From: an uncultured Candidatus Saccharibacteria bacterium
Lineage (GTDB): Bacteria > Patescibacteriota > Minisyncoccia > Phycocordibacterales > UBA9973
Assembly (NCBI GenBank): GCA_964639185.1
Contig: CAZXCN010000003.1
Location: 14,059-78,058 of the forward strand
DNA: 64,000 nt
Reading direction: 5' to 3'
Shown: piece after piece, positions 1-64,000 of the stretch
Layout of the letters: each line of letters starts with the position of its first letter
Position numbering within the stretch: position 1 is the stretch's first letter
Program-made: the position numbers and the translations under genes
Notes under the pieces: model-generated
Told to the model about the DNA's origin: nothing
What the model saw: the letters and a program-made list of their open reading frames with translations, nothing else
Databases searched by the model: none

Positions 1-908
1 TCACTGTTGTGATATTCAACATTCATATTAATATCCTCTACTCCATGTACTGTCAGAGTACTAGTACCTATACCGTCTATTTTTACACCAAGTTTCTCCA
101 GAAAGAAACATATTTCCTGTACCATATAATTTGCACTAGCGAAATTGATTACAGTTTTACCTGGTATCTTACTAGCTGTTGTTAAGACATTTTCACATGC
201 AGTGTCACCAGCCTCATACATTACTAGGCTTGTTGCTTTTGGGTTTTTAGAAGTAATAATATAATTTTCATTTGTAGTTTTGATTTTTATTCCTAAATCT
301 TCCAGTGCATATATATGTGCTGCTATTGTGCGCTTACCGAGCTTGCATCCAGATGCATGTGGTAAAGAAAATGTAGGTAGTAAATGTACTAATGGGCCAA
401 TAAGCATGATTATTGATCGAGTACGGATAGCAGACTCTACATTTATATTGTCTAGATTAAATTTCTTCGGAGGTGTTATCTCGACAGTATTTTGTGCGGT
501 CCATACAACTTTAACTCCAATACTTTCTAATATTTCTATGACCCGATATACCTCTTCGATACGAGCAATGCCATGCAATGTTGTTTTACCTCGGTTCAAT
601 AATGATGCACACAATAGACCTACTGATCCATTCTTTGAATAGTTGGTTTTTATGCTACCTTGTAATTTTCTACCACCCTCTATCTGAAAGTCTATAGAAT
701 TATTTATTGAAACTATCTGATGGCCTAATACATCACCTATTTTACTAAGTATATCGGTGCTAAAATTCTGTTCACCCTTTTCCATACGAGCAACAGCGCT
801 TTGTGAAGTACCTAATGCTTTGGCAAAAGCGCCTTGTGTCAGACCTTTGTGTTCGCGTAATTCTTTTATAAAATAAGCTATTTTTTGCTGATCGGATTGT
901 TTTTTCAT
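1..908 (-). CDS. murA: UDP-N-acetylglucosamine 1-carboxyvinyltransferase (MurA), partial (C-terminus off the window edge), with an N-terminal XRE-type helix-turn-helix fusion
   Basis: Manual reverse-complement translation from the ATG at 908..906 gives MKKQSDQQKIAYFIKELREHKGLTQGAFAKALGTSQSAVARMEKGEQNF (XRE HTH). This runs in frame into KLQGSIKTNYSKNGSVGLLCASLLNRGKTTLHG...SGCKLGKRT, which matches the MurA/EPT N-terminus and the catalytic Cys loop. The ORF runs off the window start. Confidence 0.75.
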   Translation of the reverse strand, partial: MKKQSDQQKIAYFIKELREHKGLTQGAFAKALGTSQSAVARMEKGEQNFSTDILSKIGDVLGHQIVSINNSIDFQIEGGRKLQGSIKTNYSKNGSVGLLCASLLNRGKTTLHGIARIEEVYRVIEILESIGVKVVWTAQNTVEITPPKKFNLDNINVESAIRTRSIIMLIGPLVHLLPTFSLPHASGCKLGKRTIAAHIYALEDLGIKIKTTNENYIITSKNPKATSLVMYEAGDTACENVLTTASKIPGKTVINFASANYMVQEICFFLEKLGVKIDGIGTSTLTVHGVEDINMNVEYHNS

Positions 909-920
909 AATTGGCATTAT

Positions 921-936
921 ATATCATATATGATAT
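921..936. promoter_or_regulatory. Perfect 16-bp palindrome ATATCATATATGATAT in the murA-murB divergent region; a candidate operator for the fused HTH that overlaps a TGnTATAAT-like -10 for murB
   Basis: The sequence atatcatatatgatat is its own reverse complement. It lies 12 bp from the HTH-murA start and 10 bp from the murB start. Confidence 0.35.
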
Positions 937-945
937 AATTGCAAT

Positions 946-2025
946 ATGGACAAGTTTATAGACATATCACTGTATACAACATTCAAGCTCGCTTCATATG
1001 CGGGGGAACTTGTGGTTTTTAAAGGTGGTGATGTAAAAAATATTATAGGTTCTATAAATAAAGATAATAATAAAATTTTTGTGCTAGGTGGTGGGTCCAA
1101 TATTATATTGCCGAATGATATGACAAATTTTAGTATTTTAAAAATAGAAAATAAAGGCATTGAAAAATTAAATGACCCCGAAGGAAAGAATACTTCCAAC
1201 GGGGCAGGAGATGATGTTTTTATTAGAGTTGCTGCAGGAGAGGTGTGGGATGATGTGGTGCAGTATGCTGTTGATAATAATTATTCAGGTATTGAAGCTT
1301 TGTCGGCGATCCCTGGAACAGCAGGCGCTACACCTGTACAAAATGTAGGTGCTTATGGGCAGGAAATCAAAGATGTATTGGTATCTATCGATGCATATGA
1401 CACACAAGCTGGCGAGATGGTTAGTATTACAAATACCGAATGCGAATTTAGTTATCGTATGAGTCGGTTTAAAAAGGACTGGAAGGGTAGATACATAATT
1501 ACACATATAATACTAAAGCTTTCAAAGAATCAACCAAAATTACCAGACTACCCAGGTGTAAAAAAATATTTTGAAAACAAAATACTCAGCCAGCCGTCCG
1601 ACGGCTATCTGGGTCCTAGCTTGCAGGAAATTCGTGATGCTATTATTGAAATACGCTGGTCAAAATTACCAAAACCTGAAGAAATTCCTAATTGTGGATC
1701 ATTCTTTGAGAATCCGATAGTAGATAAAAGTATTGCGGATAAAATAAAACAAGATTATCCGAACATGCCAACATTTCACGTCTCCGCTAGGAAAGACCTA
1801 GCGGAAGAGTTAGTAAAGATACCTGCTGGCTGGCTGATAGAAAATTCCGGACTCAAAGGCGCAGATTTTGGTACTGTAGGTACTTATGAAAAGAATGCTC
1901 TGGTATTGATAAACCTAGGCTCTGCAACTCAGGATGATGTAATCAGTGCTCGTGATCAGATAATCAGTGCTGTTTATGAAAAGTTTGGAATAACTCTTGA
2001 ATCGGAACCGGAGATAGTTAAATAA
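946..2025 (+). CDS. murB: UDP-N-acetylenolpyruvoylglucosamine reductase (MurB)
   Basis: VLGGGSNIIL and AIPGTAGATPVQNVGAYGQE are MurB FAD-binding motifs. SYRMSRFK is also typical. The gene is divergent from murA. Confidence 0.85.
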   Translation: MDKFIDISLYTTFKLASYAGELVVFKGGDVKNIIGSINKDNNKIFVLGGGSNIILPNDMTNFSILKIENKGIEKLNDPEGKNTSNGAGDDVFIRVAAGEVWDDVVQYAVDNNYSGIEALSAIPGTAGATPVQNVGAYGQEIKDVLVSIDAYDTQAGEMVSITNTECEFSYRMSRFKKDWKGRYIITHIILKLSKNQPKLPDYPGVKKYFENKILSQPSDGYLGPSLQEIRDAIIEIRWSKLPKPEEIPNCGSFFENPIVDKSIADKIKQDYPNMPTFHVSARKDLAEELVKIPAGWLIENSGLKGADFGTVGTYEKNALVLINLGSATQDDVISARDQIISAVYEKFGITLESEPEIVK

Positions 2026-2049
2026 AGATGGCTTGGCCACGAATACACT

Positions 2050-2101
2050 CCGGCACAATAATAAAATCCCCTATTTATAGGGGATTTTATTATTGTGCCG
2101 G
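2050..2101. terminator. Long perfect palindrome acting as a bidirectional terminator between murB and tRNA-Leu
   Basis: ccggcacaataataaaatcccctat-ttat-aggggattttattattgtgccgg. The right arm overlaps the tRNA-Leu 3' end. Confidence 0.6.
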
Positions 2102-2177
2102 AGAAGGGACTTGAACCCTTAACCCTTGCGAGACACGATTTTGAGTCGTGCGCGTATACCAATTCCGCCACTCCGGC
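2096..2177 (-). tRNA. tRNA-Leu (anticodon CAA), long variable arm
   Basis: The reverse complement reads GCCGGAGUGGCGGAAUUGGUAUACGCGCACGACUCAAAAUCGUG...AAGGGUUCAAGUCCCUUCUCCGGCA. Acceptor GCCGGAG pairs with CUCCGGC, the anticodon loop is CUCAAAA and the T-loop is UUCAAGU. No CCA is encoded. Confidence 0.85.
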
Positions 2178-2253
2178 GAGTAAGGATAGTATACTAAAAT
2201 ATGGCAAAAAATCAATTTTTGGTTATGTAAAATTTTTATGTTAAAATATCCTC

Positions 2254-3264
2254 ATGTCACAATTATACAGTAACTCAATATTTTGGATTGATGTAGATAA
2301 GATCAAGCCAAACCCATATCAGCCACGCCGTGAATTCGATGAAGCTCGATTAAAAGATTTATCCAGTTCTATTCGCCAATATGGTATCCTTCAACCTCTA
2401 ACAGTATCACGTAATGAAGTTATAAAAGATGATGGGGGAATTGCTGTTGAATATGAATTAATAGCCGGTGAGCGCCGACTACGTGCTTCAAAGTTGGCTG
2501 GATTGCGTGAAGTACCTGTAGTAATACGTGTCGGGGATGATAGTATGGCTAAATTGGAACTTGCTATTATAGAGAATTTACAACGCGAAGATTTGAATGC
2601 TGTTGAGCGCGCTCGTGCATTTATGAAACTTGCTGAAGAATTCAAATTTACTCATGCACAAATAGGTTTAAAAGTAGGCAAGAGTCGTGAATATGTTTCT
2701 AATACTTTGCGCTTGCTAGCTTTACCTCAAGAAGTTCTGGATGCCCTATCACAAGGCAAAATTACAGAAGGTCATACTCGTCCAATACTTATGCTTTCTG
2801 ATAGACCTGAAGAGCAGATGGTTCTATTTAAAGAGATAATGTTTAAAAAGATCAATGTTCGTGATGCTGAAAAAATGGCACGTCGTGTTGCAACTGATCG
2901 AGTTCGCAAGAAGGAATACATGCCAGATCCAGAAATGTCTGCTATAGAGGAACGTCTTCAAGAGACTCTGGGTACTCGTGTACATATCGAACGTGGAGAA
3001 GTTGGCGGTCAGATCACTATTGATTTCTTTTCTAACGAAGACCTAGAAACTATATTAGAAATAATAAAGACAAATAATGTTGCTGAAAAACATGCAATGT
3101 TAAAGAAGTATGAAGCTAGTCAAATGACTGCAAATACAGAAAAACCAATAGAGTCAAAGGAAGATATTTTCGACAATGCACCTATCGATGACCGTACTAA
3201 AGATGAAATCCAAAAATCTGAAGAAGAAGCTGACCTATATAATATAAGTAAATTCTCTTTATAA
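2254..3264 (+). CDS. parB: ParB/Spo0J-like chromosome partitioning protein
   Basis: ParB N-terminal box (LIAGERRLRASKLAGL), HTH region (GLKVGKSREYVSNTLRLL) and an acidic C-terminus. No parA is adjacent. Confidence 0.8.
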   Translation: MSQLYSNSIFWIDVDKIKPNPYQPRREFDEARLKDLSSSIRQYGILQPLTVSRNEVIKDDGGIAVEYELIAGERRLRASKLAGLREVPVVIRVGDDSMAKLELAIIENLQREDLNAVERARAFMKLAEEFKFTHAQIGLKVGKSREYVSNTLRLLALPQEVLDALSQGKITEGHTRPILMLSDRPEEQMVLFKEIMFKKINVRDAEKMARRVATDRVRKKEYMPDPEMSAIEERLQETLGTRVHIERGEVGGQITIDFFSNEDLETILEIIKTNNVAEKHAMLKKYEASQMTANTEKPIESKEDIFDNAPIDDRTKDEIQKSEEEADLYNISKFSL

Positions 3265-3267
3265 AAT

Positions 3268-4758
3268 TTAGAATCCAGTATAAGAACGCAAGCGTGATAG
3301 TAGACTATTTTCTTTTAGGTAAGCATTAATATACTTTTTAGCCATACTTGTTTTTACATTATCGATCCACTTGCTGGATGGATTAGACTTTTTATTTACT
3401 ACTATTTCCACGATGTCATTATTGTGAAGTTTAGTGAATAGTGTGGTCATCTTGCTATTTATCTTTGCGCTTTGGGCATGATTACCAATATCTGAGTGTA
3501 TTGCATAAGCAAAGTCGATAACTGTTGAGTCTTCTGGTAGATCTACGACATCACCTTTTGGTGTTAGGACGAATATTCTATCTTTAAAAAGATCCATCTT
3601 TAGATGCTCTAAGAACTTTTCAGGATTTATCTTCTTTTCCTCCAATCCCTTCAATTCTTCTAGCCATTCAAGATTCTTTGAGCTAGGAGTGTTGTCATCA
3701 GTAGAAGCTTTTTTATTTCTTCTATTACTTTCTTCTTTATATATAAAATGTGCTGCAACACCATAGGCAGCTTCAGCATGCATTTCTGTGGTGCGTATTT
3801 GGATCTCGACTATACCACCATTACCTGTAAAGATTGTAGTGTGTAGACTTCGATAACCATTTGGCTTTGGCATGGCTATATAGTCTTTTATGCGCCCTGG
3901 CATTGGTCGCCACAGCATATGTATGAGCCCAAGTGTTCGATAACAATCCTCGATGTCTTTTACTATTACTCGTATGGCAACAATATCATATATTTTATCG
4001 ATATCCATTTCATAGCGCTTTAATTTCTGCCATAGACTATATTTATGTTTCTCTCGTTCATCTATCTCAATGAATTTTATATTATTCTTTTCCAATTCTT
4101 CTTTTAAGGTTTCTGATACTATCTCTAACTCTTCATTGTTTGAAGTAGACTTTTCTTTTAAAAGATCTTCAACTTTTGCATAATCTTCTGGAAATACATA
4201 AGGGAAAGCTGCGTCTTCAAGAGCACCTTTTAACTTACCCATACCGATACGATCAGCAAGGCGGGCATGTATTTGGATAGTTTCGAGTGCTATGCGATAA
4301 CGTTTGTCTTCGCGTACGTGTTGGAGTGTTCGGACATTGTGTAGTCTGTCTGCAAGCTTGATAATCAATACTCGCAAATCTTCGGCCACAGCCATGAAGA
4401 ATTTACGTAGACTTTCAACATGACGTTCTGCTCCACGGTATTTTAATTTACCCAGTTTAGTAACACCTTTTACTAGACGAACTATTTCTTCACCAAACTT
4501 TTTTTGCATCTCTTCTTCGGGGATTTCTGTATCTTCGAGTGTATCGTGTAGTAGGCCTGCTACTATAGTACTAGCATCCATACCTAAGCCCGCCAATATT
4601 TTGGCAGTTTCAAATACATGTATAAAGTAAGGTTCACCACTATTACGCAGTTGACCTTCGTGGGCACTCATAGCAAAATCGTAAGCTTTCTGTATCAAGA
4701 CTTTGTCAGCCTTGTTTAGCTTGTGAGCTTGTTCAAATATTTCATTGATATCTGGCAT
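3268..4758 (-). CDS. rel: RelA/SpoT-homolog (p)ppGpp synthetase/hydrolase, short form (HD + synthetase + TGS, no ACT/ZFD C-terminus)
   Basis: HD motif HVFETAKILAGLGMDASTIVAGLLHDTLEDT. Synthetase motif GRIKDYIAMPKPNGYRSLHTTI. TGS-like VLTPKGDVVDLPEDSTVIDFAYAIHSDIG at the C-terminus. Only 496 aa. Confidence 0.85.
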   Translation of the reverse strand: MPDINEIFEQAHKLNKADKVLIQKAYDFAMSAHEGQLRNSGEPYFIHVFETAKILAGLGMDASTIVAGLLHDTLEDTEIPEEEMQKKFGEEIVRLVKGVTKLGKLKYRGAERHVESLRKFFMAVAEDLRVLIIKLADRLHNVRTLQHVREDKRYRIALETIQIHARLADRIGMGKLKGALEDAAFPYVFPEDYAKVEDLLKEKSTSNNEELEIVSETLKEELEKNNIKFIEIDEREKHKYSLWQKLKRYEMDIDKIYDIVAIRVIVKDIEDCYRTLGLIHMLWRPMPGRIKDYIAMPKPNGYRSLHTTIFTGNGGIVEIQIRTTEMHAEAAYGVAAHFIYKEESNRRNKKASTDDNTPSSKNLEWLEELKGLEEKKINPEKFLEHLKMDLFKDRIFVLTPKGDVVDLPEDSTVIDFAYAIHSDIGNHAQSAKINSKMTTLFTKLHNNDIVEIVVNKKSNPSSKWIDNVKTSMAKKYINAYLKENSLLSRLRSYTGF

Positions 4759-4797
4759 ATATTAAGTATACATCATTGATAAAATATCGGAAATAAA

Positions 4798-7074
4798 TTA
4801 TTTCTTGTTGTTTACTAGATTGTCGTCTAATTTATGAGGGTTGTGATTTTTACACATTTTATTTGAACAGCGTTCGGGTATTGTTTTAGTACCTTCCATC
4901 ATTAATGATTGGCAATATTGGCATATATTGCCTGTCGGTTTTGCTTTAATTGCATTTTTACAGTCTGGGTAATTTGAACAGGAATAGAATATTCCAAATC
5001 TTCCTCGGCGTTCCATCATTTTTCCAGCATTACAAACAGGGCAAGTGACTGTAGTCATTTTCTTTTTTAATTCCTCCTCATCTTCTTCTATGTATTTACA
5101 TTTTGGATATCTTGAGCAAGATATAAATGACCCAAATTTACCTTCGCGTAATACTAGGCGACCGAGTTCAACTACCTTTGTGCTCTTCCTCTTTTTTCTA
5201 CCATTTTTATCAAGGCCAGAATCTTCTACAGCCGTTCCACATTTGGGGCATGGTCTACCTAAATCTTTTGGCCCTTCCAATTCCTTACCTTCTAGATTGC
5301 GAGCACCAATACAATCGGGATATTTTTCACATGAATAGAATTTACCATTACGAGCAAGCTTTACTATCATGGGGCCATTACACTTTGGGCATAGCATATC
5401 ATCGGGTGCATCACCCATATTTGTTGCTTTGGCTAATTTATCTTTCTCTTTCAATTCTTTTTGGAAAGGTAAGTAGAAATCTTTTAAAGTTTTTTCGTAT
5501 TCACGATCACCGTTGGAAATATCATCGAGCTTGTCCTCCATATCGGCGGTAAATGTATCTGATATATATTCAGCAAAGTTGTCTTCTAAGAAGCTTGATA
5601 CAACATCACCAGTGTCAGTGGGGAATAGTGTGCGACCTTCTTTGTTTACATATCCGCGTTCTTCTATAGTACGCATAATAGATGCGTATGTAGATGGGCG
5701 CCCGATACCACGTGCTTCGAGTTCTTTGACCAATCCAGCTTCAGTGTATCTGCCGGGTGGTACAGTTGCCTTTTCGATATCTTTTAATTCAAGCAATTTT
5801 AATTCTTGCCCAATTTCCATTTCAGGTAGTTCTACATCTTCACCACGAGCATCGGTGTCGACTGCAAGCCATCCAGGAAATAATACACGGGAACCATTGG
5901 CAGTAAAGTCAGGGATAGAGCCTGCCTTTATATTTGCTACTATCTTTGTTTTCATTAATTTTGCATCTGCCATTTGGCTTGATACAACTCTGTCCCATAT
6001 TAATTTGTATAACCTCTTTTGTTCTTCATTGTTACCTGCATTCATTGATTCAAAATGTGTTGGACGGATAGCTTCGTGAGCTTCTTGGGCATTCTTTGAT
6101 TTGGTTTTGTATGTATGAGCTTCAGCATAATCTTTGCCGTATTTCTTTGTTACTACTTCCAAGATTTGCTTTGTTGCTACGGCTGATATATTTGTACTGT
6201 CTGTACGCATGTATGTAATATGTCCGGCTTCATACAATTTCTGTGCGACTTGCATAGTGCGTGAAGGGGAGAATCCAAGGCGTGATGACGCTACCTGTTG
6301 CAGTGTACTTGTTGTAAATGGTGCACGGGGTGAACGCTTCTGCTCACTCGCTTTCAAGTCAGTGATGTACCACTTATTTGTATTGCCAAGTTCTAGTATA
6401 TTGTCGACAACTTTTTTATCGCGAGGTTCGTCCACGCATGATAATAATAATTTATCTTTTTTATTTGTTTCAAATAATCCTTCTAGTATCCAATATTGTT
6501 CGGGTATAAATGCACGTATCTCGCGTTCACGCTCCATAATTATACGAAGTGCAGGGGACTGTACTCGGCCAGCACTCAGACCATAGCGTACCTTTTTCCA
6601 TATTATTCCAGACAAATCATAACCTACCAGACGATCCAATATGCGTCGGGCCTCTTGGGCGCGACGCAGATTTGTATCGATTTTCCTCGGGCTTTTCAAA
6701 GCCTCCTCTACTGCTTCCTTTGTTATTTCGTGGAAAGTCACTCTTTGAATAGGGGCTTTGACTTTTTTATCTTCTTTTAGTAACTCCTCAATATGCCAGG
6801 CGATGGCTTCACCTTCACGGTCCGGGTCGGTTGCAAGCATTATTTCTTTTGCTTTTTCAGCTAGGTGTTGTAATTCATTTACAACTTTTTCTTTACCTTT
6901 TGATATTTCATAATGCGGAATAAAGCCACCGGGTATGTCGATAGCTTTTTTATTAGATTTTGGTAAATCACGCACATGACCCACAGATGCACGTACTGTA
7001 TATGCACCATCGAGGTATTTTTCAATAGTCTTTGCTTTGCTTGGTGATTCAACAATCAGTAATTTCATAAACAA
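4798..7074 (-). CDS. topA: DNA topoisomerase I
   Basis: Toprim N-terminus LLIVESPSKAKTIEKYL and a type IA core with active-site Tyr context. Multiple C-terminal C4 zinc ribbons (CPKCG..., CPVCN..., CQYCQ). Confidence 0.9.
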   Translation of the reverse strand: MFMKLLIVESPSKAKTIEKYLDGAYTVRASVGHVRDLPKSNKKAIDIPGGFIPHYEISKGKEKVVNELQHLAEKAKEIMLATDPDREGEAIAWHIEELLKEDKKVKAPIQRVTFHEITKEAVEEALKSPRKIDTNLRRAQEARRILDRLVGYDLSGIIWKKVRYGLSAGRVQSPALRIIMEREREIRAFIPEQYWILEGLFETNKKDKLLLSCVDEPRDKKVVDNILELGNTNKWYITDLKASEQKRSPRAPFTTSTLQQVASSRLGFSPSRTMQVAQKLYEAGHITYMRTDSTNISAVATKQILEVVTKKYGKDYAEAHTYKTKSKNAQEAHEAIRPTHFESMNAGNNEEQKRLYKLIWDRVVSSQMADAKLMKTKIVANIKAGSIPDFTANGSRVLFPGWLAVDTDARGEDVELPEMEIGQELKLLELKDIEKATVPPGRYTEAGLVKELEARGIGRPSTYASIMRTIEERGYVNKEGRTLFPTDTGDVVSSFLEDNFAEYISDTFTADMEDKLDDISNGDREYEKTLKDFYLPFQKELKEKDKLAKATNMGDAPDDMLCPKCNGPMIVKLARNGKFYSCEKYPDCIGARNLEGKELEGPKDLGRPCPKCGTAVEDSGLDKNGRKKRKSTKVVELGRLVLREGKFGSFISCSRYPKCKYIEEDEEELKKKMTTVTCPVCNAGKMMERRGRFGIFYSCSNYPDCKNAIKAKPTGNICQYCQSLMMEGTKTIPERCSNKMCKNHNPHKLDDNLVNNKK

Positions 7075-7126
7075 CAGTATTACACGAAAGTAAATATTTT
7101 TGCAAATTTTGATATAAAAATATTTT

Positions 7127-8008
7127 TTATATCCTTTTTATTTCCCCGTATTCTTCTTTTATTAAATCTTTGATTTCCATTATTGAAAGTAGGGCGCCGG
7201 CGCGGGAGGTATCCATACCACTTGCACGGATCAATTCATCGCGCTCCATCGGCTCGATGAGTAGATTTATTATTATCATTTCGTCTTTTCCGCAGTCGGC
7301 GTATTTTTGTTTGTCGGTCTGCATGGGCTTTTCTATATCAAATCCAAGTGCATCGAGTAATTCGTCAGTATTGGTAATAGGTGTGGCGCCTTGGCGAATG
7401 AGGTTATTAGTACCTTTGGAATTTGGTGACAATGCCGACCCAGGCACTACTAATACATCGCGATTGTAATCCACTGCCATGCGTGCAGTAATTAATGTGC
7501 CAGATTTTTCCTGAGCTTCGATTATTAATACAGCACGAGATATCCCAGCCATTAATCGGTTGCGTTGGGGGAATGAATATAGTTGCGACTTTTCATCTGG
7601 TAACATTTCAGATATTAGGCATCCACCTGCATCTACTATTTCTTGGGCAAGTTTTATATTGGACCGTGGGTATAAAGCATTGTTGTCGAGCCCCGACCCA
7701 GGCATAGAAAGGGTAATGAGTCCTGCACGTAATGCAGCACGGTGGGCTATAGTGTCGATACCAAGTGCCAAGCCCGATACTATTACAACAGGGTAGCCTT
7801 TTAATCCAGCGATTAATTTCTCGCATATTTCTTTACCATACGAGGTAAAGTTGCGTGAGCCAACAACGGCTAGATACACATAATCTTGCGGAGGTAATTC
7901 ACCCCTACGGAAAAGTTGTTTAGGAGGTTGTGGAATCTCGAGTAGTGGCTTTGGAAACTCTTCAATTTTTAGTTTGACGATATCTTCCATATTATTTACG
8001 TTTCGCAA
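7127..8008 (-). CDS. dprA: DNA processing protein DprA (Smf)
   Basis: Rossmann-like DprA core: YLAVVGSRNFTSYGKE, VIVSGLALGIDTIAHRAAL and LIIEAQEKSGTLITARMA. Confidence 0.85.
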   Translation of the reverse strand: MRNVNNMEDIVKLKIEEFPKPLLEIPQPPKQLFRRGELPPQDYVYLAVVGSRNFTSYGKEICEKLIAGLKGYPVVIVSGLALGIDTIAHRAALRAGLITLSMPGSGLDNNALYPRSNIKLAQEIVDAGGCLISEMLPDEKSQLYSFPQRNRLMAGISRAVLIIEAQEKSGTLITARMAVDYNRDVLVVPGSALSPNSKGTNNLIRQGATPITNTDELLDALGFDIEKPMQTDKQKYADCGKDEMIIINLLIEPMERDELIRASGMDTSRAGALLSIMEIKDLIKEEYGEIKRI

Positions 8009-8097
8009 GTATATTAAAATTTTCTTCGCTTATCCCTCTTCGCTCGTTCCTCGCTACGGCGCGCCCACACCTACTCAGAAAATTTTAATATACTTGC
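8005..8097. repeat. 21-bp perfect inverted repeat (gcaagtatattaaaattttct / agaaaattttaatatacttgc) enclosing a 51-nt GC-rich loop, in the dprA-serS divergent promoter region
   Basis: Read directly from the sequence. The loop tcgcttatccctcttcgctcgttcctcgctacggcgcgcccacacctactc is far more GC-rich than its surroundings. Confidence 0.6.
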
Positions 8098-8140
8098 TTC
8101 ACTATTTGTTTATTATACCATTTTTGGTTATACTAGCTGT

Positions 8141-9448
8141 ATGTTAGACATTAAATTCATCAGGGAAAATACCGATATAGTAAAAGCAGGCATAAAGAAT
8201 AAAAATTCAGATATAGATATTGATTTATTGATAAAACTTGACGATAGGCGTCTGGCTGTATTAAAGATGACCGAGGATCTACGTGCCGAGCAGAATAGGA
8301 TGAATGCTTCTATTTCAATAGAAAAAGATTCTTCAAAAAGGGAACAGATGATAGAGGAAATGCGTTTGGTAAAAGACGATTTTAAAAAAGGGGAAGAAGA
8401 GCTTCGTGAGGTGATGTCACAATGGCAAGGATTAATGTTGAAAATACCAAATATCCCATCTGTAGATACACCTGTGGCTCCTGATGAGAGTGGTAATATG
8501 GTTATAAGGCAATGGGGAGAAAAGCCACAATTTAATTTTACACCAAAGGAGCATTTTGAAATTGGTAAAAAATTAGGCTTGATAGATACTGAAACAGCAG
8601 CCGAAGTAGCATCCTCACGATTTTCATATTTAAAAGGTGATCTTGTTATGATGCAATTTGCACTCATTCAAATGTGTTTAGGTATTTTAACTAATAAGGA
8701 AACATTACAAAAAATTGCTGATGAAGCTGGTATATCTATTAGCGTAGACAGCTTTATGCCTGTGATACCACCAGTATTTATTCGCCCGATAGTTCAGGTA
8801 AAGATGGCGCGCATGATGGCACCAGAGGATCATTATATGTTTCCTGATGATGATTTGATGCTTATTGGTAGTGCCGAACACACACTTGGTTCTATGCATA
8901 TGAATAAAATATTTGAAGAAAATGAATTGCCAATACGTTATGCTGGATACTCTACAGCTTTTAGACGTGAGGCTGGTACTGCTGGCAAGGATACAAATGG
9001 AATATTACGTCAGCATCAATTCGATAAATTAGAGATGGAAGTTTTTTCATTACCAGAGAATTCTATCCAGGAGCACAATTTCCTAGTAGCTATTCAGGAG
9101 CATGTTTTGAAAACTTTAAATCTACCTTATCAAGTTGTGTCTGTTTGTACTGGTGATATGGGCTTTCCTGACACAAGGCAAATAGATATTGAAACTTGGA
9201 TGCCAGGCCAAAATATATATAGGGAAACTCATAGTGCTGATGCAACTGGTGGATTCCAAGCTCGTAGATTAAATACTCGTGTACGTCGTGCCGATGGTAG
9301 GATCGAGCCCGTACATATGACCGATGCTACTGTTGTAGCTATTGGCCGAACTTTGATAGGTATAATCGAGAATTATCAGCAAGAAGATGGCAGTATTCGT
9401 GTACCGGAAGCTTTGCAAAAATATTTAGGTAAAGATTTTATTAAATAA
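8141..9448 (+). CDS. serS: Seryl-tRNA synthetase
   Basis: N-terminus MLDIKFIREN with a coiled-coil arm. Class II motifs FRREAGTAGKDTNGILRQHQFDKLE and GRTLIGIIENYQ at the C-terminus. Confidence 0.9.
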   Translation: MLDIKFIRENTDIVKAGIKNKNSDIDIDLLIKLDDRRLAVLKMTEDLRAEQNRMNASISIEKDSSKREQMIEEMRLVKDDFKKGEEELREVMSQWQGLMLKIPNIPSVDTPVAPDESGNMVIRQWGEKPQFNFTPKEHFEIGKKLGLIDTETAAEVASSRFSYLKGDLVMMQFALIQMCLGILTNKETLQKIADEAGISISVDSFMPVIPPVFIRPIVQVKMARMMAPEDHYMFPDDDLMLIGSAEHTLGSMHMNKIFEENELPIRYAGYSTAFRREAGTAGKDTNGILRQHQFDKLEMEVFSLPENSIQEHNFLVAIQEHVLKTLNLPYQVVSVCTGDMGFPDTRQIDIETWMPGQNIYRETHSADATGGFQARRLNTRVRRADGRIEPVHMTDATVVAIGRTLIGIIENYQQEDGSIRVPEALQKYLGKDFIK

Positions 9449-9463
9449 TAGAATAAGTTATTC

Positions 9464-10345
9464 ATGGCAAAAGCTAATAGCTCACTTGTTACATCTCCAC
9501 GCATAACAGAGATCAAGCGTAGAAAAAAGAAGCGAATACGATTTGCTATTATTTTTTATACCATATCAATTATTATAGTTTTTGTTGGTTTAGGATTCTT
9601 GTCTCGATTACCAAAAATAAGGATAACAAATATTGAAGTAAATGGTACACATATAGTAGACAGTACTCAAGTTATTGAAAATATAAAAGGTCATATAAGT
9701 GGCCGATATATTTATATGTTTGATCGTAATAATGCTTTCCTGTATCCAAAAAGAAATATTGAGCAGGATCTTGTCCATAAATTTCCTAGGATTAATAGCA
9801 TTGATATTTCTTTGAAAGGTTTTAATACTATAATAGTCACAATCGATGAGCGTACTGGATCATATTTATGGTGTGGCGCTAACATCCCAGCAGTTATAAC
9901 TGAATCTGGGGACAATTGTTATTTTATAAATTCAAATGGTGAAGTATTCGACAAAGCCCCGTATTTTTCAGGTAGTGTGTATTTTAAATTTTATGTACCA
10001 ATAGATGGCATGGAGGACCCATTGAATAAAATAATTTTAAATACAGAAACATTGCAGAAAGTTATAGCATTTGTCGATGGGTTAGAAGCTTTGGGTTTCG
10101 ATACTGTATCTGTGGTTATGGCTGACCCAGAGGCTTTTGCTTTTCACTTGGACCGCAAAGGTAATACAGCCGAGCCTGTGATTTATTTCAATAAAGAAAA
10201 TGACTTAAATAAAATATTTGAAAATTTAGCATCGGCGATGAGTAAAGATGAATTTAAAGATAATATAAATTCCAAATATAATAATTTAGATTATATTGAT
10301 TTACGTTTTAATAATAAAGTCTTATATAAATTCCGCAATGAATAA
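9464..10345 (+). CDS. ftsQ: FtsQ/DivIB-like cell division protein (single N-terminal TM + POTRA-like domain)
   Basis: Basic N-terminus, a single TM (FAIIFYTISIIIVFVGLGFL) and a POTRA-like IRITNIEVNGTHIVDSTQVIENI. Size and layout are typical of FtsQ. Confidence 0.5.
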   Translation: MAKANSSLVTSPRITEIKRRKKKRIRFAIIFYTISIIIVFVGLGFLSRLPKIRITNIEVNGTHIVDSTQVIENIKGHISGRYIYMFDRNNAFLYPKRNIEQDLVHKFPRINSIDISLKGFNTIIVTIDERTGSYLWCGANIPAVITESGDNCYFINSNGEVFDKAPYFSGSVYFKFYVPIDGMEDPLNKIILNTETLQKVIAFVDGLEALGFDTVSVVMADPEAFAFHLDRKGNTAEPVIYFNKENDLNKIFENLASAMSKDEFKDNINSKYNNLDYIDLRFNNKVLYKFRNE

Positions 10346-11432
10346 TTTTTGGGAAAAATTGCCTAAGCCTTTTTTTGCTCTTGCACCAATGGCCGATGTT
10401 ACAGATGCTGCCTTTAGGCGTATCATTACCAAATGCTCTCGTCATGGAGAAGTCGGTGGTGGGCCTGATGTTTTTTGGACAGAATTTGTATCAGCAGATG
10501 GGCTGATGAGCGCAGGTAGGGAAGTTCTAAAAAGGGATTTGGAATACAGTGTGGAAGAGAGCCCGATAGTGGCTCAATTATTTTCCTCGCATCCTGATCG
10601 CATGCGTGGTGCTGCTAAATTGTGTGCAGAATTAGGCTTTGATGGTATTGATATTAATATGGGGTGCCCTGATCGTAGTATCGAGAAGCAGGGCGCCGGT
10701 GCATGCATGATAAAGACTCCAGATATAGCAGGCCAAATAATTCAAGCTGTAAAAGATGGTATCAAAGATGCAGGACGCGATATACCAGTATCTGTAAAAA
10801 CTCGTGTTGGTTACAACACAGTACAAATCAATGAATGGATCCCTTTTCTTCTGTCACAAGACATTGCTACGTTGACTGTGCATGCTCGTACTCGTAAAGA
10901 AATGTCCAAGGTTCCTGCACGCTGGGAACATATAAGTGAAGTGGTGAAAATCCGTGACCGCATGGGTGTAAAAACAAAAATTATTGGTAATGGTGATGTG
11001 GTAGATATTGCGCATGGGTATACACTTGCAGAGCAAACTGGGTGTGATGGCATAATGATCGGTCGTGCAGTATTTGGTAATCCGTGGATATTTGACCATG
11101 ATAGAGTGGTTATAAAAAGACCAAAGAAAATGAATTTATTTTTGGCGAAAATCTTATCACGTAAAATGATGAAGAAATTGCAAGGCGCCGACCGCTATAC
11201 AGTTTCCGAAGTTCCAATAAAAGAAAAATTGCAAACTCTAGTAGAGCATACAAAATTGTACGATGAATTGCTTGGTGATATTAAAAGCTTCTCGATCATG
11301 AAGAAGCACTACAAGGCATATGTGAATGGTTTCGAAGGGGCTAAAGAATTAAGAGTTAAATTAATGGAAACAAATTCATCAAAAGAAGTAGAGGGTATAA
11401 TAAACGATTTTTTAAAATTTAATTATAAATAA
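10338..11432 (+). CDS. dus: tRNA-dihydrouridine synthase (Dus family)
   Basis: MNNFWEKLPKPFFALAPMADVTDAAFRRII is the Dus N-terminus (FMN-binding TIM barrel). Start reassigned to the ATG at 10338; the track ORF at 10296 overlaps ftsQ. Confidence 0.8.
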   Translation: MNNFWEKLPKPFFALAPMADVTDAAFRRIITKCSRHGEVGGGPDVFWTEFVSADGLMSAGREVLKRDLEYSVEESPIVAQLFSSHPDRMRGAAKLCAELGFDGIDINMGCPDRSIEKQGAGACMIKTPDIAGQIIQAVKDGIKDAGRDIPVSVKTRVGYNTVQINEWIPFLLSQDIATLTVHARTRKEMSKVPARWEHISEVVKIRDRMGVKTKIIGNGDVVDIAHGYTLAEQTGCDGIMIGRAVFGNPWIFDHDRVVIKRPKKMNLFLAKILSRKMMKKLQGADRYTVSEVPIKEKLQTLVEHTKLYDELLGDIKSFSIMKKHYKAYVNGFEGAKELRVKLMETNSSKEVEGIINDFLKFNYK

Positions 11433-11440
11433 AAAAAACC

Positions 11441-11470
11441 GACATTTTTATTTAATATCGGTTTTTTTTG
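11441..11470. terminator. Rho-independent terminator (bidirectional) after dus
   Basis: aaaaaaccgacat-ttttatttaat-atcggtttttttt: a stem flanked by A and T runs on both sides. Confidence 0.55.
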
Positions 11471-11482
11471 TTTTTTACTTTT

Positions 11483-11677
11483 TTATAAAGCTTCTTTTTT
11501 GTTTCGTATTTTATTGTAAAGTCTTTTTAAAAAACTTGGTTCCTCTGTGTCTTCATTTATTTCCTCTTCTTTAGATTTTATTTTTGGAGGGTTTTTGTGC
11601 GATAAATGATAGTCATTTTCTTCTTTTGGTGGTGAGTAAACTCCATTTACCCCTTCCACAAATTTTTCTTTTTTCAT
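11483..11677 (-). CDS. Small hypothetical protein (64 aa, Lys/Glu-rich)
   Basis: ORF MKKEKFVEGVNGVYSPPKEENDYHLSHKNPPKIKSKEEEINEDTEE... sits in an otherwise empty 360-bp gap with a terminator just downstream. No homology recognised. Confidence 0.3.
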   Translation of the reverse strand: MKKEKFVEGVNGVYSPPKEENDYHLSHKNPPKIKSKEEEINEDTEEPSFLKRLYNKIRNKKEAL

Positions 11678-11793
11678 GAGTTTACTATTTTTATATATGG
11701 TGACATATTAAGATTATATGTCAATCTTATAAATCGTAAATGATAGAGAGTGGTATATTGTGCCAGTATTATTTTATTTGCTATACTAAACAT

Positions 11794-12858
11794 ATGAAAA
11801 AGGAAAAAGATTCAAAAACAATGTCTCATATTGCTTTATATCGTAAATATAGACCAAAGGATTTTACCGAAGTTATAGGTCAGGACCATATAGTAAAGGC
11901 TATAGAAGGTGCTTTGAAGTCTGGCAAGGTTTCGCATGCTTATTTATTGTCAGGGCCACGTGGTACAGGCAAGACAACAATCGCTCGTATTATCGCCAAT
12001 GCATTAGGCACATCAGCAAGTGACATATACGAGATGGATGGTGCTTCAAATCGTAAAATCGAGGATGCCCGTGATATAAAAGAAAATGTTCGAACATTAC
12101 CTTTTGATTCTAAATACAAAGTTTATATACTCGACGAAGTTCACATGCTAACAAAAGAAGCATGGAATGCACTACTCAAGACTATTGAAGAGCCACCCGA
12201 GCATGCCATATTTATCCTAGCAACAACCGAGATAGAGAAAGTGCCTGAAACAATAGTCTCACGCTGTCAGACATTTGTATTCAAGAAGCCGACCGATACA
12301 ATACTTGCAAACGTGGTTACAAATATAGGGAAGAATGAAGGATATACGATTATGGAAGGTGGTGCTGAATTAATAGCACTATTAGGTGATGGGTCATTCC
12401 GAGATACTATTTCTACTTTAGATAAAGTTGTATCTTTTGCAAAAACAAACAAGATCACTTTGCAAGATATTGTGGAGGTGACAGGTGCACCAGAGGTGAG
12501 CTTGGTAAAGGATTTTATAACTTCATTAGCCGAATCAGATATTGAAAAAGGTTATGCCACAATACACCAAGCTGTCGAGCAAAATATCGAAATGAAAATT
12601 TACATAAAAATGATATTATCGATGCTACGTCATGCATTGATGTTGCGCTATGCGCCGAGCATGAAGTCTAAGATATCAGATTCTTTATCTGAAGTTGATA
12701 TGGAATTTTTAGTAGACATAGTGTCAAAGAAGCCTGAGCATATTTCGTCTAGAACTTTATTGATATTGCTTGATTCATATCAATCATTGCGATATTCATT
12801 TATATCTGAACTTCCACTCGAGCTTGCCCTTGTGAATATCTTAAACAATGAAAAATAA
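11794..12858 (+). CDS. dnaX: DNA polymerase III gamma/tau subunit (short form)
   Basis: LYRKYRPKDFTEVIGQDHIVKAIEGALKSGKVSHAYLLSGPRGTGKTTIARIIA (Walker A). ILDEVHMLT is the DEAD-like box and SRCQ the sensor motif. Start placed at the ATG at 11794. Confidence 0.85.
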   Translation: MKKEKDSKTMSHIALYRKYRPKDFTEVIGQDHIVKAIEGALKSGKVSHAYLLSGPRGTGKTTIARIIANALGTSASDIYEMDGASNRKIEDARDIKENVRTLPFDSKYKVYILDEVHMLTKEAWNALLKTIEEPPEHAIFILATTEIEKVPETIVSRCQTFVFKKPTDTILANVVTNIGKNEGYTIMEGGAELIALLGDGSFRDTISTLDKVVSFAKTNKITLQDIVEVTGAPEVSLVKDFITSLAESDIEKGYATIHQAVEQNIEMKIYIKMILSMLRHALMLRYAPSMKSKISDSLSEVDMEFLVDIVSKKPEHISSRTLLILLDSYQSLRYSFISELPLELALVNILNNEK

Positions 12859-14098
12859 AAATTCTAATATATATGATGTAATCATTATGGGTGGTGGAGC
12901 TTCAGGCATGATGGCTGGTGCTGTGGCTTCATCATTGGGTAAGAGTGTTTTAATAATAGAAAAGAATCGAGGCCTAGGTGAGAAGTTGAAAATCACTGGT
13001 GGAGGCAGGTGTAATATTACTAATGCTGAAGAGGATTTGCGTGTTTTGATGAAGTTCTATGGCAAAGCCGAGCCATTCCTATATTCTGCATTTGCTCGTT
13101 TTGATAATAAAGATACTTTTAAATATTTTACTGATCGTGGTTTGCCTCTTGTGGTTCAAGCACGCAAGCGCGCATTTCCACATACTGAAAAAGCTTCTGA
13201 TGTATACAATGTATTGAAGAAGGAGCTAGAAAAAGGGGGAGTGGAAACAATACTAGGTGCAAGTGTATTAAGTATTGATGCTGATGGTAATAAAATAAAA
13301 AGTATAAATACAATAAAAGGTAGCTATGTTGCCAAATCATATATATTGGCAACAGGTGGTATGTCGCACCCAGAAACTGGCGCAACAGGGGACGGATTTA
13401 CATTTCTAAAACAACTTGGGCATTCTATAAAAGAACCAACACCTTCGATAGTACCACTTGAGGTGTCTGACAAATGGGTGCACGAACTCGCTGGAGTATC
13501 TTTGTCATTTATGAAGATAACATTTTTTATGGAGGACAAAAAAGCTTTTAGTAAAACGGGTAAAGTTTTGTTTACTCATTTTGGGCTTTCTGGTCCATTG
13601 ATATTGAATTCGGCAAGTAAAGTTGGTGACTTGTTGCAAAGTGGCCGTGTCACTGCATTTATCGATGCCTACCCAGATACAAACCACGGAGCACTTGCTG
13701 ATAAAATAATAAAGATATTTGATGCAAATAAAAATAAATCTTTAAAAACTGTTTTCAAAGATATAGTTCCTGAAGGAACAGCGAAAGCTTTGCAGAAAGT
13801 TTTCCCTAATATCGATTTCGAGACCAAAGTACACAGTGTTACAAAAGATATGCGCAAAGATATTGTTCATAAATTAAAAGCACTGCCTATTAATATTACG
13901 AACCTTATGGGTTACGATCGTGCTGTGGTGGCTGATGGTGGTGTGTATTTAAAAGAGGTGGACATGAGAACAATGCAATCCCAACTTTATGACAATTTAT
14001 ACATCACTGGTGACTTGTTGAATATTAACCGCCCTTCGGGTGGATACGGCCTTCAGCTGTGTTGGACTACTGGATTTATTGCTGGAACGGAAGCTTAG
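12848..14098 (+). CDS. HI0933/BaiN-like NAD(P)/FAD-dependent flavoprotein
   Basis: YDVIIMGGGASGMMAGAVAS is the FAD dinucleotide-binding motif and ITGGGRCNITN the HI0933-family signature. Confidence 0.75.
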   Translation: MKNKNSNIYDVIIMGGGASGMMAGAVASSLGKSVLIIEKNRGLGEKLKITGGGRCNITNAEEDLRVLMKFYGKAEPFLYSAFARFDNKDTFKYFTDRGLPLVVQARKRAFPHTEKASDVYNVLKKELEKGGVETILGASVLSIDADGNKIKSINTIKGSYVAKSYILATGGMSHPETGATGDGFTFLKQLGHSIKEPTPSIVPLEVSDKWVHELAGVSLSFMKITFFMEDKKAFSKTGKVLFTHFGLSGPLILNSASKVGDLLQSGRVTAFIDAYPDTNHGALADKIIKIFDANKNKSLKTVFKDIVPEGTAKALQKVFPNIDFETKVHSVTKDMRKDIVHKLKALPINITNLMGYDRAVVADGGVYLKEVDMRTMQSQLYDNLYITGDLLNINRPSGGYGLQLCWTTGFIAGTEA

Positions 14099-14144
14099 CT
14101 TGAAAAATAGTCATTTTTAAGGTATTCTGTTAGTGTTTATATAT

Positions 14145-14215
14145 TGGGATATCGTCTAATGGTAGGACAGGGGCCTTTGAAGCCCTTAATCGAGGTTCGA
14201 ATCCTTGTATCCCAG
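14145..14215 (+). tRNA. tRNA-Gln (anticodon UUG)
   Basis: UGGGAUAUCGUCUAAUGGUAGGACAGGGGCCUUUGAAGCCCUUAAUCGAGGUUCGAAUCCUUGUAUCCCAG. Acceptor UGGGAUA pairs with UAUCCCA. The anticodon loop is CUUUGAA and the T-loop UUCGAAU. Confidence 0.85.
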
Positions 14216-14237
14216 CAAAAAATGCTATAATTACTTT

Positions 14238-15248
14238 ATGTCAATATCAAATTTTGAAAACCGATTCTTCTTTATATTATCTGGGATAATATTGGTTGTA
14301 GCTTTATTAATCATCAAGCCATTCTTTTCAGTATTGGTTATTAGTATCGCAATGGCTGTTATATTTGAACCTGTGCATAGGTGGCTACGTAGCAATGTGT
14401 GTGGTGGAATAAATTGGCTGTCGGCATTACTTAGTGTAATTATCGGTCTTGTTATTATTGTTACGCCTATGGTTTTTATTGGTAAAACACTTTTTAATGA
14501 ATCTCAGAATTTATACCAAGTAGTAAATAATGATGGGGATACTAGCTATGTAAAATCTATATCTGATTCTATCAATGGTTTTTTGCCAAAGAATTTCAAA
14601 ATCCCTGATACTGAGATCAAAACATTGGTTGCTAAATTTTCAGATAGTATCGGATCAATGTTTACAAAGACTATATCAACTTTATTCTCATTCTTGTTAG
14701 TGATTATTGCTTTCTTCTATTTCTTGAAAGACGGTAAGCAATTTAGCGATTCATTAGTAAGCCTAAGTCCACTTTCTGATTCACACAATAGAGCTTTATT
14801 GAAAAAAGTACAAATTGTTATCAATGGTGTTTTGAAAGGATATTTCCTTGTGGGCCTTGTGCAGGGTGCATTGCTCGGACTTGGATTTTGGATATTTGGA
14901 GTCCCTTCACCAGTATTGTGGGGTACTATGGCAGCATTTGCATCTCTCGTACCAACTATCGGAACAGCTTTTGTATCTTTGCCTGGTATTATTTATTTAT
15001 TTATTACAGGGGCGACTAATCCAGCTATTGGTCTGATTATATGGTCAGTATTAATAGTAGGTTTGGTAGATAATTTGCTCAATCCACTAGTAGTAGGTAA
15101 AAAGATTAATGTTCCACCATTATTTATTTTATTCTCTGTATTAGGTGGAATATCATTATTTGGAATTATCGGTGTACTGATTGGACCTATTGTTGTTGGT
15201 TTGTTGTATGAATTAGTAACACTGTATCGCGAGAAATTTTCTGCATAA
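14238..15248 (+). CDS. AI-2E family transporter (PerM-like permease)
   Basis: Multi-TM protein with the AI-2E pattern GYFLVGLVQGALLGLGFWIFGVPSPVLWGTMAAFASLVPTIG. Start set at 14238 to avoid overlap with tRNA-Gln. Confidence 0.65.
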   Translation: MSISNFENRFFFILSGIILVVALLIIKPFFSVLVISIAMAVIFEPVHRWLRSNVCGGINWLSALLSVIIGLVIIVTPMVFIGKTLFNESQNLYQVVNNDGDTSYVKSISDSINGFLPKNFKIPDTEIKTLVAKFSDSIGSMFTKTISTLFSFLLVIIAFFYFLKDGKQFSDSLVSLSPLSDSHNRALLKKVQIVINGVLKGYFLVGLVQGALLGLGFWIFGVPSPVLWGTMAAFASLVPTIGTAFVSLPGIIYLFITGATNPAIGLIIWSVLIVGLVDNLLNPLVVGKKINVPPLFILFSVLGGISLFGIIGVLIGPIVVGLLYELVTLYREKFSA

Positions 15249-15253
15249 ATAAA

Positions 15254-16663
15254 ATGCTTGAAACTACACAAAAAAAATTATCTACTGTATTGCAAGGTGT
15301 AGAAATATATAAAACAATCGGTGATATCGATGTGTTAGTTAATAGTGTGTCGCTTGATTCACGTAATATGATTGTGGGTGCATTGTATGTAGCTATTGTT
15401 GGGCATGTTACTGACGGACATTTGTATATCAATGATTGTATTGCCAAGGGGGCAAAGGTAATAGTTCACGAAAGTGATGTCCAAGATATAAAAGAAGGTG
15501 TGACATATGTACAAGTTGCCGACAGTCACAAGGCAGTGGGGCAGATAGCTTGTAACTTTTACGACAATCCATCTACCAAGTTTAAACTAGTAGGTATTAC
15601 AGGTACTAATGGTAAAACGACTACAACAACACTGCTTTATAATTTATTCCAAAAGCTCGGATTTAATGTGGGTATGATAGGTACTGTTGTGAACAAGATC
15701 AATGATGATTCACTCGAAGCAGTACGCACTACACCTGATGCTGTTACTCTACAGAAACTTTTTGCCAGTATGGTAGATGCACGTTGCGAATATGTATTTA
15801 TGGAAGTTTCCTCACACGCAGTTAATGAGGGTCGCTTGCAAAATGTATCTTTCGCCGGAGGGGTATTTACAAACCTGACTCATGACCACTTGGACTATCA
15901 TGGAACTTTTGAAAATTATCGTGACGCAAAGAAAGAATTCTTTACCATGTTACCTGCAAATGCTTTTGCTATTACTAATAGTGATGATGCTAATGGTATA
16001 TATATGGTGGATAACACCAAGGCTTCGACTTTTACATACGGGTTCCGTAATCCAGCAGACTTTAGTCAAAAGTTAGTGAGTAAATTAGTAGGGGAATTCA
16101 ATGCTTATAATATACTTGCTGTATACACAACAGCCATTACTTTAAAGCAAGATCCTGCTGTAGTAAAAGAATTTATAAAGTTTATCGATGGTGCCCCCGG
16201 ACGCTTTGAATCATTTACTAGTCCGATTGGTACAGTAGGTATTGTAGACTATGCTCATACACCCGATGCAGTGGAGAATGTTTTGAATACTGTCCGCGCT
16301 ATGTCAGGTGGCCAGGTGATCACTGTTATTGGTTGTGGTGGTGACAGGGATAAAACAAAGAGGCCTACAATGGCACGTATAGCATATGATATGAGCGATA
16401 TTGTGATACTAACTTCTGATAACCCAAGGAGTGAAAAGCCGGAGGATGTAATAAATGAAATGCAGGGTGGTATTGCAGATATTGATAACAATAAATTGTA
16501 TACTATAGTAGATAGGCGCGATGCTATTGCGAAGGCGTGTGATATTGCAAAACAAGGCGACTATATAGTGGTGTTGGGTAAAGGCCACGAGGATTACCAA
16601 GAGGTAAATGGTGTTAAAACACATTTCTCTGATATGGAAGAGTTAAAGAAATTTATAAAATAG
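15254..16663 (+). CDS. murE: UDP-N-acetylmuramoyl-L-alanyl-D-glutamate--2,6-diaminopimelate (or L-Lys) ligase MurE
   Basis: Mur ligase with GITGTNGKTTTTTLL (P-loop). DNPR at the C-terminus (SDNPRSE) is the MurE signature. Confidence 0.85.
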   Translation: MLETTQKKLSTVLQGVEIYKTIGDIDVLVNSVSLDSRNMIVGALYVAIVGHVTDGHLYINDCIAKGAKVIVHESDVQDIKEGVTYVQVADSHKAVGQIACNFYDNPSTKFKLVGITGTNGKTTTTTLLYNLFQKLGFNVGMIGTVVNKINDDSLEAVRTTPDAVTLQKLFASMVDARCEYVFMEVSSHAVNEGRLQNVSFAGGVFTNLTHDHLDYHGTFENYRDAKKEFFTMLPANAFAITNSDDANGIYMVDNTKASTFTYGFRNPADFSQKLVSKLVGEFNAYNILAVYTTAITLKQDPAVVKEFIKFIDGAPGRFESFTSPIGTVGIVDYAHTPDAVENVLNTVRAMSGGQVITVIGCGGDRDKTKRPTMARIAYDMSDIVILTSDNPRSEKPEDVINEMQGGIADIDNNKLYTIVDRRDAIAKACDIAKQGDYIVVLGKGHEDYQEVNGVKTHFSDMEELKKFIK

Positions 16664-18015
16664 TGTATATTTTTAAAGTGATTGATTACAAAAAATATTT
16701 CAAAGGTAAGAAGATAACCATCATGGGGTTGGGGGTTCTTGGGCGTGGACTTGGCTATACCAAGTTCTTGGCAGAATGCGGCGCTGAATTGATAGTGACA
16801 GATATGAAGACAAAGGAACAATTGGCAAGTTCTATAAAAGAACTTAAAAAATATAAAAATATTGAATGGGTATTAGGTGAACATAGAATGCAGGATTTCA
16901 AGAACGTAGACATGGTTATAAAGAATCCGGGGATTCCTGCTGGCTCTATTTATATAAAAGAAGCTCGCAAGAATAAGATCCCTGTAGAGATGGATGCATC
17001 GCTTTTTGCAAAGCTTGCACCCGAGGTAACACTCGTAGGTGTGACAGGTACTAGGGGCAAGACTATGACTACGATGCTAATATACGAAATACTTAAGAGT
17101 GCAAAAAAGCGAGTTTTTTTGGGTGGTAATATTCGTGGTATTGCAACACTGCCACTACTTGCAAAAGTGAAGAAGGGTGACTTGGTGGTGATGGAGCTCG
17201 ACTCTTGGCAATGTGCTGGATTCGGTGAAGCCAAAATTTCCCCACATATTGCTGTATTCACTACATTTATGCGTGACCATATGAACTATTACGCTGGTAG
17301 TATGAAGAAATATTTTGTAGACAAGGCCAATATCTTTAAATATCAAAAGAAGGGTGACATGCTAATAATACGACCCGAGATGAAGAAGCTAATTCCAAAA
17401 GGTGCAGCTTGTAAATTAGTGGTGGCTAATAGCAAGAACGTTGCCGATGTGGATTTCACAATTCCTGGAACTCACCAACTTGCAAACTTGGCTTGTGCTG
17501 TTGAGGCAGTGAAAGCTTTGGGTGTATCAGATACAATAATCAAGAAAGCCGTGAAAAATTTCAAAGGAGTAGAAGGGCGTCTTCAATATATGAAGACTGT
17601 AAAAGGGGTAAAGATCTACAACGATAACAATGCCACAACTCCAGAGGCAACAATGGTGGGTATCGAAGCATTATCTTTCAAAAAGAATATTGTATTGATA
17701 TGTGGTGGTAGTGATAAGAATATAGAAACAAAGTCACTTGTGAATGCAATAAATAAATATACAAAGGCCGTGGTATTGTTGCCTGGAAGTGGAACAGATA
17801 AATTGGTAAGTAGTATGCAGAAAGTAGTGAGTAGTAAGGGAAATACAGAATTAATAAATGCGAAGGATCTGAAAGATGCGGTGGGGAAGGCGGTGAAGAG
17901 TGCAGTGAAGGGGGATACAATATTATTCTCGCCAGCATTTGCATCGTTTGGAATGTTTACGAATGAATATGACCGCAACGACCAATTTGTAAAGATAATA
18001 AAAGGGTTGAAATAA
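16663..18015 (+). CDS. murD: UDP-N-acetylmuramoylalanine--D-glutamate ligase MurD
   Basis: N-terminal Rossmann KKITIMGLGVLGRGLGYTKFLAECGAELIVTD. P-loop GVTGTRGKTMTTMLIYEIL. Confidence 0.85.
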   Translation: MYIFKVIDYKKYFKGKKITIMGLGVLGRGLGYTKFLAECGAELIVTDMKTKEQLASSIKELKKYKNIEWVLGEHRMQDFKNVDMVIKNPGIPAGSIYIKEARKNKIPVEMDASLFAKLAPEVTLVGVTGTRGKTMTTMLIYEILKSAKKRVFLGGNIRGIATLPLLAKVKKGDLVVMELDSWQCAGFGEAKISPHIAVFTTFMRDHMNYYAGSMKKYFVDKANIFKYQKKGDMLIIRPEMKKLIPKGAACKLVVANSKNVADVDFTIPGTHQLANLACAVEAVKALGVSDTIIKKAVKNFKGVEGRLQYMKTVKGVKIYNDNNATTPEATMVGIEALSFKKNIVLICGGSDKNIETKSLVNAINKYTKAVVLLPGSGTDKLVSSMQKVVSSKGNTELINAKDLKDAVGKAVKSAVKGDTILFSPAFASFGMFTNEYDRNDQFVKIIKGLK

Positions 18016-18019
18016 ATAT

Positions 18020-18598
18020 ATGCTTCCGGAATATTTAAATTTTTTAACACCTATCGTTGCTATTATTGCTAGCTATTTATATATAAAAAGTATAGTAAAA
18101 GGCGACACAATTCCCAACAAGGTTGGATGGTTTATTTGGTTATTAGCACCACTAGTTTCGTCCTTTATAATTTTGCAAAATGGTGGAGGATTTTCTGCTA
18201 TACCGGTTTTTATGTCTTGGATTATTCCACTTATTGTCCTGATTGCATCATACAAGATTAAAACAAAAATAAAAATAAATAAGTTAGATATTGTATGTTT
18301 TATAAGTGCACTCATTGCTATGTATTTTTGGCTCATTGCTAAAAATATTTATAATGCAACTGTATTTGCAATAATTGCAGATGGGTTCGGTTTTATACCA
18401 ACTATTTATAAAACTATAAAAAACCCAGGAACCGAAAAACCTTGGCCGTATATCGCTGGAATTTTTAATGCGAGCATTGCTATCCTAACACTGCATAATT
18501 TTGCATTTCATTTATTTGCTTTCCCTTTTTATTTATTGATTGGTAATGTTATATTGATTAGTGTGATATATTTTACTAATTTTAAGAGAGTTGAATAA
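18020..18598 (+). CDS. Hypothetical integral membrane protein (5-6 TM)
   Basis: Hydrophobic helices throughout; no recognisable family. It occupies the slot where ftsW would follow murD in a canonical dcw cluster. Confidence 0.5.
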   Translation: MLPEYLNFLTPIVAIIASYLYIKSIVKGDTIPNKVGWFIWLLAPLVSSFIILQNGGGFSAIPVFMSWIIPLIVLIASYKIKTKIKINKLDIVCFISALIAMYFWLIAKNIYNATVFAIIADGFGFIPTIYKTIKNPGTEKPWPYIAGIFNASIAILTLHNFAFHLFAFPFYLLIGNVILISVIYFTNFKRVE

Positions 18599-19184
18599 CA
18601 TGGAAGATAAAATATTAAAATTTAAAGATATTGTAATAAAAAACTTCTCCAGAGAAGATTTTCAATATCATGAATGGATGGGGGAATATCATCTTGAAAT
18701 TGTAGAGAGGATTGCAATGGAACTTTGTGATTTTTATACAGTAGCAGATAGAAACATCGTGCAAGCAATGGTGTGGTTCCATGATTTCGGTAAACCTTTT
18801 AATGAAGAAAGAGAAAGAGAAATAACTCTTGAAAAAGGGCCGGAAGCCATGCTTAATTGTGGATTTTCAAAGGATTTCATTGATAAGGTTATTGAGTATT
18901 GGAAGTTAATGGAATCGAAAAATGAAATAGATATAAAAGATACACCGATAGAAGTACAAATAGTGTCTTCATCAGATGGAGCTTCGCATTTTGTAGGGGT
19001 TTTCTACCCTAGTTATTTTGGAGATGGTAATGATTTTAAGAATACACAAAAAAATCTTCAAAAAAAGATTGAACAAGATTGGAATAGAAAAATGGTTTTA
19101 CCTGAGATACGTAACGCTTTTGAAGGTAGATACAAAAAGGCTAAAGAATTATTAGGAGAATTTCCAGATAATTTTTTAAAATAA
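18591..19184 (+). CDS. HD-domain protein (putative metal-dependent phosphohydrolase)
   Basis: H...H...HD pattern: YHEWMGEYHLEIVERIAMEL ... VWFHDFGKP. Confidence 0.5.
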   Translation: MNNMEDKILKFKDIVIKNFSREDFQYHEWMGEYHLEIVERIAMELCDFYTVADRNIVQAMVWFHDFGKPFNEEREREITLEKGPEAMLNCGFSKDFIDKVIEYWKLMESKNEIDIKDTPIEVQIVSSSDGASHFVGVFYPSYFGDGNDFKNTQKNLQKKIEQDWNRKMVLPEIRNAFEGRYKKAKELLGEFPDNFLK

Positions 19185-19188
19185 TAAT

Positions 19189-19719
19189 ATGAAAATATAT
19201 ATAATAAGACATGGGCAGACAGAATTTAATAAGGCTGGGTTGATTAATGGGAATATTGATTCTGATCTAACTGAAACTGGTATAGAGCAAGCAAAACTTG
19301 CGGCTGATTTTATACCAAAAACTATAAAGCGTATGTATGTATCTTCGCTTGGTAGGGCAAAAAAGACAGCTGAAATTTTAAATGAATATTTAAATGCTTC
19401 ATTAAGTTTTCATGATGAATTAAAAGAAGTACACTTTGGTAAATTGGAAGGTACACCTTTTTTGGAAGAATATAAGAAGAGACACAGAATGCTAGATTAT
19501 GATTGGGGTTCATATGGAGGTGAAGATTTTAATAAAGTTAAATCTAGAGTTTTAAAAGTTTTGGAAAAAATTAAAGAGGAAAATGAGGATGGCGAGGCTC
19601 TAATTGTTGCCCACGGTGGTATTATTAGGTTAATGCACTTCCTTGAATTTGGAGATGAATTAAAGGAAATAGAAAATACCTCTTTACATAGCTTTGATTT
19701 AGATAAAATTTTAAAATAA
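19189..19719 (+). CDS. Histidine phosphatase family protein (phosphoglycerate mutase-like)
   Basis: MKIYIIRHGQTEFN (RHG catalytic motif) and the C-terminal AHGG. Confidence 0.75.
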   Translation: MKIYIIRHGQTEFNKAGLINGNIDSDLTETGIEQAKLAADFIPKTIKRMYVSSLGRAKKTAEILNEYLNASLSFHDELKEVHFGKLEGTPFLEEYKKRHRMLDYDWGSYGGEDFNKVKSRVLKVLEKIKEENEDGEALIVAHGGIIRLMHFLEFGDELKEIENTSLHSFDLDKILK

Positions 19720-19720
19720 T

Positions 19721-20335
19721 ATGAAAAAGAAAACTCAAATATTAATGGTCCATGGTGGAATGACTTTCAGGAATAGAAAGGATTATTTATCTTGGCTAAA
19801 AGATAGGTCAATAACTTTTGGCGCAAAGAAGCGTTGGACTACTGATTATATGGATGAAAAACTAGGAAAGGATTTTGAAATTATAAGGCCACGAATGCCT
19901 CTACCGGAAAATGCTATGTATGAGGACTGGAAAATTCATTTTGAGAAATTTATACCTTATTTAAAGAATAATGTTATTCTGATTGGCGGTTCACTTGGTG
20001 GAATATTCCTTGCAAAATATCTATCAGAGAATAAGTTTCCAAAGAAAATACTTTCTACATATCTTGTTTGCCCACCCTTTGATGATACATGCTTTACCGA
20101 GGATTTGGTTGGGGGTTTTAAATTAAAATCAAACCTATCACTCTTGGAGCAAAATTCTAAAAATCTTACACTAATGTTCTCAGAAGATGATGACGATGTT
20201 CCAGTAGATCATGCTGAAAAATACAGAGCCAAGTTGCCGAATGCAAAGATTATCATATACAAGAGCAAAAATGGCCATTTTGATGTATCAACATTCCCAG
20301 AAATAGTAAAAATGATTAAAGAAGATATTAAATAA
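19721..20335 (+). CDS. Alpha/beta hydrolase (YdeN/RBBP9-like serine hydrolase)
   Basis: ILMVHGG, a nucleophile elbow LIGGSLGG and about 200 aa in size. Confidence 0.45.
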   Translation: MKKKTQILMVHGGMTFRNRKDYLSWLKDRSITFGAKKRWTTDYMDEKLGKDFEIIRPRMPLPENAMYEDWKIHFEKFIPYLKNNVILIGGSLGGIFLAKYLSENKFPKKILSTYLVCPPFDDTCFTEDLVGGFKLKSNLSLLEQNSKNLTLMFSEDDDDVPVDHAEKYRAKLPNAKIIIYKSKNGHFDVSTFPEIVKMIKEDIK

Positions 20336-20336
20336 T

Positions 20337-20963
20337 ATGAAAATAATCTTAGCATCAGATACTAGTTTTTTAATTAAATACGGATATAAATTAACCAATA
20401 TTCCAAAAGATGAAATAAATATTGGTTATATTTATACTGCTTCGAAAGGTGCAAGAGATCAACAATTTTTTATGGATGTTGAAAATGAAATTAAAAATGC
20501 TGGATTTAATTTTACTAAATACGATATAGAAGGAAAATCTTGTAAGGAGATTGAAGATTTTTTTAGTGATAAAAATATAATTCAGGTTGATGGTGGAAAT
20601 ACCTTTTATCTTTTAAATTCCATTAGAAATAGTGGGTTTTATGAATTTTTAAAAAATGAATTAAATAAAGGTAAAATATTTATTGGTACAAGTGCTGGTG
20701 CTTATGTAATGTGTCCAACAATTGAAGTAGCAGACTGGAACCCAAATGGTAAAAGCAGATTTGGAATTACAGATTTTACTGCGCTTAATTATGTACCTTT
20801 TGTATTAAAAGTACATTATAAAGATGATCAAGAAGAAAGAATTAAAGAAAAAATGAAATCATTAAAATACCAGCTGAGAATATTACGTGATGGACAAGGT
20901 ATAATAGTAGAAGATGGAATTTATAAATTTGTCGGTGATGGTGAAGAGGTAATTTTAAAATAA
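20337..20963 (+). CDS. Peptidase S51 (dipeptidase E)-like / class I glutamine amidotransferase-like protein
   Basis: IQVDGGNTFYLLN and IGTSAGAYV match the S51 family Ser/His region. Confidence 0.55.
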   Translation: MKIILASDTSFLIKYGYKLTNIPKDEINIGYIYTASKGARDQQFFMDVENEIKNAGFNFTKYDIEGKSCKEIEDFFSDKNIIQVDGGNTFYLLNSIRNSGFYEFLKNELNKGKIFIGTSAGAYVMCPTIEVADWNPNGKSRFGITDFTALNYVPFVLKVHYKDDQEERIKEKMKSLKYQLRILRDGQGIIVEDGIYKFVGDGEEVILK

Positions 20964-20964
20964 T

Positions 20965-22293
20965 ATGGACTTAGATTTAAATAAAATTAAAAATATACAC
21001 TTTATCGGGATCGGGGGGATTGGGATCTCGGCTATTGCGCGTATGATGTTGGCGGATGGCAAGAGTGTTAATGGTCAGGACATGCAGGATTCCGATATAA
21101 TTGCGGATCTTATGAGCGCTGGGGCTGATATAACAATAGGGCAGAAATATGAGGATATTCCAAAGGGGACCGAGCTTGTGGTCTACACAATTGCTATCGA
21201 GTACTATGATCCGGAATTATTTAAAAAGTTACAAGAGCAAAATGACTTTGCTATTCGCTCATACCCACAGATGCTACACCTAGTGACTGATCATAAATAC
21301 ACTATTGCTGTGGCAGGAACTCATGGCAAGACCACAACCACAGCCATGATAGGCTATGCATTGCGTGGGATAGGCAAGGACCCAAGTATGATAGTGGGGA
21401 GTTTAATTCAAGACCCTTCGAATACCTCAGGGCAGGCACGTACTAATTACTGGGCGGGCAAGAGTGACTTGTTCGTAGTAGAGGCGTGCGAATATCGCCG
21501 TTCATTTTTAAATATCAAACCCAACATTCTTGTTATTACAAATATTGATGCAGATCATCTTGATTATTATAAAGACATTGCTGACATACAGAGCGCTTTT
21601 CATGAATTGGTTATGAGTGTGCCTGAAAATGGATATATTATATGTAATCCAAATGATGATAAAGTGGCAAGTGTTCTAGTAGATATTACTGCGCAGATTA
21701 TTGACTATACAAAATTATTTGATAACAATTTAAAATTACAAATCCCTGGGCTTCATAATAAATACAATGCGGCTTGTGCACTGGCTGTGATAGAAGCTCT
21801 AAAATTTAATAAGGATGAGGCGGTAAATATATTGGCAGACTTCCCTGGGACTTGGAGACGTTTCGAATACAAGGGGTTACTATCAAGCGGTACGAAAGTC
21901 TACGATGATTATGCCCACCACCCAACCGAGGTAAAGGCAAGCCTCCAAGGATTCCGTGAATTGTATCCATCAAGTAGTGGATATAAAGTTACAGTAGTTT
22001 TCCAGCCACATTTGTTCAGTAGAACTAAATCATTGCTCGACGAATTTGCACACAGCTTCGCTGAAGCTGACAATGTATTGATATTGCCTATATACTATGC
22101 ACGCGAGGAGGATGACGGCACAGTTAGTGCCCACACACTTGCCGAAGCTATCGGTGGTGGTGCATTAGGATACGATGATTTTCAGGAAGCTGAAAAATAT
22201 ATTCAAAATATGAATCTGAGTGATAAAGATATTATAGTTACCATGGGTGCAGGTGAAGCATTTAAAGTGGGTGATACTTTGCTTGGTAAATAA
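20965..22293 (+). CDS. murC: UDP-N-acetylmuramate--L-alanine ligase MurC
   Basis: IHFIGIGGIGISAIA is the MurC N-terminal motif. The P-loop is AVAGTHGKTTTTAMI and DDYAHHP lies in the C-terminal domain. Confidence 0.85.
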   Translation: MDLDLNKIKNIHFIGIGGIGISAIARMMLADGKSVNGQDMQDSDIIADLMSAGADITIGQKYEDIPKGTELVVYTIAIEYYDPELFKKLQEQNDFAIRSYPQMLHLVTDHKYTIAVAGTHGKTTTTAMIGYALRGIGKDPSMIVGSLIQDPSNTSGQARTNYWAGKSDLFVVEACEYRRSFLNIKPNILVITNIDADHLDYYKDIADIQSAFHELVMSVPENGYIICNPNDDKVASVLVDITAQIIDYTKLFDNNLKLQIPGLHNKYNAACALAVIEALKFNKDEAVNILADFPGTWRRFEYKGLLSSGTKVYDDYAHHPTEVKASLQGFRELYPSSSGYKVTVVFQPHLFSRTKSLLDEFAHSFAEADNVLILPIYYAREEDDGTVSAHTLAEAIGGGALGYDDFQEAEKYIQNMNLSDKDIIVTMGAGEAFKVGDTLLGK

Positions 22294-22333
22294 TTATTTC
22301 TTATATTTACTTGTTGTTGGTATAATATAATAT

Positions 22334-23173
22334 ATGAAAAAATATTTTGTATTTATAATTTTTATCTTATCGATATTTGTTTCCTTTTTTGCATCTGAGC
22401 ATATTGCTTTTGCTGCAGGAAATAATTCAGGATTCATCGATACTTCTATATGGTATTCACCAAATGATTTTTCTGAAGGTGATACTATTCAAATACATAC
22501 AGCCGTGTGGAATGGTGAAAGTTATAGTATAAATGCAAAGGTAGAATTCTTGGATGTAAATACAATATTGGGGTCACGTGATGTGACAATAGCAAAGAAT
22601 ACTTTGCAAGATGTATCTATATCTTGGAAAGTAACAGCAGGGGATCACAAGATTTCTACACGCATATCACAAGCTCAGTCTGTTATTAATGGTGTTAAAT
22701 CAAATATAACAATAATTAACAAAGAGGAGGCAGCCAAGGACTTTTCAGTTACAAAGAAGTTGGCAATAAACAAAGATGGAGAAACTGAAATAATTCCAAC
22801 AATAACTGATAAGGTAAATGAAGTTTTGCCACAAAGCATGGCTGTTCCTGTTGTAAAAACGGTAGGTAATATCGACAGTTTTCGTCAAGATATTAATGGA
22901 ACACTTTCTGATTTTAAATCTGACACAGTGGAAAGACTTGAATTATTGAACAACCCAAAGCCTGTTGCAAAAACTGATTCAAAATCAAATACAGTTGAAG
23001 CTCAAGAAAAACCAAAGCCAATGTCAGGTATCGATAAGCCAGTAGCTTATGTAGAATTATTTTTACTAACTGTTGCACTATTTATATTCCATAATAGTAT
23101 TGTTTTTTATTCGTTACTTGCATTTCTCTTATTCATAATATTACGCTTCCTGTATCGTAAAATGCGCAGATAA
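22334..23173 (+). CDS. Hypothetical secreted protein with signal peptide and C-terminal TM anchor
   Basis: N-terminal signal MKKYFVFIIFILSIFVSFFASEHIAFA; hydrophobic C-terminus followed by basic RKMRR. Confidence 0.45.
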   Translation: MKKYFVFIIFILSIFVSFFASEHIAFAAGNNSGFIDTSIWYSPNDFSEGDTIQIHTAVWNGESYSINAKVEFLDVNTILGSRDVTIAKNTLQDVSISWKVTAGDHKISTRISQAQSVINGVKSNITIINKEEAAKDFSVTKKLAINKDGETEIIPTITDKVNEVLPQSMAVPVVKTVGNIDSFRQDINGTLSDFKSDTVERLELLNNPKPVAKTDSKSNTVEAQEKPKPMSGIDKPVAYVELFLLTVALFIFHNSIVFYSLLAFLLFIILRFLYRKMRR

Positions 23174-23215
23174 TTGTATTTGTAGAAGATTGCAAACTAG
23201 CCTATAATAGCTTCT

Positions 23216-23491
23216 ATGAGCATTACTTTGAAGCGTATAATTATAGGCATCTTTATATTTTTATGTATATTTTGGGCTCCTTGGTGGGTCACTATTTTTA
23301 TTGCATCAGCTGGGATATTTTTATTCAATAATTATATTGAATTTATATTTACAGGATTGATTATGTATTCTGTTTACGGGGCAGGTAGCATGGGCATACT
23401 TGGGTCTACATTATATTTGCCAGTTGTATTAGTGGGTATATATCTAACACTTTCATTTATCAAGAAGTATATAATAATTTACAATAAATAA
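23216..23491 (+). CDS. Small hypothetical membrane protein (91 aa, 3 TM)
   Basis: Hydrophobic ORF between the secreted protein and PBP2. Confidence 0.35.
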   Translation: MSITLKRIIIGIFIFLCIFWAPWWVTIFIASAGIFLFNNYIEFIFTGLIMYSVYGAGSMGILGSTLYLPVVLVGIYLTLSFIKKYIIIYNK

Positions 23492-25185
23492 TGTTTAAAA
23501 AAAGACGAAAAAGGAAATACTATGATGTGCACCCAGATGAAATATTTCTGGATTCTAAAAATTTACCAGAATTCAATACACAACAATTCGAAGGTCGTTT
23601 AGAAAAAGCAATTCCAAAAAGATCTTTATTCTACCTCGGGGGATTCTTTTTTCTTATTGGGTTGATATTCATATATCAATTAGGCACATTGCAAGTATTA
23701 AAAGGTACATATTATTTTAAGAAAAGTGAGAACAATACTCTCTCGCAAGAACCTATATTTTCTGACCGTGGCTTGATACTCGACAGGAATCAGGTCAAAT
23801 TGGCATGGAATGTGTGGACAGAAGACAATACCGATAGATTCGACATACCTGTACGTGCGTATATATCTGAAGGCGGGTTTGGGCATTTGTTGGGTTATGT
23901 GTCTTATCCACAAAAGGATTCATCGGGTAATTATTGGCAAAGTTCATTTATAGGTAAAGACGGCACGGAAAAAGTTTATGATGAAAAATTAAAAGGTGAA
24001 AATGGTGTACGTATTACTGAGGTAGATGTGAAGAATACAATACAATCTGAAAATATTATTACGCCACCAAAACATGGTGACAATATTATATTATCTATAG
24101 ACAAAGGAATACAAAGCCAAATGTATAAATCTATTGTAGATATGTCAAAAAATGTTGGATTCTCTGGAGGGGCTGGTGCTGTTATGGACCTGGCTACAGG
24201 TGAATTGTTGGCTATTACTAGCTACCCGGAATATAACCCAAACATACTTTCCAAAGGTAGCGACACTGCTGTAATCAAAGGGTATCTAACTGATAAAAGG
24301 AAAGTATTTCTAAATCGTGCTATTGGTGGATTGTATGCACCTGGTTCTATTGTAAAACCTTTTGTTGGATATGCAGCGCTTGTCGAAGGTGTTATAACAC
24401 CTTCGAAAAATATTCTTTCAAATGGAAAATTGGAAATACAAAATCCATATTTCAAAGATCAGAAAACTGTTTTCAATGACCATGGAGTTTTCGGTTATGT
24501 AAATATGAGCAAAGCAATAGCTGTATCTTCTGACGTTTACTTTTACCAGATAGGTGGTGGGTATATGGATCAAAAAGGCCTTGGTATTGTGAATATAGAT
24601 AAATATATAAAAATTTTCGGTATTACTAATAAAACAGGTATTGATTTGTTGGGCGAAAAGGAGGGTAATATTCCTACGCCTGAATGGAAAGCTAAAACTT
24701 TCAAAGGTGATGCTTGGCGGGTTGGTGACACATACAACACAGCTATTGGTCAATATGGTTTACAAGTAACGCTGATGCAAATGGTGCGAGCTGTTTCTGC
24801 TATCGCCACAATGGGTACTATGCCTACACCACATATTCGATTCCGTGATGATGCTATGGAGTCAAAAGTTGAAAAGATAGATGTAGATAAAGATATGATG
24901 AAAGTTATTCAATCCGGAATGCGTGAAGCTGTATTGACTGGCACAGCAACATCGCTCAATATTCCAGGTGTTGCTGTCGCTGCAAAATCCGGTACTGCCC
25001 AAATCGGAGTAGGCAATACAAATACAAATTCGTGGATTATTGGATACTTCCCATATGAAAATCCAAAATACGCTTTTGCTGTTCTGATGGAGCGTGGTCC
25101 AAAAGAAGCTTCGGGTAATGCTACGCGTGTAATGAGTGAAGTTGTCGATTATATGAAAATTTCTACTCCACAATATTTACAATAG
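23491..25185 (+). CDS. Class B penicillin-binding protein (PBP2/transpeptidase)
   Basis: N-terminal TM. SxxK motif GSIVKPF, SxN-like SSDVYF and KSGTAQ (KTG variant). Confidence 0.8.
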   Translation: MFKKRRKRKYYDVHPDEIFLDSKNLPEFNTQQFEGRLEKAIPKRSLFYLGGFFFLIGLIFIYQLGTLQVLKGTYYFKKSENNTLSQEPIFSDRGLILDRNQVKLAWNVWTEDNTDRFDIPVRAYISEGGFGHLLGYVSYPQKDSSGNYWQSSFIGKDGTEKVYDEKLKGENGVRITEVDVKNTIQSENIITPPKHGDNIILSIDKGIQSQMYKSIVDMSKNVGFSGGAGAVMDLATGELLAITSYPEYNPNILSKGSDTAVIKGYLTDKRKVFLNRAIGGLYAPGSIVKPFVGYAALVEGVITPSKNILSNGKLEIQNPYFKDQKTVFNDHGVFGYVNMSKAIAVSSDVYFYQIGGGYMDQKGLGIVNIDKYIKIFGITNKTGIDLLGEKEGNIPTPEWKAKTFKGDAWRVGDTYNTAIGQYGLQVTLMQMVRAVSAIATMGTMPTPHIRFRDDAMESKVEKIDVDKDMMKVIQSGMREAVLTGTATSLNIPGVAVAAKSGTAQIGVGNTNTNSWIIGYFPYENPKYAFAVLMERGPKEASGNATRVMSEVVDYMKISTPQYLQ

Positions 25186-25186
25186 C

Positions 25187-25215
25187 TTGCCTTATTTAGT
25201 GAAAATCTATATAAT
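25187..25215 (+). promoter_or_regulatory. Sigma70-like promoter upstream of greA (TTGCCT-17-TATAAT)
   Basis: cttgccttatttagtgaaaatctatataat. Confidence 0.4.
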
Positions 25216-25242
25216 TGTTTCTTATATAAAGTAATCGAGTGT

Positions 25243-25734
25243 TTGGCGTTAGAGCCTTATACTATATACAGAATGGATACAGAATACATAACAGAAGAGA
25301 AGAAAAAAGCCCTCATTGAAGAGGTTAATTTTTTAAAGAGTAATCGTCGCAAGGAAATCTTGGAAGCACTTGAGTATGCTAAAAGCCTAGGTGATTTGTC
25401 TGAAAATGCTGAATACCACCAAGCTCGCGAAGATCAAGGTAAATTAGAAGACCGCATCAATCAGATAGAATACATGTTGCAATCTGCAATAGTGGTAAAG
25501 AAGCATCACAGTACAAAAGTAGAAATAGGTACAACTGTAAAGGTAAAGAAAGAGGGTTTAAAAGACTCTATTATTTATAATATTGTTGGTGCCGAGGAAG
25601 CTGACATGCTTGAAAATAAAATATCAAATCGCTCACCATTAGGATCTGCATTGTATGGTAAAGTAAAAGGCGACACTGTATCTATCACAACTCCAAAGGG
25701 GCTGGTCAAATACACCATTGTTGAGATACAATAG
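25243..25734 (+). CDS. greA: Transcription elongation factor GreA
   Basis: GDLSENAEYHQAREDQ (acidic finger tip region) and the C-terminal FKBP-like domain. True start may be the Met at 25273. Confidence 0.85.
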   Translation: MALEPYTIYRMDTEYITEEKKKALIEEVNFLKSNRRKEILEALEYAKSLGDLSENAEYHQAREDQGKLEDRINQIEYMLQSAIVVKKHHSTKVEIGTTVKVKKEGLKDSIIYNIVGAEEADMLENKISNRSPLGSALYGKVKGDTVSITTPKGLVKYTIVEIQ

Positions 25735-25740
25735 TACTAT

Positions 25741-27228
25741 ATGGCATCAATTGAAGAATTAAAACAAGTTCGTATAGATAAATTGAATAAATTAAAGGCA
25801 TCTGGTATGAATCCATATCCGGAAAGTGTTTTGCGTGACTATTCACTTGAATATGTAAAAAATAATTTTGAAACTTTAGAAAAAGAGGCAAAGGAAATAT
25901 CATTAGCCGGCCGAGTAATGGTGACTCGTGGTCAGGGTGCAATATTATTTATTGTTCTTCAAGATGGCGCCACAAAATTTCAATCAGTATTAAAGAAGGA
26001 TGAATTAAGCGAAGATGTTTTTAATTTATTTGTAGACACAGTAGATTCTGGTGATTTTATTTCTGTTACTGGATCATTGTTTGTCACAGCACGTGGCGAG
26101 CAGAGTATCCTGATAAAGAATTGGTGTATGGCAACAAAATCACTATTACCACTACCTGACAAGTGGCATGGTCTTCAGGATGTAGAGGAAACATATCGTA
26201 AAAGATATCTAGATATTATTATGGATCCTGAAGTTTATAACCGTTTCGCTACACGGTCACGCGTTGTCACAGCAGTGCGTTCTTATTTAAATAATAAAAA
26301 TTTTATGGAAGTGGAAACTCCAATACTTCAGAATCAAGCAGGTGGTGCTATGGCAAAAGTTTTTGAAACGCATCACAATGATTTTGATATACCTATGGTT
26401 ATGCGTATAGCACTTGAATTAGAGCACAAGATACTCGTGGCTGCAGGATATGAGCGCGTGTATGAAATAGGCAAGAATTTCCGCAATGAAGGTTCGGACC
26501 CAACTCATATTCAAGAATTTACAATGCTTGAGTGGTATGCCGCATATCAAACACTAGAGACAAACATCGCTTGGACTGAGGAAATGATAAAATCTATTGC
26601 TTTAGAGGTAACAGGCAAGAGTATTTTTACTGTATACGACAAAGAGGGTAATTCTACTGAAGTTGATTTTAGTAAAGCATGGCCACAAATATCATTTAAA
26701 GATTTAGTAATGGAAAATACAGGTATAGATATTACAACTATTTCTACAGATGATGCACGCAAAGAAGCTATAAAGTGGGGTATGCCTGAGGATGAAGCTA
26801 GTAAAACTGGCCGAGGTAATCTACTCGACTATATTTATAAAAAGTCTTCACGTGCAAAGATAATCAATCCTACATTTATTATGAATTTTCCTGGTGACTT
26901 GAAGCCACTTGCTCAGCAGAATGATGATGGTACTGCGTGTGTGGCACAGCTGGTGATAGCTGGTGCTGAGATAACAAATCAGTATGCTGAGTTAGTAAAC
27001 CCAATACAGGAACGTGAATTATTAGAAGCTCAAGCAAGTGCAAAGAAAGGTGGCGATGATGAAGCTATGGATGTAGACGAGAGGTTCTTGCAAGCTATGG
27101 AGCATGGTATGCCACCAATGACAGGATTCGGTATGGGTATAGATAGGTTAGTAGCAATACTAACTGAGCAGAAGAACTTGCGTGATGTAATATTCTTCCC
27201 AATACTACGACCAAAGCAAGACGAATAA
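25741..27228 (+). CDS. lysS: Lysyl-tRNA synthetase (class II)
   Basis: OB-fold N-terminus, RYLDIIMDPEVYNRFATRSRVV, motif 2 FRNEG and motif 3 GMGIDRLVAIL. Confidence 0.9.
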   Translation: MASIEELKQVRIDKLNKLKASGMNPYPESVLRDYSLEYVKNNFETLEKEAKEISLAGRVMVTRGQGAILFIVLQDGATKFQSVLKKDELSEDVFNLFVDTVDSGDFISVTGSLFVTARGEQSILIKNWCMATKSLLPLPDKWHGLQDVEETYRKRYLDIIMDPEVYNRFATRSRVVTAVRSYLNNKNFMEVETPILQNQAGGAMAKVFETHHNDFDIPMVMRIALELEHKILVAAGYERVYEIGKNFRNEGSDPTHIQEFTMLEWYAAYQTLETNIAWTEEMIKSIALEVTGKSIFTVYDKEGNSTEVDFSKAWPQISFKDLVMENTGIDITTISTDDARKEAIKWGMPEDEASKTGRGNLLDYIYKKSSRAKIINPTFIMNFPGDLKPLAQQNDDGTACVAQLVIAGAEITNQYAELVNPIQERELLEAQASAKKGGDDEAMDVDERFLQAMEHGMPPMTGFGMGIDRLVAILTEQKNLRDVIFFPILRPKQDE

Positions 27229-27244
27229 AATTTTTATAAATTAT

Positions 27245-27288
27245 ACAAAAAAGAAAACCCACAACATTATGTGTTGTGGGTTTTTTTT
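27245..27288. terminator. Rho-independent terminator after lysS
   Basis: aaaacccacaacattatgtgttgtgggtttttttt. Confidence 0.7.
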
Positions 27289-27321
27289 AGAATGATTTTT
27301 TGATACTTTCGCTACAATTAA

Positions 27322-27483
27322 TTAGCTTCCAAAAATGGTTAAATTATCAGTTTTAACTGGATGATCTAAAGATTTTAGGAATAATTTTAATCTTCCAAAT
27401 GACATCATCTGGATTTTTAAAGCTCTTAAGGGGTCTTTGGCCCTTCGTTCTGCTGCTTTTTTAGCAATTTTTTCTTTAGTCAT
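27322..27483 (-). CDS. Possible small basic protein (53 aa), not in the ORF track
   Basis: Manual translation: MTKEKIAKKAAERRAKDPLRALKIQMMSFGRLKLFLKSLDHPVKTDNLTIFGS. It sits in the intergenic region between lysS and mraZ with no other support. Confidence 0.2.
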   Translation of the reverse strand: MTKEKIAKKAAERRAKDPLRALKIQMMSFGRLKLFLKSLDHPVKTDNLTIFGS

Positions 27484-27565
27484 AACTATATTATTTATTT
27501 AAATACAATGATACAACAAGGATATAAATATGTCCACTTTTTAAAATAATATGTAGTTATCCACA

Positions 27566-27645
27566 TAATAGTGTGGGATAGTGGTTTGTATTGTGGGATA
27601 AAGTGGAGTATAATTAAATGCAGTGGGATAAAGTGGGTTAAATTA
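27566..27645 (+). promoter_or_regulatory. MraZ operator-like array of direct GTGGG(A) boxes upstream of mraZ
   Basis: GTGGG/GTGGT/GTGGA boxes at 27573, 27581, 27593, 27603, 27623 and 27633 at 10/20-bp spacing (tgtgggataaagtggag ... agtgggataaagtgggt). MraZ is known to bind GTGGG direct repeats upstream of the dcw promoter. Confidence 0.55.
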
Positions 27646-27651
27646 ATTATT

Positions 27652-28086
27652 ATGCTTATCGGTGAATACACACATACTCTAGATGAAAAGAACAGGCTTT
27701 CACTTCCTGTAAAATTCCGAAAAGAAATAGGGAAGAGTATTGTAGTTGCACCAGGCTTGGATAATTGTATTTCATTATTTACCGAAAAGGAGTGGAGCAA
27801 GATATCCGACAAGCTAGCTGACAGCTCTATGTTGCAAGCAGACAATCGTAACTTTTCCCGTTTTATGTTCGGACAAGCTGTGAGTACTGATGTAGATGCA
27901 AGTGGCCGTATATTGATTCCTGAACATTTGCGCCGTCGTTCAAAGCTTGGTTCCAAAGTAGTTGTTATCGGAGTTCAGAATCGTGCTGAAATATGGAATG
28001 AAACTGCATGGAATACGTACAAGAAGTCAATCGACACACAGGCCGACGCCCTCGCTGATAAATTGGGCAGTATTGGAGTTCTTTAA
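27652..28086 (+). CDS. mraZ: Transcriptional regulator MraZ
   Basis: MLIGEYTHTLDEKNRLSLPVKFRKE and a second DxxxR repeat (DASGRILIPEHLRRR). Start set at 27652. Confidence 0.85.
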   Translation: MLIGEYTHTLDEKNRLSLPVKFRKEIGKSIVVAPGLDNCISLFTEKEWSKISDKLADSSMLQADNRNFSRFMFGQAVSTDVDASGRILIPEHLRRRSKLGSKVVVIGVQNRAEIWNETAWNTYKKSIDTQADALADKLGSIGVL

Positions 28087-28087
28087 T

Positions 28088-28987
28088 ATGAAGCATATAC
28101 CGGTTTTACTTTCAGAGTCAGTTGATGCATTGAACCTCGCAAGTGGTGACATAATGCTCGACGGTACACTTGGTGGCGGAGGCCATACATATGAGGTGGT
28201 AAAACGCTTTGGGTCAGGGGTAAAAATTATTGGCCTTGATCTAGATGCAGATGCCATAGGCCGTGCAAATGAAAAGTTGGTAGATACTGATCATGACACA
28301 AAGTTTATTGTTGCAAACTTCCAAGACGCAAGTAAGGTCCTCGAAGGTTTGAATATTGATCATGTGGATGCTGTACTTCTGGATTTGGGCATAAGCTCGT
28401 TTCAGTTGGAAGTTGCAGGGCGTGGATTCTCCTTTATGCGAGACGAACCATTGCAAATGACAATGAAGAAGGACCCAAGTGATACTGATGTTACAGCTTC
28501 CGATATTGTAAATACTTGGAAAGAAGAAACGATCGCAGACATTATCTACGGATTTGGCGAGGAGCGATATTCCAGGAAGATAGCAAAAGCAATAGTTGAA
28601 GCTCGACAAGTAAAGCCATTTACAACCACAAAGGAACTTGCCGATGTATTGGAACAAGCAGTAGGTAAAGCTTATCGCCGTATGAAGATCCACCCAGCGA
28701 CAAAGACATTTCAAGCTTTGCGTATCGCAGTGAATATGGAACTGACAAGTATAGAAAATGCAATTCCTGAAATATTTGAAAAATTGCATGCAGGCGGGCG
28801 TATGGCGATCATATCATTTCACAGTTTAGAGGACCGGATAGTAAAGAGGGCATTTAGGGATTTGGTTGGCAGTGGTATGGCCTTGGCTATAACCAAAAAG
28901 CCCATAATACCAAGTGCTAATGAATTGCAAGACAACCCCCGAGCTCGAAGTTCCAAGTTAAGAGTAATAGAGAAAGTAAACAAATAG
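28088..28987 (+). CDS. rsmH: 16S rRNA (cytosine1402-N4)-methyltransferase RsmH (MraW)
   Basis: MKHIPVLLSESVDAL, the SAM-binding DGTLGGGGH and DLGISS. Start at the ATG at 28088. Confidence 0.9.
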   Translation: MKHIPVLLSESVDALNLASGDIMLDGTLGGGGHTYEVVKRFGSGVKIIGLDLDADAIGRANEKLVDTDHDTKFIVANFQDASKVLEGLNIDHVDAVLLDLGISSFQLEVAGRGFSFMRDEPLQMTMKKDPSDTDVTASDIVNTWKEETIADIIYGFGEERYSRKIAKAIVEARQVKPFTTTKELADVLEQAVGKAYRRMKIHPATKTFQALRIAVNMELTSIENAIPEIFEKLHAGGRMAIISFHSLEDRIVKRAFRDLVGSGMALAITKKPIIPSANELQDNPRARSSKLRVIEKVNK

Positions 28988-29003
28988 GTAAATTTAAATA
29001 ATA

Positions 29004-29324
29004 ATGAAAATCAAAAATATAAAACAACAAATACCAAGTGACGATAATTCAAGGAAACAGATGTTTCGTATACTTGTCGGCTCATTAGGAGCATTGTGTT
29101 TGTGTTATGTTTATTTGATCGGATCTATTACTTTCAATGTATTGGCTCGTAAATCATTGGAAACAAATGCTCGTGTAGTATCAAGCAATGTATCACAACT
29201 TGAACTGCAATATATTGCATTATCAAATTCTATTGATGCACAATATGGTACAGATAATGGCTTTGTAGAAGCAAAAGGAACTTTGTTTGCAAGTCGTGAT
29301 TCTGCAAAAGTTGCTATGAAATAA
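29004..29324 (+). CDS. ftsL: FtsL-like cell division protein (single TM)
   Basis: Position between rsmH and ftsI; single TM FRILVGSLGALCLCYVYLIGSITF; small size. Confidence 0.45.
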   Translation: MKIKNIKQQIPSDDNSRKQMFRILVGSLGALCLCYVYLIGSITFNVLARKSLETNARVVSSNVSQLELQYIALSNSIDAQYGTDNGFVEAKGTLFASRDSAKVAMK

Positions 29325-29327
29325 TAT

Positions 29328-31040
29328 ATGGATTTATCATCGTTCCACTCACGCATAAGGATATTGGCCACATGCGTTTTTTTATTTGCATGTATTTTGA
29401 TTTTGAAACTTTTTTATATTTCGGTAATTCACCAGAATGAATATAGCGAACGTGCCGATAGGCAATATGCAACACCTTCTGGTGACATGTTCAATCGTGG
29501 TGATATATTTATGACCAAACGCGATGGTACCATTGTATCCGGAGGTACTGTTATATCTGGATTCAAAGTTGCTATTAATAATAATAAAATAACAACAAGC
29601 CCTGAGGCCCTATATAATTCTTTGAGTCCGTACTTGGTAATATCTCGTGATGAATTTATTACAAAGGCTTCAAAAACAGGCGATCCTTATGAGGAGATAA
29701 TATTTAAATTAACAAAAGAACAGGCCGATGAGATATCTGCACTGAGTTTGCCTGGAGTTTCGATATATAAACAAAAATGGCGATTTTATCCAGGGGGTTC
29801 TATGGCTGCGCATGCTTTAGGCTTTGTTTCGTTCAAAGGCGACAAACGTGTGGGTCAATACGGATTGGAAAAGTTTTATAATAGTACATTGTCAAAGCCA
29901 GATGATGGTGTGTATGTAAACTTTTTTGCTGAAGTATTTTCTAATATTGGTAAAAGCTTTTCTAACGTACGTGAAGGTGACGTTGTAACAACTATTGAAC
30001 CTGTTACTCAAAATATATTGGATAAAGAATTGAATGATGCTATGGATAAATGGCATGGAGACACAATGGGTGGAATAATCATGGACCCAAATACTGGTGA
30101 GATATATGCCATGTCGGGTTTGCCTGATTTTGATCTGAATGATTTTGGTAAAGTAAAGGATCCTCGTTTGTACGGTAACCCAATTGTTGAGAGTGTTTTT
30201 GAATTCGGATCAGTTATAAAGCCATTGGTTATAGCAGCAGCGTTAGATAAAGGTGTTATTACTCCGGAAACAACTTATCTAGACAAGGGTTCGGTAGTTG
30301 TAAATAAAAAAGAAATATTTAATTTCGATAAAAAAGCTCGTGGCCAAGCAACTATGCAAACTGTGTTAGATCAATCATTGAATACAGGAATGGTGTTTGT
30401 AGAGAATAAGCTTGGGCATGAATCATTTCGTAATTATATGAAAGCGTACGGTATAGGTGAGAAGACAGGCATCGACTTGCCAAACGAAACTTCGGGTTTG
30501 ATTAATAACCTCGATAGTACTCGTGATATTGAATATGCTACTGCATCGTTTGGTCAGGGTATCGCACTAACACCTATTGAGGCTATACGAGCATTTGCTG
30601 TACTTGCAAATGGTGGTAACCTAGTTACACCACACTTTGGTAAAGAGCTTAAATACGCTGACGGAACTTCGAAAAAATTAGAATTTCCAATTACTAAAAC
30701 AGGTCTTTTGAGTAAAGAAGCTACGAATACATTGTCACGCATGTTGGTACATGTATTCGATACATCGTATGGTGGTGGTGCATACAAATTCGAGCATTAT
30801 ACTGTTGCCACAAAGACCGGTACAGCGCAAGTGGCGCGTGATGATGGAAAAGGTTATTATGAAGATCAGCATATGCATTCATTCTTTGGATATTTCCCAG
30901 CATACGAACCAAGATTCGTCGTATTCTTGTTTATAAAGAATCCAAAAGGTGTACAATATGCAGCCCAGTCACTGATACCACCATTTGTAAATATTACAAA
31001 ATTCCTGCTTAATTATTATAATGTTCCACCAGATAGATAA
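29328..31040 (+). CDS. ftsI: Penicillin-binding protein (FtsI/PBP3-like class B transpeptidase)
   Basis: N-terminal TM. SxxK motif GSVIKP, SxN motif SLNTG and KTGTAQ. Sits in the dcw context. Confidence 0.85.
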   Translation: MDLSSFHSRIRILATCVFLFACILILKLFYISVIHQNEYSERADRQYATPSGDMFNRGDIFMTKRDGTIVSGGTVISGFKVAINNNKITTSPEALYNSLSPYLVISRDEFITKASKTGDPYEEIIFKLTKEQADEISALSLPGVSIYKQKWRFYPGGSMAAHALGFVSFKGDKRVGQYGLEKFYNSTLSKPDDGVYVNFFAEVFSNIGKSFSNVREGDVVTTIEPVTQNILDKELNDAMDKWHGDTMGGIIMDPNTGEIYAMSGLPDFDLNDFGKVKDPRLYGNPIVESVFEFGSVIKPLVIAAALDKGVITPETTYLDKGSVVVNKKEIFNFDKKARGQATMQTVLDQSLNTGMVFVENKLGHESFRNYMKAYGIGEKTGIDLPNETSGLINNLDSTRDIEYATASFGQGIALTPIEAIRAFAVLANGGNLVTPHFGKELKYADGTSKKLEFPITKTGLLSKEATNTLSRMLVHVFDTSYGGGAYKFEHYTVATKTGTAQVARDDGKGYYEDQHMHSFFGYFPAYEPRFVVFLFIKNPKGVQYAAQSLIPPFVNITKFLLNYYNVPPDR

Positions 31041-31050
31041 TATAAAAATC

Positions 31051-32349
31051 ATGAAAAAAAAATTTAGAAAGATAGTAATTCGTATTCTTACTTGGCAAGC
31101 CAAGATAGTATTGAAGCGTTATAATCCAAAAATAGTAGCTATTACTGGATCAGTAGGCAAGACTTCAACAAAAGATGCTGTATATACAGTATTGTCACAA
31201 TTTTATACTGTACGTAAAAGTCAAAAGAGTTTTAATGGTGAAATAGGTTTGCCTCTTACTATACTCGGTTTTCCAAATGGCTGGAATAATCCAATTATTT
31301 GGATGGATAATGTTATCCGAGGATTCGCACTTTTATTGTGGAAGCATGATTTCCCCGAGTATCTTGTTTTGGAAATAGGTGCGGGTAAACCAAATGATAT
31401 TATTAGTGTGTCCAAGTGGCTCAAGTCTGACTTTGTTATTTTTACACGTTTTCCAGATATGCCAGTACATGTTGAATTCTTTAAAGACAAGAATCATGTA
31501 ATAGAAGAAAAGACTTCATTGGCCTATACATTGAAGCCTAATGGTGTGTTGATACTAAATCATGATGACAAGGAAGTTTATAAAATTCACCACAAGGTAA
31601 AGAACCGGTCTATTTCATTTGGGTTCGATGAACATGCTACTTATCGTGCTACATATCCAACAGTAGCTACGCATAGTGCAGGAACTGCATCGGTAACACT
31701 TGGTATGAATTTTAAATTGGAACACGGGGGCAATACATTCCCTGTAGCTATGGATCATATTATCGGTATGAATCATGTTTATTCAGGTCTTGCTGCTATT
31801 GCTTGTGCCGTGGAAAGTGGTGCCGACATATTGGCATCAGTAAATGCTATTGCTGAATACAGGACACCACCAGGCCGACTTTCAATAATCGAAGGTATGA
31901 ACAATAGTGTGATTATCGATGACACTTACAATGCATCACCAACCGCTACTGAATCTGCATTAGAGGTGCTGGGGTCTGTCGAAGGCAAGAGGAAGATAGC
32001 AGTATTGGGCGACATGCTCGAGCTAGGCAAGATGACTGAGGAAGCTCATAAAGATATTGGTGTCAAAGTTTGCAATGTTGCTGATATATTGATAGTAGTT
32101 GGTCCACGTTCTAGATTTATTGCTCAGGGTGCAAATGAAAATGGGTTCCCAATAAAAGAAACATATGCATTTGAAAGTTCAGAAACTTGTGGCAAATTCC
32201 TGTCTGCTATGATCGAACCTTCTGACGTAATTCTTCTGAAAGGTTCCCAAGGTACTCGTATGGAGCGTGCCGTGGCGATGATAATGGCACACCCAGAAGA
32301 TGCCCCGAATTTATTATGCCGGCAGGAAAAGGAATGGCTGAAGAGGTAG
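31051..32349 (+). CDS. murF: UDP-N-acetylmuramoyl-tripeptide--D-alanyl-D-alanine ligase MurF
   Basis: IVAITGSVGKTSTKDAVY (P-loop) plus Mur ligase middle and C-terminal domains. Start at the ATG at 31051. Confidence 0.8.
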   Translation: MKKKFRKIVIRILTWQAKIVLKRYNPKIVAITGSVGKTSTKDAVYTVLSQFYTVRKSQKSFNGEIGLPLTILGFPNGWNNPIIWMDNVIRGFALLLWKHDFPEYLVLEIGAGKPNDIISVSKWLKSDFVIFTRFPDMPVHVEFFKDKNHVIEEKTSLAYTLKPNGVLILNHDDKEVYKIHHKVKNRSISFGFDEHATYRATYPTVATHSAGTASVTLGMNFKLEHGGNTFPVAMDHIIGMNHVYSGLAAIACAVESGADILASVNAIAEYRTPPGRLSIIEGMNNSVIIDDTYNASPTATESALEVLGSVEGKRKIAVLGDMLELGKMTEEAHKDIGVKVCNVADILIVVGPRSRFIAQGANENGFPIKETYAFESSETCGKFLSAMIEPSDVILLKGSQGTRMERAVAMIMAHPEDAPNLLCRQEKEWLKR

Positions 32350-32412
32350 TATTGTAAAATTCTTCATTTGTTAAATTCATAATCATGTGGTATATTAATA
32401 AAAAAATATATT

Positions 32413-32817
32413 ATGGCATATAGATTAAAAGAATTAAAAATCGAGTCTTCTAAGTACAAGTTAGAAGCTAATGATGAAGAAAAAAAAGCCTTAAATCAAA
32501 TAGGGATGTGCGAAAAGAATAAAAATAAACCGCATATTATCTCTAATCATTATTGGGTAAGAGAAAAAGACGCTATGTGTAATTGTTTAAATTGTGACCT
32601 CTCCTTTTTAAAAGGTCATCTCTATTTAATACCACAAGGTGTGATTTTAATTGAAGAAGAAAATAGGAGAAAATTTATTAAGAAAAAGACTAGTCCTGAG
32701 CTTAATTCTAATTCTAATTCTGAGACTAAAATTAATTCTAATTCTAATTCTAATTCTAATTTTAATTCTGAGATTAAGGTTAAACCTTATTTTAAAATGC
32801 ACTTTGGCTCAAATTAA
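32413..32817 (+). CDS. Hypothetical protein with a Cys cluster (CNCLNCD) and a Ser/Asn-rich low-complexity tail
   Basis: ORF with NSNSNSETKINSNSNSNSNFNSE encoded by the hexamer repeat. No homology recognised. Confidence 0.35.
   Translation: MAYRLKELKIESSKYKLEANDEEKKALNQIGMCEKNKNKPHIISNHYWVREKDAMCNCLNCDLSFLKGHLYLIPQGVILIEEENRRKFIKKKTSPELNSNSNSETKINSNSNSNSNFNSEIKVKPYFKMHFGSN
32704..32770 (+). repeat. Tandem hexamer repeat (AATTCT)n, two runs, inside the ORF
   Basis: aattctaattctaattct ... aattctaattctaattctaattct. Confidence 0.8.
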
Positions 32818-32837
32818 AAATTGAATTTTATTATTAT

Positions 32838-32868
32838 AAAACAGCGAATGAAAATTTGCTGTTTTTTT
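32838..32868 (+). terminator. Rho-independent terminator
   Basis: aaacagcgaatgaaaatttgctgttttttt. Confidence 0.6.
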
Positions 32869-32870
32869 AT

Positions 32871-33077
32871 GGGGGGCCTACAGGGAACATGAGTACATTT
32901 ATCGCCGACTACATCGGCAGGTACTTTTCCGGTCGTAAACGACACGGAAAAGTCTTTCGATTCTCTGACGCTAGCAAAGCAGTTTGCTCGCTTAGGGTCA
33001 CGCAATAAAAAAGGCCCGACAAAGTCGAGCTCTTTTTTATACGCGTGAGGGTTTAACAGATAGAACCCCCCCCAAGG
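32871..33077 (+). repeat. GC-rich repeat element E1. It starts with a direct repeat of the tRNA-Glu 3' end (cctacagggaa, 32877..32887), followed by a conserved arm (gagtac ... gtctttcgattct) and a tail (agggtt...ccccccccaagg)
   Basis: Shares cctacagggaac, gagtac and gtctttcgattct in the same order and orientation with the element at 36537..36640 and with the 3' end of tRNA-Glu at 36700..36715. Much higher GC than the flanks. Confidence 0.7.
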
Positions 33078-33119
33078 TTCATTGCCCAGTAAGGCTTTTT
33101 TATATGTTCATAATATATA

Positions 33120-33584
33120 CTATTTAACTTTCTCGTGCATAGCTTGTTTCTCTTTTTGTTTTGCAACTTCAAGCAAATATTTTAATCCTTCATTGGAATT
33201 AAATTTATTTTGTATCTCTAATTTGAAATATCGAAAAATCATTACAACGAATGTAGTGAAAAAAAGTATGATAAAAATATTATATAAATAACCATGTGGT
33301 ACGTTTCTGTCTATTATATTAGCAACGAGGTTTCCTGAAATACCCAGTATTATTCCTAGAAATAAAAGCCAATATGATTCTCTCTTTTCTTCGATTTCTT
33401 TAACAACAGTTTCGAATTTTGTAATTTCTTTTTGTAAAGTATCAGTCATATTTTTGATAAAGACATCTTTGTCTTTATCAGGAATAGCATTCCATGTAGA
33501 AATACCCACTGTTTCAATTATTTTTTCTCTAATTTGATATTCTCGTTTTACGCTGTTTTCCATGATTAAAGTATTATAATACAA
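33120..33584 (-). CDS. Hypothetical protein, 154 aa: soluble N-terminal domain plus 2 C-terminal TM helices (island cargo)
   Basis: ORF with TMs LLFLGIILGISGNLVANII and LYNIFIILFFTTFVVMIF. Divergent from the 930-aa ORF. No homology recognised. Confidence 0.5.
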   Translation of the reverse strand: MYYNTLIMENSVKREYQIREKIIETVGISTWNAIPDKDKDVFIKNMTDTLQKEITKFETVVKEIEEKRESYWLLFLGIILGISGNLVANIIDRNVPHGYLYNIFIILFFTTFVVMIFRYFKLEIQNKFNSNEGLKYLLEVAKQKEKQAMHEKVK

Positions 33585-33676
33585 AAAGTGACAAAAGTGA
33601 CATTATTTTAAATAATAAGAAAATTACTCTCAAAAGTGTCTGATTTACCTGTCAAATAGGATCTAAAAATGCTAAA

Positions 33677-36469
33677 ATGGCTATTATGTGGCATAAATAT
33701 TTATACATAATACAAAATCCAGATCCTCAGACGTGTCTCGCAGGTCTCGTTTGTGCCAATGATACTTTTATTGCCATATACGGGGTCATATTCACTATTG
33801 TAATTTCCTTGGGTGTATATATTTATGGTCTACAAAACAGAGAAGAGAAAATAACCCTACTTAAAAGTACAGATATTAAAGGTATCATAGAAAACTCTCT
33901 TGGTTTTTTTGCATTTACTTTTTTTGCATTACCCAACCCCGTCTATGAAATTTTTAACTTTATATTTTTAGGATGGATTCTTCTGAGACTGCTAGGTGCT
34001 TTTAAGGAAGTCTTTAAATTTAATGAGAGCGAATTGTCGGGAGAAAGAGCTGTGAAGAAGTTCAAGGAAGGTGTGATTCGTGAGAAGCTTATCCAATTTG
34101 AGGATTTAAAGAAAAAGAATGAGTTACTGAATGAAGAACTTGAGAAGAAAAGGGGTGAGGAAATAGAAAGATTCCTCTTCAGTGAAAACAATGAGTCTTA
34201 TCACCTTATTCGCGCTCAAAGTTCCGGGTATATTACAGATATTGATCTCAATATCTTATTTGCGAATGAAGACAGTAAAGATTCTTTGGGAAATTATTCA
34301 TACTATATTCCGTATCACATTTCACACGGTGCTCCAATAGATTTCGATACAGTGATTCTCGGTGTAAAAAAAGATGGAGATAAGAAAATCGATGAAGACA
34401 GAGAAGACAGACTGCGGTCTTTCATATCTGTCAGTGATGAATATGAAAATCCGACCTCTTACATTGAAGCCGAAACAAGGAATTATTACCCACAAATGAT
34501 CTCCTTGATAAAGCTTGAAGATTCAAAAAGTCTTGAATTGAAACTTAAAGAATTTTCTAGCTTCGTTGATCATTTCACAAACAAGTCAGATTCGTACGTA
34601 GATATTATCCAATTTATTAATGATGATATTATCTTTACCTTGCAAAAATACGCATTCAAGCAAGGAAACGTTGATTGTATAAGAAAGGTGGTGTCGTTCT
34701 CTCTCGGATATATTTATCAGGCGTTAGACAAGAAATCAACGAAGACATTTAATATCTTTTTTAGAAACTTCGGGCATGCCTATTATGAAGCGTTCAGTCT
34801 CAATAAAAAAGAAAGGGATGAATTCTTTGATATTTATTTCAGATGGCTTAACGAAGTTGCTAAGTATTCATTAAAATCCAGAATCAAAAAGGATGATGAT
34901 TATTCGGAGTTTGTTACTACTTTTCTATCTGGAGTTAACGGATGGTTAAAAATTGCTTTTGACCGCAAAGACATTGATGTTTTCGAGAAAACACTGTCAT
35001 TCTTAAATAACTCTCTTTCCCGTGAGACGTATGAGCACGATAAGGATGATGCACTTGATGAGGCTGTTCTCACCAAGAAAGCTGTACTGTTTGGTTTTAC
35101 TGCGTGGGTGTATAAATATTTTCCGGCAAGAAAGGGCGATGACTTTTACCGCAATGCACTGTCCAAACTACTGTCAGCCTTGGCTAAGGATCCAATCCGT
35201 CACTACGCAAACAATCAAGATGATTTGAATTATTATTTGAGTATTTACTTAAAGAGTGCGGAACTCTCAGAAAGCAAGGGTTCTTTTGGATGGGATAGTT
35301 GGGATATGCCCGAGGGAACAGTTTCTACGGTTACAATACGTCATGATATTAAGAATCTGCTAACAGATCGTATTCTTAATATTGTATTAGCTAACCCCAC
35401 TCTAGCCGTTGATATAAAAGATAAAAATTATAACGACGAACTTTCTCTTGTAAAACAAGGCAACCAGCAGTTCGATGTTCTTCTAAATAAGACCAAAGAC
35501 TTTTTTGTCTCTACGGAAAAACTAACAGATGAACAATTTGATACCGCAAAAACTAAATTTTATGAAGTCTTCTCAAAGATCGCTGAAAAATACGAATCCG
35601 ATGTTAGGAGTAAGCTTATTCAGCAGTCAATTGATGATGAAAAATTTAATGAATTTGCAAAACAGAATTTTGAGTCATATAAAAAGTCGCGAGTTTTGTA
35701 CGGTATTCAAAAGTTTATAAAAGATAGTACAAAGAGGAGCGATGGTTTTGGATATAACACCCTCTTATCCAAAGAACAGTTTGTTAAAGAGACCAATGTT
35801 CACTATTCAAACGGAGACCAGTTTGGTGAAGATCTTGCTAGGTCAGAAGACAACAAGATTCTTGAATCCATCTACAAGAAAGTAGAAAAGACCCCTCTTA
35901 TTAGTAGAGAAAATATTGGTAAGAACATATATCCCGAGAGTGATACAACAGCCATCATCTTGTGGCTAAACGGCTACTTGAGTATCGAATCATATTCTCC
36001 TAACGATTTTGTTCCTTATTGGCAGGAAGTAGATTCCAGAAAAGATAAAGGTCCCTATTATCAAGGAACTATTAAGGGTGTTCCCGTGTATATCATTTAT
36101 AAGTTCCAAGATCAGAAGTCATATCCAGACTCCATGTTTATTTTTAAATCGGGGTCATTCTCTGCTCATGAATTTGAAATAGAGAAGGATACTGAGTTAG
36201 ATGAGGCAAACACAAAATGGTCAAACGATGAAGAAAGTTGTTTAACTTTATCCATAACTAACCTCTCAAGTCTTGATGAGGCTCGTAAAAAGATAGTTGA
36301 AAATTGGATCAAGAATGATCCTGATAGCGTAAAAGATAAAGACGCAAAAATTGAAGAGATTAAAACAGATGTGATCTTTAAATTCTATAAAGGACTGGGA
36401 GTTGAAGATTTAGTTATTGATGGTAAAAAAATTAAGATTTTCCGCATTAAGAGAAGTTGGATTAAGTAA
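33677..36469 (+). CDS. Large hypothetical protein, 930 aa: three N-terminal TM helices, a coiled-coil segment, then an ~800-aa cytoplasmic region with no recognisable motifs (island cargo)
   Basis: Long uninterrupted ORF. TMs at about residues 20-50, 65-85 and 90-110; coiled coil LIQFEDLKKKNELLNEELEKKRGEEIERF. No Walker A, integrase or nuclease signatures seen. Confidence 0.6.
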   Translation: MAIMWHKYLYIIQNPDPQTCLAGLVCANDTFIAIYGVIFTIVISLGVYIYGLQNREEKITLLKSTDIKGIIENSLGFFAFTFFALPNPVYEIFNFIFLGWILLRLLGAFKEVFKFNESELSGERAVKKFKEGVIREKLIQFEDLKKKNELLNEELEKKRGEEIERFLFSENNESYHLIRAQSSGYITDIDLNILFANEDSKDSLGNYSYYIPYHISHGAPIDFDTVILGVKKDGDKKIDEDREDRLRSFISVSDEYENPTSYIEAETRNYYPQMISLIKLEDSKSLELKLKEFSSFVDHFTNKSDSYVDIIQFINDDIIFTLQKYAFKQGNVDCIRKVVSFSLGYIYQALDKKSTKTFNIFFRNFGHAYYEAFSLNKKERDEFFDIYFRWLNEVAKYSLKSRIKKDDDYSEFVTTFLSGVNGWLKIAFDRKDIDVFEKTLSFLNNSLSRETYEHDKDDALDEAVLTKKAVLFGFTAWVYKYFPARKGDDFYRNALSKLLSALAKDPIRHYANNQDDLNYYLSIYLKSAELSESKGSFGWDSWDMPEGTVSTVTIRHDIKNLLTDRILNIVLANPTLAVDIKDKNYNDELSLVKQGNQQFDVLLNKTKDFFVSTEKLTDEQFDTAKTKFYEVFSKIAEKYESDVRSKLIQQSIDDEKFNEFAKQNFESYKKSRVLYGIQKFIKDSTKRSDGFGYNTLLSKEQFVKETNVHYSNGDQFGEDLARSEDNKILESIYKKVEKTPLISRENIGKNIYPESDTTAIILWLNGYLSIESYSPNDFVPYWQEVDSRKDKGPYYQGTIKGVPVYIIYKFQDQKSYPDSMFIFKSGSFSAHEFEIEKDTELDEANTKWSNDEESCLTLSITNLSSLDEARKKIVENWIKNDPDSVKDKDAKIEEIKTDVIFKFYKGLGVEDLVIDGKKIKIFRIKRSWIK

Positions 36470-36476
36470 GTTCACA

Positions 36477-36512
36477 GGTACCAAAATAGCCCTTTAAGGG
36501 CTATTTTGGTAC
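36477..36512 (+). terminator. Perfect 16-bp stem hairpin immediately after the 930-aa ORF (no T-run)
   Basis: ggtaccaaaatagccc-ttta-agggctattttggtac. Confidence 0.45.
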
Positions 36513-36536
36513 GCTTCTCGTGCCGCGCTCTTGAAG

Positions 36537-36700
36537 GTGACCCTACAGGGAACCGCGAGTACGCTTTCGGTCACGAGTCTTTTCTTGGTAGAAAAGCTCG
36601 CGACCCCGACTCGGCTCGACAGCCTCCGTCTTTCGATTCTTTTTAAACATAGATTTAGCTATGTTTAAAAATCACAAAATTTGTCCTGCGGAAAATTTTG
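36537..36700 (+). repeat. GC-rich repeat element E2. It has a 16-nt exact direct repeat of the tRNA-Glu 3' end (gtgaccctacagggaa, 36537..36552), a conserved arm (gagtac ... gtctttcgattct to 36640) and further hairpins up to the tRNA
   Basis: gtgaccctacagggaa is identical to 36700..36715. The arm is homologous to E1. It contains the palindromes aaacatagatttagctatgttt and cacaaaattt...aaattttgtg. Confidence 0.7.
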
Positions 36701-36772
36701 TGACCCTACAGGGAATCGAACCCTGATTCCATCCTTGAGAAGGATGTGTCCTAACCGTTAGACGATAGGGCC
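36701..36772 (-). tRNA. tRNA-Glu (anticodon CUC)
   Basis: The reverse complement reads GGCCCUAUCGUCUAACGGUUAGGACACAUCCUUCUCAAGGAUGGAAUCAGGGUUCGAUUCCCUGUAGGGUCA. The anticodon loop is UUCUCAA and the T-loop UUCGAUU. Confidence 0.85.
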
Positions 36773-36838
36773 ATATGAGATTTAAAATACCACATTTTGT
36801 ATATTTTTCAAAGTTGAATAGAAGTATATTTTGCCGAT

Positions 36839-36868
36839 TTGACTCATTTGCACTCAAATGGTATTCTG
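36839..36868 (+). promoter_or_regulatory. Putative promoter for prs (TTGACT-17-TATTCT), overlapping the palindrome GCACTCA...TGAGTGC
   Basis: ttgactcatttgcactcaaatggtattctgagtgc. Confidence 0.3.
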
Positions 36869-36898
36869 AGTGCAAACAAAAAAATAAAAATAAAAATT

Positions 36899-37963
36899 AT
36901 GAAAGAAGTTTCAGCAGACCCTAACATCCTCATAATCGGAGGCAGTACTTGTAATGATGGCATAGCTGTCGAAATTGCAGGAATTTTAGGAACAGATTTG
37001 TTTCCATGTGATATTGGAAAATTCGCAAACGGAGAACCTGACATTGATTTAAAAAAAAGTGTCAGAGGTAAAACAGTATTTTTTATCCAACGTTCATTAA
37101 CTGGAAATGGTGAAATGGGTTCTGGTATGATGGAAACCCGCACTGTTGCAGATGCGTTGTTGAGGGCTAAGGTAGGTAGAATGATACTCATACAATTAAA
37201 TTTTCCCATGTCTAGACAAGACAGAAGAGAATTTAATGTTAAATCAAAAAGTTTGAAACCTAAAAGACGCCCCATCAGTGCAAGAGTAGCTGCAGATTTC
37301 TACACAGAATGTGGATTTGAAGATGTTGTAACTATACATTTGCATTCTGCCCAAATTGAAGGATTCTTCGATGCTAGAAAGTGTGGTATTGATAATATCA
37401 ATCCCGCATCTGTTTTTATAGATTATTTGCATGAAGAAGGAATTTTGAATGGAGAAAATAGTGACCTCATGCTGGTATCTCCTGATGTTGGGGGTGCTAC
37501 ATTTGTTTCTTTGATCTCAGACATTTTAAACTTACCTCCTTATGCAATTATTGATAAACGCAGAACGGGTCCTGGTAAAAGCAAAGCCATGAACATAATT
37601 GGTAGTGTGAAAGGTAAGAGGTGTATTTTGTGGGACGATATGGTGGATTCTGGTGGAACTGCCGTTGAAGCTGCTGAAAAGGTTTTGGATGAAGGAGCAA
37701 AAGAGGTAATGCTAATTGCTACTCACCCAGTGCTTACAGGTGAAGCCGTTAAAAATTTACTAAATTCAAAATTTAGTAAAGCTATCTTCACAAACACACT
37801 TCCTATTCCAGTAGAATTAAAAAATAGTCCAAAGATTGTTCAGCTATCTATTGGTCCAATGGTAGCAAGAATTATTGCAAATATTTACAATGATGAATCG
37901 TTAGAAGAAATTGTGAATATTAATACAGAATTTTTACAATCTAAAACTGCTACACAATCATGA
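36899..37963 (+). CDS. prs: Ribose-phosphate pyrophosphokinase (PRPP synthetase) with a short basic insertion
   Basis: PRPP-binding loop ILWDDMVDSGGTAVEAA; RQDRRE flexible-loop region with an extra EFNVKSKSLKPKRR. Start placed at the ATG at 36899. Confidence 0.8.
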   Translation: MKEVSADPNILIIGGSTCNDGIAVEIAGILGTDLFPCDIGKFANGEPDIDLKKSVRGKTVFFIQRSLTGNGEMGSGMMETRTVADALLRAKVGRMILIQLNFPMSRQDRREFNVKSKSLKPKRRPISARVAADFYTECGFEDVVTIHLHSAQIEGFFDARKCGIDNINPASVFIDYLHEEGILNGENSDLMLVSPDVGGATFVSLISDILNLPPYAIIDKRRTGPGKSKAMNIIGSVKGKRCILWDDMVDSGGTAVEAAEKVLDEGAKEVMLIATHPVLTGEAVKNLLNSKFSKAIFTNTLPIPVELKNSPKIVQLSIGPMVARIIANIYNDESLEEIVNINTEFLQSKTATQS

Positions 37964-38100
37964 AAAATTTATTTTTTAACAACGATCCTCGTGAATACGG
38001 GGAAGACGATGACGAAGAAGAAGACGAAGACGGTAACTATTCAAATTATTCAGAAGATTCTGAAGCTAATGAATCTGCTACTGATCTAAGAGGGAAGTAA
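37960..38100 (+). CDS. Possible small acidic protein (46 aa) overlapping the prs stop (ATGA)
   Basis: Manual translation: MKNLFFNNDPREYGEDDDEEEDEDGNYSNYSEDSEANESATDLRGK. Not in the ORF track. Confidence 0.2.
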   Translation: MKNLFFNNDPREYGEDDDEEEDEDGNYSNYSEDSEANESATDLRGK

Positions 38101-38122
38101 AATTCTCACAAACACAATTCTA

Positions 38123-38170
38123 AAATCCTACAGACGTTTAACCAACGTTTGTGGGATTTTTTTTATACCT
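38123..38170 (+). terminator. Rho-independent terminator (imperfect 14-bp stem + T8)
   Basis: atcctacagacgtt-taacca-aacgtttgtgggatttttttt. Confidence 0.6.
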
Positions 38171-38255
38171 AAATATAGGGTTGACCCCGTTAGAAGCAGG
38201 TCGCCCCAAGGTGATCGTAGCACTCCCGTACTCAGGAAGGTGGCTACTAACGATA

Positions 38256-38284
38256 TTGACAAATATGCTTAAAAGGTATATAAT
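38256..38284 (+). promoter_or_regulatory. Consensus sigma70 promoter (TTGACA-17 nt-TATAAT) ending 10 nt upstream of the ATG (leaderless or near-leaderless)
   Basis: ttgacaaatatgcttaaaaggtatataat then atataaact ATG. No Shine-Dalgarno. Confidence 0.6.
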
Positions 38285-38293
38285 ATATAAACT

Positions 38294-38686
38294 ATGAAAA
38301 AAGGAGTATTAATAATTTCAATATTTATTTTATCAATAAGTTTTGGGCTGACAGCTTTCCCTCAGTCAGCAAATGCTGTGTGGGGTCTAAATGTTGGTTT
38401 GGGTTTTGGTAATGGTGGTTATGATAATTATGGTGGAGGCTACTCCTCATATGGTAACAATTATGGCAATAGTCCTTATGGCTATGGCTACAATGCGCCT
38501 TACAACGGAACTTGGGGTAATAATGCTTATACTAATCCATACGGTAGTTATTATGGTAACTACGGTAACAACAATAATGCAAGGCTTAATGTAGGTATTA
38601 ACTTTGGTTTCAATAATTATGGTGCTAACACTTATGGTGGATACGGAGGTTACTCATGTATGCCAACAAACATCTGGGGTTGCTAA
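38294..38686 (+). CDS. Secreted Gly/Tyr/Asn-rich low-complexity protein (130 aa) with a signal peptide and a C-terminal Cys pair
   Basis: Signal MKKGVLIISIFILSISFGLTAFPQSANA, then GYGYNAPYNGTWGNNAYTNPYGSYYGNYGNNNN ... CMPTNIWGC. Confidence 0.55.
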   Translation: MKKGVLIISIFILSISFGLTAFPQSANAVWGLNVGLGFGNGGYDNYGGGYSSYGNNYGNSPYGYGYNAPYNGTWGNNAYTNPYGSYYGNYGNNNNARLNVGINFGFNNYGANTYGGYGGYSCMPTNIWGC

Positions 38687-38699
38687 ATTTAAAATAAAC

Positions 38700-38742
38700 A
38701 AAAATCACTTGGAAGTCAGACTTCCAAGTGATTTTTGTTTAT
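38700..38742. terminator. Bidirectional rho-independent terminator between convergent genes
   Basis: aaatcacttggaagtc-aga-cttccaagtgatttttgttt (perfect 16-bp stem). Confidence 0.75.
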
Positions 38743-39785
38743 TAATCTTCGTTTATTTTTTCTAGCAACATTGGCTCGAGCTCTATACTCTCGCCAGTGA
38801 TCTTCATAATATCTTTATCTACTTTTTTGAATTCTTTTTGGCTGGCTTGGTAGTGGTTGATAACTGTACCAATAGAATTACCAAGCTTGTTGTGATATTC
38901 CTCATACGATTTTAAATGTTTAGTCAATTCACCAACACGCTTTACTATATCTTTTGCACTCTCTTCTATCTGCATAGCTTTGAGGCCTTGGAGTACTGTT
39001 TGCAAATAAGCTAGGAATGAAGTAGGGGATACAATAATGACTTTGTATTTACTTGCAGCACGCTGAATCAGGTTTTCGTTGTCTTCATTCAGCCCTCCTA
39101 TTTTATTTATAAGCAAGTCATAATATATGGCTTCGTGAGGGATGAACATAAAGGCAAAGTCCATTGTGTTTTGATCGGGTTGGATATATTTACTTGTCTC
39201 GCTTATTCGCATTTTCAAATCATTTACAAAAGTTTTCTCTAATCTTTCTTTTTCAGATTTATCATTTGTTTCTACCATGCGATTATAATTCTCGAGCGAG
39301 AATTTAGAATCAATAGGAATGATTTTGTCTTTTACAAATACTACAGCATCGACAATAGTACCATCGGGGAATCCGTATTGCATTTCATAGCTTCCAGGTG
39401 GCATGACATTTTTTAATAAAGTTTCCAAATAATATTCACCGAGCACACCACGCTGTTTTGGGTTCTTCAATATGTCTTGCAAGCTCTTGAGCTGGTCGGC
39501 AAAAGATACAACTTGTTTATTTGTCTCATCGAGGCGTGTAATCTTCTCTGTGATGTCACCTATAATGCGAGATGTTTCGCTTGATTGATAGCGCATAGTC
39601 TCATTTACCTGTTTACTTGATTCATGGAGCTTGTTGTCCAGAGTCCGAGTCATCTCATTCATTTGCGCTAGAATCAATTTTAGCCCTGTATCATCAGCTT
39701 GCGTATCCTTTTTACTACGAGTAAAAAAGTAACCTACTACAAGCCCAGCTAGTACTGCAATTATTATAAATAAAATATTTGTCAT
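38742..39785 (-). CDS. rmuC: DNA recombination protein RmuC
   Basis: N-terminal TM, a long coiled coil and the RmuC C-terminal domain (GVLGEYYLETLLKNVMPPGSYEMQYGFPDGTIVDAVVFV... MFIPHEAIY). Confidence 0.7.
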   Translation of the reverse strand: MTNILFIIIAVLAGLVVGYFFTRSKKDTQADDTGLKLILAQMNEMTRTLDNKLHESSKQVNETMRYQSSETSRIIGDITEKITRLDETNKQVVSFADQLKSLQDILKNPKQRGVLGEYYLETLLKNVMPPGSYEMQYGFPDGTIVDAVVFVKDKIIPIDSKFSLENYNRMVETNDKSEKERLEKTFVNDLKMRISETSKYIQPDQNTMDFAFMFIPHEAIYYDLLINKIGGLNEDNENLIQRAASKYKVIIVSPTSFLAYLQTVLQGLKAMQIEESAKDIVKRVGELTKHLKSYEEYHNKLGNSIGTVINHYQASQKEFKKVDKDIMKITGESIELEPMLLEKINED

Positions 39786-39889
39786 ATGTGTATTTTAGCA
39801 TAAACCTAAAAATGAACCTTATTTTCTAAACCTTTACAAAACCAATTTAGTATGTTAATTTAAAGAAAAATATTTAAAAATAAAATATC

Positions 39890-41716
39890 ATGAACAAAAG
39901 ATCCTTATTGCTCAAAAATTCTAGTGTAGAGATTAACAACACTGAAAAATTTGGATTGCTTCAATTTTTGCAATCCATCACTAACTCCATTCCCATGCCA
40001 CGTCTTTGGTTGCCTAATAATGATTACGATTATATGGGTTCCTTTCAGATCAAAGAAAAAATCGAAAAAAATGGCTTAAATTTTTTATCAAACATTGAAA
40101 TAGACTACGTAACTCTCTTGCAAAGACAAGAATTTATTAAATGGTTCTTTGGTAACAAGGAATTCATTAACTTCCTTTTGACTACAACTGTGCCGGTAAA
40201 AAAAAGTAGCGGTAATCGTTACTCTGATGTTACCGATGTTTTGGCAATGCGTCGTTATCTGTCGAATCTTTTAAAGTATCTAGAGGAACATCCTTATAGT
40301 GCTTCTTTTGCAAAAAAAGTGAAAAAAGAGTTATCTGATTTCAGGCAGATTGATTCCTTGGTAAGCTCATGTCACTCAATTACACTACAGGGAGTATGTT
40401 CTTTTACTCCAGAAAATCATTCCAGGAAATTTTTTCTTAATACGAAAAATTTGGAGTTAAAATTGGTTGGAAAAAATAAAAAGTACATACTAACTATTAT
40501 TGACTTTTTAGAGGGAAATGTTGATTCTATGAAATGTTGTTTAGAACAAAAAGGTGGAGATTCAAAAATGCCATATGATATTTGCGAAGCGATTTTTTAT
40601 GCAATTTTTACTTTATATAATGATGATATTAAAAAAATATCAGAAAATAAGAAGGGTAACGTGCATATAAAGCTTGAATTTTCAGACATTCAATTAAGAA
40701 GTGTGCAATGTATGTTGTCAGTACAAGGATTCGGTAAAAAGCATGTATTGTATCCTGTGAAAGTCGATCCGACGAGTAACAGTTACGAAACTGTTGAATT
40801 CCATGTTCTGCCAGAAAATGATTCTATTACAAAACACAGAATACTCACTAAAGTTTTACCTATTCAAAAATTGATGGATCTTCCTGGAAAAGAATCAGCA
40901 GGCTTATCAAACGGGTTCATTAATAAAATGACGAATACGGTAAGTGAATTTTTTCGACAATCTGATTCTTTTAAGGAATTGATTTTTTTGGCCAGCATTG
41001 CTCACTACTATCATAAATCTGGTAAAGTTTTTGTTTTCCCTAAAATTCTTCCAAAAGAAGAAATGAAGCTGAAATCAATAGCAAGTATCAATCCTTTGTT
41101 TATTGATGCAAAAAAATCGGTGCCAAATAATGTAATGTTGAATAGAAAGATATTGGCGAATGTGATTTATGGTGCAAATACTGGAGGAAAGACAGGTTAT
41201 GTAAATATGTTTATTTTAAATCAAATTTTGACTCAAACAGGATTACCTATTTTTGCCAAAAATGCCGAAATTTCCATGAAGGACAATATTCTCCTTCATT
41301 ATCCTGAAGGTGCAGAAATAAGCCCAAATGAATCAAGGTTTGATGCTGAGCTATCTCGATTGGAAACGCTATTAAAGCAGTCTACTAAATATAGCCTCAT
41401 AGTATTTGATGAAGCTTTTACAGGGACAGAGGCAGAAGTCGGTTCTTCTCAGTTGCAGGATGTGATTTTTGTGTTGAAGACATTGGGATGCCATTTTATG
41501 GTAACTACTCATTTTCATGGATTAATTGATTTCATTGATAAAATGGAATCTTTAGAAAATAAACATTTTAAATTGCCCAATCCTAACGGCGTCAAAAAAT
41601 TTAATTATAAAATCCAACCTAATGGATCAACTCAATCTTTTGGCCTTGATGTTATTCGTAGAAAAAAATTAGATCTTGAGTCAATGTTGAAATTAGTAGA
41701 AAAGAAAACTACTTAA
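39890..41716 (+). CDS. MutS-family ATPase (domain V only) with a ~400-aa N-terminal region of unknown homology; no mismatch-binding or Smr domain
   Basis: C-terminal ABC/MutS ATPase: Walker A GANTGGKTGYVNM, MutS signature SRFDAELSRLETLL, Walker B SLIVFDEAFTGTE and TTHFHGL (the ATHYHEL equivalent). The N-terminal 400 aa are unrecognised. Confidence 0.6.
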   Translation: MNKRSLLLKNSSVEINNTEKFGLLQFLQSITNSIPMPRLWLPNNDYDYMGSFQIKEKIEKNGLNFLSNIEIDYVTLLQRQEFIKWFFGNKEFINFLLTTTVPVKKSSGNRYSDVTDVLAMRRYLSNLLKYLEEHPYSASFAKKVKKELSDFRQIDSLVSSCHSITLQGVCSFTPENHSRKFFLNTKNLELKLVGKNKKYILTIIDFLEGNVDSMKCCLEQKGGDSKMPYDICEAIFYAIFTLYNDDIKKISENKKGNVHIKLEFSDIQLRSVQCMLSVQGFGKKHVLYPVKVDPTSNSYETVEFHVLPENDSITKHRILTKVLPIQKLMDLPGKESAGLSNGFINKMTNTVSEFFRQSDSFKELIFLASIAHYYHKSGKVFVFPKILPKEEMKLKSIASINPLFIDAKKSVPNNVMLNRKILANVIYGANTGGKTGYVNMFILNQILTQTGLPIFAKNAEISMKDNILLHYPEGAEISPNESRFDAELSRLETLLKQSTKYSLIVFDEAFTGTEAEVGSSQLQDVIFVLKTLGCHFMVTTHFHGLIDFIDKMESLENKHFKLPNPNGVKKFNYKIQPNGSTQSFGLDVIRRKKLDLESMLKLVEKKTT

Positions 41717-41744
41717 AAGTAAATATACTTTATTCTTGAAACAA

Positions 41745-41786
41745 AAAATCGCTCAAAGTCTTGAAAAAACTTGAGCGATTTTTTTA
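41745..41786. terminator. Bidirectional terminator between the MutS-like gene and the exonuclease gene
   Basis: aaaaatcgctcaaag-tcttgaaaaaa-cttgagcgatttttt. Confidence 0.6.
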
Positions 41787-41790
41787 TTTT

Positions 41791-42510
41791 TTAATGCAAC
41801 ATTCCTAAATAATGTTTTAATGTATATATCCAATCTTCGTCATCGGGGCTTTGTTCCAACTTTTGATTCAATAACCATTGTAAATATCCTGAATCTATTT
41901 TGGATACTTCCTCAATACTCTTGCCCTTGTGTTTACCAAAATTAAAGTCACGCATTAGTGACGGGTGTGATGACATTTCAAGCATCTTTGTTATGGCTTT
42001 ATCCTCGCTACCTTCTTGGTCGACAGCTTTTTTATACAGTCTTTCAAACAATTTCTCTAGTACACGTACATCACCGAGTGCATCATGAGCTTGGGCATCT
42101 ACTTCTATTTCCAGCAAGTAACGCAAGTACTGTAAACCGTATTGGCTGATCTTGCCTTCTTTATCGAGCCCCCGTGCACATCGTAATGTACATATAAAAT
42201 TCTTCGGATAAATATCTTCTTTGTGCATCATGCCTAAGTCAAACTTGGCATTGTGAGCAATAAATATAGAATCATTATCTTCAAGTAAATCTTTCATCGG
42301 CTGGTAATCTCTGCTTTCTTTAAAGCTTGGCTTGTCAGCTACATGTTTGTTTGTGATGTGTGTTATTGCACTTGCTTCGGGTGGAATAGGTATCGCAGGC
42401 TTGTACAATTCGCAGAATTCGGTTCCGTCGAGTTTATATGCTATCTGACACAATACATCAGATGGTGTATTGCCTGTTGTCTCAGTATCTATAAATATAA
42501 GTTTTTTCAT
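41791..42510 (-). CDS. DEDDh 3'-5' exonuclease (DnaQ-like) with a C-terminal extension
   Basis: Exo I FIDTETTG, Exo II FIAHNAKFDLGMM and Exo III HDALGDV. A C-terminal ~70 aa (FGKHKGKSIEEVSKIDSGYLQWLL) resembles DUF3820/QSregVF_b-type tails. Confidence 0.75.
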   Translation of the reverse strand: MKKLIFIDTETTGNTPSDVLCQIAYKLDGTEFCELYKPAIPIPPEASAITHITNKHVADKPSFKESRDYQPMKDLLEDNDSIFIAHNAKFDLGMMHKEDIYPKNFICTLRCARGLDKEGKISQYGLQYLRYLLEIEVDAQAHDALGDVRVLEKLFERLYKKAVDQEGSEDKAITKMLEMSSHPSLMRDFNFGKHKGKSIEEVSKIDSGYLQWLLNQKLEQSPDDEDWIYTLKHYLGMLH

Positions 42511-42544
42511 TTTCTTATTGTATCATATTTGCTATAATAAAATC

Positions 42545-42997
42545 ATGTTACATGAACAAATAAAAGGTGGAATAAAGGAAGCAATGATGGCTCGCGACGC
42601 AGTGCGCCTCGAAGTATTACGAGGTCTGTCTGCTGCTTTTACAAATGAACTTGTTGCTACAGGACATACTCCTCAGGAGATGCTCAATGATGAACAAGCC
42701 CTAGCTGTTATTATTCGTACAGCAAAACAACGCAAAGATTCAATCGAGCAATTCACAAAAGGTGGCCGTATGGATTTAGCACAAGAGGATCAGGCCCAAT
42801 TAGCAGTATTGGAAGTATATTTACCGAGGATGATGGAGCGTAGCGAAGTAGAGGACATAGCTCGTGCAAAGCAAATAGAGCTCGGATTCACAGACCCTGC
42901 TAAAAAAGGAATGTTTATGGCAACCTTGATGAAGGACCTAAAAGGTAAAGCCGATGGAAATGTAGTAAAAGAAGTCGTCGATTCATTATTTAATTAA
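42545..42997 (+). CDS. yqeY: GatB/YqeY domain protein
   Basis: MLHEQIKGGIKEAMMARDAVRLEVLRGLSAAF ... LAVLEVYLP is the YqeY pattern. Confidence 0.7.
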   Translation: MLHEQIKGGIKEAMMARDAVRLEVLRGLSAAFTNELVATGHTPQEMLNDEQALAVIIRTAKQRKDSIEQFTKGGRMDLAQEDQAQLAVLEVYLPRMMERSEVEDIARAKQIELGFTDPAKKGMFMATLMKDLKGKADGNVVKEVVDSLFN

Positions 42998-43015
42998 TTT
43001 TTTTAAAAAAATATT

Positions 43016-43360
43016 ATGAGGATTATTTTACATTGGATTATTCTTTCTGTTGCAGTGTGGGGTACGACTAAGGTTATGCCTGGCATTACTGTTAACCCTG
43101 TATGGGTAGCAGCAGTAGTAGGTGCTTGTCTAACACTATTCAATATGTTTCTAAAGCCGGTTATAAATGTACTAACATTGCCTTTGAATCTACTGACACT
43201 CGGGTTCTTTTCATTAATCGTAAATGGTTTTATATTTTGGTACCTTAGTACAATATTAAAAGGTTTTACTATTACTAGCTTTACAGCAGCATTTGTGGGG
43301 GCATTGGTAGTGTCACTCTTGAATTGGTTGATCACAAAAGTATTTCGATTTGACCTATAA
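43016..43360 (+). CDS. Phage-holin-4-2-like small membrane protein (4 TM)
   Basis: Four TM helices with LTLPLNLLTLGFFSLIVNGFIFWYL and ...LVVSLLNWLI, resembling the Phage_holin_4_2/YvlD family. The antisense ORF 43003..43374 is rejected. Confidence 0.45.
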   Translation: MRIILHWIILSVAVWGTTKVMPGITVNPVWVAAVVGACLTLFNMFLKPVINVLTLPLNLLTLGFFSLIVNGFIFWYLSTILKGFTITSFTAAFVGALVVSLLNWLITKVFRFDL

Positions 43361-43363
43361 TAC

Positions 43364-43972
43364 ATGTTAAGCATTCACTTTATTAGTCATTTTGTAGAGA
43401 ACCACGCCATAGTGGCTTATATTCTAATATTTCTAGGAGTACTTATTGAGGGTGAGATCATTGTTATATTGGCAGGTATATTTGCTTATCTAGGTTCATT
43501 GAATGTTGTTTTTTCTGGAGTAGCAATTTTTCTGGGTGGAGCAATAAAATCTATGATTGGTTACTCGTTAGGGTATTATTTGCAAAAGCATCATTCGCAT
43601 AGAATCTTTTTAAGAAAGATCGAAAAGCGTATTACCTACTTTTTACCACGCTTTACTAACAAGCCTTTTTGGTCTATATTTATATCACGATTCTTTATTC
43701 TAGGGTTGAACTGGTTTACCCTTATATTCTCAGGATATAAGAGGGTAAATATAAAGACATATCTCAAAGCCGAGATTTGCTCCCTTATTGTGTGGATGAC
43801 AGCCATGTTCTCACTAGGTTATTCGTTCAGCTACGCAGCTCTTAATGTTAGTCGAGATATACGTAAATTTTTTGGATTCCTGATTCTATTTTTTATACTA
43901 TTTTTCTTTGTTAGAAAGTTAATAGCATTTATTATAGAAATAAATAGTAAGTTGGATATTGATTCAAATTAA
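43364..43972 (+). CDS. DedA/SNARE-associated-like membrane protein
   Basis: AYILIFLGVLIEGEIIVILAGIFA resembles the DedA N-terminal motif; multi-TM. Confidence 0.4.
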   Translation: MLSIHFISHFVENHAIVAYILIFLGVLIEGEIIVILAGIFAYLGSLNVVFSGVAIFLGGAIKSMIGYSLGYYLQKHHSHRIFLRKIEKRITYFLPRFTNKPFWSIFISRFFILGLNWFTLIFSGYKRVNIKTYLKAEICSLIVWMTAMFSLGYSFSYAALNVSRDIRKFFGFLILFFILFFFVRKLIAFIIEINSKLDIDSN

Positions 43973-43977
43973 ATAAA

Positions 43978-44874
43978 ATGAAATTTTTTAATAAAAAGAA
44001 AATATTAGTAACACACAACAGTACATTTCATGCTGATGATGTTTTTGCTACAGCAGTACTATCAATACTTTTTAAAGACAATGTTCGTATTATTCGTACT
44101 CGTGACGAAGCTTTGATAAAGAGTGCCGATGTAGTGTACGATGTAGGTGGTGAAGATGACCCAGATCATGACAGGTTTGATCATCATCAAATAGGTGGTG
44201 CAGGCAAGAGGGCAAATGGAATACCTTATGCAGCTTTTGGTTTAGTATGGAAGAAATATGGCGAGCATTTATGTGGCAGTAAAGCTTGTGCTGATAGGGT
44301 AGATGAGAGGTTGGTGCAGCCTATCGATGCAAATGACAATGGTATGGATTTGTTTAGTGATACTGCAATTACTGCACCATATTTAATACAAAATGCTTTT
44401 TATTCTTTTAGACCTAGCTGGAAGGAGGAACAAGATTATGATTCAGCTTTTATCAAAGTAGTAAAGATAGCAAAACAGATTCTAGAGAGGGAGATAATAA
44501 AAACACGCGATGCACTCGATGGGCAGAGCTTGGTGTACGAAGCTTACCAGAAATGCGATGATAAGAGGTTGCTAATACTTGATACCAAGCTCCCTTGGGA
44601 GGAAGTTGCTACATCGTATGGGGAACCACTATTAGTTGTTGCTCCACGACCTGATGGTAAATGGAAAGCCGAAGCCGTATTTATCAAGTCAGGTTCTATT
44701 GAACGCAAGATTAAATTACCGGAAAGTTGGGCTGGACTTCGTGATGAATCATTGGCCAAGGTAACTGGGGTACCGGATTCAGTATTTTGCCACAATGGGC
44801 GGTTTATGGTAGTGGCTATGAGTAAAGAAGGCGCAATCCAATTAGCAAAGCAGGCTTTAGCAATTAATAAATAA
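43978..44874 (+). CDS. MYG1/UPF0160 family metal-dependent hydrolase
   Basis: ILVTHNSTFHADDVFATAVL is the UPF0160 N-terminal signature. Confidence 0.7.
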   Translation: MKFFNKKKILVTHNSTFHADDVFATAVLSILFKDNVRIIRTRDEALIKSADVVYDVGGEDDPDHDRFDHHQIGGAGKRANGIPYAAFGLVWKKYGEHLCGSKACADRVDERLVQPIDANDNGMDLFSDTAITAPYLIQNAFYSFRPSWKEEQDYDSAFIKVVKIAKQILEREIIKTRDALDGQSLVYEAYQKCDDKRLLILDTKLPWEEVATSYGEPLLVVAPRPDGKWKAEAVFIKSGSIERKIKLPESWAGLRDESLAKVTGVPDSVFCHNGRFMVVAMSKEGAIQLAKQALAINK

Positions 44875-44887
44875 AGAATTAAATTTT

Positions 44888-45859
44888 ATGTTAATAGATG
44901 AAATAAAAATAAATGCAAAGGCTGGTCGTGGTGGTGACGGGGTAGTACGATGGCGTCAGGAAAAATTCGTAGATAAAGGTGGTCCAAATGGTGGCGACGG
45001 TGGGCATGGTGGTGATGTGTACGCATTAGGTGTACAAGACATAAACTTGCTTGCTAAATATAAACACAAGAAAAAATTCGAAGCCGAGGACGGCAAGGAG
45101 GGTGCTGGTGGAAGCAGGCATGGTAAAAGTGGCGAGGATTTAATAATTGAATTTCCAATAGGTTCTATTATTACCAATATTGCAAGTGGTGATTTTGTGT
45201 CATTGGAAACTGAAGGGCAAAAGGAATTATTGCTCCGAGGTGGCCAAGGTGGGTTCGGTAATGAAAGATTCAAGAGTTCAATAAACACTACTCCGACAAA
45301 AGCTACCAAAGGTATATTTGGCGAGGAAGGTAATTTCCAAATAGAATTGCATTTGTTTGCAGACGTTGGATTGATAGGTTTACCAAATGCTGGCAAGAGT
45401 TCATTGTTGAATTCATTAACAAATGCTAATGCAAAAATCGGGGCTTATCAATTTACTACTTTGGATCCAAACTTGGGCGAATTCCATAAATTTATACTTG
45501 CTGATATTCCTGGGCTTATCGAAGGTGCAAGTGAGGGTAAAGGTCTAGGTATCAAATTCCTAAAGCATATTACTCGTACCAAAATGTTGGCACACTTGGT
45601 AAGCTTTGAAAATGCAGACATGATGAAAGTATACAAAGAGATACGTCATGAATTAGAAAATTATGATAAAGAATTGGCTGAAAAAGATGAAATTATTATT
45701 TTAACAAAGACCGATGTTGTAACTGACCCAAAGGTTATTGAAAAAGCAAAGAAGGAATTTGCAAAATTAAAAAAGCCGGTATTTGTATTGTCATTGTTTG
45801 ATGATGCGATGGTAAAACAATTCAGCGACGATTTTATAAAACTTTTACGAGTAAAATAA
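44888..45859 (+). CDS. obg: GTPase Obg
   Basis: Gly-rich Obg fold (GGDGGHGGDVY, GGQGGFGN). G1 GLIGLPNAGKSSLL, G3 DIPGLIEGA and G4 TKTD. Confidence 0.9.
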   Translation: MLIDEIKINAKAGRGGDGVVRWRQEKFVDKGGPNGGDGGHGGDVYALGVQDINLLAKYKHKKKFEAEDGKEGAGGSRHGKSGEDLIIEFPIGSIITNIASGDFVSLETEGQKELLLRGGQGGFGNERFKSSINTTPTKATKGIFGEEGNFQIELHLFADVGLIGLPNAGKSSLLNSLTNANAKIGAYQFTTLDPNLGEFHKFILADIPGLIEGASEGKGLGIKFLKHITRTKMLAHLVSFENADMMKVYKEIRHELENYDKELAEKDEIIILTKTDVVTDPKVIEKAKKEFAKLKKPVFVLSLFDDAMVKQFSDDFIKLLRVK

Positions 45860-45871
45860 TTTATTTATAAA

Positions 45872-47302
45872 ATGGAACAGAAAAAATATTACACAACAAT
45901 AGGGCTCGAAATCCATGCTGAATTAAAAACTAATTCAAAGATGTTTTGTGGTTGCAAAAACAATGTTGACATACTCGACGAGGGTGTAGAATACAAGCCC
46001 AATGTTTATATCTGCCCTGTGTGTATGGCACACCCAGGTACATTGCCAATGCCGAACAAGGAGGCTATAAAAAGTGTAATAAAAGTAGGTTTGGCACTCG
46101 GTGGCGATATTGCTGATTTTACTGAATTTGATCGCAAGAATTATTTCTATCCAGATATTCCAAAAGCATATCAGATATCACAGTTAAAATACCCGATAGT
46201 TCGAGGTGGAAATTTAGCAGGGGTTGCTATCACTCGCGTACATTTAGAGGAGGATACAGCAACATCATCACACTCTGTCGATGGGTCACTTGTTGATTTT
46301 AATCGCGCTGGTGTACCGTTGATGGAATTAGTTACCGAGCCTGTAATACATAACATAAATAAAATAAGTGAATTTGCCAGTGGCTTGCAGACACTACTGC
46401 GCTACCTGAAAGTTTCCGAAGCAAATATGGAAATGGGCCAAATGCGTGTTGAAGTAAATATTTCTGTACATCCTGAGGAAGGTAAATTTGGTATACCAGT
46501 AGAAGTGAAGAATATTGCATCATTCCGTTCGGCTGAAAGGGCAGCACTATATGAACAGAAGCGCATGATCGACCTATGGGAGTCTGGTAAGCAAAGTGAA
46601 ATAGTAAAAGAAACTCGTGGTTGGAACGAAGACAAGCAAGCTACATTTAGCCAGCGCACAAAAGAGAACGCCGAGGATTATCGTTATTTCCCCGACCCAG
46701 ATATTTCGAAATTATATTTAAGCAAGCTTTTTGATATTGAAAAAATCCGAAGTGAACTTCCTGAGCTTCCTGAAGCAAAGCGTGTACGGTATCAGAATGA
46801 TTTTGGAATCAAAGATGAAGATATAGAAACATATATAATAGACCAAGATCTTGGTATATGGTTTGAAAGTGTGGCAAGTATTCTAAATGATAAAAATAAA
46901 GTAAAGACTGCTTCAAATTATATTACATCAGACTATATAGGATTAAAGAAATCAAATGACAGTATCAAGCTTCCAAGCTCTGAGAATTTTGCCGAGCTTG
47001 TAAATATGGTTGCAGATGGGCAAGTGTCTTCACGCGGAGCAAAAGATATATTGGCTATGATTGTAGTTGAAGATGCCAGCCCTATGAAAATAGCAACTGA
47101 GAAAGATTTGATACAGAAGAATGATGAGGGTGCATTGAAAGAAATATGTCAGAAGGTGATAGACGCCAATCCCGATGTTGTTGCTTCATACAAAGCCGGC
47201 AAGGAGCCTGTATTAATGGCATTGGTGGGCCAAGTAATGAAAGAGTCAAAAGGATCTGCGAACCCGCAACTAGTTCAGAAAGTATTAAAGGAGTTAATCT
47301 AA
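45872..47302 (+). CDS. gatB: Asp-tRNA(Asn)/Glu-tRNA(Gln) amidotransferase subunit B
   Basis: YYTTIGLEIHAELKTNSKMFCGC is the GatB N-terminus; the C-terminal YqeY-like tail is present. Confidence 0.9.
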   Translation: MEQKKYYTTIGLEIHAELKTNSKMFCGCKNNVDILDEGVEYKPNVYICPVCMAHPGTLPMPNKEAIKSVIKVGLALGGDIADFTEFDRKNYFYPDIPKAYQISQLKYPIVRGGNLAGVAITRVHLEEDTATSSHSVDGSLVDFNRAGVPLMELVTEPVIHNINKISEFASGLQTLLRYLKVSEANMEMGQMRVEVNISVHPEEGKFGIPVEVKNIASFRSAERAALYEQKRMIDLWESGKQSEIVKETRGWNEDKQATFSQRTKENAEDYRYFPDPDISKLYLSKLFDIEKIRSELPELPEAKRVRYQNDFGIKDEDIETYIIDQDLGIWFESVASILNDKNKVKTASNYITSDYIGLKKSNDSIKLPSSENFAELVNMVADGQVSSRGAKDILAMIVVEDASPMKIATEKDLIQKNDEGALKEICQKVIDANPDVVASYKAGKEPVLMALVGQVMKESKGSANPQLVQKVLKELI

Positions 47303-47306
47303 ATAT

Positions 47307-47546
47307 ATGGAAGATAAAATAAAACCAGGGCAAATATATAAACACTACAAAGGTGATACTTATAAAATTATTACTTTAGCAAAACATTCTGAGACTCGTG
47401 AATGGATGGTGGTTTATGAAAGACAAACAGATATAGTTCATAATGGGTGGAAAATGCAAGTTCGCCCACTCGATATGTTCATGGAAGACGTAGATGTCTC
47501 AGAATATAATTACAAAGGCCCCCGTTTCCAATACATAGAAGGATAA
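47307..47546 (+). CDS. DUF1653 family protein
   Basis: GQIYKHYKGDTYKIITLAKHSETREWMVVYE is the DUF1653 signature. Confidence 0.6.
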   Translation: MEDKIKPGQIYKHYKGDTYKIITLAKHSETREWMVVYERQTDIVHNGWKMQVRPLDMFMEDVDVSEYNYKGPRFQYIEG

Positions 47547-48107
47547 AGAAAGACCCGAGTTAACCTCGGGTCTTTTTGTTGCTAGTAGATTTTTCAAAAA
47601 TGTCTTTCGACAGGCAATGAATATTGATAGCATTTGAAAACATACAAAAATGTAATCATTGTTTTCAAGTAGAATGTAAGCTAATAATACATCTGCTATT
47701 ATATTTACATACCAACCGAATTTTTTATTCCTTGCTATTAATAAACTACCTATAAGAAAGAAGCTTGAAGAAATTGTTTCCTGTATTTTGCTATTCCCAA
47801 TAAAAAAATAAATAAATATGACTACACATGCTATGAATGCCATACTGTTGTCAGTTTTAGTTATTATCTTTATTCCACGTTTCCATTTGTGGAAACCATA
47901 AATGGCAAAAGGTATGTTGATAATTTCTACTATACCTAAAATATAGTGTTTACTAATAAAAAAGAAAAAAATTCCAGCAAGAATGGATGCCAAAATGGCA
48001 AGTATCCAACCAGATGACTTTTCCTTTGCGAGCTTGTGCTCACTCAGTACTGCTACAAGGGCTACTACTAGCTCGAACCCTTGGATGGCTAAGTCACTGT
48101 CTCTCAT
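47499..48107 (-). CDS. pnuC: PnuC-like nicotinamide riboside transporter (membrane protein); 3' end overlaps the DUF1653 gene and reads through the terminator hairpin
   Basis: AIYGFHKWKRG matches the PnuC NIYGWYAW motif and WYVNIIADVLLAYILLENNDY matches the second PnuC W..N...Y motif. 6-7 TMs. Confidence 0.45.
   Translation of the reverse strand: MRDSDLAIQGFELVVALVAVLSEHKLAKEKSSGWILAILASILAGIFFFFISKHYILGIVEIINIPFAIYGFHKWKRGIKIITKTDNSMAFIACVVIFIYFFIGNSKIQETISSSFFLIGSLLIARNKKFGWYVNIIADVLLAYILLENNDYIFVCFQMLSIFIACRKTFLKNLLATKRPEVNSGLSLSFYVLETGAFVIIF
47546..47578. terminator. Rho-independent terminator after the DUF1653 gene
   Basis: aaagacccgag-gttaac-ctcgggtctttttgtt. Confidence 0.65.
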
Positions 48108-48197
48108 AAAATGGAACTTTTATGTTCATATATATTATATACCTATATAAATAAAAAAGCCCTTTTTGTTTGTGTCTATTATTGGTATAATTGACCT

Positions 48198-49292
48198 ATG
48201 AAATTATTTAACAAAAAATCGTCTTCTGACGGAAAGAAAATTAAAGTAGCTATTAATGGTTTTGGTCGTATCGGTCGTGCTTTTTACCGTATTGCTTGGG
48301 ATAATCCAAATATTGATGTAGTGGCTATCAATGACCTTGGTTCTATGGAGTCACTCGCATATCTATTACAATACGACTCTGTTTATCGTGAGAAATTATT
48401 TATCGTAAAAGGAACAGCTAATGCAAATGGTATTGGTGGCACTCTCAATGTTGTTGGGGCAAATGGTAGGAATGAGGTGTTGCAAGTATTGGCCGAGAAA
48501 GAACCAGGTAAGTTACCATGGAAAGATATGGATGTAGATGTGGTGGTGGAATCTACTGGCTTCTTTACTACATACGACAAAGCCAATGCTCATATTACAG
48601 CTGGTGCAAAGAAGGTGGTAATATCTGCCCCTGCAAAAATGGGCGAAGATACAAGCATAATTGGCGAGACAATAGTATTGGGTATCAACGAAGATAAATT
48701 TGGTACATGTGATGTGACAAGCAATGCCAGCTGTACTACAAATGGTGCAAGCCCAGTGATAGCGATACTTGATAAAGCTATTGGTATAGATAAAGCCATG
48801 CTTTCTACAACACATGCATATACTGGTACTCAGGCATTGGTTGACGGTCCAAGTAAGAAAGATTTCCGCGAAGGTCGTGGAGCTGCGCAGAATATTGTGC
48901 CATCTTCAACTGGAGCAGCATTAGCTGTCGCACAAGTGTATCCAAAACTAAAAGGTAAATTTGACGGTATATCACTCCGTGTACCAGTACCAGCAGGTTC
49001 TATTGTAGATATTACATTTATCGCATCACGCGCAACAACTGCCGAAGAAGTGAATAAGATACTGACTGATGCATCACAGACACAAGAATGGCAGAACTTG
49101 ATTCAGGTAACCAATGAGCCAGTTGTCTCTACAGATATATTGGGTGCAAAAGTTCCATGTATTGCCGACCTCGCACTGACACGTGTAGTGGATGGTAACT
49201 TGGTAAAAGTCATGGCTTGGTATGATAACGAGATGGGGTATACGCATACACTTGTAGACCATGTAATCAAAACTGGGAAGACTATAAAATAA
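48198..49292 (+). CDS. gap: Glyceraldehyde-3-phosphate dehydrogenase (type I)
   Basis: VAINGFGRIGR, the catalytic SNASCTTN and WYDNEMGY. Confidence 0.9.
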   Translation: MKLFNKKSSSDGKKIKVAINGFGRIGRAFYRIAWDNPNIDVVAINDLGSMESLAYLLQYDSVYREKLFIVKGTANANGIGGTLNVVGANGRNEVLQVLAEKEPGKLPWKDMDVDVVVESTGFFTTYDKANAHITAGAKKVVISAPAKMGEDTSIIGETIVLGINEDKFGTCDVTSNASCTTNGASPVIAILDKAIGIDKAMLSTTHAYTGTQALVDGPSKKDFREGRGAAQNIVPSSTGAALAVAQVYPKLKGKFDGISLRVPVPAGSIVDITFIASRATTAEEVNKILTDASQTQEWQNLIQVTNEPVVSTDILGAKVPCIADLALTRVVDGNLVKVMAWYDNEMGYTHTLVDHVIKTGKTIK

Positions 49293-49296
49293 TATT

Positions 49297-49761
49297 ATGA
49301 AAATATATATAGGGACAGATCATGCGGGGTTTGAGTTGAAGAATAAATTAAAAGTATTCTTAGGTACTTTGAATAGTTCTGGCTACGAGGTGGTAGATAT
49401 GGGGGCAAATAGTTACAACGAAGTTGATGATTATCCAGACTTTATCCGCCCTGTGGCCGAGGCTGTGGTGACCGACGAATTGTCTATCGAGGCGAAAGTT
49501 AAATCATTTGGTATAATCCTTGGAGGAAGTGGCAATGGTGAGGCTATGTGTGCCAACAGGCTAGACGGTGCCCGTGCAGCTGTATACCATGGAGGCAATT
49601 TAGATATTGTAAAGTTTGCTCGTGCACATAACAATGCCAATATATTATCTCTAGGTGCACGCTATGTCAGTGAGGAGGAGGCCATGTATGCTGTACGTGT
49701 ATTTATCGATACAGCATTTACTGGTGAGGCTCGTCATATACGAAGACTAAATAAATTTTAA
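49297..49761 (+). CDS. rpiB: Ribose-5-phosphate isomerase B (RpiB/LacAB family)
   Basis: MKIYIGTDHAGFELK and GIILGGSGNGEAMCANR. Confidence 0.85.
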   Translation: MKIYIGTDHAGFELKNKLKVFLGTLNSSGYEVVDMGANSYNEVDDYPDFIRPVAEAVVTDELSIEAKVKSFGIILGGSGNGEAMCANRLDGARAAVYHGGNLDIVKFARAHNNANILSLGARYVSEEEAMYAVRVFIDTAFTGEARHIRRLNKF

Positions 49762-49765
49762 AAAA

Positions 49766-50470
49766 ATGAGTAAAATAATCCCAGCTTTAATGCCAGATAA
49801 CTTTATAGATATGCGTCACAAGATGGGGCAGATTCTTGGTGCCGTGCCTGTAGTACAGCTTGATATTATGGATGGCAGATTCGTGCATGATCGTACTTTC
49901 CCATTCAACAGTGGTGACGAAGTAGATATGGCAAAATTAGAGAGCGAGGATGGTGGTATGCCGTATTGGCAAGATGTTGATGTTGAATTGGATCTGATGG
50001 TCCGCTATGCACATAAATCATTCGATAGATTCATGGCTTTTGCTCCAAAGAGGATTATCTATCATATTGAAGCTGAAGCTACAAATGAAAAAGAAATGGA
50101 AGAATTCAAGGAATACTTGGAAGCTATCGATATGTATACTCGCGAGAGTGTTGAATTTGGTATAGCTATTGGTAACGATACTCCTATTGAAAATATTTAC
50201 CCACTTATACCATTCATATCATTTATACAATGCATGGGTATCGCCAATATTGGTTATCAAGGTGAAGCTTTTGACGAGAGGGTAATAGATAGGATAAAAA
50301 CTTTAAAGGAGAAATTTCCTGATATAGAAATAAGTGTAGATGGTTCAGTAAATGAAGATACTATTGAAAGGCTTATCGATGTAGGAGTAGACAGGTTCGT
50401 GATAGGTAGCGCCATATTTTCTGATATGGATCCACGTGGCAAGATAAAGGAATTCCAAAATATGTTATAA
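49766..50470 (+). CDS. rpe: Ribulose-phosphate 3-epimerase (divergent, with insertions)
   Basis: QLDIMDGRFV (HLDVMDG-like), ELDLMV, ISVDGSVN and GSAIF align to Rpe motifs. Sits in a pentose-phosphate context. Confidence 0.6.
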   Translation: MSKIIPALMPDNFIDMRHKMGQILGAVPVVQLDIMDGRFVHDRTFPFNSGDEVDMAKLESEDGGMPYWQDVDVELDLMVRYAHKSFDRFMAFAPKRIIYHIEAEATNEKEMEEFKEYLEAIDMYTRESVEFGIAIGNDTPIENIYPLIPFISFIQCMGIANIGYQGEAFDERVIDRIKTLKEKFPDIEISVDGSVNEDTIERLIDVGVDRFVIGSAIFSDMDPRGKIKEFQNML

Positions 50471-50482
50471 TTAAATTTATAA

Positions 50483-51352
50483 ATGGAAGAATTAAATTCT
50501 GAAAAATTAAAATTTTTACGTATCAAAGCGACAGAAATTCGTGAGAGTATTATAAGTATGTTGCTAGAAGCAAAAAGTGGGCATACTGCTGGACCTCTTG
50601 GTATGACTGATATTTTTACACTGCTTTATTTTCATGCCATGCATCATGACCCAAAGAATACAAATATGAAAGACCGTGATAGGCTTGTTCTTTCGAATGG
50701 TCATATATGTCCAGTACTATATGCTACTATGGCGCATCGAGGGTATTTCCCAATAGAGGAATTGAAAACTTTGCGTAAATTTGGAAGTCGACTACAGGGT
50801 CACCCGCATCGTGAATTTATGCCATGGCTCGATACTTCATCGGGCCCACTTGGTTCAGGATTATCCCAAGCAGTAGGTATGGCTATAGCCGACAGGATGG
50901 ATAATGGTTTAAATGCTCATACTATAATATATGCAATGCTTTCCGACGGTGAACACGACGAAGGTAATTTATGGGAGGCAGTAATACTTGGTGCAAAAGA
51001 AAAATTGGGCAATTTAATAGCAATCATCGATCGTAATAATATTCAGATCGATGGATATACTGAGGATGTTATGCCATTAGGTGACTTGGCAAAGAAATAT
51101 AATCAATTTGGCTGGCACGTTCAGGAGATCAATGGCCATAATATGGAAGACATAAATAATGCTATTAATACTGCAAAGGCTGTGCGTGACAAGCCGTCGG
51201 TAATAGTTGCCCGTACTATCCCCGGTAAAGGAGTAAAGGAATTTGAATATGATTTCCATTGGCACGGCGTAGCTCCGGATCGTGAACAAGCCAATATGGC
51301 ACTTGCTGAATTACGAACATTACAAGGTCAGATAGAAAGCGAACACCAATAG
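50483..51352 (+). CDS. Transketolase, N-terminal (TPP-binding) subunit
   Basis: GHTAGPLGMTDIFTLLY, GSLGQG-like GPLGSGLSQAVGMA and DGEHDEGNLWEA; split-form transketolase. Confidence 0.85.
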   Translation: MEELNSEKLKFLRIKATEIRESIISMLLEAKSGHTAGPLGMTDIFTLLYFHAMHHDPKNTNMKDRDRLVLSNGHICPVLYATMAHRGYFPIEELKTLRKFGSRLQGHPHREFMPWLDTSSGPLGSGLSQAVGMAIADRMDNGLNAHTIIYAMLSDGEHDEGNLWEAVILGAKEKLGNLIAIIDRNNIQIDGYTEDVMPLGDLAKKYNQFGWHVQEINGHNMEDINNAINTAKAVRDKPSVIVARTIPGKGVKEFEYDFHWHGVAPDREQANMALAELRTLQGQIESEHQ

Positions 51353-51380
51353 TTCAATAAAAATTCACTACAAGTAATTT

Positions 51381-52367
51381 ATGTTAAATCAATCATTAAA
51401 ATTAAATACAAAGATGTGGAATGAAGATGTTGAGCAGATTCCAATACGCAAAGGTTTTGGCCAAGGTTTGTTGCAGGCAGGTGAGATAGATGCAAATGTT
51501 GTCGCACTTTGTGCTGACTTGACCGAGAGTACTCAAATGCATTTCTTTAAAGAGAGGTTCCCTGAAAGATTCGTGCAGATAGGTGTTGCTGAGCAAAATT
51601 TAGTAACAGTAGCAAGTGGTATGTCGGCCCTCGGCAAGATTCCATTTGTATCTTCATATGCCATGTTTAGCCCAGGCCGTAATTGGGAACAGATCCGGAC
51701 AACTGTCGCATATAATAACAGGAAGGTAGTAATAGTAGGTTCACATGCTGGTATATCAGTAGGGCCTGATGGAGGAACTCATCAAGCTATCGAGGACATA
51801 GCTATTATGCGTGTAATGCCAAATATGATTGTGATATCACCTTGTGATGCTATTGAAGCTCGCAAAGCAACATTGGCATTAGCTAAGAATACCGAGCCTG
51901 CATATTTGCGCCTCGCTCGTGAAAAAACTCCAATAATAACAACAGAAGATACACCTTTTGAAATAGGAAAGGCCGAGACAATATTTATACCTGAAGTTGG
52001 TTTGGCTCAAGTTGGTATCATTGCTACAGGTGCGCTTGTATACAAAGCATTATTGGCAGCAAGGCAATTAGAAAATGAGGGCGTAAAAGTAAAAGTGATG
52101 AACATAGCAACTATCAAGCCTCTTGATCATGAAGCAATAATTGCATTAGCAAAAGAAACAAAAAAGATTGTAACAGTCGAGGAGCATCAGATAGCTGGAG
52201 GGCTCGGTAGTGCTGTGGCAGAATGTCTAGCCGAGAACTATCCAGTAAAGATGAAGTTCATCGGTGTACATGATAAATTTGGTCAGTCTGGAACTCCAGA
52301 TGAACTTTTGAAACATTACAATATGGACACTGTTGATATCGTAGAAGCTTGTAAAAGTTTATTGTAG
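51381..52367 (+). CDS. Transketolase, C-terminal (pyrimidine-binding) subunit
   Basis: RKGFGQGLLQAGE, FVQIGVAEQNLVTVASGMS and GPDGGTHQAIEDIAIMR. Confidence 0.85.
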   Translation: MLNQSLKLNTKMWNEDVEQIPIRKGFGQGLLQAGEIDANVVALCADLTESTQMHFFKERFPERFVQIGVAEQNLVTVASGMSALGKIPFVSSYAMFSPGRNWEQIRTTVAYNNRKVVIVGSHAGISVGPDGGTHQAIEDIAIMRVMPNMIVISPCDAIEARKATLALAKNTEPAYLRLAREKTPIITTEDTPFEIGKAETIFIPEVGLAQVGIIATGALVYKALLAARQLENEGVKVKVMNIATIKPLDHEAIIALAKETKKIVTVEEHQIAGGLGSAVAECLAENYPVKMKFIGVHDKFGQSGTPDELLKHYNMDTVDIVEACKSLL

Positions 52368-52406
52368 TATCTATACAAAAAATAAAATTTAAATATAAAA
52401 ATAAAA

Positions 52407-52435
52407 AAGAGCAGTCTGGAAGACTACTCTTTTCT
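52407..52435. terminator. Rho-independent terminator after the transketolase genes
   Basis: aagagcagtct-ggaa-gactactcttttctttaatt. Confidence 0.5.
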
Positions 52436-52453
52436 TTAATTGTTTGTGTAAAA

Positions 52454-52726
52454 TTAGGCAAGGATAGAAATACCTTCGAGTTTTTTCTCAAGCCGAGTAG
52501 CTTTTCGATTTAGGGCTTTAAAGGTTTTTTCCAAGAAATTCCACAATGAGCCTGGCTGTGTTCTTGTTTTCCAATATGCTTCGCATATACGGTTGATTTG
52601 TCGAATTTTTTCACTGATAAATGTGTAATCATTCGATAAATTTGTAAATTCTTTGATGTAACTAGGCTCCTTAGGTGCAACAGGATTAAAATCTGTTTTC
52701 ATGATTTTTTTTGTTAAGTGGGACAA
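52454..52726 (-). CDS. Small hypothetical protein (90 aa)
   Basis: ORF only; no homology recognised. Confidence 0.3.
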   Translation of the reverse strand: MSHLTKKIMKTDFNPVAPKEPSYIKEFTNLSNDYTFISEKIRQINRICEAYWKTRTQPGSLWNFLEKTFKALNRKATRLEKKLEGISILA

Positions 52727-52800
52727 TTGTTTAAAGAATTATAAACAATTACACATTGTGTGTCAACATGGTTTAATTTAGTCTTATCTTATAAGATTAT

Positions 52801-53796
52801 TTAGTTTATCTTACTTATTTTATAATCTTCTGGGGCATTAGCTAGGTGTTCCTCGAGCTTGTCACGGAAAAGTAGTCCTGCCTGAGCACCAACTTTCTGG
52901 ACCACTGACATAGAGTTGATAGGTGCCCAAGTCATAGCCTCAGCCAAACTCTTGCCCATGCAAAGAACTGCTGTGATCGTAGATGAGAATGCATCACCAG
53001 CACCTGTACGTTCAACAGGGTCATGTGGGTATACAGGCATAAAGAATGCGTCAGTTCCATCGTATGCATATGCACCCTTGATACCATCGGTCATGATTAT
53101 TATATTTGGACCCAGATCTTTTAACCCTTGCATGAGTTTGATCTTGTCATGGCCATTTGGAATATCTAATATTCTCTCGGCTTCTTCTACATTACAGAAG
53201 AAGATTTCAGTATTCTTGTAGATATCTTTTAATATTTCAGTACCAAGCTTCATCTGAAATGTTCCAGGTTGGAATGCTAATTTTACATTTGGATGTTCGT
53301 TTAGGTATTGAGCTATTTGCTTGTGGTATTCGGTAGAATTAGAAGCCATTGAAGATAGATATATCCACTTTGGTTCAGGCATGTTCATAGGGAAGGCGTA
53401 CGGGTACTCTTCGTGTTTTACAAGTATTGTGCGTTCTACATCGTACCAAAGTACGTAGTGGAAGTTCGACTTCATGCCTTCGACAGTTGTGACATAGTCA
53501 GTTATGATGTTGTTCTTTTTTAATTCAGCTACATTGTTTACACCTATTTCGTCGCTACCTATATATGTCATGAGGGCAGTGTTCAGGCCAAGGCGTGAAG
53601 CAGACACAGCAGCATTTGGGCTATTGCCGACAGCTACACATAATTCAGCAGATTCATAAGGTACTTTATCGCCAAAGCGGAGTGATAATTTGCAGTGTTC
53701 TTGGTCTAGATCGCAAGTAGCTTCTGCATCCTTTAGTCTAATAAATGGCTCGGTGACTATGTCACCAATTGCTAAAAAGTCAATTTGTTTTTCCAT
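52801..53796 (-). CDS. PfkB-family carbohydrate kinase (ribokinase-like; possibly a PfkB-type phosphofructokinase given the glycolytic neighbours)
   Basis: C-terminal PfkB signature DPVERTGAGDAFSS. An N-terminal GG-like region fits the ribokinase fold. Confidence 0.7.
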   Translation of the reverse strand: MEKQIDFLAIGDIVTEPFIRLKDAEATCDLDQEHCKLSLRFGDKVPYESAELCVAVGNSPNAAVSASRLGLNTALMTYIGSDEIGVNNVAELKKNNIITDYVTTVEGMKSNFHYVLWYDVERTILVKHEEYPYAFPMNMPEPKWIYLSSMASNSTEYHKQIAQYLNEHPNVKLAFQPGTFQMKLGTEILKDIYKNTEIFFCNVEEAERILDIPNGHDKIKLMQGLKDLGPNIIIMTDGIKGAYAYDGTDAFFMPVYPHDPVERTGAGDAFSSTITAVLCMGKSLAEAMTWAPINSMSVVQKVGAQAGLLFRDKLEEHLANAPEDYKISKIN

Positions 53797-53831
53797 AGGT
53801 ACAGTATAACATAGTGTGATATAATTTTGGA

Positions 53832-54833
53832 ATGAACAAAGAAATACTTATAAATACAGTTAGTAAATTAGTAGCGGAACCAAAAGGAATCTTGGCTATA
53901 GATGAAAGTATGCCTACTTGTAATAATCGATTCGAAAAATTGGGAATTCCTACAAATGAAGATAAGCGTAGAGATTATCGTGATTTATTAGTTTCTACTC
54001 CAGGTATTGAAGAATATATATCTGGATACATTACATTTGATGAAACAATGCGTCAAACTACTCATGACGGCATTACATTTCCAGATGTATTGATTAACAA
54101 AGGTATCGAAGTAGGTATTAAGCTCGATGAAGGAACTATCGATTTTGGAGATAAGGGCGAAAAAGTAACTAAAGGACTTGATAATTTATCAATACGTATT
54201 CCTGATTACAAAGATATGGGTGCAAGTTTTGCAAAGTGGCGTGCTGTTATAAATATTGGTGAGGGGTTGCCAACTAGTGAGGCTTTGTATGCAAATGCAC
54301 AAGCACTAGCGAAGTATGCAAAGATTTGTCAGGATAATGATATCGTGCCGATAGTAGAGCCTGAAGTTTTGATTAACGGTACTCACACCATGGAGCGTTG
54401 TTATGAAGTTACAGCTCAGAACTTGGATATTCTTTTTATTGAATTAAATAATGAAGGTGTATACATGCCAGGGGTAATACTGAAGACAAGCATGATACTG
54501 CCAGGTAAGGATAGTGGTATTGTTGCTACACCTGAGCAAGTAGCCGAGATGACAATCAAATGTCTACGTGAACATGTGCCAGCAGATATTGGTGGTATTG
54601 TGTTCCTGTCTGGTGGTCAGAGTGACGAGGATGCAGTGTTGAATCTAAATGCAATGAAGAAGGATGCTGACTTGCCTTGGTTCCTGACATTTTCATACGG
54701 ACGTGCTATTCAGAATAATGCATTACAAGCATGGGCGAAGAATCCTGAGGATATAGCAGGTGCGCAGAATGCATTACTGGAAAGTGCTCGTGCAAATAGC
54801 TTGGCATCTGTTGGTAAATATGAACAAAAATAA
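53832..54833 (+). CDS. fba: Fructose-bisphosphate aldolase, class I
   Basis: GILAIDESMPTCNNRFEKLGIPTNEDKRRDYRDLL aligns to class I FBA (ILAADESTGT...NRRFYRQLL). Catalytic Lys region ILKTSMILPG; LSGGQS. Confidence 0.8.
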   Translation: MNKEILINTVSKLVAEPKGILAIDESMPTCNNRFEKLGIPTNEDKRRDYRDLLVSTPGIEEYISGYITFDETMRQTTHDGITFPDVLINKGIEVGIKLDEGTIDFGDKGEKVTKGLDNLSIRIPDYKDMGASFAKWRAVINIGEGLPTSEALYANAQALAKYAKICQDNDIVPIVEPEVLINGTHTMERCYEVTAQNLDILFIELNNEGVYMPGVILKTSMILPGKDSGIVATPEQVAEMTIKCLREHVPADIGGIVFLSGGQSDEDAVLNLNAMKKDADLPWFLTFSYGRAIQNNALQAWAKNPEDIAGAQNALLESARANSLASVGKYEQK

Positions 54834-54858
54834 TTCTAATATTAAATAATTAAATTTA

Positions 54859-56622
54859 ATGATATTATCAAACGAGTTAAAAAAAATAATAAAGGGTGAT
54901 GTAGACGATACTGTCGATACACGTACCAAGTATTCACATGACGCGAGTTTACTCGAAGTCATGCCCGAAGTTGTTGTGTACCCAAAGGATTCTATAGATG
55001 TTTGCTCGATCGTAAAGTGGGTAAATGAAAATAAAGATAAATATCCAAATCTATCTATCACAGCACGCTCTGCCGGTACATGTATGTCTGGTGGTGCAAT
55101 AGGTGAGTCTATTATTATGGACTTTACTCGTTATATGAATACTATTGAAAGCGTAAATAAAGTTACACCTTTTAATATTGTTCCGAAATATCCAAATGCA
55201 CATGAGGTAGAGGTGGCAGGTCAGGCGACTGTTATGCCAGGGTGTTATTATCGTGACTTTGAAAAGGTGACATTGGAGAACGGTTTAATACTGCCTTGCT
55301 ACACCGCTTCTAAAAGTATTAATGCTGTGGGTGGTATGGTAGGCAATAATTCTGCGGGTGAGAAGACTTTGCAATATGGTAAAACTGAAGATTATATAAA
55401 AGAGTTAAGTGTAGTTTTTGCTGATGGGTATGAATATATTGTAAAACCTTTAAATAAAAAAGAATTATATGCAAAGATAGCCCAGACTGATTTTGAAGGT
55501 AAAGTATACAAAGATATATTTAACATGATAAAAGAGAATTCTATAACTTTGCGTAATGCAAAGCCAAATGTTAGCAAGAATTCTGCTGGATATTATTTAT
55601 GGAATGTTATGAGTCCTGAACCTACCGCAGGGTATGGTGACGAGCCTATGTTTGACTTAACCAAGTTGATCGTTGGATCACAAGGTACACTCGGTATTGT
55701 TACTCGTATTACTTTCCACCTTACTGCAGTAAAATCAGCTTCAAAGCTCGTTGTCTTATTTATGAAAGACCTAACAAAGCTTGGCGATGTTGTAGATGCA
55801 ATATTACCATTTCAGCCTGAGAGTATCGAGAGCTACGACGACGCCACTATGAAGCTCGCTGTGAAATTCTTCCCTGACTTTTACAAAAAGAAGGGTGCAT
55901 GGGGAATGATCAAATTCATGTGGAGCTTTTGGCCAGAAGTATTTATGATGTTTTCTGGTGGAATACCAAAATTAATATTGCTTGTTGAATTTGCTGGTGA
56001 CAGTGAAGTTGTTATCGATAAACAAGCAAAAGATTTCGCAAAAGAAATAAATAAATTTGGCTTCCCGACACGTGTTACTAATAGTAGTTCTGAGAGTGAA
56101 AAATATTGGGACATAAGGCGTGAGAGTTTTGCTCTATTGCGCAAGCATGTCAAAGACAAGCACACAGCACCATTTATCGATGACATAGTTGTGACTCCAC
56201 AATTACTTCCTAAATTTCTACCAGAATTAAATTCAATTTTAAAAACATATCCAATAACTTATACCATAGCTGGTCATGCAGGAAATGGTAACTTTCATAT
56301 TATTCCATTGATGGATTTTTCTGATCCAAAGACAGCCGACATAATAATCGAGCTTTCAGCTAAAGTTTATGATTTGGTTATTAAATACAAAGGGTCTACA
56401 ACAGCTGAGCATAACGATGGTATTATTCGTACTCCATTCTTGAATCAGATGTTCGGTGATAATGTTACAAAACTTTTTGCCGATACAAAGAATTTATTTG
56501 ATGCAAAAAATATTCTAAATCCAGGTAAAAAGGTTGCATTGGGTAATGGGGGTGCTGGAACTATTGAATACATACGCTCACATATCATTAAAGAAGCTCA
56601 CGAACATAGCCATAAAATATAA
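54859..56622 (+). CDS. FAD-linked oxidase (GlcD/D-lactate dehydrogenase-like)
   Basis: FAD_binding_4 motifs ITARSAGTCMSGGAIGESIIMD and GGMVGNNSAGEKTLQYG; C-terminal FAD-oxidase_C domain. Confidence 0.7.
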   Translation: MILSNELKKIIKGDVDDTVDTRTKYSHDASLLEVMPEVVVYPKDSIDVCSIVKWVNENKDKYPNLSITARSAGTCMSGGAIGESIIMDFTRYMNTIESVNKVTPFNIVPKYPNAHEVEVAGQATVMPGCYYRDFEKVTLENGLILPCYTASKSINAVGGMVGNNSAGEKTLQYGKTEDYIKELSVVFADGYEYIVKPLNKKELYAKIAQTDFEGKVYKDIFNMIKENSITLRNAKPNVSKNSAGYYLWNVMSPEPTAGYGDEPMFDLTKLIVGSQGTLGIVTRITFHLTAVKSASKLVVLFMKDLTKLGDVVDAILPFQPESIESYDDATMKLAVKFFPDFYKKKGAWGMIKFMWSFWPEVFMMFSGGIPKLILLVEFAGDSEVVIDKQAKDFAKEINKFGFPTRVTNSSSESEKYWDIRRESFALLRKHVKDKHTAPFIDDIVVTPQLLPKFLPELNSILKTYPITYTIAGHAGNGNFHIIPLMDFSDPKTADIIIELSAKVYDLVIKYKGSTTAEHNDGIIRTPFLNQMFGDNVTKLFADTKNLFDAKNILNPGKKVALGNGGAGTIEYIRSHIIKEAHEHSHKI

Positions 56623-56647
56623 ATTTTGACAAAACTCATCCCCACAG

Positions 56648-56674
56648 GTCCGACCTGTGTGGGTATACAGGGGA
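56648..56674 (+). other. 12-bp perfect-stem hairpin (cccacaggtc-cga-cctgtgtggg) in the leader of rplY, no T-run
   Basis: Read directly from the sequence, followed by aggggagga (Shine-Dalgarno) and the ATG at 56716. Confidence 0.4.
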
Positions 56675-56715
56675 GGAGTTTGCCTAAATATGGTTTTTAT
56701 GCTAAAGTTGGACCT

Positions 56716-57348
56716 ATGAATAAATTAACCGCAACAAAGCGAAGTAAGGCTGAAAAGCTTGTGACTGTACGAAATAACGGTATGGTTCCTGCTGTAGTCT
56801 ATGGCGCTCACGTGGAGAATACTATAATCTCTGTGCCGAGCGTTGATTTTATAAAAGTTTTTAGGGTGGCTGGTGAATCAAGTCCTGTACAATTAGCTAT
56901 TGATGGTATCAATGTTGATGTACTTATTCACGATGTGCAGATAGATCCTTTAAAGGGTTTTCCATTGCATATAGATTTCCTTGCTGTAGATATGAACAAG
57001 GAAGTAACAGTTTCTATACCACTTGAATTTACAGGTGTTGCCCCTTCTGAAAAAGCTGGATTAGGATCACTTGTAAAAGTTCTGCATGAAGTAGAAGTTA
57101 GTGCACTTCCAAAAGATTTGCCACATACTATAGTTGTAGATATATCAACACTCGTAACACTTGATGATCAGATACATGTGTCTAACATTGTTTTACCAAA
57201 AGGTGTAAAGATGTTAACCAGTGCTGAAGAAGTAGTTGCATTAGTTGCTGTAGCAAAGGAAGAAGTAGAACAAGCTCCTGTAGATCTATCTGCTATTGAA
57301 GTAGAAAAGAAGGGTAAGAAGGAGAGTACTGAAGAAACAGAAAAGTAA
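56716..57348 (+). CDS. rplY: 50S ribosomal protein L25 (Ctc/general stress protein form)
   Basis: MNKLTATKRSKAEKLVTVRNNGMVPAVVYG is the L25 N-terminal domain, plus a C-terminal Ctc-like domain and an acidic tail. Confidence 0.85.
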   Translation: MNKLTATKRSKAEKLVTVRNNGMVPAVVYGAHVENTIISVPSVDFIKVFRVAGESSPVQLAIDGINVDVLIHDVQIDPLKGFPLHIDFLAVDMNKEVTVSIPLEFTGVAPSEKAGLGSLVKVLHEVEVSALPKDLPHTIVVDISTLVTLDDQIHVSNIVLPKGVKMLTSAEEVVALVAVAKEEVEQAPVDLSAIEVEKKGKKESTEETEK

Positions 57349-57364
57349 TACATTGTATAACATA

Positions 57365-57392
57365 AAAAACTGCACGAAAGTGCAGTTTTTTA
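57365..57392. terminator. Rho-independent terminator after rplY
   Basis: aaaaaactgcac-gaaa-gtgcagtttttt. Confidence 0.75.
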
Positions 57393-57407
57393 TGTTATAA
57401 TAGAACA

Positions 57408-58760
57408 ATGCGACTAAATAAAAATTTTGTCATTAGTATTTTATTTTCTATTTTTTGCTTGTTAGTTTCTGCGCATGTATCATTTGCCGACCAATTGCAG
57501 GATGCTCAAGCCGATAAAGCTCGTCTACAACAAGAATTATCTAAGCTTGAAACAGAAATAGCGCAAAAACAAAAAGAACTAGATAGCCAAAAAGGGCAAT
57601 CTGTTTCTTTGTCGCGTGATATTACAATACTTACAACCCAGATCAGTAAAGCAAAGCTTGATATTAAATCTAGGAATCTGACTATAACTAAATTGGGTGG
57701 AGAAATAAATCAAAAAAATACAGCAATTCGTTCACTAACCGAAAAAATAGAATTAGAAAAGGAATCTCTAGCACAATTATTGCGTAAAAATAGGGAAATA
57801 GACGATATGTCTATAATGGAATTAATGTTATCAAAGAAAAGTCTAAGCGAGGCTTATGGGGATGTCGATGCATTTGCATCTTTGAGTAAATCTATAAAAA
57901 ATTCTGTAAATAGCATACAAGGTATTCGAACTGAAACAGAGGTGGAGAAGAAATCACTTGAAGTAAAGAAAAATCAGGAGATAGATACAAAAGTTGCGTT
58001 AGAAAATGCAAAAAAAGAAGTTGAAAAAAATGAAGCAAATAAAAAACAACTTCTATCAATAAGTAAAAATAAAGAGTCTGAGTACAATAAATTATTGGCA
58101 GAGAAAGCGAAGCGCCGTGCAGAAATATTGGCAGTACTATTTAATTTGCGTGATACTGGGGCTATTCCATTCGGTAGAGCTTTAGAATATGCGACTTCTG
58201 CAAGTAAAATCACTGGTGTGCGTATTGCTTTTATCCTTGCAATTATTACACAAGAAAGTAATCTAGGTACTGACCAAGGATCTTGCTATCTAACAAATCA
58301 AGAAACAGGTGCTGGTGTAAGTTCACGAAGTGGTAAAGTTTTTCCAAATGTAATGAAGCCAACGCGTGACGTAAAGCCATTTATCGAAATTACTACTGGT
58401 GCAGGGCGTGACCCAGCTAAAACTCTTGTTTCTTGTCCAATAGCATCAGCCGGAACTTCGAGTTGGGGTGGGGCTATGGGGCCTGCTCAATTTATACCTT
58501 CTACTTGGATGGGTATGAAGAAGAAGATATCTGCCGCTCTTGGAAAGACAAATCCAGACCCTTGGAATGCATCAGATGCATTTATGGCTTCAGCACTATT
58601 CCTTAAAGATTTAGGTGGTGTAAATGGTAGTTATACTGCAGAAATAAAGGCTGCTTGTAAATATTATGGTACTGGTGGCACTGCTTGTGCATATGGAAAA
58701 CAAGTTATGGCAAAGGCTACAAAGATTCAAACAACCATGATTGATCCATTGCAAAACTAA
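57408..58760 (+). CDS. Secreted coiled-coil protein with a C-terminal lytic-transglycosylase-like (SLT/lysozyme-like) domain
   Basis: Signal peptide and a long coiled coil. C-terminal [12 protein letters not shown] (catalytic Glu-Ser) and [13 protein letters not shown] resemble SLT motifs. Confidence 0.5.
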
Positions 58761-58786
58761 TAAACCTATGCTATTATGGCATTTAT

Positions 58787-59005
58787 ATGAAAAAGGAAAT
58801 TCACCCAAAATATAATACAGCCTCAGAGGTAACTTGCGCATGCGGAGCTTCATTTGCTCTAGGTTCTACAATGGACAAGATTAATGTTGAAATATGTAGT
58901 CAATGTCACCCATTCTATACAGGTAATGAAAAGGTTCTAGATACTGCAGGACGTGTTGACCGCTTCAAGAAGCGTGCAGCTGCAAGTGCAAAAACAAAGA
59001 AATAG
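58787..59005 (+). CDS. rpmE: 50S ribosomal protein L31
   Basis: [23 protein letters not shown]...[10 protein letters not shown] (the Zn-ribbon CxxC form). Confidence 0.9.
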
Positions 59006-59014
59006 ATATAAAAA

Positions 59015-59132
59015 TCCTAAACTAGCTCTCCCCAGAGGGTACGGAAATTTTTTGGTAAAAATTTCCTGAAGTTTGATCGCCGTCGCGCTCAAAACCCCCT
59101 CTGGAAAGACTAGTTTAGGATTTTTTTTGTTA
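59015..59132 (+). other. ~118-nt nested inverted-repeat structure between rpmE and prfA (outer 14-bp stem aatcctaaactag/ctagtttaggatt + T8; inner stems ccagaggg/ccctctgg and ggaaattttt/aaaatttcc)
   Basis: Read directly from the sequence. It probably serves as the rpmE terminator but is far larger and more structured than the other terminators here. Confidence 0.55.
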
Positions 59133-59145
59133 TAATATTAAAATT

Positions 59146-60114
59146 ATGGAAAATATTGAAGAACTAAAAAAGAATCACAAAACAAGTTATCTCGCTACAC
59201 AATACGAGCATCTTTGTCGTGAGGAGGATAAGGTTATGACTATGATAAATGAAGATGAAAGCATGCGTGAACTTGCCGAGGAAGAATTGCAAAATATTAA
59301 ATTTCAAAAAGAGGGGATCGAGAGGCAAGTAGAAGAAATATTAAAATCAGAACGTGAGGAAGAGGAATTTCCAAATGAAATTGTTTTAGAGGTTCGTGCT
59401 GGTGCGGGGGGTGACGAAGCATCGCTTTTTGCATGGGAATTGGCACGTATGTATGAGCGTTATGCTGAGGATAAAGGCTGGAGTTGGAAAACTTTAAATG
59501 AATCTGAAAATAATGTTGGTGGATACAAAGAGGCTTCGTTTGAAGTTCGTGGCCGTGATGTATACCGTGAATTACGATACGAGACAGGTGTGCACCGTGT
59601 ACAAAGAATTCCTGCTACTGAGAAAAATGGGCGCATACATACATCTACTGCATCAGTCGCTGTTTTGCCGATGAAGAAGAAGGTGACTATTGAAGTTAAC
59701 CCTGCTGATATTGATATGGAATATTCACGTTCCGGTGGTGCTGGCGGGCAAAATGTGAATAAAGTTGAAACAGCAGTACGACTAATACACAAGCCAACAG
59801 GTATCGATGTCCGATCGACTTCTGAGCGCACACAGCTTGGTAATAGAGAAAAAGCAATGGGTATATTATTGTCTAAATTACAAATGGCAAAAGACGAAGA
59901 AGATGCAAAGAAGTATTCTGCTGATCGAAAGAATCAGATAGGTACAGCCGACAGAAGTGAAAAGATTCGAACATACAATTTCCCTCAGGATCGTGTGACT
60001 GATCACCGAATTCGCCAATCTTGGTCCAATATCCCAGGCATAATGGAAGGTAACATAGTAAAGATAGTAGAAGCCCTTTCATCTGGAGTCGTTGGCGAAG
60101 CAGACGAGGAATAA
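59146..60114 (+). CDS. prfA: Peptide chain release factor 1
   Basis: GGQ motif [28 protein letters not shown] carries the RF1-type PxT (PAT) tripeptide. Confidence 0.85.
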
Positions 60115-60365
60115 ATTCATTATAATATTGTAATAATAAAGATGTGTATTTTGTGCATATAATTGATTTCCACTACTTGCCACCTTTTGCTTAAAATGAT
60201 ATATTAATCCTCAGTAGTTTGCTAAGTTGTTTTGGTGTTTATTTCATTTTCGTTGTGTTAAACATTGAGAGTGTAAATGAAAATCGGCATGAGCGATTAC
60301 ATTTATAAATTTATTTCCTTTGAATTTCAGTATGTAAGTACTGTAAGGAGAAGTATATTGTCATT

Positions 60366-60626
60366 ATGGCAAAGAAATTATATGTTGGTGGTCTTCCTTA
60401 CAAGACAACTAACGACGAGCTAAAAGCTCACTTTGAGGGTGCAGGTTCAGTTGAATCAGCAACAATTATCATGGATAAGATGACAGGCCGATCAAAAGGT
60501 TTTGGATTCGTAGAAATGACAAATGATGAAGATGCTGACAAAGCTATCTCAATGTTTAACGGTCAAGATTTCGATGGTCGAAATCTAACTGTCAACGAAG
60601 CTCGCCCAATGGCACCACGTGCTTAA
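60366..60626 (+). CDS. RRM-domain RNA-binding protein
   Basis: RNP2 LYVGGL and RNP1 KGFGFVEM; 86 aa. Confidence 0.85.
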   Translation: MAKKLYVGGLPYKTTNDELKAHFEGAGSVESATIIMDKMTGRSKGFGFVEMTNDEDADKAISMFNGQDFDGRNLTVNEARPMAPRA

Positions 60627-60636
60627 TTAGGTTTGT

Positions 60637-60670
60637 TTACAAAAAGCCCATGGTTTACCCTTGGGCTTTT
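60637..60670. terminator. Rho-independent terminator after the RRM gene
   Basis: aaaagcccatgg-tttac-ccttgggctttttgttt. Confidence 0.7.
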
Positions 60671-60755
60671 TGTTTGCCAAAAAGGGTTATTTTTGCTATA
60701 TTTTATGTGCCTATAATGTAAATTAATGGGTTGTTATTTTATTTAGTAATATCTT

Positions 60756-60835
60756 GAGCGTGTAGTTCAGTGGTAGAACGCTGTCCTGATATAACGGGTA
60801 CAATATAAATGGTTCGCTCGTTCAAAATAAAAGAG
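60756..60835 (+). pseudogene. Truncated/degenerate tRNA-Ile copy (5' half through the anticodon loop)
   Basis: gagcgtgtagttcagtggtagaacgctgtcctgata matches positions 1-36 of the downstream tRNA-Ile with 2 mismatches, then diverges; no valid anticodon stem or T-arm. Confidence 0.55.
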
Positions 60836-60852
60836 TTAATAATTCTTTGCGT

Positions 60853-60924
60853 GCGCGTATAGTTCAGTGGTAGAACGCTGTCCTGATAAGACAGAGGCCC
60901 TTGGTTCGATTCCAAGTACGCGCA
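60853..60924 (+). tRNA. tRNA-Ile (anticodon GAU)
   Basis: GCGCGUAUAGUUCAGUGGUAGAACGCUGUCCUGAUAAGACAGAGGCCCUUGGUUCGAUUCCAAGUACGCGCA. The anticodon loop is CUGAUAA; acceptor GCGCGUA pairs with UACGCGC. Confidence 0.85.
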
Positions 60925-61004
60925 CGCAGGGCGGTATACTCTTTTACTTTGCAACTCGCTGCCATTTATAAGACAGAGGCCTTTGATCTATATAAATCAA
61001 TTTT

Positions 61005-61247
61005 ATGGAAGAAAACAATAAAAAAACATCTAAATGGATGATAGGTACAATCTTGTTTATGAAGGTATCTGTTTGGATCGTGGGCCCTATATTAATTGCT
61101 CTGTTTGTAGGTAAATACATGGATGCGAAATATAATACAGAGCCATGGATATTTATATGGGCGATGGTTATTGCATTTATTACCTCAATGATAGCCATAA
61201 CAAAAGTTGCTTTAAAGTATATTAAGAAAGTTGATGTAAAAAAATAA
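61005..61247 (+). CDS. ATP synthase protein I-like (AtpZ/AtpI) small membrane protein
   Basis: 80-aa, 2-TM protein immediately upstream of atpB. Confidence 0.45.
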   Translation: MEENNKKTSKWMIGTILFMKVSVWIVGPILIALFVGKYMDAKYNTEPWIFIWAMVIAFITSMIAITKVALKYIKKVDVKK

Positions 61248-61248
61248 T

Positions 61249-62205
61249 ATGTCACAAATAGAAAATACAATAGAAGGTACTCATGAAAATAATACAGATA
61301 TTACTGTAGGCGGTACAGAACATGCAGTTTCAACTGAAAGTCATTCTTCTGAGCTTGTACCACACGAAGCTGGTCTGTATGCAGAAGAGATAGGTCATAT
61401 AGGTAACTTCCCAATAACAAATGCATTGTTTACAGGGTGGTTGTCTGTTGGAGTAATACTTTTTATTGCGATTATTATAAGAATAAAAATGAAAGAAATA
61501 CCAAAAGGTATTCAGAACTTCTTTGAATACGTTGTAGATGGTGCAATGTCACTTGCTGATCAGGTGACAGGTGACAGAAAAGTTACTGAGAAGGCTTTCC
61601 CTTTCATATTTCCAATATTTATGTTTGTGTTAATAAATAATTGGTTTGGTATTATGCCATTGGGTGGGTTTGGTATTATTCATGTTACTGAACATGGTAA
61701 TGCATTTATACCTCTTATACGTAGTGCCACAGCAGATATCAATGGCACACTCGCACTGGCGATATTCTCAGTTATAGGAGCCAATATCTTTGGAGCAATA
61801 TTTATTGGTATATGGAAAATGTTCAATAAATATGTTAATCTAAAAGCACTCGGTGGCATTGTTACGAAGGTAAGAAAAGACCCAATGGTTCTTCTAACAG
61901 CCCCGATTATGGTATTCGTAAGTGCATTGGAGATAGTGGGTGAGATAGCAAAGGTTGCATCATTATCATTTCGTTTATTTGGTAATGTGTTTGCAGGTGA
62001 AGTGTTACTTGCATCTATGGCAGCATTAATATCGTATCTCTTACCAACACCATTTCTAATACTTGAAGTTTTCGTAGGAATAATTCAAGCCTTTATATTT
62101 GCAATACTTACATTAGTGTATTATACAATCGCAGCACAAGACCATGATCATGATGAGGAGCACGAGCACAAACCCCATCATGACAAGGAATTGAGTGCTG
62201 AGTAG
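61249..62205 (+). CDS. atpB: F0F1 ATP synthase subunit a, with a ~60-aa hydrophilic N-terminal extension and a His/Asp/Glu-rich C-terminal tail
   Basis: LSFRLFGNVFAGEVLL (essential Arg motif), a 5-TM core, and C-terminal DHDHDEEHEHKPHHDKE. Confidence 0.85.
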   Translation: MSQIENTIEGTHENNTDITVGGTEHAVSTESHSSELVPHEAGLYAEEIGHIGNFPITNALFTGWLSVGVILFIAIIIRIKMKEIPKGIQNFFEYVVDGAMSLADQVTGDRKVTEKAFPFIFPIFMFVLINNWFGIMPLGGFGIIHVTEHGNAFIPLIRSATADINGTLALAIFSVIGANIFGAIFIGIWKMFNKYVNLKALGGIVTKVRKDPMVLLTAPIMVFVSALEIVGEIAKVASLSFRLFGNVFAGEVLLASMAALISYLLPTPFLILEVFVGIIQAFIFAILTLVYYTIAAQDHDHDEEHEHKPHHDKELSAE

Positions 62206-62232
62206 TTTATTTAGAGGTCAAAACATTATTAG

Positions 62233-62475
<243 letters not shown>

Positions 62476-62569
62476 TTCGCTATTTGTAACTGGCCACTTT
62501 ACTCTATCAAGTTGGCTGGTGACAAGGAGCGAATGAAGATTAACTTTTATAATTTAATTTTTTACAAAC

Positions 62570-63061
62570 ATGGATTCATTTATTAACGCATTTCATATAG
62601 ACTGGAAGATAATCATAGCTCAGGCTGTGAATTTTGTGGTTGTGTTGTTGGTATTACATTTTATACTTATCAAACCTTTAAAGAAGGTGATGGCAGAACG
62701 TTCAAAGAAGATTGAACAGGGTGTCGAAGATGCAAAGTGTAATGCTGAGGCATTAAAAATCACAAAAGAAGAATGTACTAAAATGATAGCCGAGGCAAAG
62801 TCTGAAGCTAATAAGATATTTCAAGAGGGTAAACATGATGCGGAGGCAAAAAAGGCTGAAATGTTGGAGCTTGCTAAAGTTGATGTAGAGAATTTGATAA
62901 TAAATGGCAAGAAAAGTCTTGAGCGTGAAAAAGTTCAAATGGTGGAAGATGCAAGGCGTGAAATTGTGTCACTTGTTGTTGCTGCAACCGAGAAATTATT
63001 GAATGATGAATCTGACGCAAAGCTTGATGCTAAGTTAACAAAACGTATAAGTAAGATGTAA
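62570..63061 (+). CDS. atpF: F0F1 ATP synthase subunit b
   Basis: Single N-terminal TM and a long charged helix; position in the operon. Confidence 0.75.
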   Translation: MDSFINAFHIDWKIIIAQAVNFVVVLLVLHFILIKPLKKVMAERSKKIEQGVEDAKCNAEALKITKEECTKMIAEAKSEANKIFQEGKHDAEAKKAEMLELAKVDVENLIINGKKSLEREKVQMVEDARREIVSLVVAATEKLLNDESDAKLDAKLTKRISKM

Positions 63062-63065
63062 TTCT

Positions 63066-63473
63066 ATGATAAAAGCCCGAACACAAGACATAGCATATGC
63101 AATACACGAAGCAACCAAAGGCAAAAAAGGTGCCGAGCTAAATGCTGTACTTGAAAATGTGGCAAAATTTTTAGATAAAAATAAACTTTTAAATAAAAAA
63201 GAAGAAATAATAAAAAAAATAGAAATCTTGAAAGATCAAGAGGACGGAACGATAAGAGTAAGTTTGCAAAGTAAAAATAAATTAAAAAAGGAGAGCATTG
63301 CAAATATACTTCACTTTCTAAAGCATTATTACAAAGCTCATGATGCTGAAATAGAGGAAACGATAAAAGAAGATCTGATAGGAGGGGTAAAAATACAAAT
63401 AGGTAATGACATTATAGATATGACGCTGAGTAATCAGATCAAGCAATTACAAAATCATTTATTACAAAATTAA
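63066..63473 (+). CDS. atpH: F0F1 ATP synthase subunit delta (short, 135 aa)
   Basis: C-terminal OSCP pattern DLIGGVKIQIGNDIIDMTLSNQIKQL; position in the operon. Confidence 0.65.
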   Translation: MIKARTQDIAYAIHEATKGKKGAELNAVLENVAKFLDKNKLLNKKEEIIKKIEILKDQEDGTIRVSLQSKNKLKKESIANILHFLKHYYKAHDAEIEETIKEDLIGGVKIQIGNDIIDMTLSNQIKQLQNHLLQN

Positions 63474-63484
63474 CTCACACAAAT

Positions 63485-64000
63485 ATGACAAAAAATAACA
63501 TTGTAGAAAATTTAAGAAAACAAATAGAAAAATTCGGTACTGATATCAAAGTGGAAAAGATAGGCCATGTTGTTGAAGTATTTGATGGTATTGCCCGTGT
63601 GTCAGGACTTGCTGACGTAAAAGTTTCTGAAATGGTTAATTTTGCTGGTGGTGAAGTGGGTGTAGCTTTGAACTTGGAAGAGGAATTTGTGGGTGTGATT
63701 ATCTTGTCAGACTTTTCAAATATCAAGGAAGGTGATGAAGTTCGAACAACAAATAAAATCCTCGAAGTTCCTGTATCTGATGCCCTTGTTGGCCGTGTAG
63801 TAAATGCTCTAGGTGAGGCTATCGATGGTAAAGGCGCAATAAAAGCAACATCATACAATCCTATAGAAAAGGTAGCTCCAGGTGTAGTAACTCGCCAAAG
63901 TGTGGACCAGCCAGTACAAACAGGTATCAAAGCTATTGATGCGATCATCCCGATCGGTCGTGGTCAGCGCGAGCTCATCATTGGTGACCGTCAGACAGGT
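63485..64000 (+). CDS. atpA: F0F1 ATP synthase subunit alpha, N-terminal part (runs off the window end)
   Basis: Manual translation from the ATG at 63485: MTKNNIVENLRKQIEKFGTDIKVEKIGHVVEVFDGIARVSGL ... IPIGRGQRELIIGDRQTG, which is the alpha N-terminal beta-barrel plus the start of the nucleotide-binding domain. The antisense ORF 63475..63948 is rejected. Confidence 0.85.
   Translation, partial: MTKNNIVENLRKQIEKFGTDIKVEKIGHVVEVFDGIARVSGLADVKVSEMVNFAGGEVGVALNLEEEFVGVIILSDFSNIKEGDEVRTTNKILEVPVSDALVGRVVNALGEAIDGKGAIKATSYNPIEKVAPGVVTRQSVDQPVQTGIKAIDAIIPIGRGQRELIIGDRQTG

What the first reader, a model, noticed from the sequence alone, without database searches (positions are those of the whole stretch)
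38256..38686. Secreted Gly/Tyr/Asn-rich small protein driven by a perfect consensus promoter, probably on a leaderless mRNA
TTGACA-17-TATAAT is the only perfect consensus promoter I found. It ends 10 nt before the ATG with no Shine-Dalgarno, which implies high-level, probably leaderless expression.

The product has a signal peptide plus ~100 aa of G/Y/N repeats and ends in CMPTNIWGC, a possible disulfide. Candidate roles are an abundant surface or structural protein, an adhesin-like fibre or a bacteriocin-like peptide.
Basis: seen in the sequence. Interest (0 to 1): 0.5.

Follow-up and report, generated by a model that had tools for sequence, protein, structure and literature searches.

The report
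Strongly promoted secreted Gly/Tyr-rich protein
A small exported protein made almost half of glycine and tyrosine sits behind a textbook-perfect promoter that has been kept unchanged in a dozen related Saccharibacteria genomes, so it is a real gene, probably very abundant, of unknown but probably surface or matrix function.

Summary
ORF 38294..38686 (+, 130 aa) follows an exact TTGACA-17-TATAAT (38256..38284), with 9 nt to the ATG, no Shine-Dalgarno, and a 25-bp-stem terminator.

It is not the only perfect promoter: a second lies at 52766..52738 (-). Lack of SD and a promoter abutting the ATG are the norm in this genome.

The gene is real. Eleven other loci, one a Saccharibacteria MAG, carry a relative. 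It is convergent with rmuC in every locus where that flank is on the contig. dN/dS is 0.10-0.38.

All 12 loci keep both hexamers exact, an 8-9 nt gap, and a purine 3 nt before the ATG. Proteins have drifted to about 35% identity. Expression level itself is inferred, not measured.

Conserved protein features:
- a Sec/SPase I signal peptide;
- an amphipathic strand motif at the mature N-terminus;
- 43-53% Gly+Tyr with Asn or Asp, and almost no Lys/Arg;
- usually a short C-terminal Cys-Cys loop.

There is no Pfam, NCBIfam, PADLOC or PDB match, and AlphaFold2 predicts disorder.

Best reading: an abundant, self-associating extracellular coat, matrix or adhesive protein. A bacteriocin is less likely. 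Function is untested.

The parts
38122..38167 (+). Intrinsic terminator of the upstream prs / small-acidic-ORF unit. It marks the left boundary of the transcription unit.
   Evidence: 17-pair stem followed by a T run. The element is conserved in L003 and L004.
38256..38261 (+). -35 hexamer TTGACA
   Evidence: Exact in all 12 family loci.
38279..38284 (+). -10 hexamer TATAAT, 17-nt spacer, no TG extension
   Evidence: Exact in all 12 family loci, with a conserved AAAAG(G/A) just upstream in most.
38291..38291 (+). Predicted transcription start (A), the 7th base after the -10 box, giving the 5' end ACU-AUG
   Evidence: Inference from the canonical -10-to-start distance. A purine sits 3 nt before the ATG in all 12 loci, whether the gap is 8 or 9 nt. 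The 5' end is unstructured: -4.3 kcal/mol, z +0.5.
38294..38377 (+). Start codon and Sec-type signal peptide, MKKGVLIISIFILSISFGLTAFPQSANA, with predicted cleavage ANA|VW
   Evidence: Sequence. The Lys-Lys n-region, hydrophobic core, Pro at -6, small residue at -3 and Ala at -1 are conserved in 13 of 13 relatives. AlphaFold2 models only this part as a confident helix.
38378..38410 (+). Mature N-terminal amphipathic strand motif VWGLNVGLGFG (alternating hydrophobic and small residues)
   Evidence: The most conserved feature of the mature proteins across the whole family.
38411..38581 (+). Gly/Tyr/Asn low-complexity core, including the block PYNGTWGNNAYTNPYG (38498-38545) that is conserved in the closest subgroup
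   Evidence: Composition. Block conservation. AlphaFold2 pLDDT below 50.
38582..38611 (+). Second copy of the strand motif, RLNVGINFGF. It is an internal duplication present only in the Asn-rich subgroup.
   Evidence: DNA repeat 38399-38437 versus 38603-38641 at 72%. Alignment.
38657..38686 (+). C-terminal loop C-MPTNIWG-C (probable disulfide) and the stop codon
   Evidence: CMPTN(G/I)WGC is invariant in the 5 closest relatives. Other relatives have C-x3..6-C at or near the C-terminus. Two relatives have none.
38693..38743 (.). Bidirectional intrinsic terminator shared with the convergent rmuC gene (38742..39785, minus strand)
   Evidence: 25-nt perfectly complementary arms. Fold energy -31.4 kcal/mol, z -10.8. 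Equivalent hairpins follow the stop codon in the 7 other loci printed, which has no downstream sequence for L014-L017.

Best explanation
The unit is a monocistronic transcript of about 455 nt in a Saccharibacteria (CPR) chromosome.

Expression (sequence features shown; start site and expression level inferred): a maximal-strength sigma-70-type promoter fires from a purine 3 nt before the ATG. This makes an unstructured, SD-less, near-leaderless mRNA. It is translated by the SD-independent route that this genome appears to use for most genes.

Export (inferred from sequence and conservation): the 130-aa precursor is exported by Sec and cut after Ala28. This releases a protein of 102 aa, about 10.7 kDa, with essentially no charge and no Lys.

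Function (inferred, not shown):
- The product is made in large amounts and has no globular fold.
- It self-associates outside the cell through its amphipathic strand motif(s) and its dense array of Tyr 'stickers' in Gly/Asn spacers.
- The assembly could be amyloid-like or gel-like. It would form part of the cell coat, an extracellular matrix or an adhesive layer of the epibiont.
- The C-terminal disulfide-closed loop would act as a cap or docking element.
For: Real, constrained gene:
- 12 distinct loci carry a relative, plus one borderline locus.
- In the 8 loci with enough downstream flank, the gene is convergent with rmuC.
- Reading frame and signal peptide are kept.
- dN/dS is 0.10-0.38.

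Strong expression:
- An exact consensus promoter is expected 0.05 times per window.
- Both hexamers are exact in 12 of 12 loci, although dS is about 1.0-1.3 between the window and its nearest subgroup and proteins fall to about 35% identity.
- The other promoter-proximal genes here rely on TGnTATAAT with poor -35 boxes.
- There is a mild shift to TAC, AAC and GGT codons.

SD-free initiation.

Export: the -3/-1 rule holds in 13 of 13 relatives, and there is no lipobox.

Non-globular, cohesive character:
- AlphaFold2 gives pLDDT 45.7, with only the signal peptide modelled.
- G+Y is held at 43-53% across the family while Asn and Asp swap.
- Lys and Arg number only 0-3.
- The amphipathic strand motif is conserved.

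Cys residues occur only as short-range pairs.

The core-like fixed locus, without partner genes, fits a structural product better than a toxin.
Against: - There are no expression, localisation or assembly data.
- The strong promoter is inferred from the E. coli-type consensus, which has not been validated for Saccharibacteria RNA polymerase.
- A 3-nt leader, rather than a 5'-terminal AUG, might lower translation if this organism's leaderless route needs a terminal AUG.
- Two relatives lack the Cys pair, so the loop is not essential.
- Asp-rich relatives are poor amyloid candidates, so any shared mechanism must rest on Gly/Tyr cohesion rather than Asn ladders.
- The family was found in few genomes. 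That may reflect fast, low-complexity divergence, or true rarity.
- No assembly, anchoring or cross-linking partner is evident nearby.
Confidence: 0.4

Rival explanations
1. Antimicrobial or host-directed peptide, bacteriocin-like. The Sec-exported Gly-rich peptide with a C-terminal disulfide loop would damage or manipulate the host bacterium or competitors. It would resemble Gly-rich class II microcins (colicin V has a C-terminal disulfide loop) or the Gly/Tyr-rich antimicrobial peptides of nematodes and arthropods.
For: - The product is small, secreted and Gly-rich, with a C-terminal Cys loop.
- The promoter is strong.
- The sequence differs sharply between close relatives. rmuC is 92% identical between the window and L010, while this protein is 38% identical. 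This could reflect arms-race diversification.
Against: - Mature proteins are neutral to strongly acidic (pI 4.1-8.0, 0-3 basic residues), not cationic.
- There is no double-glycine leader and no YGNGV box.
- No immunity, ABC-export or modification gene is adjacent. Neighbours are prs, rmuC, a MutS-domain protein and an exonuclease.
- The gene sits at a fixed chromosomal position in every locus with flanks, unlike patchy accessory bacteriocin loci.
- There is no PADLOC, Pfam or NCBIfam hit.
- The L010 contrast is confounded. prs is also only 40% identical there, so a recombination breakpoint explains it.
Confidence: 0.12
2. Covalently cross-linked wall protein. After export, the Tyr-rich chain is built into the envelope by oxidative Tyr-Tyr (dityrosine or isodityrosine) coupling. 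This would resemble plant glycine-rich wall proteins, insect chorion and resilin, or Bacillus Tyr-rich spore-coat proteins.
For: - Tyr makes up 13-30% of the mature proteins and is conserved across the family.
- The architecture (signal peptide, Gly-rich region, C-terminal Cys motif) matches plant class II glycine-rich proteins. This comparison is from prior knowledge, not a test.
- The absence of Lys and Arg fits a protease-resistant matrix.
Against: - No peroxidase, laccase or tyrosinase gene is at the locus.
- Many Saccharibacteria live in low-oxygen habitats, where oxidative coupling and even disulfide formation are uncertain.
- There is no sortase or wall-anchoring motif.
Confidence: 0.15
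3. Precursor of a secreted signalling peptide. The conserved C-terminal disulfide-cyclised nonapeptide (CMPTNxWGC) is released by proteolysis and sensed as a cell-cell or host-contact signal, in the way Phr-type peptides are cut from the C-termini of small Sec-exported precursors. Its variation between lineages would represent pherotypes.
For: - The C-terminal loop is the most invariant block in the closest subgroup, yet differs in sequence and ring size between subgroups.
- The precursor is small and Sec-exported.
Against: - A spacer of about 90 aa with composition held constant at 43-53% G+Y is not expected for a mere pro-region.
- Two relatives have no Cys loop.
- No receptor, kinase or processing gene is linked.
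- A maximal constitutive-type promoter is unusual for a signal.
Confidence: 0.06
4. Cation-binding or otherwise non-structural abundant periplasm-like protein. It would serve, for example, as a Ca2+/Mg2+ buffer or a scavenger, using Asp and Tyr side chains.
For: Several relatives are very Asp-rich, with (DDYGYGY)n tracts and up to 17 acidic residues.
Against: The window protein and its four nearest relatives carry 0-1 acidic residues. Cation binding therefore cannot be the shared function.
Confidence: 0.04

Closest known systems
Bacterial functional amyloids and self-assembling surface proteins (curli CsgA, Pseudomonas FapC, Streptomyces chaplins)
   Same: - Small, Sec-exported and abundantly expressed.
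- Rich in Gly, Asn and other small residues, with strand-forming motifs.
- Chaplins and FapC carry conserved Cys pairs, and FapC has a C-terminal CxxC (prior knowledge).
- The proposed mode of action is the same: extracellular self-assembly.
   Different: - No sequence relationship: Pfam gives zero hits for all 12 members scanned.
- No imperfect-repeat architecture like CsgA or FapC.
- No nucleator, chaperone or export partner genes at the locus.
- Far more Tyr.
- Asp-rich relatives are unlike any of these proteins.
Eukaryotic secreted Gly/Tyr-rich matrix and adhesive proteins (plant class II glycine-rich wall proteins, high-Gly/Tyr keratin-associated proteins, mussel and sandcastle-worm adhesive proteins)
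   Same: - Signal peptide, a short Gly/Tyr-dominated low-complexity chain of about 5-12 kDa, and often terminal Cys.
- Cohesion through Tyr.
- The only Pfam near-hit in the family is a compositional one, to the keratin type II head (E 0.026, 1 of 12 members).
   Different: - Analogy of composition and architecture only. These are different domains of life and no homology is detectable.
- The marine adhesives are strongly basic and use DOPA. These bacterial proteins have almost no Lys or Arg.
Gly-rich class II microcins and Sec-dependent class II bacteriocins
   Same: Small exported Gly-rich peptide with a C-terminal disulfide loop.
   Different: - No double-glycine leader.
- No immunity or ABC-export genes.
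- Not cationic.
- Fixed core-like locus.
Leaderless / SD-independent gene expression, as described for Actinomycetota, Deinococcus-Thermus and archaea
   Same: - The -10 box lies within 6-9 nt of the start codon and there is no SD.
- This is a genome-wide pattern here: 24 of 58 gene starts against 4.2% of control ATGs, with a mode of 6 nt.
   Different: This gene keeps a 9-nt gap (8 nt in two relatives), with a conserved purine 3 nt before the ATG. The predicted mRNA therefore has a 3-nt leader rather than a 5'-terminal AUG. It also adds a perfect -35 box, which the other promoter-proximal genes in the window lack.

Membership tests
Sigma-70 consensus promoter | TTGACA and TATAAT hexamers separated by 17 +/- 1 bp | tested here: met
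   12 of 12 positions match at 38256..38284. The hexamers are exact in all 12 family loci, with 16-17 bp spacers.
Sigma-70 consensus promoter | Actually directs transcription initiation in this organism | not testable with these tools
   No transcript data are available. Conservation despite dS of about 1 is indirect support.
Leaderless mRNA | Transcription starts at, or within a few nt of, the A of the start codon | tested here: inconclusive
   The gap is 9 nt, against the genome mode of 6 nt. Canonical spacing places +1 at 38291, 3 nt upstream of the ATG. No 5'-end data are available.
Leaderless mRNA | No Shine-Dalgarno sequence upstream of the start codon | tested here: met
   The upstream 9 nt are ATATAAACT. 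The same holds in relatives.
Sec / signal peptidase I substrate | Basic n-region, hydrophobic h-region, small residues at -3 and -1, and no lipobox Cys | tested here: met
   MKK, then a 17-19 residue hydrophobic stretch, then P-x-x-[ASTV]-x-A. This is conserved in 13 of 13 relatives and no Cys lies near the cleavage site. Checked by inspection and rule, not with SignalP.
Curli (CsgA/CsgB, Pfam Curlin_rpt) and chaplins (Pfam chaplin domain) | Match to the family profile | tested here: not met
   No Pfam family reaches E <= 0.1 for the window protein. None is relevant for any of the 12 members.
Class IIa (pediocin-like) bacteriocins | YGNGV/L box with an N-terminal disulfide, a double-glycine leader, and a cationic mature peptide | tested here: not met
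   No YGNG[VL] is present in the sequence. The leader is Sec AxA type. Net charge is about 0, or acidic in relatives.
Class II microcins (colicin V type) | Double-glycine leader, with adjacent immunity and ABC-export genes | tested here: not met
   Neighbours are prs, rmuC, a MutS-domain protein and an exonuclease.
Sortase-anchored surface proteins | C-terminal LPxTG, followed by a hydrophobic segment and a basic tail | tested here: not met
   The protein ends ...SCMPTNIWGC with no hydrophobic tail.
Type IV pilins | Class III signal peptide (G|F/M-x-x-x-E) followed by a hydrophobic N-terminal helix | tested here: not met
   The cleavage region is PQSANA|VWG, with no Gly-Phe...Glu5 motif.

The most novel reading that the evidence does not exclude
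The protein is the abundant, Tyr-sticker disordered 'cement' or coat of these epibiotic Saccharibacteria. It would be a new bacterial class of extracellular self-assembling material, amyloid-like or condensate/gel-like. It would mediate cohesion or attachment to the host cell. Its distinct allelic types at one fixed locus (Asn-rich with CMPTNxWGC, Pro/Asn-rich, Asp-rich) would track host or habitat specificity.
Probability: 0.15. Interest if true: 0.75.

Novelty: new variant of a known kind. Interest (0 to 1): 0.4.

Why it matters
How ultrasmall CPR epibionts build their envelope and stick to host cells is largely unknown, and most of their small secreted proteins are unannotated.

This locus offers a concrete, testable candidate. 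It is a conserved gene, probably highly expressed, whose product has no Lys and a single Arg, so standard tryptic proteomics would not see it.

It also gives a clean natural example of promoter architecture in an organism that appears to use almost no Shine-Dalgarno sequences. That is useful for gene calling and for building expression tools in Saccharibacteria.

If the protein turns out to be an ordinary minor secreted protein, the finding stays a well-documented hypothetical family.

Tried and rejected
**Family and structure searches, no informative result**
- Pfam, NCBIfam and PADLOC scans of the protein, and Pfam scans of all family members, gave nothing beyond signal-peptide or compositional noise.
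- A profile search of PDB sequences gave nothing.
- AlphaFold2 with a 12-sequence alignment modelled only the signal-peptide helix. No fold search was worthwhile.

**Homologue searches**
- The exhaustive representative search with a 3-sequence profile found only 5 proteins.
- A final word-indexed search with an N-terminal-only profile was unproductive: 2 hits, one borderline.
- The metagenome scan chose a signal-peptide pattern and returned one locus that duplicates L017.

**RNA elements**
- Rfam searches of the GC-rich segments upstream (38170-38250 and 36500-36650) found nothing at either the gathering or a permissive threshold.
- The 38165-38258 segment does not fold better than shuffles, z -1.3.

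**Literature**
- Searches covered Saccharibacteria/Patescibacteria with leaderless, glycine-rich, low-complexity and highly expressed hypothetical proteins, plus the sample accessions. None described this family.

**Ideas rejected**
- The in-ORF AAAGGAG at 38299-38305 as an internal SD: it is not conserved in relatives.
- The upstream ATG that gene callers used in L003, L004 and L013 as the true start: it lies inside or right after the -10 box.
- Using the 92% versus 38% rmuC / G-Y-protein contrast with L010 as proof of hypervariability: prs is also only 40% identical there, so the locus is mosaic.

Full report
**1. What is in the sequence**

- The plus strand carries TTGACA (38256-38261), a 17-nt spacer and TATAAT (38279-38284).
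- Nine bases (ATATAAACT) follow, then an ATG at 38294 that opens a 130-codon ORF ending at 38686.
- An in-frame TAA at 38288 excludes any start further upstream.
- A hairpin with 25-nt perfectly complementary arms (38693-38743) follows the stop codon. Its fold energy is -31.4 kcal/mol, z -10.8.
- This hairpin also serves the convergent rmuC gene (38742..39785, minus strand; Pfam RmuC, E 1e-53).
- Upstream, a terminator at 38122-38160 closes the prs unit.
- The gene is therefore an isolated monocistronic unit of about 455 nt.
- Exact TTGACA-N17-TATAAT is expected 0.05 times per window in dinucleotide shuffles. It occurs twice.
- The second copy, at 52766..52738 on the minus strand, drives an 82-aa ORF through a 35-nt leader.

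**2. Leaderless expression is the genome's habit, not this gene's peculiarity**

- Among 58 gene starts in the window, only 2 have a GGAG/GAGG/AGGA tetramer upstream. The rate for control ATGs is 9.4%.
- 24 of 58 starts have a -10-like box ending 5-9 nt upstream, against 4.2% of control ATGs (p = 3e-18). The mode is sharp at 6 nt (14 genes).
- Most of these promoters are of the extended -10 type (TGnTATAAT) with poor -35 boxes.
- With a 6-nt gap, the canonical start site is the A of the ATG, which gives true leaderless mRNAs.
- The G/Y gene differs in two ways. It has a perfect -35 box and no TG extension. Its gap is 9 nt, which places the canonical +1 on A38291 and predicts a 5'-ACU-AUG end.
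- The first 60 nt of that RNA are unstructured.
- SD-led initiation is still possible in this organism. An RRM-type RNA-binding protein gene at 60367 has a clear AAGGAG.

**3. The gene is conserved, and the promoter more so than the protein**

*Loci found*
- Searches of about 5.8 billion proteins, 1.84 billion cluster representatives, one genome per GTDB species and JGI metagenomes recovered eleven further distinct loci.
- They are L003, L004, L005, L015, L007, L010, L014, L012, L013, L016 and L017 (L017 is the same sequence as L006). L018 is a borderline thirteenth locus.
- L005 comes from a MAG labelled uncultured Candidatus Saccharibacteria.

*Synteny*
- In all 8 loci with enough downstream flank, the gene is convergent with rmuC.
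- The upstream neighbour varies: prs, PspC, NUDIX or a hypothetical protein.

*Selection on the coding sequence*
- Within the closest subgroup, dN/dS is 0.10-0.38 and dS reaches 1.0-1.3.
- The ORF is therefore under purifying selection while neutral sites are near saturation.

*Promoter conservation*
- Every one of the 12 loci keeps TTGACA and TATAAT exactly, with 16-17-nt spacers.
- Every locus keeps an 8-9-nt gap and a purine 3 nt before the ATG, usually as ATT-ATG.
- Across the same loci, protein identity to the window falls to 35-38%.
- L018 also has both hexamers exact, but with a leader of about 48 nt.
- This is strong indirect evidence for selection on maximal promoter strength. Expression itself was not measured.

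**4. The protein**

*Signal peptide*
- The N-terminus has a Lys-Lys n-region, a 17-19-residue hydrophobic core, Pro at -6, a small residue at -3 and Ala at -1.
- This pattern holds in 13 of 13 relatives, and no lipobox is present.

*Mature chain (102 aa in the window)*
- Composition is G 25.5%, N 21.6% and Y 17.6%, against a G+N+Y total of 15.4% in the window's other proteins.
- It has one Asp, one Arg and no Lys.

*Across the family*
- G+Y stays within 43-53%, while the third residue switches between Asn and Asp.
- Basic residues number 0-3, and pI runs from 4.1 to 8.0.
- 11 of 13 proteins carry Cys only as short-range pairs (C-x3..7-C). In each, one pair lies at or near the C-terminus.
- CMPTN(G/I)WGC is invariant in the five closest relatives.

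*Motifs*
- The best-conserved mature motif is an amphipathic strand at the new N-terminus: W/F-x-[ILV]-x-[IV]-G-[ILF]-G-F-G.
- The Asn-rich subgroup has a second copy, RLNVGINFGF, from an internal duplication.
- There is no tandem-repeat structure.

*Fold and family*
- AlphaFold2 with the family alignment gives mean pLDDT 45.7. Only the signal-peptide helix is confident.
- No Pfam, NCBIfam, PADLOC or PDB relative exists for any member.

**5. Mechanism**

*Shown by sequence and comparison*
- An isolated unit with a selected consensus promoter, SD-free initiation, and a conserved cleavable signal peptide.
- A constrained but non-globular Gly/Tyr-rich mature chain with a usually present C-terminal Cys loop.

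*Inferred*
- High abundance.
- Extracellular self-association through the strand motif and Tyr contacts, forming a coat, matrix or adhesive material.
- I give this functional reading about 0.4.

*Rivals*
- A covalently Tyr-cross-linked wall protein is a close variant (0.15).
- A bacteriocin-like role (0.12) is disfavoured by the neutral-to-acidic charge, the Sec leader, the absence of immunity or export genes, and the fixed locus.
- A C-terminal cyclic signalling peptide (0.06) and a cation-binding role (0.04) are weak.

*A caution*
- rmuC is 92% identical between the window and L010, while the G/Y protein is 38% identical.
- This cannot be read as hypervariability. prs is also only 40% identical there, and DNA identity changes abruptly at the shared terminator.
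- The locus is therefore mosaic.

**6. Comparison with known systems, and verdict**

- By proposed mechanism it is closest to bacterial functional amyloids and chaplins. By composition and architecture it is closest to eukaryotic Gly/Tyr-rich secreted matrix and adhesive proteins.
- It is a member of none of these. The profile tests were run and not met.
- The expression signals are a textbook sigma-70 promoter, set in a lineage where leaderless or SD-free initiation is pervasive.
- Verdict: a genuine, conserved, uncharacterised family of small secreted Gly/Tyr-rich proteins in Saccharibacteria, very probably highly expressed.
- It is a new variant of a known kind, of moderate interest (0.4). 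Interest would rise to about 0.75 if it proves to be the epibiont's coat or attachment material.

Noticed in passing
window 52738-52766 (-), ORF 52702..52454 (-): A second exact TTGACA-17-TATAAT promoter drives an 82-aa ORF (MKTDFNPVAPKEPSYIKEF...) through a 35-nt SD-less leader, followed by a terminator-like hairpin. No PADLOC hit; the ORF was not scanned against Pfam.
   Followed up: partly
whole window (58 gene starts): The genome shows a leaderless/SD-free architecture. TGnTATAAT typically ends 6 nt before the ATG of first genes. An SD-like tetramer occurs at only 2 of 58 starts. Gene callers mis-start several relatives of the G/Y gene for this reason.
   Followed up: yes
window 36512-36640, especially 36537-36555; tRNA-Glu at 36700-36772 (-): A 19-nt near-exact copy of the tRNA-Glu 3' end lies 163 nt from the tRNA, inside a GC-rich (about 53%) segment with no Rfam match. 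It follows a 930-aa ORF (33677-36469) that has no Pfam or PADLOC hit. It could be a remnant attachment site of an integrated element.
   Followed up: partly
window about 60759-60792; tRNA-Ile at 60853-60925 (+): A partial copy of the 5' half of tRNA-Ile (GTAGTTCAGTGGTAGAACGCTGTCCTGATA) lies about 94 nt upstream of the intact tRNA-Ile gene.
   Followed up: no
window 37960-38100 (+): A 46-aa very acidic ORF overlaps the prs stop codon (ATGA). It is conserved in L003, L004 and L015, with a PRE motif and a DL(E/R)GK C-terminus. It is probably a real small protein co-transcribed with prs.
   Followed up: partly
window 38170-38250: A GC-rich insert of about 75 nt lies between the prs terminator and the G/Y promoter. 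It is absent from L003. In L004 and L005 a perfect GC-rich hairpin occupies the same place. It does not fold significantly (z -1.3) and has no Rfam hit.
   Followed up: partly
window 36899-39785 versus L010: The locus is mosaic. rmuC is 92% identical at protein level (about 83% at DNA level) to L010, but prs is 40% and the G/Y protein 38%. The identity break falls at the shared terminator, which suggests recombination among related Saccharibacteria.
   Followed up: partly
window 60367-60627 (+): An RRM-type RNA-binding protein gene (MAKKLYVGGLPYKTT...) has a long leader and a clear AAGGAG Shine-Dalgarno. It is one of the very few SD-led genes in the window.
   Followed up: no
window 39890-41716 (+): A 608-aa protein carries only MutS domain V (E 6e-24) and an otherwise unannotated N-terminal 420 aa. 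It is divergent from rmuC and has no PADLOC hit.
   Followed up: no

What the first reader, a model, noticed from the sequence alone, without database searches (positions are those of the whole stretch)
39890..41716. MutS-domain-V ATPase with a novel 400-aa N-terminal region, flanked by RmuC and a DEDDh exonuclease
The C-terminal ~200 aa carry all MutS ABC-ATPase motifs (GANTGGKTG, SRFDAELSRL, LIVFDEA, TTHFHG). The protein lacks the mismatch-binding, connector and Smr/endonuclease domains. Its N-terminal 400 aa match nothing I recognise.

It is transcribed divergently from rmuC (a putative PD-(D/E)xK recombination nuclease) and convergently with a DnaQ-like exonuclease bearing an extra C-terminal domain. 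This could be a non-canonical repair or recombination module, or an ATPase-nuclease anti-phage module.
Basis: partly seen in the sequence, partly recalled or inferred. Interest (0 to 1): 0.6.

Follow-up and report, generated by a model that had tools for sequence, protein, structure and literature searches.

The report
Orphan MutS-family ATPase in Patescibacteria
This gene encodes a rare, stand-alone relative of the MutS DNA-repair/ribosome-rescue ATPases, found only in a few ultra-small (Patescibacteria) bacteria; its "novel" front half is predicted to be a diverged MutS core carrying an enlarged extra domain, and the nuclease genes beside it look like chance neighbours, not partners.

Summary
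Window 39890-41716(+) is a 608-aa ORF with an intact MutS domain V ATPase (Pfam E 6e-24). It has no mismatch-binding, connector, KOW or Smr domain. It is flanked by RmuC (divergent) and an ExoX-like DEDDh exonuclease (convergent).

- **Phylogeny:** the ATPase domain falls outside MutS1 and MutS2. It forms its own clade of about 14 protein clusters, all Patescibacteria where the source is named. That clade groups with another uncharacterised MutS_V-only clade (187/200 bootstraps).
- **Three-gene module:** not supported. Each gene is its own transcription unit. RmuC and ExoX adjacency exists only in close relatives that share the whole region's synteny. Seven other family contexts lack both genes and instead show ribosomal-protein operons, RNase R, NYN or cold-shock genes.
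- **Defence:** there is no defence signal.

Most likely this is a stand-alone dimeric ATP-driven clamp on DNA structures or on ribosomes. The substrate is unresolved.

The parts
39890..41716 (+). Complete gene for the 608-aa orphan MutS-family ATPase (includes stop codon)
   Evidence: ORF. Pfam MutS_V. Full-length relatives P0002-P0004 and P0123-P0133.
39833..39861 (+). Putative own promoter: TTTACA, 17 nt, then TG-n-TAATTT (extended -10 type). Inferred, not tested.
   Evidence: Read from the sequence. The same -35/-10 arrangement (TTGACA/TTTACA, 17 nt, TGnTA..) lies upstream of every family member examined, in unrelated contexts.
39890..40039 (+). Residues 1-50: N-terminal segment with the conserved 'KFG(L/M)' motif (residues 20-23); no known counterpart
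   Evidence: Alignments. Model pLDDT 88-91 for residues 11-30.
40040..40369 (+). Residues 51-160: helical core plus ascending lever helices (MutS domain III/IV-like by predicted structure only). Family motif ETD..I..RQ.FF..L..D..L..FLL..YP.
40370..40849 (+). Residues 161-320: beta-rich insert (about 10 strands and 2 helices) at the tip of the levers, where MutS proteins carry the small clamp. Net charge is positive in 10 of 12 family members. No structural counterpart found.
40850..41029 (+). Residues 321-380: descending lever/core helices, the first part that aligns by sequence to MutS, MSH2 and MutS2
   Evidence: phmmer to MSH2 from residue 326. NCBIfam MutS/MutS2 alignments from 346-348. 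hhalign from 344-359.
41030..41713 (+). Residues 381-608: MutS domain V ABC-type ATPase plus C-terminal helix-turn-helix (dimerisation element in MutS proteins)
   Evidence: Pfam PF00488. PDB phmmer hits. Helices 584-591 and 596-607.
41171..41197 (+). Walker A, GANTGGKTG (residues 428-436). The family-specific G-A-N replaces the G-P-N of MutS1 and MutS2.
   Evidence: Invariant G428 A429 N430 G432 G433 K434 T435 in 12 family members. MutS1/MutS2 consensus.
41333..41362 (+). Signature-like motif SRFDAELSRL (residues 482-491), preceded by the family-specific H-Y-x-E (H470, E473)
   Evidence: Invariant H470 E473 N480 S482 E487 L488 R490 L491. A similar 'HFP(E/S)' motif occurs in the ~535-aa orphan clade.
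41396..41416 (+). Walker B, LIVFDEA (residues 503-509), with the catalytic Glu (E508)
   Evidence: Invariant F506 D507 E508.
41504..41521 (+). H-loop/switch motif TTHFHG (residues 539-544)
   Evidence: Invariant T540 H541 H543.
41743..41786 (.). Bidirectional intrinsic-terminator-like hairpin (A-run, ATCGCTCAAAG ... CTTGAGCGAT, T-run) between the convergent stop codons of the MutS-like gene and the exonuclease gene
   Evidence: Sequence read. It separates the two transcription units (inference).
38742..39785 (-). Neighbour: RmuC-family protein (347 aa). Physically adjacent, but judged not to be a functional partner.
   Evidence: PF02646 E 1e-53. Adjacent only in close relatives; absent next to distant members.
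41791..42510 (-). Neighbour: ExoX-like DEDDh 3'-5' exonuclease with an ExoX-like C-terminal domain (239 aa). Judged not to be a functional partner.
   Evidence: PF00929 plus PF20600. NCBIfam exodeoxyribonuclease X and epsilon-like, below cutoffs. Adjacent only in the close relative L003.

Best explanation
The gene encodes a stand-alone member of a rare MutS-family paralogue lineage; all members with a named source come from Patescibacteria. Its predicted architecture is a diverged MutS core and levers, an enlarged and mostly basic beta-rich domain of about 160 aa where the small clamp normally sits, an intact ABC-type ATPase, and the C-terminal helix-turn-helix.

By analogy with every characterised MutS protein, it should form a homodimer. 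ATP binding and hydrolysis at the composite ATPase sites would open and close the two lever/clamp arms around a bulky nucleic-acid substrate. It has no mismatch-recognition or connector domain, so it cannot do mismatch repair. It has no nuclease domain, so it can only bind, clamp or remodel.

My preferred substrate is DNA: duplex or branched recombination intermediates, as for the T. thermophilus and H. pylori MutS2 cores and archaeal MutS5. The protein would then modulate recombination of incoming or damaged DNA. The flanking RmuC and ExoX-like genes are independent housekeeping genes that happen to be adjacent in this lineage.

Shown here: ORF, domain content, motif conservation, family size and taxonomy, phylogenetic position, transcription-unit signals, and lack of conserved synteny.

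Inferred: the fold of the N-terminus (a prediction), dimerisation, the clamp mechanism, and the DNA substrate.
Against: The DNA substrate is inferred only from family precedent and one (non-independent) neighbourhood. B. subtilis MutS2 uses the same core, lever, clamp and ATPase on collided ribosomes (PMC10897456). Neighbours of distant members are more often RNA/translation genes than DNA genes. The N-terminal fold rests on a prediction whose MSA contained MutS2 sequences globally aligned to the family, which could bias the model. The family-only model was low-confidence outside residues 160-330. No sequence-level homology supports the core/lever assignment for residues 1-340.
Confidence: 0.45

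Rival explanations
1. It is a ribosome- or RNP-directed MutS-like ATPase. Like B. subtilis MutS2, the dimer would engage stalled or collided ribosomes and split them using ATP. The enlarged basic clamp-position domain would replace the missing KOW and Smr recruitment domains.
Against: It has no KOW or Smr domain and lies outside the MutS2 clade. The neighbour enrichment is not significant: 6 of 14 immediate neighbours are RNA/translation genes, in genomes where such genes make up a large share of annotated genes. Even inside the spc operon the gene has its own terminator and promoter. Co-occurrence with RqcH could not be tested.
Confidence: 0.25
2. It works with RmuC and the ExoX-like exonuclease as a three-gene, non-canonical repair/recombination module. 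The ATPase would recognise a DNA structure and the two nucleases would process it.
For: Both immediate neighbours in the window are DNA-metabolism nucleases. The arrangement recurs in three relatives.
Against: These are three separate transcription units in divergent and convergent orientation. The relatives that share the arrangement share the whole housekeeping region, so they count as one observation. None of seven other family contexts has RmuC or a DEDDh exonuclease adjacent.
Confidence: 0.08
3. It is an ATPase-nuclease anti-phage defence system.
For: The RmuC and DEDDh domains match PADLOC models (DRT-associated RmuC; Cas-associated DEDDh). The gene has a patchy, rare distribution.
Against: PADLOC gives no hit for the ATPase. 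The PHROG hits are only generic MutS_V. The surroundings are core genes: PRPP synthase, YqeY, Obg, GatB, Mur ligases. The position is stable among relatives. There is no operon and no viral-contig match.
Confidence: 0.03
4. It is an ordinary MutS2 that simply lost its KOW and Smr tail and diverged quickly in a reduced genome.
For: The predicted core/lever/ATPase layout equals the MutS2 core. hhalign to MutS2 extends furthest N-terminally, to residue 279 with the small profile.
Against: The ATPase domain groups with MutS2 in only 12 of 200 bootstraps and with another orphan clade in 187 of 200. TIGR01069 scores 84 bits against a cutoff of 400. The Walker A (GAN) and H-Y-x-E motifs are family-specific. 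Long-branch artefacts cannot be fully excluded with NJ.
Confidence: 0.07
5. It is a MutS_V-type ATPase with a function unrelated to nucleic acids, for example an enzyme reactivase or chaperone like KamC.
For: The NCBIfam KamC model scores as well as the MutS models (79.7 bits), which shows that MutS_V proteins can have non-DNA roles.
Against: The score is far below the KamC cutoff of 300. No aminomutase or B12 genes are nearby. The basic clamp-position domain suggests nucleic-acid binding.
Confidence: 0.05

Closest known systems
Bacterial MutS2 core (T. thermophilus 7VUF, T. maritima 9KCE, B. subtilis 7QV3)
   Different: No KOW or Smr tail. The clamp position holds a beta-rich domain of about 160 aa; the whole lever-plus-clamp region spans about 264 aa here, against 116 aa in T. 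thermophilus MutS2 (PMC12292046). There is no sequence similarity before about residue 340. The family lies outside the MutS2 clade.
MutS1 / eukaryotic MSH2
   Different: It lacks the mismatch-binding domain (PF01624) and the connector (PF05188). NCBIfam MutS scores 83 bits against a cutoff of 480. Mismatch repair is therefore excluded.
Uncharacterised MutS_V-only paralogues (the ~535-585-aa clade P0134-P0147/P0026; possibly the MutS3/MutS4 subfamilies of Lin, Nei & Ma 2007)
   Same: Best profile-profile match (E 3e-38). Groups with the family in 187 of 200 bootstraps. Shares the H-[YF]-P-[EGS] motif and the 'ILPKE' junction. Only MutS_V is recognised by Pfam. Single stand-alone gene.
   Different: Only the C-terminal ~250 residues align. 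These proteins are shorter and lack the 160-aa insert, and the one locus fetched has ordinary housekeeping neighbours and no source name. Identity with MutS3/4 could not be tested because no reference sequences were available.
Archaeal MutS5 (P. furiosus)
   Same: MutS ATPase-domain protein without mismatch specificity; thermostable ATPase plus non-specific DNA binding (PMC2190696). It is a model for what a stripped-down MutS can do.
   Different: Archaeal lineage. Not compared directly here.
KamC (lysine 5,6-aminomutase reactivase ATPase)
   Same: MutS_V-type ATPase of about 500 aa; scores 79.7 bits on residues 380-553.
   Different: Far below the cutoff of 300, and no aminomutase context.

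Membership tests
MutS superfamily (MutS domain V ABC ATPase) | PF00488 domain with Walker A, signature-like motif, Walker B (DE) and H-loop | tested here: met
   E 6.3e-24, 85 bits against a cutoff of 30. The motifs are invariant in 12 family members.
MutS superfamily | Core/lever helical domain preceding the ATPase, and a C-terminal HTH for dimerisation | tested here: inconclusive
   Met in the predicted structure only. No Pfam MutS_III/IV hit and no hhalign match before about residue 340. The model MSA contained MutS2 sequences.
MutS1 (mismatch-repair MutS) | N-terminal mismatch-binding domain I and connector domain II | tested here: not met
   No PF01624 or PF05188 hit. NF003810 scores 83 against 480 and TIGR01070 scores 77 against 642. 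The MutS1 clade excludes the family.
MutS2 | C-terminal KOW and Smr domains | tested here: not met
   The protein ends at the HTH (608 aa). No PF01713 or PF20297 hit.
MutS2 | Equivalog-level sequence membership / phylogenetic placement in the MutS2 clade | tested here: not met
   TIGR01069 scores 83.7 bits against a cutoff of 400. MutS2 (with and without Smr) is monophyletic in 200/200 without the family.
MutS3/MutS4/MutS5 (Lin et al. 2007) | MutSac-only or MutSd+MutSac proteins forming separate clades; MutS4A/B as adjacent overlapping genes | not testable with these tools
   No reference sequences were available. The family is single-copy in every locus. It groups with an orphan MutS_V-only clade.
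KamC reactivase | NF052383 equivalog score of at least 300 | tested here: not met
   79.7 bits.
Anti-phage defence system | Match to a known defence-protein model, an operon with an effector, and a location in a variable island | tested here: not met
   No PADLOC hit for the ATPase. Monocistronic. Core-gene neighbourhood conserved among relatives.
Proposed RmuC-MutS-ExoX module | Conserved co-localisation across independent lineages | tested here: not met
   Present only in the window clade, where the whole region is syntenic. Absent in 7 other contexts.
MutS2-type ribosome splitting factor | Co-occurrence with RqcH; ribosome/disome binding | not testable with these tools
   Whole genomes could not be scanned. 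No RqcH, Smr or MutL gene was found among the window ORFs annotated (about 45 ORFs; a few small ones were not scanned).

The most novel reading that the evidence does not exclude
A previously unrecognised MutS clade, so far seen only in Patescibacteria, acts on ribosomes. It would be a KOW/Smr-less functional analogue of B. subtilis MutS2 in which a new basic beta-rich domain at the clamp position provides recruitment. That would give these ultra-reduced bacteria a minimal one-protein ribosome-splitting factor.
Probability: 0.2. Interest if true: 0.6.

Novelty: new variant of a known kind. Interest (0 to 1): 0.35.

Why it matters
MutS paralogues that lack domains I and II are common but mostly uncharacterised. 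The discovery that MutS2 splits collided ribosomes showed that the MutS clamp/ATPase machine is not limited to DNA.

This family is a very small, clean example: about 14 clusters, single-copy, with the minimal architecture plus one new domain, found in organisms with extremely reduced genomes. If characterised, it could show what the bare core/lever/ATPase engine does without nuclease or recruitment domains, and what the new clamp-position domain recognises.

The practical lesson for annotation is negative. The attractive flanking by two nucleases is lineage synteny, not a system.

Tried and rejected
- **Metagenome scan:** A hand-made Walker-A pattern gave 0 hits in metagenome contigs and 0 in viral contigs, although it matches 15 of 17 fetched loci.
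- **Profile search with A6:** it returned only 4 proteins because of the 8000-candidate word filter.
- **P0126:** this 1689-aa cadherin/Ig-repeat protein from the N-terminal profile search was rejected as a repeat-driven spurious match.
- **Shared regulatory motif:** I looked for a shared operator or leader upstream of family members, such as an SOS box. Only sigma-70-type promoters and upstream terminators were evident by eye.
- **Neighbour statistics:** RNA/translation neighbours (6 of 14) and DNA-nuclease neighbours (2 of 14) are both within chance expectations for these genomes by my rough binomial estimates, so neither decides the substrate.
- **First bootstrap script:** it timed out and was re-run with a lighter NJ implementation.
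- **DGR accessory 'MutS-like' (MSL) lead** (PMC8632793): dropped, because no reverse-transcriptase domain was found among the window ORFs annotated or the called genes at family loci.
- **prfB frameshift idea** for the short release-factor gene at 59146: rejected, because the ORF has a plain ATG start.
Full report
**1. Observation.**

The window encodes a 608-aa ORF at 39890-41716 (+), with an ATG start. Pfam finds only MutS domain V, at residues 425-592, E 6.3e-24.

NCBIfam models for MutS2, MutS1 and KamC all hit the same C-terminal region. Their scores are about 77-84 bits, far below their cutoffs of 300-640. No mismatch-binding, connector, MutS_III/IV, KOW or Smr domain is detected.

Upstream and divergent lies an RmuC-family gene (38742-39785, PF02646, E 1e-53). 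Downstream and convergent lies a DEDDh exonuclease with the ExoX-like C-terminal domain (41791-42510, PF00929 plus PF20600). The physical description is therefore correct.

One adjustment is needed. Sequence similarity to MutS, MSH2 and MutS2 already begins at residues ~326-356, not at 400.

**2. Organism and neighbourhood.**

A relative (P0121) is annotated by NCBI as coming from a 'Patescibacteria group bacterium'. A distant member comes from a Candidatus Saccharibacteria MAG.

The window is ordinary core chromosome. It carries RelA/SpoT, topoisomerase I, SerRS, several Mur ligases, PBPs, PRPP synthase, YqeY, MYG1, Obg, GatB, GAPDH, pentose-phosphate enzymes, a release factor and four tRNAs. 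None of the ORFs I annotated (about 45; a few small ones were not scanned) is a MutL, Smr, RqcH, reverse-transcriptase or defence gene.

**3. Family size.**

A word-indexed search of 5.8 billion proteins found only three other full-length clusters, at 41-55% identity. Everything else matched only the ATPase.

An exhaustive HMMER search of 1.84 billion representatives with an N-terminal profile added two distant full-length members (P0123, P0124) and a fragment. It also returned one spurious repeat protein. Searching with P0124 revealed a second subclade, P0127-P0133, at 27-29% identity to the window protein.

In total there are about 14 clusters. A scan of one genome per species found 2 of 185,579. 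A family-specific Walker-A DNA pattern matches 15 of 17 fetched loci. It found nothing in 241 million metagenome records and nothing in IMG/VR. The family is real, conserved and very rare.

**4. The N-terminus.**

By sequence, residues 1-340 match nothing. Pfam and NCBIfam are silent, and hhalign of a 12-member family profile against MutS2, MutS1, Smr-less MutS2 and an orphan clade aligns only from residue ~344-371 onward.

By predicted structure the picture changes.

- **Family-only MSA model:** poor overall (pLDDT 54), but confident for residues 160-330. It showed helices, then a beta-rich block, then helices.
- **48-sequence MSA model:** pLDDT 80.9 and pTM 0.75, with the same secondary-structure order.
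- **Foldseek:** agrees, with TM 0.60 normalised to the T. thermophilus MutS2 core.

So roughly 150-200 residues outside the ATPase domain superpose on the MutS core and levers.

Two parts have no counterpart. One is residues 1-50, which carry a conserved KFG(L/M) motif. The other is the beta-rich block at residues 161-320. It sits between the ascending helices (114-159) and the descending helices (323-377), which is where MutS proteins carry the small clamp.

The lever-plus-clamp region spans about 264 residues here, against 116 in T. thermophilus MutS2 (domain limits from PMC12292046). The insert has a positive net charge in 10 of 12 members, up to +17. It is only 13% identical between subclades.

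Caveats:

- The good model's MSA contained MutS2 sequences aligned globally to the family, which could bias the tertiary arrangement.
- No domain-only model or AFDB search was possible.

**5. Phylogenetic position.**

I built neighbour-joining trees of the ATPase domain: 215 columns, 49 sequences, 200 bootstraps.

| Grouping | Bootstrap support (of 200) |
|---|---|
| Family monophyletic | 200 |
| MutS1 monophyletic | 199 |
| MutS2, with and without Smr, monophyletic | 200 |
| Family + MutS2 | 12 |
| Family + MutS1 | 1 |
| Family + the ~535-585-aa MutS_V-only clade | 187 |

The ~535-585-aa clade is also the best profile-profile match (E 3e-38). It shares the H-[YF]-P-[EGS] and 'ILPKE' motifs.

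The protein is therefore not simply a MutS2 that lost Smr. It belongs to the poorly characterised MutS paralogues. Lin et al. 2007 (PMC2190696) described such subfamilies as MutS3-5. PMC12292046 notes that many prokaryotic subfamilies lacking domains I and II remain uncharacterised. Identity with MutS3 or MutS4 could not be tested.

**6. Is there a three-gene module?**

Three lines of evidence argue against it.

First, the genes are separate transcription units. The MutS-like gene is divergent from rmuC across a 104-nt AT-rich spacer that holds a promoter-like element conserved among relatives. It is separated from the convergent exonuclease gene by a bidirectional terminator-like hairpin at 41743-41786.

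Second, the close relatives that keep RmuC and/or ExoX adjacent also keep the other genes visible on their short contigs. These include PRPP synthase, a Gly-rich small protein, YqeY, a holin-like protein, a VTT-domain protein, MYG1 and Obg. This is lineage synteny and counts as one observation.

Third, no other family context has either gene adjacent:

| Member | Neighbours |
|---|---|
| P0124 | Divergent from rpsP-khpA-trmD; followed by RNase R |
| P0129 | Divergent from rpsF-ssb-rpsR |
| P0133 | Between rplE and rpsN of the spc operon, together with four unknown genes, and with its own terminator and promoter |
| P0131 | Next to a NYN-domain gene |
| P0127 | Next to a cold-shock protein and TruB |
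| P0123 | Next to DUF1003 and an Ala-rich protein |
| P0128 | Next to genes of unknown function |

Every member examined has a consensus-like sigma-70 promoter of its own.

**7. Defence?**

PADLOC has no model matching the ATPase. The PHROG hits are generic MutS_V. The locus is stable among relatives and embedded in core genes, and no viral contig carries the family pattern. A defence role is unlikely.

**8. Mechanism.**

- **Shown:** the ATPase motifs are intact and invariant across the family. They include the Walker A Lys, the Walker B Asp-Glu, the signature-like Ser and the H-loop His. The C-terminal helix-turn-helix is present in the model.
- **Inferred from the MutS family:** homodimerisation through the ATPase/HTH, and ATP-driven opening and closing of two lever/clamp arms around a bulky substrate.
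- **Excluded:** mismatch recognition, because domains I and II are absent. No nuclease domain was detected, so intrinsic nuclease activity is not expected.

The substrate is not resolved.

- **For DNA:** precedent from MutS1, MutS2 cores and MutS5, the basic clamp-position domain, and the single window-clade neighbourhood.
- **For the ribosome:** the same engine splits collided ribosomes in B. subtilis, where the ATPase is essential and KOW/Smr mutants keep partial activity (PMC10897456). In addition, 6 of 14 immediate neighbours across contexts are RNA/translation genes. That enrichment is not significant in genomes so rich in such genes.

I put DNA-structure clamping at about 0.45 and ribosome/RNP remodelling at about 0.25. 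The remainder is split among the minor rivals.

**9. Verdict.**

The feature is real and correctly located. It is a new, rare variant of a known kind: a MutS-family paralogue with a new clamp-position domain, so far seen only in Patescibacteria.

It is not a new fold overall, not a nuclease module and not a defence system. Interest is moderate to low. It would rise if the ribosome-directed reading, or a specific role for the new domain, were demonstrated.

Noticed in passing
window 59010-59127 (+): A Y-shaped hairpin of about 115 nt, followed by a U-run, lies between an SLT-domain gene and the release-factor gene. MFE is -53.4 kcal/mol, z = -8.9 against shuffles, and no Rfam family matches. 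It could be a small RNA or an elaborate terminator.
   Followed up: partly
window 33677-36469 (+): A 930-aa ORF with a hydrophobic N-terminus has no hit in Pfam, NCBIfam, PADLOC or PHROGs. It is the largest unannotated gene near the finding.
   Followed up: partly
window 38294-38686 (+); also L002 1717-2115: A 130-aa protein with an apparent signal-peptide-like N-terminus and a Gly/Tyr/Asn-rich low-complexity body. An unannotated gene of similar size sits at the same position in a relative; its sequence was not compared. No family hit.
   Followed up: no
window 38695-38741: A perfect 20-bp inverted repeat that acts as a bidirectional terminator-like hairpin between the Gly-rich gene and rmuC.
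   Followed up: no
L011 4042-9812 (GCA_964603415.1): In one Patescibacteria MAG the spc ribosomal-protein operon is interrupted between rplE and rpsN by five genes: one with a weak SPFH-like hit, three unknown (87, 529 and 261 aa), and the MutS-like gene. A terminator and promoter lie in front of the MutS-like gene.
   Followed up: partly
Proteins P0134-P0147, P0151, P0026; locus L018: An uncharacterised clade of MutS_V-only proteins, 535-585 aa, with two subgroups about 29% identical. It is the nearest relative of the family. In L018 the gene is single-copy and sits beside a RelB/YafQ toxin-antitoxin pair and housekeeping genes.
   Followed up: partly
L012 2712-2987: The gene call for P0131 appears N-terminally truncated. 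An upstream in-frame ATG adds 'MTSKLTTTVNSFFSHGNTTLGERFNKFG', which restores the family's conserved N-terminal motif.
   Followed up: partly
window 59146-60114 (+): The release-factor gene (PCRF plus RF-1 domains) is short, at 322 aa, and starts at model position 29 of PCRF. No upstream frameshift site was seen.
   Followed up: partly
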